DNA of 11,612 nucleotides. It comes from Promethearchaeota archaeon. GTDB lineage: Archaea > Asgardarchaeota > Hermodarchaeia > Hermodarchaeales > Hermodarchaeaceae. A model generated the notes under the pieces. That model was not told where the DNA came from, searched no databases, and saw only the letters and a list, made by a program, of their open reading frames with translations. Location: assembly GCA_048939245.1 (NCBI GenBank), contig JBHLPR010000070.1:1-11612 (forward strand). Direction: 5' to 3'. Positions 1-11,612 of the stretch are shown here, piece by piece. A program made the position numbers and the translations under genes. Each line of letters starts with the position of its first letter. Positions within the stretch are counted from its first letter, which is position 1.

Positions 1-219
1 GTAATTGACTCCATCGAACAAACAGATTTTACAATACGGCGAGAACTATCAAATGATATCGTGCTAACAGGAGGAGGCTCTCTCTTCCTTGGGCTCCGTG
101 AACGATTCGAAAATGAACTCAGACGCCGGCTCCCGCATCTCCCGGTTAACGTCTACGCCCTTGAGGATGCTTTGACTAATGCATGGTCTGGTGCGGCTGC
201 CTTGCACCGGCCTCCATAA
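1..219 (+). CDS. Actin-related protein, C-terminal fragment (5' truncated by window edge)
   Basis: Frame +1 reads VIDSIEQTDFTIRRELSNDIVLTGGGSLFLGLRERFENELRRRLPHLPVNVYALEDALTNAWSGAAALHRPP*, with TAA at 217-219. This matches actin [32 protein letters not shown]...SVWIGG (adenosine motif) and aligns with the C-terminus of the next ORF. Not in the ORF track. Confidence 0.9.
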   Translation, partial: VIDSIEQTDFTIRRELSNDIVLTGGGSLFLGLRERFENELRRRLPHLPVNVYALEDALTNAWSGAAALHRPP

Positions 220-339
220 GCGTTTAATCATCACGAATATTACACGTTAATGCTCTGGGTTGTAAGATATCATCATTTTATTTCTCTTTCAGTAATTGAA
301 ATAGAAACTATTTTCAAACATGCTTCCTAGAGTTGATTT

Positions 340-1359
340 GTGAACGATACCCAAGCCAACCTTATCATTGACCTGGGTAGTGGCTACATGAAATGCGGGT
401 TTCCAGAACAACCAAAACCCGTAATCATTCCTGCCACTTTCAAGAATCCCAGACCAGGTAGTGGAGCTTCAATATTTATTGACCTCGATCCGGGGCGTGA
501 GACCTGGGTATTTCCCCTCGAGAACGGTATGCTCCCCCAAGATTCATCGCTTGTCACTAAGCTTTGTAAACTCGCCTTAGAACATTTTCCAACAATGAAT
601 AAACAACGCAATAAACTCCAATTAACATTGCTGTTGTTTCCTCGATGTCCATCTGATCGCGTAACTCAGCTGTGTCAAGAGGTTAAAGAAGCCCTCAAAG
701 TTTTCCATGTCGAGGCTGCAATTCAACAAATTCTCACTTGGGGGTATTGGGGACGGAAAACTGCTTTAATTATCGACGTTGGGTACACAAGCACCTTTAT
801 TACACCAATCTATCGGGGCTTTCTATTAGAAGAACAAATACTGCCGCTGGTAACGGGGAGTTTCTTTGTATCTGCAGAAATTCGCAAACTACTAATGCAC
901 ACAGCCGAAACTGCCTCCCCCAAAATGGCACCTTATTTTGATCGCCTAGTTAAAAATAGGAGGGCAATTCGTTCCATAAAAGAGTCACACTGCCAAGTGT
1001 TTCCGATGCCAGTAGATGATGTTTTCGAAGATAACATTAATTTTCCTATTGAGGGCATTGAACTCCCTCTCGGTCCTCTTCCATGGCAAGCACCGGAAGT
1101 ATTATTTCAACCAACACTTTTGGGAGTTGGAGACAAAGGCTTAACTGAGGCTATTGTAGATGTATTAATGCGGGTAGACACCACCGTACGTGCAGAATTG
1201 GCCTCAAATCTTGTACTCACAGGTGGAGGATCAATGATGCCTGGTCTAAAAGCTCGTATTAAAACTGACCTAAAGGCGCAAATTCCCCATCTTTCTGTCA
1301 AGATTTATGACCTCGAATATCCCCTTTACAGTAGTTGGTTAGGCGCTGCAAAAATGTGA
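340..1359 (+). CDS. Divergent actin-related protein (actin/ARP family), 339 aa
   Basis: Phosphate-1 IIDLGSGYMKCGF; FPLENG (actin YPIEHG); AAIQQIL (actin VAIQAVL); phosphate-2 IIDVGYTSTFITPIYRGF; IKESHC; APEVLFQPTLLG; LVLTGGGSMMPGL; YSSWLG. GTG start. Confidence 0.93.
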   Translation: MNDTQANLIIDLGSGYMKCGFPEQPKPVIIPATFKNPRPGSGASIFIDLDPGRETWVFPLENGMLPQDSSLVTKLCKLALEHFPTMNKQRNKLQLTLLLFPRCPSDRVTQLCQEVKEALKVFHVEAAIQQILTWGYWGRKTALIIDVGYTSTFITPIYRGFLLEEQILPLVTGSFFVSAEIRKLLMHTAETASPKMAPYFDRLVKNRRAIRSIKESHCQVFPMPVDDVFEDNINFPIEGIELPLGPLPWQAPEVLFQPTLLGVGDKGLTEAIVDVLMRVDTTVRAELASNLVLTGGGSMMPGLKARIKTDLKAQIPHLSVKIYDLEYPLYSSWLGAAKM

Positions 1360-1373
1360 GAAAGGGATTAACC

Positions 1374-1763
1374 ATGTCCACTGGAACCCAAGTAAAAGAA
1401 GCAATAGAAAAAATCGAAAAGGGACTTGACGAACTTGCCGAACAGCTCAAGGCCACCCAATCAGCAATGGAACAACTCGGTCAAGATTTGTCAGCACAAA
1501 TGGATCAAACGGCGAAACAAGCCAACCAAGCAGCCCAAGAGATTCATCGTGATGTAACCACTTTTCGAGAACAACGTCAATTAGTTGAAACGCAGCTTCT
1601 TGCAGAGGTTGATCGCGCAAAGGAGCTCAGTAACCTTAAAGATATCGAGGAGGCGATTCGAGTTATCATTGAGATAGTTGATGAACTAACGAATCGCATC
1701 AACTTGGATGAAATTTTACAAACTGTAAAAGACCTCGAAGCCTCCAATAAGGGAGGCAAATAG
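1374..1763 (+). CDS. Coiled-coil protein of unknown function, ~129 aa
   Basis: ATG at 1374, 14 nt after the actin stop, is preferred over the track start at 1335, which overlaps the actin gene. Continuous E/Q/K/L-rich heptads and no Pro. Confidence 0.8.
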   Translation: MSTGTQVKEAIEKIEKGLDELAEQLKATQSAMEQLGQDLSAQMDQTAKQANQAAQEIHRDVTTFREQRQLVETQLLAEVDRAKELSNLKDIEEAIRVIIEIVDELTNRINLDEILQTVKDLEASNKGGK

Positions 1764-1764
1764 T

Positions 1765-1770
1765 AGGTGA
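1765..1770 (+). promoter_or_regulatory. Shine-Dalgarno motif AGGTGA
   Basis: AGGTGA lies 6 nt upstream of ATG 1777, in a 13-nt intergenic gap, which supports an operon. Confidence 0.65.
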
Positions 1771-1776
1771 ATTACG

Positions 1777-2223
1777 ATGACTGAACAACCACCCAAACCC
1801 CCGACACCCCCACCACCTGAACAACCCAGTTCAACTGGCGCCGACTCGCTCATTCCATTTGTCACTCAGGCATTCAATAACTTGTTCACCAGGCTAACTG
1901 GGCTCACCCAAGAAGTGTCTACTCTCAAAGATACAATTAACCAGATTGATCAATTGGTTAAAGCTCGCTTAGAAACCATCGAACCACAATTTCAGGAATT
2001 ATTATCTAATCTCCGTGAGCAACGGCGAAGTAGTGTGACTCATTATTCACAGCTTGCCGCAACAATCGCTCAAGGTTTTGAATCCTTAGGTGACCTACGT
2101 TCTTCCTCTGCAGATGCTCAGGCTTTAGAATTGCTTTCAGAAACCTTACAAGCAGCTCAAGATGCCCTCTACTGTTTACGAATGGAACGCTTAATCAGAA
2201 GATACCTTGAATTACAAAAGTAA
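1777..2223 (+). CDS. Coiled-coil protein with N-terminal polyproline segment, 148 aa
   Basis: MTEQPPKPPTPPPPEQP followed by helical heptads; SD motif upstream. Confidence 0.85.
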   Translation: MTEQPPKPPTPPPPEQPSSTGADSLIPFVTQAFNNLFTRLTGLTQEVSTLKDTINQIDQLVKARLETIEPQFQELLSNLREQRRSSVTHYSQLAATIAQGFESLGDLRSSSADAQALELLSETLQAAQDALYCLRMERLIRRYLELQK

Positions 2224-2232
2224 TAGTGGGTT

Positions 2233-2790
2233 TTACACCTTTCCAGGTTTCTTCTTTAGCCCATATTTTTCACGCATTTTTTCACGCCAGGGTTGATCTG
2301 AGCCGGTAGATTCAGCTACTGCATCAATCTTTGCTTTTGGTTCGGAGGCTGGTTCTGGTGTCTTTGAGGCTGGTTCAGTCGTCTTCGTTGCTTTTGGGGC
2401 TGTTGATTCGGAAGGTTTGGGGGTGGATCGAGGAGTCATAGTCCGTGGAGCAAAATCTTGTCCAGTCTCAAGACGTGAAAGCACTTCGGTGATTGTGAAC
2501 ATCTGCATTCGCTTATCCAATTCTGCAATGGATCGCATCATTAACCGGTTGAGTTCTTGCGGTTCTGATTTGCTAAGTTCGGTGAGCTTCTTACTTAATG
2601 AATCGATTCGATTATTCAGGTTTGCAATATTATCCTTGAGTACTCCAACGGCATCTAATTGCCGACGAATGCTCTCCAAGTCCTTTGAGATATGCTGCTC
2701 GACTTCGCTGATACGGTTGAGCGTCTTTTCCAAGATTTCCGTCATCTGCCGGAAAACATCATCCATTTGGGCATCTTTAAAATCAGACAT
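2233..2790 (-). CDS. Coiled-coil protein with P/T/E/K-rich disordered linker and basic C-terminal helix, ~185 aa
   Basis: ATG at 2790 (in-frame GTG at 2793). About 110 aa of heptads, then TPKPSESTAPKATKTTEPASKTPEPASEPK, then WREKMREKYGLKKKPGKV. Convergent on the previous gene with a 9-nt gap. Confidence 0.85.
   Translation of the reverse strand: MSDFKDAQMDDVFRQMTEILEKTLNRISEVEQHISKDLESIRRQLDAVGVLKDNIANLNNRIDSLSKKLTELSKSEPQELNRLMMRSIAELDKRMQMFTITEVLSRLETGQDFAPRTMTPRSTPKPSESTAPKATKTTEPASKTPEPASEPKAKIDAVAESTGSDQPWREKMREKYGLKKKPGKV
2345..2376. repeat. 11-bp direct repeat GAGGCTGGTTC x2 (21-nt period) encoding EPAS repeats
   Basis: Copies at 2345-2355 and 2366-2376, within the low-complexity linker. 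Confidence 0.6.
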
Positions 2791-2864
2791 CACTGGTCAT
2801 AGCTTTCTTCTGACAAAGACTTTTATTCCTTCCTATTTGCAAGGGGGTGGGTGTATAAATTTCT

Positions 2865-3893
2865 GTGAATAATTCAGTGATAATTTCAAGACACCAATGC
2901 CAAAAACTTGGTAATCGAATAGGAGAACTACAACCTGACGCTGAAGACTTCTTAGATGCCGATCTTTTTCCGGCGCCGTGCTATGAACCTGAAGAGATCA
3001 CTCGCTTCTTTTTCTTTGTCACTGGTATTGATCATCGAACAAGTCCACCCAATCAGAGCTTTGAAGGAATTATTGACGGTAAGCATTTTCATGGGGCTGA
3101 CCTACTCTGGCATCTTAGTTTACGGAAATTTATCGAGAATTCTCAGTTTTTTCATCCTTCCAATATGTCACAGATTACTGCTGAAAGGGTATCTGAATGG
3201 TACACCGTTCAGCACCCTCAACCGGTCACCATTCGTAATCCTGGAGAAAGAGCTGTTCTGCTTCGAAATGGCGGCAAATTACTTTTAGATAAATATCAAG
3301 GATCCGTACTCAATCTGCTTAAAACTGCAAATCATCGGGCACACTCCAAACCCGATGAGACTAGCCTTGGATTTGTGCAACTACTTTCTGAGTTCAAAGC
3401 CTACAAAGATCCTGCGAAAAAGAAGAGCTATTTACTATTGAAATTCTTACTTCGTCGAAATCTCTGGTCTATCACAGATTATAATCACGTACGAATTCCA
3501 GTCGATAATCATCTCACTCGGATTGCGCTTCGAACAGGTATCGTCAATGTCTCACCAGATCTTGCCGATGTTCTTCGTCAGCAGAAACCCATTTCGCAAT
3601 ACACGGATTTTATTCTACGTGACAAGATAGGTGAAGCATATACACGTGTGGGCGAATTCGCAAAGCGATCAGTATTAGAACTCGATGATTTCTTCTGGCA
3701 TTTTGGGCGGAAATGCTGTATTTTGGATAACCCAGTTTGCGTCACGGGCTGCTCCGCAGATTGTTATGTCGTCGAGCATTTGTTGAATGTCTCATGTCAT
3801 GGGGTCTGTCCTCTGAGTTCCATTTGTCCTGCATCAACTGACGACTATCAGCGTCGGCTGGTTGAACCAAAACTAAAGACTTGGTATTATTAG
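2865..3893 (+). CDS. HhH-GPD superfamily / queuosine-salvage (QNG1, DUF2419)-like N-glycosylase with Cys-rich C-terminus
   Basis: ERAVLLRNGGKLLLDKYQGS and FKAYKDPAKKKSYLL resemble the QNG1 core. IPVDNHLTRIALRTG is the HhH-GPD catalytic-Asp motif. LDDFFWHFGRKCC-x6-C...CPLSSIC resembles the EndoIII Fe-S loop. The start codon is uncertain. Confidence 0.7.
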   Translation: MNNSVIISRHQCQKLGNRIGELQPDAEDFLDADLFPAPCYEPEEITRFFFFVTGIDHRTSPPNQSFEGIIDGKHFHGADLLWHLSLRKFIENSQFFHPSNMSQITAERVSEWYTVQHPQPVTIRNPGERAVLLRNGGKLLLDKYQGSVLNLLKTANHRAHSKPDETSLGFVQLLSEFKAYKDPAKKKSYLLLKFLLRRNLWSITDYNHVRIPVDNHLTRIALRTGIVNVSPDLADVLRQQKPISQYTDFILRDKIGEAYTRVGEFAKRSVLELDDFFWHFGRKCCILDNPVCVTGCSADCYVVEHLLNVSCHGVCPLSSICPASTDDYQRRLVEPKLKTWYY

Positions 3894-3901
3894 ACCGATT
3901 G

Positions 3902-5647
3902 CTACCCTTTGGGTTTGTATTTGTATTTGCCCACAAAAGTTTCTCGGCTCATCATCGCGGGGAGTGCCCATATCACCACTGTGCCGTTCATTGTTTCTCG
4001 TAAGGATGGTTTGGGTGTTCCAGCTGGAACCCCGACATATTCAAAGTTGGGTGGAATTAGGTCCTGTAATTCGGGGTCTTGGAGACTGGTTTCCCCTTCA
4101 TTTACAAAGGTGACCGTCACAAGTAACTCGCCTACTTCAGAGGTCGGCGCAACTGTTCGTGTCTTGCGGAGTCTACGTACGACGGAGCGAACTTTGATTA
4201 CCGGTGCCATTATTTCAGAAATCTCAACAGTGGCTTTGGGTCCTGGAGGAAAGGTATTGGCTTCAATTTTAGCGGGGAATGGGTGTTCGTGGTCGGGTTT
4301 GGGCGCCCTTGCAATGGTAATGTAATTTGCGGTGACTGTATCGCCCGGTTTAATAGAAGACTGGGTTTCAGATAAATCATGGAGTTGAATGTTGAGTGTA
4401 TGAGGAATTTTCAAATCTCGATCCTTAGGTCGGACTTCTACTTTGAGATTTCGTGTGATCGGTTTATCACCTACACGAATTCGAATTTGAGTGGTGTCTG
4501 GGGGTTCAAATCCCGGAGGAAGTTTTTCAATGAACGTGATGTCGTTGCAATCGGTGCTGCCCGTATTCTTGGCTTTCAAAGTGACAGCCACCGGTGCAGG
4601 TTCCCATGCAAGTAATTCAACCGGTTCAACCTGTTTATCACCTTCAATACGAAGGACGGGAAACACGGTCTCAGCTTTGTCTATGGTCCCCACGATTTCT
4701 TGTATGATGGGTGCTTCTACGGTAGAAAGGGCAATGACATCGAATTCGGGTTGATCGGCATTCACATCCAATTCGTGACCCCAAACTTCCTCGGGTTCAA
4801 GTCGCAGATTGGGTTTCCCTTCATACAATAACTCGTTTTCAGGGTCCGTTAATACAACTTGTACTCGTTCAAGCCTTAGCGGAAATTCACTCGCATTTCG
4901 TAAGGAGGCTTTACAGCGCCAGAATCCTGCTCGCATGGGGTTCTCCTCCTTTTCCACACTAATTTCTGTCTCCGATGATCCATGAAGGGTAGGCATGAGA
5001 GTGCTGCGTACCACCCCAGATATTCGATACGTGGCCTTGACTCTACCACCTGACTTGGGTTCAGTATCTTCAGCTGTGATGCTGGCTCTGATACGCTGTA
5101 CTGCAACTTGTTCTGAAGGGAGCTCCTTGATCGTCCAGGTAATCTGTCCCGCTTTGGGGTCGTATTCGGCTTTCCCTGCCTGGGTTTTCTGAATTTCGAC
5201 ATCCTCATAAATCGGAGGAATTTCTTTAGTTACAACAATATCACGAATTGTTGATCCAGAGTGATTTCTAAGATTGATGCTGATTTCTACAGGCATTTTA
5301 TACTCGAAAACTAGGGCATTGTTGACCCCAACCCGTTCGTGGAATGTATCAAGGGCTTCTGAAAGGAGCAGCATCGGTGATTCGATTTCTTTCACGATGA
5401 AGTCTTTTTCCCACTCTGTCATGGGGTCTAATCGACCAATGTCAAGAATATCAGTTCCTAGGGAAGTTCTGTTCTGTCGGTTCAGCTCAAGTTCTGCATC
5501 CCAAACCGCGAATTTCCGCGAGTTATTCTTCACCAAGACTTGACCGCGAGGGTCGAATCGAGAAATAACGTTATCTGCCGTTAGTCGAGTATGCTCATGT
5601 TCCTTAATAGAGATAGTTAACCCTGCTGGAGGCTGTGCCGAAGCCAA
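3902..5647 (-). CDS. Cytoplasmic multi-beta-sandwich protein: adaptin mu-homology-like region plus DUF11/Ig-like domains, 581 aa
   Basis: Repeated V.I.L.N.G......I...E.IPP.FE motifs (DUF11-like). GKAEYDPKAGQITWTIKELP resembles AP mu2 GKAKYKASENAIVWKIKRM. No signal peptide or TM segment seen. The TTG start is supported by an SD motif. Confidence 0.7.
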   Translation of the reverse strand: MASAQPPAGLTISIKEHEHTRLTADNVISRFDPRGQVLVKNNSRKFAVWDAELELNRQNRTSLGTDILDIGRLDPMTEWEKDFIVKEIESPMLLLSEALDTFHERVGVNNALVFEYKMPVEISINLRNHSGSTIRDIVVTKEIPPIYEDVEIQKTQAGKAEYDPKAGQITWTIKELPSEQVAVQRIRASITAEDTEPKSGGRVKATYRISGVVRSTLMPTLHGSSETEISVEKEENPMRAGFWRCKASLRNASEFPLRLERVQVVLTDPENELLYEGKPNLRLEPEEVWGHELDVNADQPEFDVIALSTVEAPIIQEIVGTIDKAETVFPVLRIEGDKQVEPVELLAWEPAPVAVTLKAKNTGSTDCNDITFIEKLPPGFEPPDTTQIRIRVGDKPITRNLKVEVRPKDRDLKIPHTLNIQLHDLSETQSSIKPGDTVTANYITIARAPKPDHEHPFPAKIEANTFPPGPKATVEISEIMAPVIKVRSVVRRLRKTRTVAPTSEVGELLVTVTFVNEGETSLQDPELQDLIPPNFEYVGVPAGTPKPSLRETMNGTVVIWALPAMMSRETFVGKYKYKPKG

Positions 5648-5657
5648 GGTTCCATCA

Positions 5658-5696
5658 CACCTCGCTCAAAATAGATACTCCTATGATAATTTAAAT
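5658..5696 (-). promoter_or_regulatory. SD (GAGGTG, 5663-5658) and candidate TATA box (TTTAAATT, 5696-5689) for the 581-aa gene
   Basis: The SD lies 10 nt upstream of TTG 5647. The TATA-like box is placed so that transcription would start just upstream of the SD. Confidence 0.5.
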
Positions 5697-5797
5697 CATC
5701 TGTCAAGAAGTCCCCAAATAGCTTATCGATAATGTTTCGACAGTTATCCACTGCCCTCCCCTCAAAAGAAAATTACTTCGACTTTCTTCCTGATAAT

Positions 5798-7117
5798 ATG
5801 GCTCAGCAGCTGTTGACTTACAAAATCCCCATAGCACCCACACCAACTCAAGCCCAAATACTTTGGGTTCTCTCTGAAAAATGCCGTATTCTTTATAACT
5901 TCGCTCTAGCAGAAAGGGTTAATCAGTGGATAGTAAACCGCACAAAACCACCATCAGAACGTATCCACATCACCTATTTGAAACAACAAAACTCTCTCCC
6001 AGCCTTAAAAGCCAAGTATCCTGAATATGCTTGGGTCTACTCAAAAGTACTCCAAATGACATTACGACGCCTTGATTCTGATTTCAAATCTTTTTTTGCG
6101 CGATGGTGTAACGGTGACAGCACAGCCCGACCCCCACGCTTCAAAGGTAATCGTTACTTCACAACTCTATGTTTTAATCAATCTGGGTTCTCCCTGGACG
6201 TACAAAACCAACGGATACGATTTTCCCACCGTCACCCATCTGGTGTTGAACTGGAATTTGCATTATCGTGGTTGCCACAGTTGAACAATCGGATTAAACA
6301 AGTCGAAATTTTTCTAGATCGAAGAAATAGATGGTTCATCGCTATCACATGTGAAGTGTCAGTTCCTCCATACGTGGATAATACCAAGTATCAAGCCATC
6401 GATTTGGGAATTATTAATTTGGTCACGGCAGTGAATCTGCAGGGGAAATTCATTCAGATTCCCAATCGCCGCCCAGACCTATACTGGAAAAACAAATTGC
6501 GGCAACTGCAATCTCGGCGAGATCATTGCAAGAAACATAGTAATCGGTGGTGGTTTTATCAACGTAAATTTGTTAAGATGCGACTCAAACTTGTAAACCA
6601 GTTGCGCGATTTTCAGCATAAAATTTCCAAGGTTGTAGTGACGAATACTAGAGCTAACACCCTAATCATTGGTGATTTGAGGGTGAAAAATATGGTAAGG
6701 AGAGAGCTAACTTCAAGATATCGGCAACAGGAAGCGTCAGCTCGAACCTTAAACCATTCATTACAAAACACAGGCTTCATGGGGCGATTCGCCCAATTCT
6801 TAACCTACAAAGCCAAGAAAGTGGGTAAAAGGGTAATAAGAATTGACGAGGCGCAAACAACTAAGAAGTGCTGTATATGCGGTAAGATAAGGAATCGGCG
6901 ATTATCGGAGCGTGTTATTCAATGCGATTGTGGAACCCCCTTTGACCGTGACCAGAATGCAGCGGTCAACATAATGGTGCGGTTTCTATTGCAGCAACCC
7001 CCTGTGAACGGGGAGCTAGCCCAAAAATTTTGGGTTAGCTTGCATCGACAAACAGCCATCTCCCCTATTTGGCGGAGAGTGGATTCGATGGAAGCTCCTG
7101 CACACATGCAGGGGTAG
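5798..7117 (+). CDS. tnpB: IS200/IS605-family TnpB RNA-guided endonuclease, rearranged RuvC-II type
   Basis: N-terminal TYKIPIAPTPTQ...CRILYNFALAER; PPRFKG; RuvC-I AIDLGI (D codon 6401); RuvC-II IIGDL; Zn finger CCICG...CDCG; RuvC-III DRDQNAAVNI (D codon 6950). Family homology begins at ATG 5798; the track start is 5732. Confidence 0.95.
   Translation: MAQQLLTYKIPIAPTPTQAQILWVLSEKCRILYNFALAERVNQWIVNRTKPPSERIHITYLKQQNSLPALKAKYPEYAWVYSKVLQMTLRRLDSDFKSFFARWCNGDSTARPPRFKGNRYFTTLCFNQSGFSLDVQNQRIRFSHRHPSGVELEFALSWLPQLNNRIKQVEIFLDRRNRWFIAITCEVSVPPYVDNTKYQAIDLGIINLVTAVNLQGKFIQIPNRRPDLYWKNKLRQLQSRRDHCKKHSNRWWFYQRKFVKMRLKLVNQLRDFQHKISKVVVTNTRANTLIIGDLRVKNMVRRELTSRYRQQEASARTLNHSLQNTGFMGRFAQFLTYKAKKVGKRVIRIDEAQTTKKCCICGKIRNRRLSERVIQCDCGTPFDRDQNAAVNIMVRFLLQQPPVNGELAQKFWVSLHRQTAISPIWRRVDSMEAPAHMQG

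Positions 7118-11612: not shown

What the first reader, a model, noticed from the sequence alone, without database searches (positions are those of the whole stretch)
1..2223. Tandem divergent actin-related genes followed by small coiled-coil proteins: candidate uncharacterised ARP complex
Seen: two actin-fold paralogues in tandem, followed at 13-14-nt spacing by two all-helical proteins, with a third coiled-coil gene converging 9 nt away. Established: eukaryotic divergent ARPs act as pairs or caps organised by helical partners (Arp2/3, Arp7/Arp9 or actin/Arp4 on an HSA helix, dynactin Arp1/Arp11 with coiled-coil subunits), while most divergent Asgard actin paralogues have no known function. 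Inference: this locus encodes an ARP heterodimer with dedicated helical scaffold subunits.
Basis: partly seen in the sequence, partly recalled or inferred. Interest (0 to 1): 0.75.

Follow-up and report, generated by a model that had tools for sequence, protein, structure and literature searches.

The report
Short actin relatives beside Asgard helical trio
An uncultured Asgard archaeon (Hermodarchaeia) has two stripped-down actin-like genes, one of which shares an operon with small rod-like helical proteins that many other Asgard archaea have without any actin gene nearby, so these proteins are testable partners rather than a proven actin-related complex.

Summary
The window starts inside an actin-family gene, ArpA. 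Joining contig C97 through a 77-nt overlap completes it to 337 aa. It is followed by a 40%-identical paralogue, ArpB (339 aa), then two helical genes, CC1 and CC2, at gaps of 14 and 13 nt, and a convergent third, CC3, 9 nt away.

- **ARPs:** they form a Hermodarchaeia-only clade on a very long branch. They lack part of subdomain 2, three phosphate-2 residues and the last ~25 residues of actin.
- **Age of the pair:** the A/B split is old. The sister genus keeps only the A type, and another lineage appears to keep only the B type, so a heterodimer is not obligatory.
- **Transcription units (inferred):** sequence signals suggest two units, NIF3-ArpA and ArpB-CC1-CC2. A conserved promoter-like element precedes the second unit, and in the genus without ArpB it precedes CC1 directly.
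- **Helical genes:** CC1 and CC2 are paralogues of an unnamed family seen only in Asgard archaea. At least six other Asgard families have them with no actin gene adjacent, so they are not dedicated ARP subunits.

No binding evidence could be obtained. This scan reached much the same conclusion on four other Hermodarchaeial genomes. I found no paper describing either part.

The parts
1..219 (+). 3' end (72 codons plus stop) of ArpA. The full gene has 337 codons and continues upstream on contig C97 (C97:872..1, minus strand, overlapping window 1-77).
   Evidence: Pfam Actin E 5.4e-13. Orthologues 71-87% identical sit in the same position after NIF3.
303..321 (+). Conserved promoter-like element AGAAACTATTTTCAAACAT, an imperfect palindrome (GAAAC/GTTTTC) with a T-rich core. 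It ends 18 nt before the ArpB GTG start.
   Evidence: It is present at the same distance in every same-genus locus, although the rest of the spacer has diverged. A related form (GCAACTGTTTTCA) lies upstream of CC1 in the genus that lacks ArpB. Another (GAAAYCGTTTTCC) lies before the ArpB-type gene in L094 and L095. The 12-nt core occurs once in the genome. Its function as a promoter or operator is inferred.
340..1359 (+). ArpB, a 339-aa shortened and divergent actin-fold protein.
   Evidence: Pfam Actin 120 bits. About 25% identity to actins of known structure. AlphaFold2 pLDDT 92.9, pTM 0.91. The best structural matches are actins, TM about 0.78.
1360..1373 (+). ArpB-CC1 junction of 14 nt with a purine-rich Shine-Dalgarno-like motif (GAAAGGGA).
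   Evidence: The junction is 14-25 nt long and carries (A)GGGGAA or AGGGAGAA in all same-genus and third-lineage loci.
1374..1763 (+). CC1, a 129-aa helical protein and first member of the Asgard-wide paralogue pair.
   Evidence: Hermod CC1 profile against the first-of-pair genes of other Asgard families: hhalign 91.9%, E 7e-7, 120 columns. CC1 against CC2: 96.8%, E 3e-10. The ATG at 1374 is preferred to the TTG at 1335 because of the SD-like motif and the conserved N-terminus.
1777..2223 (+). CC2, a 148-aa helical hairpin and the best-conserved gene of the set. It is preceded by a GGTGA Shine-Dalgarno motif at 1768-1772. Residues 4-17 (nt 1786-1827) form a Pro-rich extension (QPPKPPTPPPPEQP) seen only in Hermodarchaeia.
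   Evidence: 79-96% identity (aligned parts) within the genus. Homologues in seven further Asgard families. hhalign 98.2%, E 4.6e-14. One invariant Arg, R83. AlphaFold2 hairpin. About 40 clusters at E<=1e-10 among 1.84 billion proteins; the few that carry an organism name are all Asgard.
2233..2790 (-). CC3, 185 aa from the ATG at 2790 (186 aa from the GTG at 2793). It has a helical N-terminal part of about 110 aa, a variable Pro/Ser/Thr-rich linker, and a conserved C-terminal peptide PWREKMREKYGLKKKPG (nt 2242-2292).
   Evidence: The peptide is conserved in all three Hermod lineages while the linker varies, and it occurs once in the genome. Orthology to the third gene of other Asgard families is positional only (hhalign 24%).

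Best explanation
ArpA and ArpB belong to a Hermodarchaeia-specific family of shortened actin-fold proteins. They probably bind a nucleotide but do not form F-actin-like filaments.

ArpB is the leaderless first gene of an operon whose other members are CC1 and CC2. These two paralogous helical hairpins are much older than the ARPs and occur across Asgard archaea. They most likely pair into an elongated rod, with the convergently encoded CC3 as a third member that carries a flexible arm and a terminal docking peptide.

My best reading is that an ARP was added in Hermodarchaeia to this pre-existing helical module as a lineage-specific, co-expressed and physically attached subunit. ArpA, encoded behind NIF3 in a separate unit, would be an optional second copy.

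**Shown:** the gene structures, the family memberships, the distribution, the gene tree and the conserved sequence signals.

**Inferred:** co-transcription, nucleotide binding, inability to polymerise, and above all any physical contact between the ARPs and the helical proteins.
For: **Operon layout.** ArpB-CC1-CC2 has gaps of 13-25 nt. SD-like motifs before CC1 and CC2 are conserved down to about 50% ArpB identity. A conserved promoter-like element sits about 18 nt before the ArpB start codon, which fits a leaderless first cistron.

**Same element without ArpB.** In the sister genus, which lacks ArpB, the related element precedes CC1, so it belongs to the CC1-CC2 unit.

**ARP features.**
- The P1 motif (D11, G13, G15, K18), the Q137 equivalent, D154/G156 and the GGG adenosine motif are invariant or nearly so across 37 family members.
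- D157, G158 and H161 are replaced.
- About 15 residues of subdomain 2 and the C-terminal ~25 residues are missing. From my own knowledge of F-actin, both of these regions make longitudinal filament contacts.
- The model is a confident actin fold.

**Clade.** The ARPs form one clade (100/100 support) on a long stem, found only in Hermodarchaeota-labelled MAGs.

**Lineage-specific additions.** Hermod-specific features of the helical proteins coincide with the presence of the ARPs: the Pro-rich N-terminus of CC2 and the conserved tail peptide of CC3.
Against: - No direct evidence of binding.
- The helical pair exists without any adjacent actin gene in at least six other Asgard families. In the sister Hermod genus it exists without ArpB. 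It therefore works without ArpB.
- The whole 14-kb neighbourhood is syntenic within the class, so conserved adjacency is weak evidence.
- The coincidence of Hermod-specific features is a single evolutionary event.
Confidence: 0.4

Rival explanations
1. The genes are neighbours in one operon but do not form a complex. The ARPs act elsewhere, for example by capping, side-binding or sequestering the cell's lokiactin. The helical trio keeps the same unknown job it has in other Asgard archaea. Co-transcription would then reflect shared timing at most.
For: The trio is conserved without ARPs in other families and without ArpB in the sister genus. G000 has a separate canonical actin on C68 and a profilin on C26. 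General synteny explains the conserved order.
Against: The junction is tight and SD-coupled, and it is conserved over about 50% protein divergence. Both ARP types always sit directly next to the CC unit and nowhere else in the genomes searched.
Confidence: 0.35
2. One reading: ArpA and ArpB form an obligate heterodimer held by dedicated helical scaffold subunits, like Arp2/3, actin-Arp4 on an HSA helix, or Arp1/Arp11 in dynactin.
For: Two diverged paralogues are retained in all 14 genomes of the genus. They lie next to helical proteins.
Against: Single-ARP lineages exist: A-only in the sister genus and apparently B-only in L095. The two genes lie in separate inferred transcription units, and G007 has a 1.5-kb insertion between them. 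The helical genes predate the ARPs and are not dedicated to them. There is no affinity to Arp2, 3, 4 or 8, no ARPC gene and no HSA match.
Confidence: 0.1
3. The ARPs form filaments of their own with a different architecture, as crenactin, ParM or Salactin do. The helical proteins would regulate them, as arcadin-2 regulates crenactin.
For: The nucleotide-binding core is intact. The hydrophobic-plug region is of normal length. There is an archaeal precedent for a small protein encoded beside an actin homologue that binds its hydrophobic groove (PMC5173319).
Against: Part of subdomain 2, the C-terminal helices and the H161 equivalent are lost. The helical proteins are older than the ARPs and more widespread.
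Confidence: 0.1
4. The ARPs are decaying duplicates of actin with no function.
For: Very long branch and loss of segments.
Against: The open frames are intact in all genomes searched. 34 columns are invariant, including the nucleotide site, across sequences as low as 36% identical. Both paralogue lineages are retained.
Confidence: 0.03

Closest known systems
Asgard actin-related proteins other than lokiactin, for example the three non-lokiactin actin homologues of Ca. Lokiarchaeum ossiferum (Rodrigues-Oliveira et al. 2022, PMC9834061)
   Same: Divergent members of the actin family (Pfam PF00022) in an Asgard archaeon that also has a conserved lokiactin. Patchy, lineage-specific distribution shaped by duplication and loss. 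Function unknown.
   Different: This clade was found only in Hermodarchaeia. It is about 35-40 residues shorter than actin and lacks the C-terminal helices and part of subdomain 2. I could not place it against eukaryotic ARPs in a tree because no eukaryotic sequences were available to the script.
Crenarchaeal arcade cluster: crenactin with arcadin-2 (Izore et al. 2016, PMC5173319)
   Same: An archaeal actin homologue encoded beside small proteins. Arcadin-2 binds crenactin's hydrophobic groove through a C-terminal peptide. CC3 likewise has a flexible arm ending in a conserved short peptide.
   Different: Crenactin forms F-actin-like double filaments, whereas these ARPs lack the main longitudinal contact elements. 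No sequence relation to the arcadins was tested. The CC genes occur widely without an actin gene.
Eukaryotic ARP modules organised on helices: actin-Arp4 or Arp7-Arp9 on an HSA helix, and the Arp2/3 complex
   Same: The idea of non-filament actin-fold proteins held by helical partners. The structural search returned actin chains from such complexes among many others.
   Different: No HSA or ARPC match in the locus. The best sequence and fold matches are actin itself, then Arp1. A pair of ARPs is not universal in the clade.
Unnamed Asgard three-gene helical module, noted by this scan on other genomes and compared there with BLOC-1/BORC small subunits
   Same: CC1 and CC2 are members (hhalign 92% and 98%). 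The layout is the same: a tandem pair plus an oppositely oriented third gene with a disordered tail.
   Different: In other families the neighbour is a roadblock-like plus winged-helix gene, not an ARP. In Hermodarchaeia that gene lies on another contig. The Pfam BLOC1_2 match is far below threshold.

Membership tests
Actin family (Pfam PF00022) | Profile match above the curated cut-off | tested here: met
   ArpB 120.1 bits and the ArpA fragment 48.7 bits, against a cut-off of 27.
Actin family (Pfam PF00022) | Four-subdomain actin fold | tested here: met
   AlphaFold2 pLDDT 92.9, pTM 0.91. Foldseek top hits are all actins, E about 1e-25, TM 0.74-0.80.
Actin family (Pfam PF00022) | Nucleotide-binding motifs (phosphate 1, phosphate 2, adenosine) and catalytic Q137/H161 | tested here: inconclusive
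   P1, the Q137 equivalent, D154/G156 and the GGG motif are conserved. The D157, G158 and H161 equivalents are replaced: DVGYTSTF in ArpB and DIGHTLSM in ArpA. Binding is plausible; hydrolysis is doubtful.
Lokiactin (conserved Asgard actin) | Groups with the conserved Asgard actins; full length of about 375-395 aa with the C-terminal helices | tested here: not met
   It forms a separate clade (100/100 support) with stem lengths of 1.77 and 1.14 changes per site. G000's own canonical actin groups with the others. The C-terminus and part of subdomain 2 are absent.
Arp2/3 complex | Arp2 and Arp3 orthologues together with ARPC1-5 subunits | tested here: not met
   The best solved-structure sequence matches are actin (90 bits) and Arp1 (82 bits). 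No Arp2 or Arp3 chain is among the 60 best rows listed, though weaker matches were not shown. No ARPC family appeared among the Pfam hits of the nine window genes scanned. No tree with eukaryotic ARPs could be built.
HSA-helix actin/Arp module (INO80, SWR1, SWI/SNF, NuA4) | HSA domain helix in a partner protein | tested here: not met
   No HSA match for CC1, CC2 or CC3 at E<=0.1. The Foldseek search with the CC2 model gave only generic helical hairpins, best E 0.34.
Crenactin-arcadin (arcade) cluster | Crenactin orthologue with arcadin-1 to arcadin-4 genes; the arcadin-2 C-terminal peptide binds the actin groove | not tested
   No arcadin sequence was available to compare. The analogy rests on PMC5173319 and on the CC3 tail architecture.
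WH2 / beta-thymosin actin-binding motif | Short amphipathic helix followed by LKK[TV], matching Pfam WH2 | tested here: not met
   No WH2 hit for the CC3 tail, even at E<=10. The resemblance of WREKMREKYGLKKK to the motif is by eye and from memory, so it is only a lead.
Asgard helical pair (unnamed CC1/CC2 family) | Full-length profile similarity to the tandem pair of other Asgard families, in the same gene layout | tested here: met
   CC2 98.2% (E 4.6e-14, 127 columns). CC1 91.9% (E 7e-7, 120 columns). The tandem layout recurs in families f7, f22, f23, f9, f31 and f27.
Asgard helical trio, third member (CC3) | Sequence similarity to the third gene of other families | tested here: inconclusive
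   hhalign gives only 24%. Position, orientation and architecture (a helical part plus a disordered tail) agree in f7, f22, f23 and f31. No third gene was seen next to the pair in the f9 and f27 loci.
BLOC-1 / BORC small subunits | Match to a BLOC-1/BORC subunit family | tested here: not met
   BLOC1_2 E 0.038, 14.8 bits against a cut-off of 33.4. The profile search of 1.84 billion proteins found a small family of ~135-220-aa proteins; the five of ten sampled clusters that carry an organism name are Asgard.

The most novel reading that the evidence does not exclude
In Hermodarchaeia the old Asgard helical rod has been turned into an actin-assembly scaffold that works like Ena/VASP or WASP. CC1 and CC2 would form the rod. 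The poly-proline arm of CC2 would recruit the cell's profilin-actin. The flexible arm of CC3 would end in a WH2-like peptide (WREKMREKYGLKKK) that docks into the barbed-end groove, which is left open in the C-terminally truncated ARPs. The ARPs would serve as a seed or cap for lokiactin filaments. This would be a prokaryotic nucleation or elongation machine built from parts unrelated to the eukaryotic ones.
Probability: 0.07. Interest if true: 0.85.

Novelty: new variant of a known kind. Interest (0 to 1): 0.5.

Why it matters
[quoted passage not shown] This locus gives concrete candidates that can be cloned. One is a minimal actin fold of about 338 residues that has lost the elements used for filament contacts. 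Beside it, in one operon, lie two helical proteins from a family that is widespread in Asgard archaea and unstudied.

If the proteins bind each other, this would be a rare prokaryotic case of an actin-fold subunit recruited to a helical scaffold, which is how eukaryotic nuclear and dynactin ARPs are organised.

If they do not bind, two points of interest remain: an Asgard-specific helical module of unknown function, and a natural minimal actin for structure-function work.

Tried and rejected
The contexts of the more distant ARPs P0039, P0047 and P0048 could therefore not be fetched that way. The metagenome scan recovered contexts for the P0038 type only (L093-L095).
- **Genome-contig scan with the P0047/P0049 pair** found nothing.
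- **RNA evidence:** no RNA holder was listed for window 1-2900.
- **Fused forms:** no longer protein related to ArpB at E<=1e-20. This is weak evidence.
- **CC2 identity:**
  - Foldseek against the PDB gave only generic helical hairpins.
  - The ESM Atlas feature search gave scores of 0.86 or less to unrelated bacterial clusters.
  - Pfam hits for CC1-CC3 are all below threshold and of coiled-coil type.
- **'The ARP replaced the roadblock-WH gene'** was considered and rejected. A single-sequence search found no homologue. A profile then pointed to a 287-aa orthologue elsewhere in the genome, and hhalign gave 88.5% over both domains.
- **CC1/CC2/CC3 paralogy from Hermod-only alignments** was not significant (8-12%). 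It became significant for CC1-CC2 only with the other families added. An iterative HMM search merged all three families, and I treat that merger as possibly compositional.
- **The sigma-70 promoter scanner** was not used because it does not apply to archaea.
- **Eukaryotic ARPs** could not be added to the tree.
Full report
**What is in the window.** The window is a whole 11.6-kb contig (C88) of an 88%-complete Asgard MAG. Its gene content is as follows:

| Window position | Strand | Gene |
|---|---|---|
| 1-219 | + | end of an actin-family gene (ArpA) |
| 340-1359 | + | full actin-family gene (ArpB) |
| 1374-1763 | + | small helical gene CC1 |
| 1777-2223 | + | small helical gene CC2 |
| 2233-2790 | - | convergent helical gene CC3 |
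| 2865-3893 | + | Q_salvage-like gene |
| 3902-5647 | - | DUF11-type gene |
| 5732-7117 | + | TnpB |
| 7159-7608 | - | PCC-domain gene |
| 7697 onwards | + | intein-bearing PolB |

The first 77 nt of the window are the reverse complement of the start of contig C97. Joining the two is in frame and yields a 337-aa ArpA. It is preceded by NIF3 and a divergent NOL1/NSUN gene. Every relative has the same arrangement, so the join is sound.

**The actin-like proteins.** ArpB matches Pfam Actin at 120 bits and is about 25% identical to actins of known structure. Actin itself scores best (90 bits), then Arp1 (82 bits). AlphaFold2 gives a confident actin fold (pLDDT 92.9, pTM 0.91). All the best structural neighbours are actins.

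Compared with the genome's own canonical actin and other Asgard actins, ArpA and ArpB differ in four ways:
- They lack about 15 residues of subdomain 2.
- They lack about 8 residues in subdomain 4.
- They lack the last ~25 residues.
- The phosphate-2 motif DSGDGVTH has become DVGYTSTF in ArpB and DIGHTLSM in ArpA.

The P1 motif, the Q137 equivalent, D154/G156 and the adenosine GGG motif are invariant or nearly so over 37 family members. I infer a protein that binds a nucleotide, probably hydrolyses it poorly, and cannot make F-actin-type longitudinal contacts. That the D-loop region and the C-terminus form those contacts is my own knowledge, not tested here.

**Distribution and history of the ARPs.** Homologues above 36% identity occur only in Hermodarchaeota/Hermodarchaeia-labelled MAGs and unbinned contigs. 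Other Asgard genomes give hits of 25-31% only, and these are their ordinary actins and other ARPs.

A maximum-likelihood tree (49 rows, LG+C20+F+G4 PMSF) shows three things:
- All short ARPs form one clade (100/100 support) on a very long stem.
- ArpA groups with the single ARP of the sister genus (98/89).
- ArpB groups with ARPs from other metagenomic lineages (100/99).

The duplication is therefore older than the genus. The sister genus has no B-type gene in four genomes that are 80-83% complete. Contig L095 shows NIF3 followed directly by a B-type gene. Both single-copy states exist, which argues against an obligate A-B heterodimer.

**Transcription units (inferred from sequence).**
- The NIF3 stop and the ArpA start are 26-40 nt apart, with a conserved TGAGGAA motif in the genus and the sister genus.
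- The ArpA-ArpB spacer is 120-140 nt and mostly diverged. The exception is AGAAACTRTTTTCAAAYAT, which ends about 18 nt before the ArpB GTG in every same-genus locus.
- The third lineage has GAAAYCGTTTTCC at the same distance. The sister genus, which lacks ArpB, has GCAACTGTTTTCA upstream of CC1.
- In G007 a 1.5-kb insertion carrying a 288-aa ORF separates ArpA from this element.
- ArpB-CC1 and CC1-CC2 are 13-25 nt apart with conserved SD-like motifs.

A leaderless first gene followed by SD-led internal genes is the usual archaeal operon pattern (own knowledge). I therefore read two units: NIF3-ArpA and ArpB-CC1-CC2. CC3 would be transcribed convergently from a divergent promoter region shared with the Q_salvage-like gene. 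No RNA data were available.

**The helical genes are older than the ARPs.**
- *Distribution.* CC2 has full-length homologues in seven further Asgard families: E 1e-12 to 1e-5 in f7, f22 and f23, and weaker but full-length matches in f9, f27 and f31.
- *Layout.* In six of them (f7, f22, f23, f9, f31, f27) the homologue is the second gene of a tandem pair. In f7, f22, f23 and f31 an oppositely oriented third gene with a disordered tail lies next to it.
- *No actin nearby.* tblastn with ArpA and ArpB found nothing in 14 such loci of 6.7-17 kb.
- *Profile comparison.* Orthology holds for CC2 (98.2%, E 4.6e-14) and CC1 (91.9%, E 7e-7). CC1 and CC2 are paralogues (96.8%, E 3e-10). CC3 orthology is not established by sequence (24%).
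- *Family size.* A profile search of 1.84 billion representatives found about 40 clusters at E<=1e-10, mostly 135-180 aa. The named ones are all 'hypothetical protein' of Asgard MAGs, apart from one evident misnomer.
- *Structure.* CC2 is predicted to be a long helical hairpin, and no known fold or family was identified.

In f7 and f22 the gene upstream of the pair encodes a roadblock-like plus winged-helix protein (my reading by eye; Pfam finds nothing). Hermodarchaeia probably keep this gene elsewhere, at G000:C90:17579-18442. It carries a Pro-rich linker of about 100 residues (hhalign 88.5% over both domains). So the ARP did not replace it.

**What this means for the claim.** But the entire block from NSUN to PolB is syntenic there, so that conservation carries little weight.

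The informative facts pull in both directions. A tight, conserved operon joins ArpB to CC1-CC2. Yet the helical pair clearly functions without any ARP in other Asgard archaea and without ArpB in the sister genus.

Two Hermod-specific features of the helical proteins coincide with the ARPs. One is a Pro-rich N-terminus on CC2. The other is a conserved C-terminal peptide on CC3, PWREKMREKYGLKKKPG, which occurs once in the genome. These are suggestive but represent a single evolutionary event. The peptide recalls WH2/thymosin LKK motifs, but Pfam WH2 does not match it. A profilin gene is present.

**Verdict.** My best reading (0.4) is a lineage-specific, non-polymerising actin-fold subunit added to an older Asgard helical module. 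The main rival (0.35) is co-expression without binding.

The same module was reported by this scan on four other Hermodarchaeial genomes with similar conclusions, and the trio on three other Asgard genomes. I reached the distribution result independently before reading those notes.

- the contig join;
- the A/B gene tree with differential loss;
- the two-unit reading with the conserved promoter-like element;
- the relocated roadblock-WH orthologue;
- the class-wide CC3 tail peptide.

In the held literature I found no description of the short ARPs or of the helical family.

Noticed in passing
window 3902-5647 (-): A 581-aa protein matches DUF11 (E 2e-11). Over the same stretch it also matches the adaptor-complex medium-subunit (mu-homology) family at 31.8 bits, just above the 31.6-bit cut-off. 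It is conserved in the syntenic block of all Hermod lineages (50-86% identity).
   Followed up: no
window 2865-3893 (+): A 342-aa Q_salvage-like protein (34.5 bits, cut-off 25) with weak AGOG/DUF2400 matches and a Cys-rich C-terminal third. It is transcribed divergently from CC3 and is always its neighbour in Hermodarchaeia.
   Followed up: no
window 5732-7117 (+): A TnpB/IS605 OrfB gene lies between the DUF11 and PCC genes. The same insertion is present in G006 (77% identity), and a fragment remains in metagenome contig L084. Most relatives lack it at this site.
   Followed up: partly
window 1-77 and 11536-11612: Both contig ends share exact end-overlaps with other contigs of the assembly: the start with C97 (77 nt) and the end with C47 (at least the 55 nt tested, positioned for a 77-nt overlap). 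The break at the start falls inside ArpA, so the first gene of the finding looked truncated only because of the assembly.
   Followed up: yes
G000:C90:17579-18442 (-): A 287-aa protein with a roadblock-like N-terminal domain, a Pro-rich linker of about 100 residues and a winged-helix-like C-terminus. It is the probable Hermod orthologue of the gene that sits next to the helical trio in other Asgard families (hhalign 88.5%). Here it is unlinked, beside a Glx-tRNA synthetase-like gene.
   Followed up: partly
L030 (G007:C3) 4695-5561: A 1.5-kb insertion between ArpA and the ArpB promoter-like element carries a 288-aa ORF with an N-terminal CPxC zinc-ribbon-like motif. Its N-terminus has weak relatives on G000 contigs C87 and C11.
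   Followed up: partly
L075 (G137:C128) 7419-12071 and L076 (G135:C23): In family f23 the helical pair is flanked by several genes: a 171-aa gene that looks roadblock-like by eye, a CC3-like gene, a 624-aa protein with an Arf-family GTPase domain (E 2e-19) and a C-terminal coiled coil, and a further 126-aa gene. PolB lies 2-4 kb away. The CC3-like tails there contain VKLKKA or TLKKT.
   Followed up: no
window 7697-11611 (+): The PolB gene is interrupted by an intein with a homing-endonuclease-like insert.
   Followed up: no
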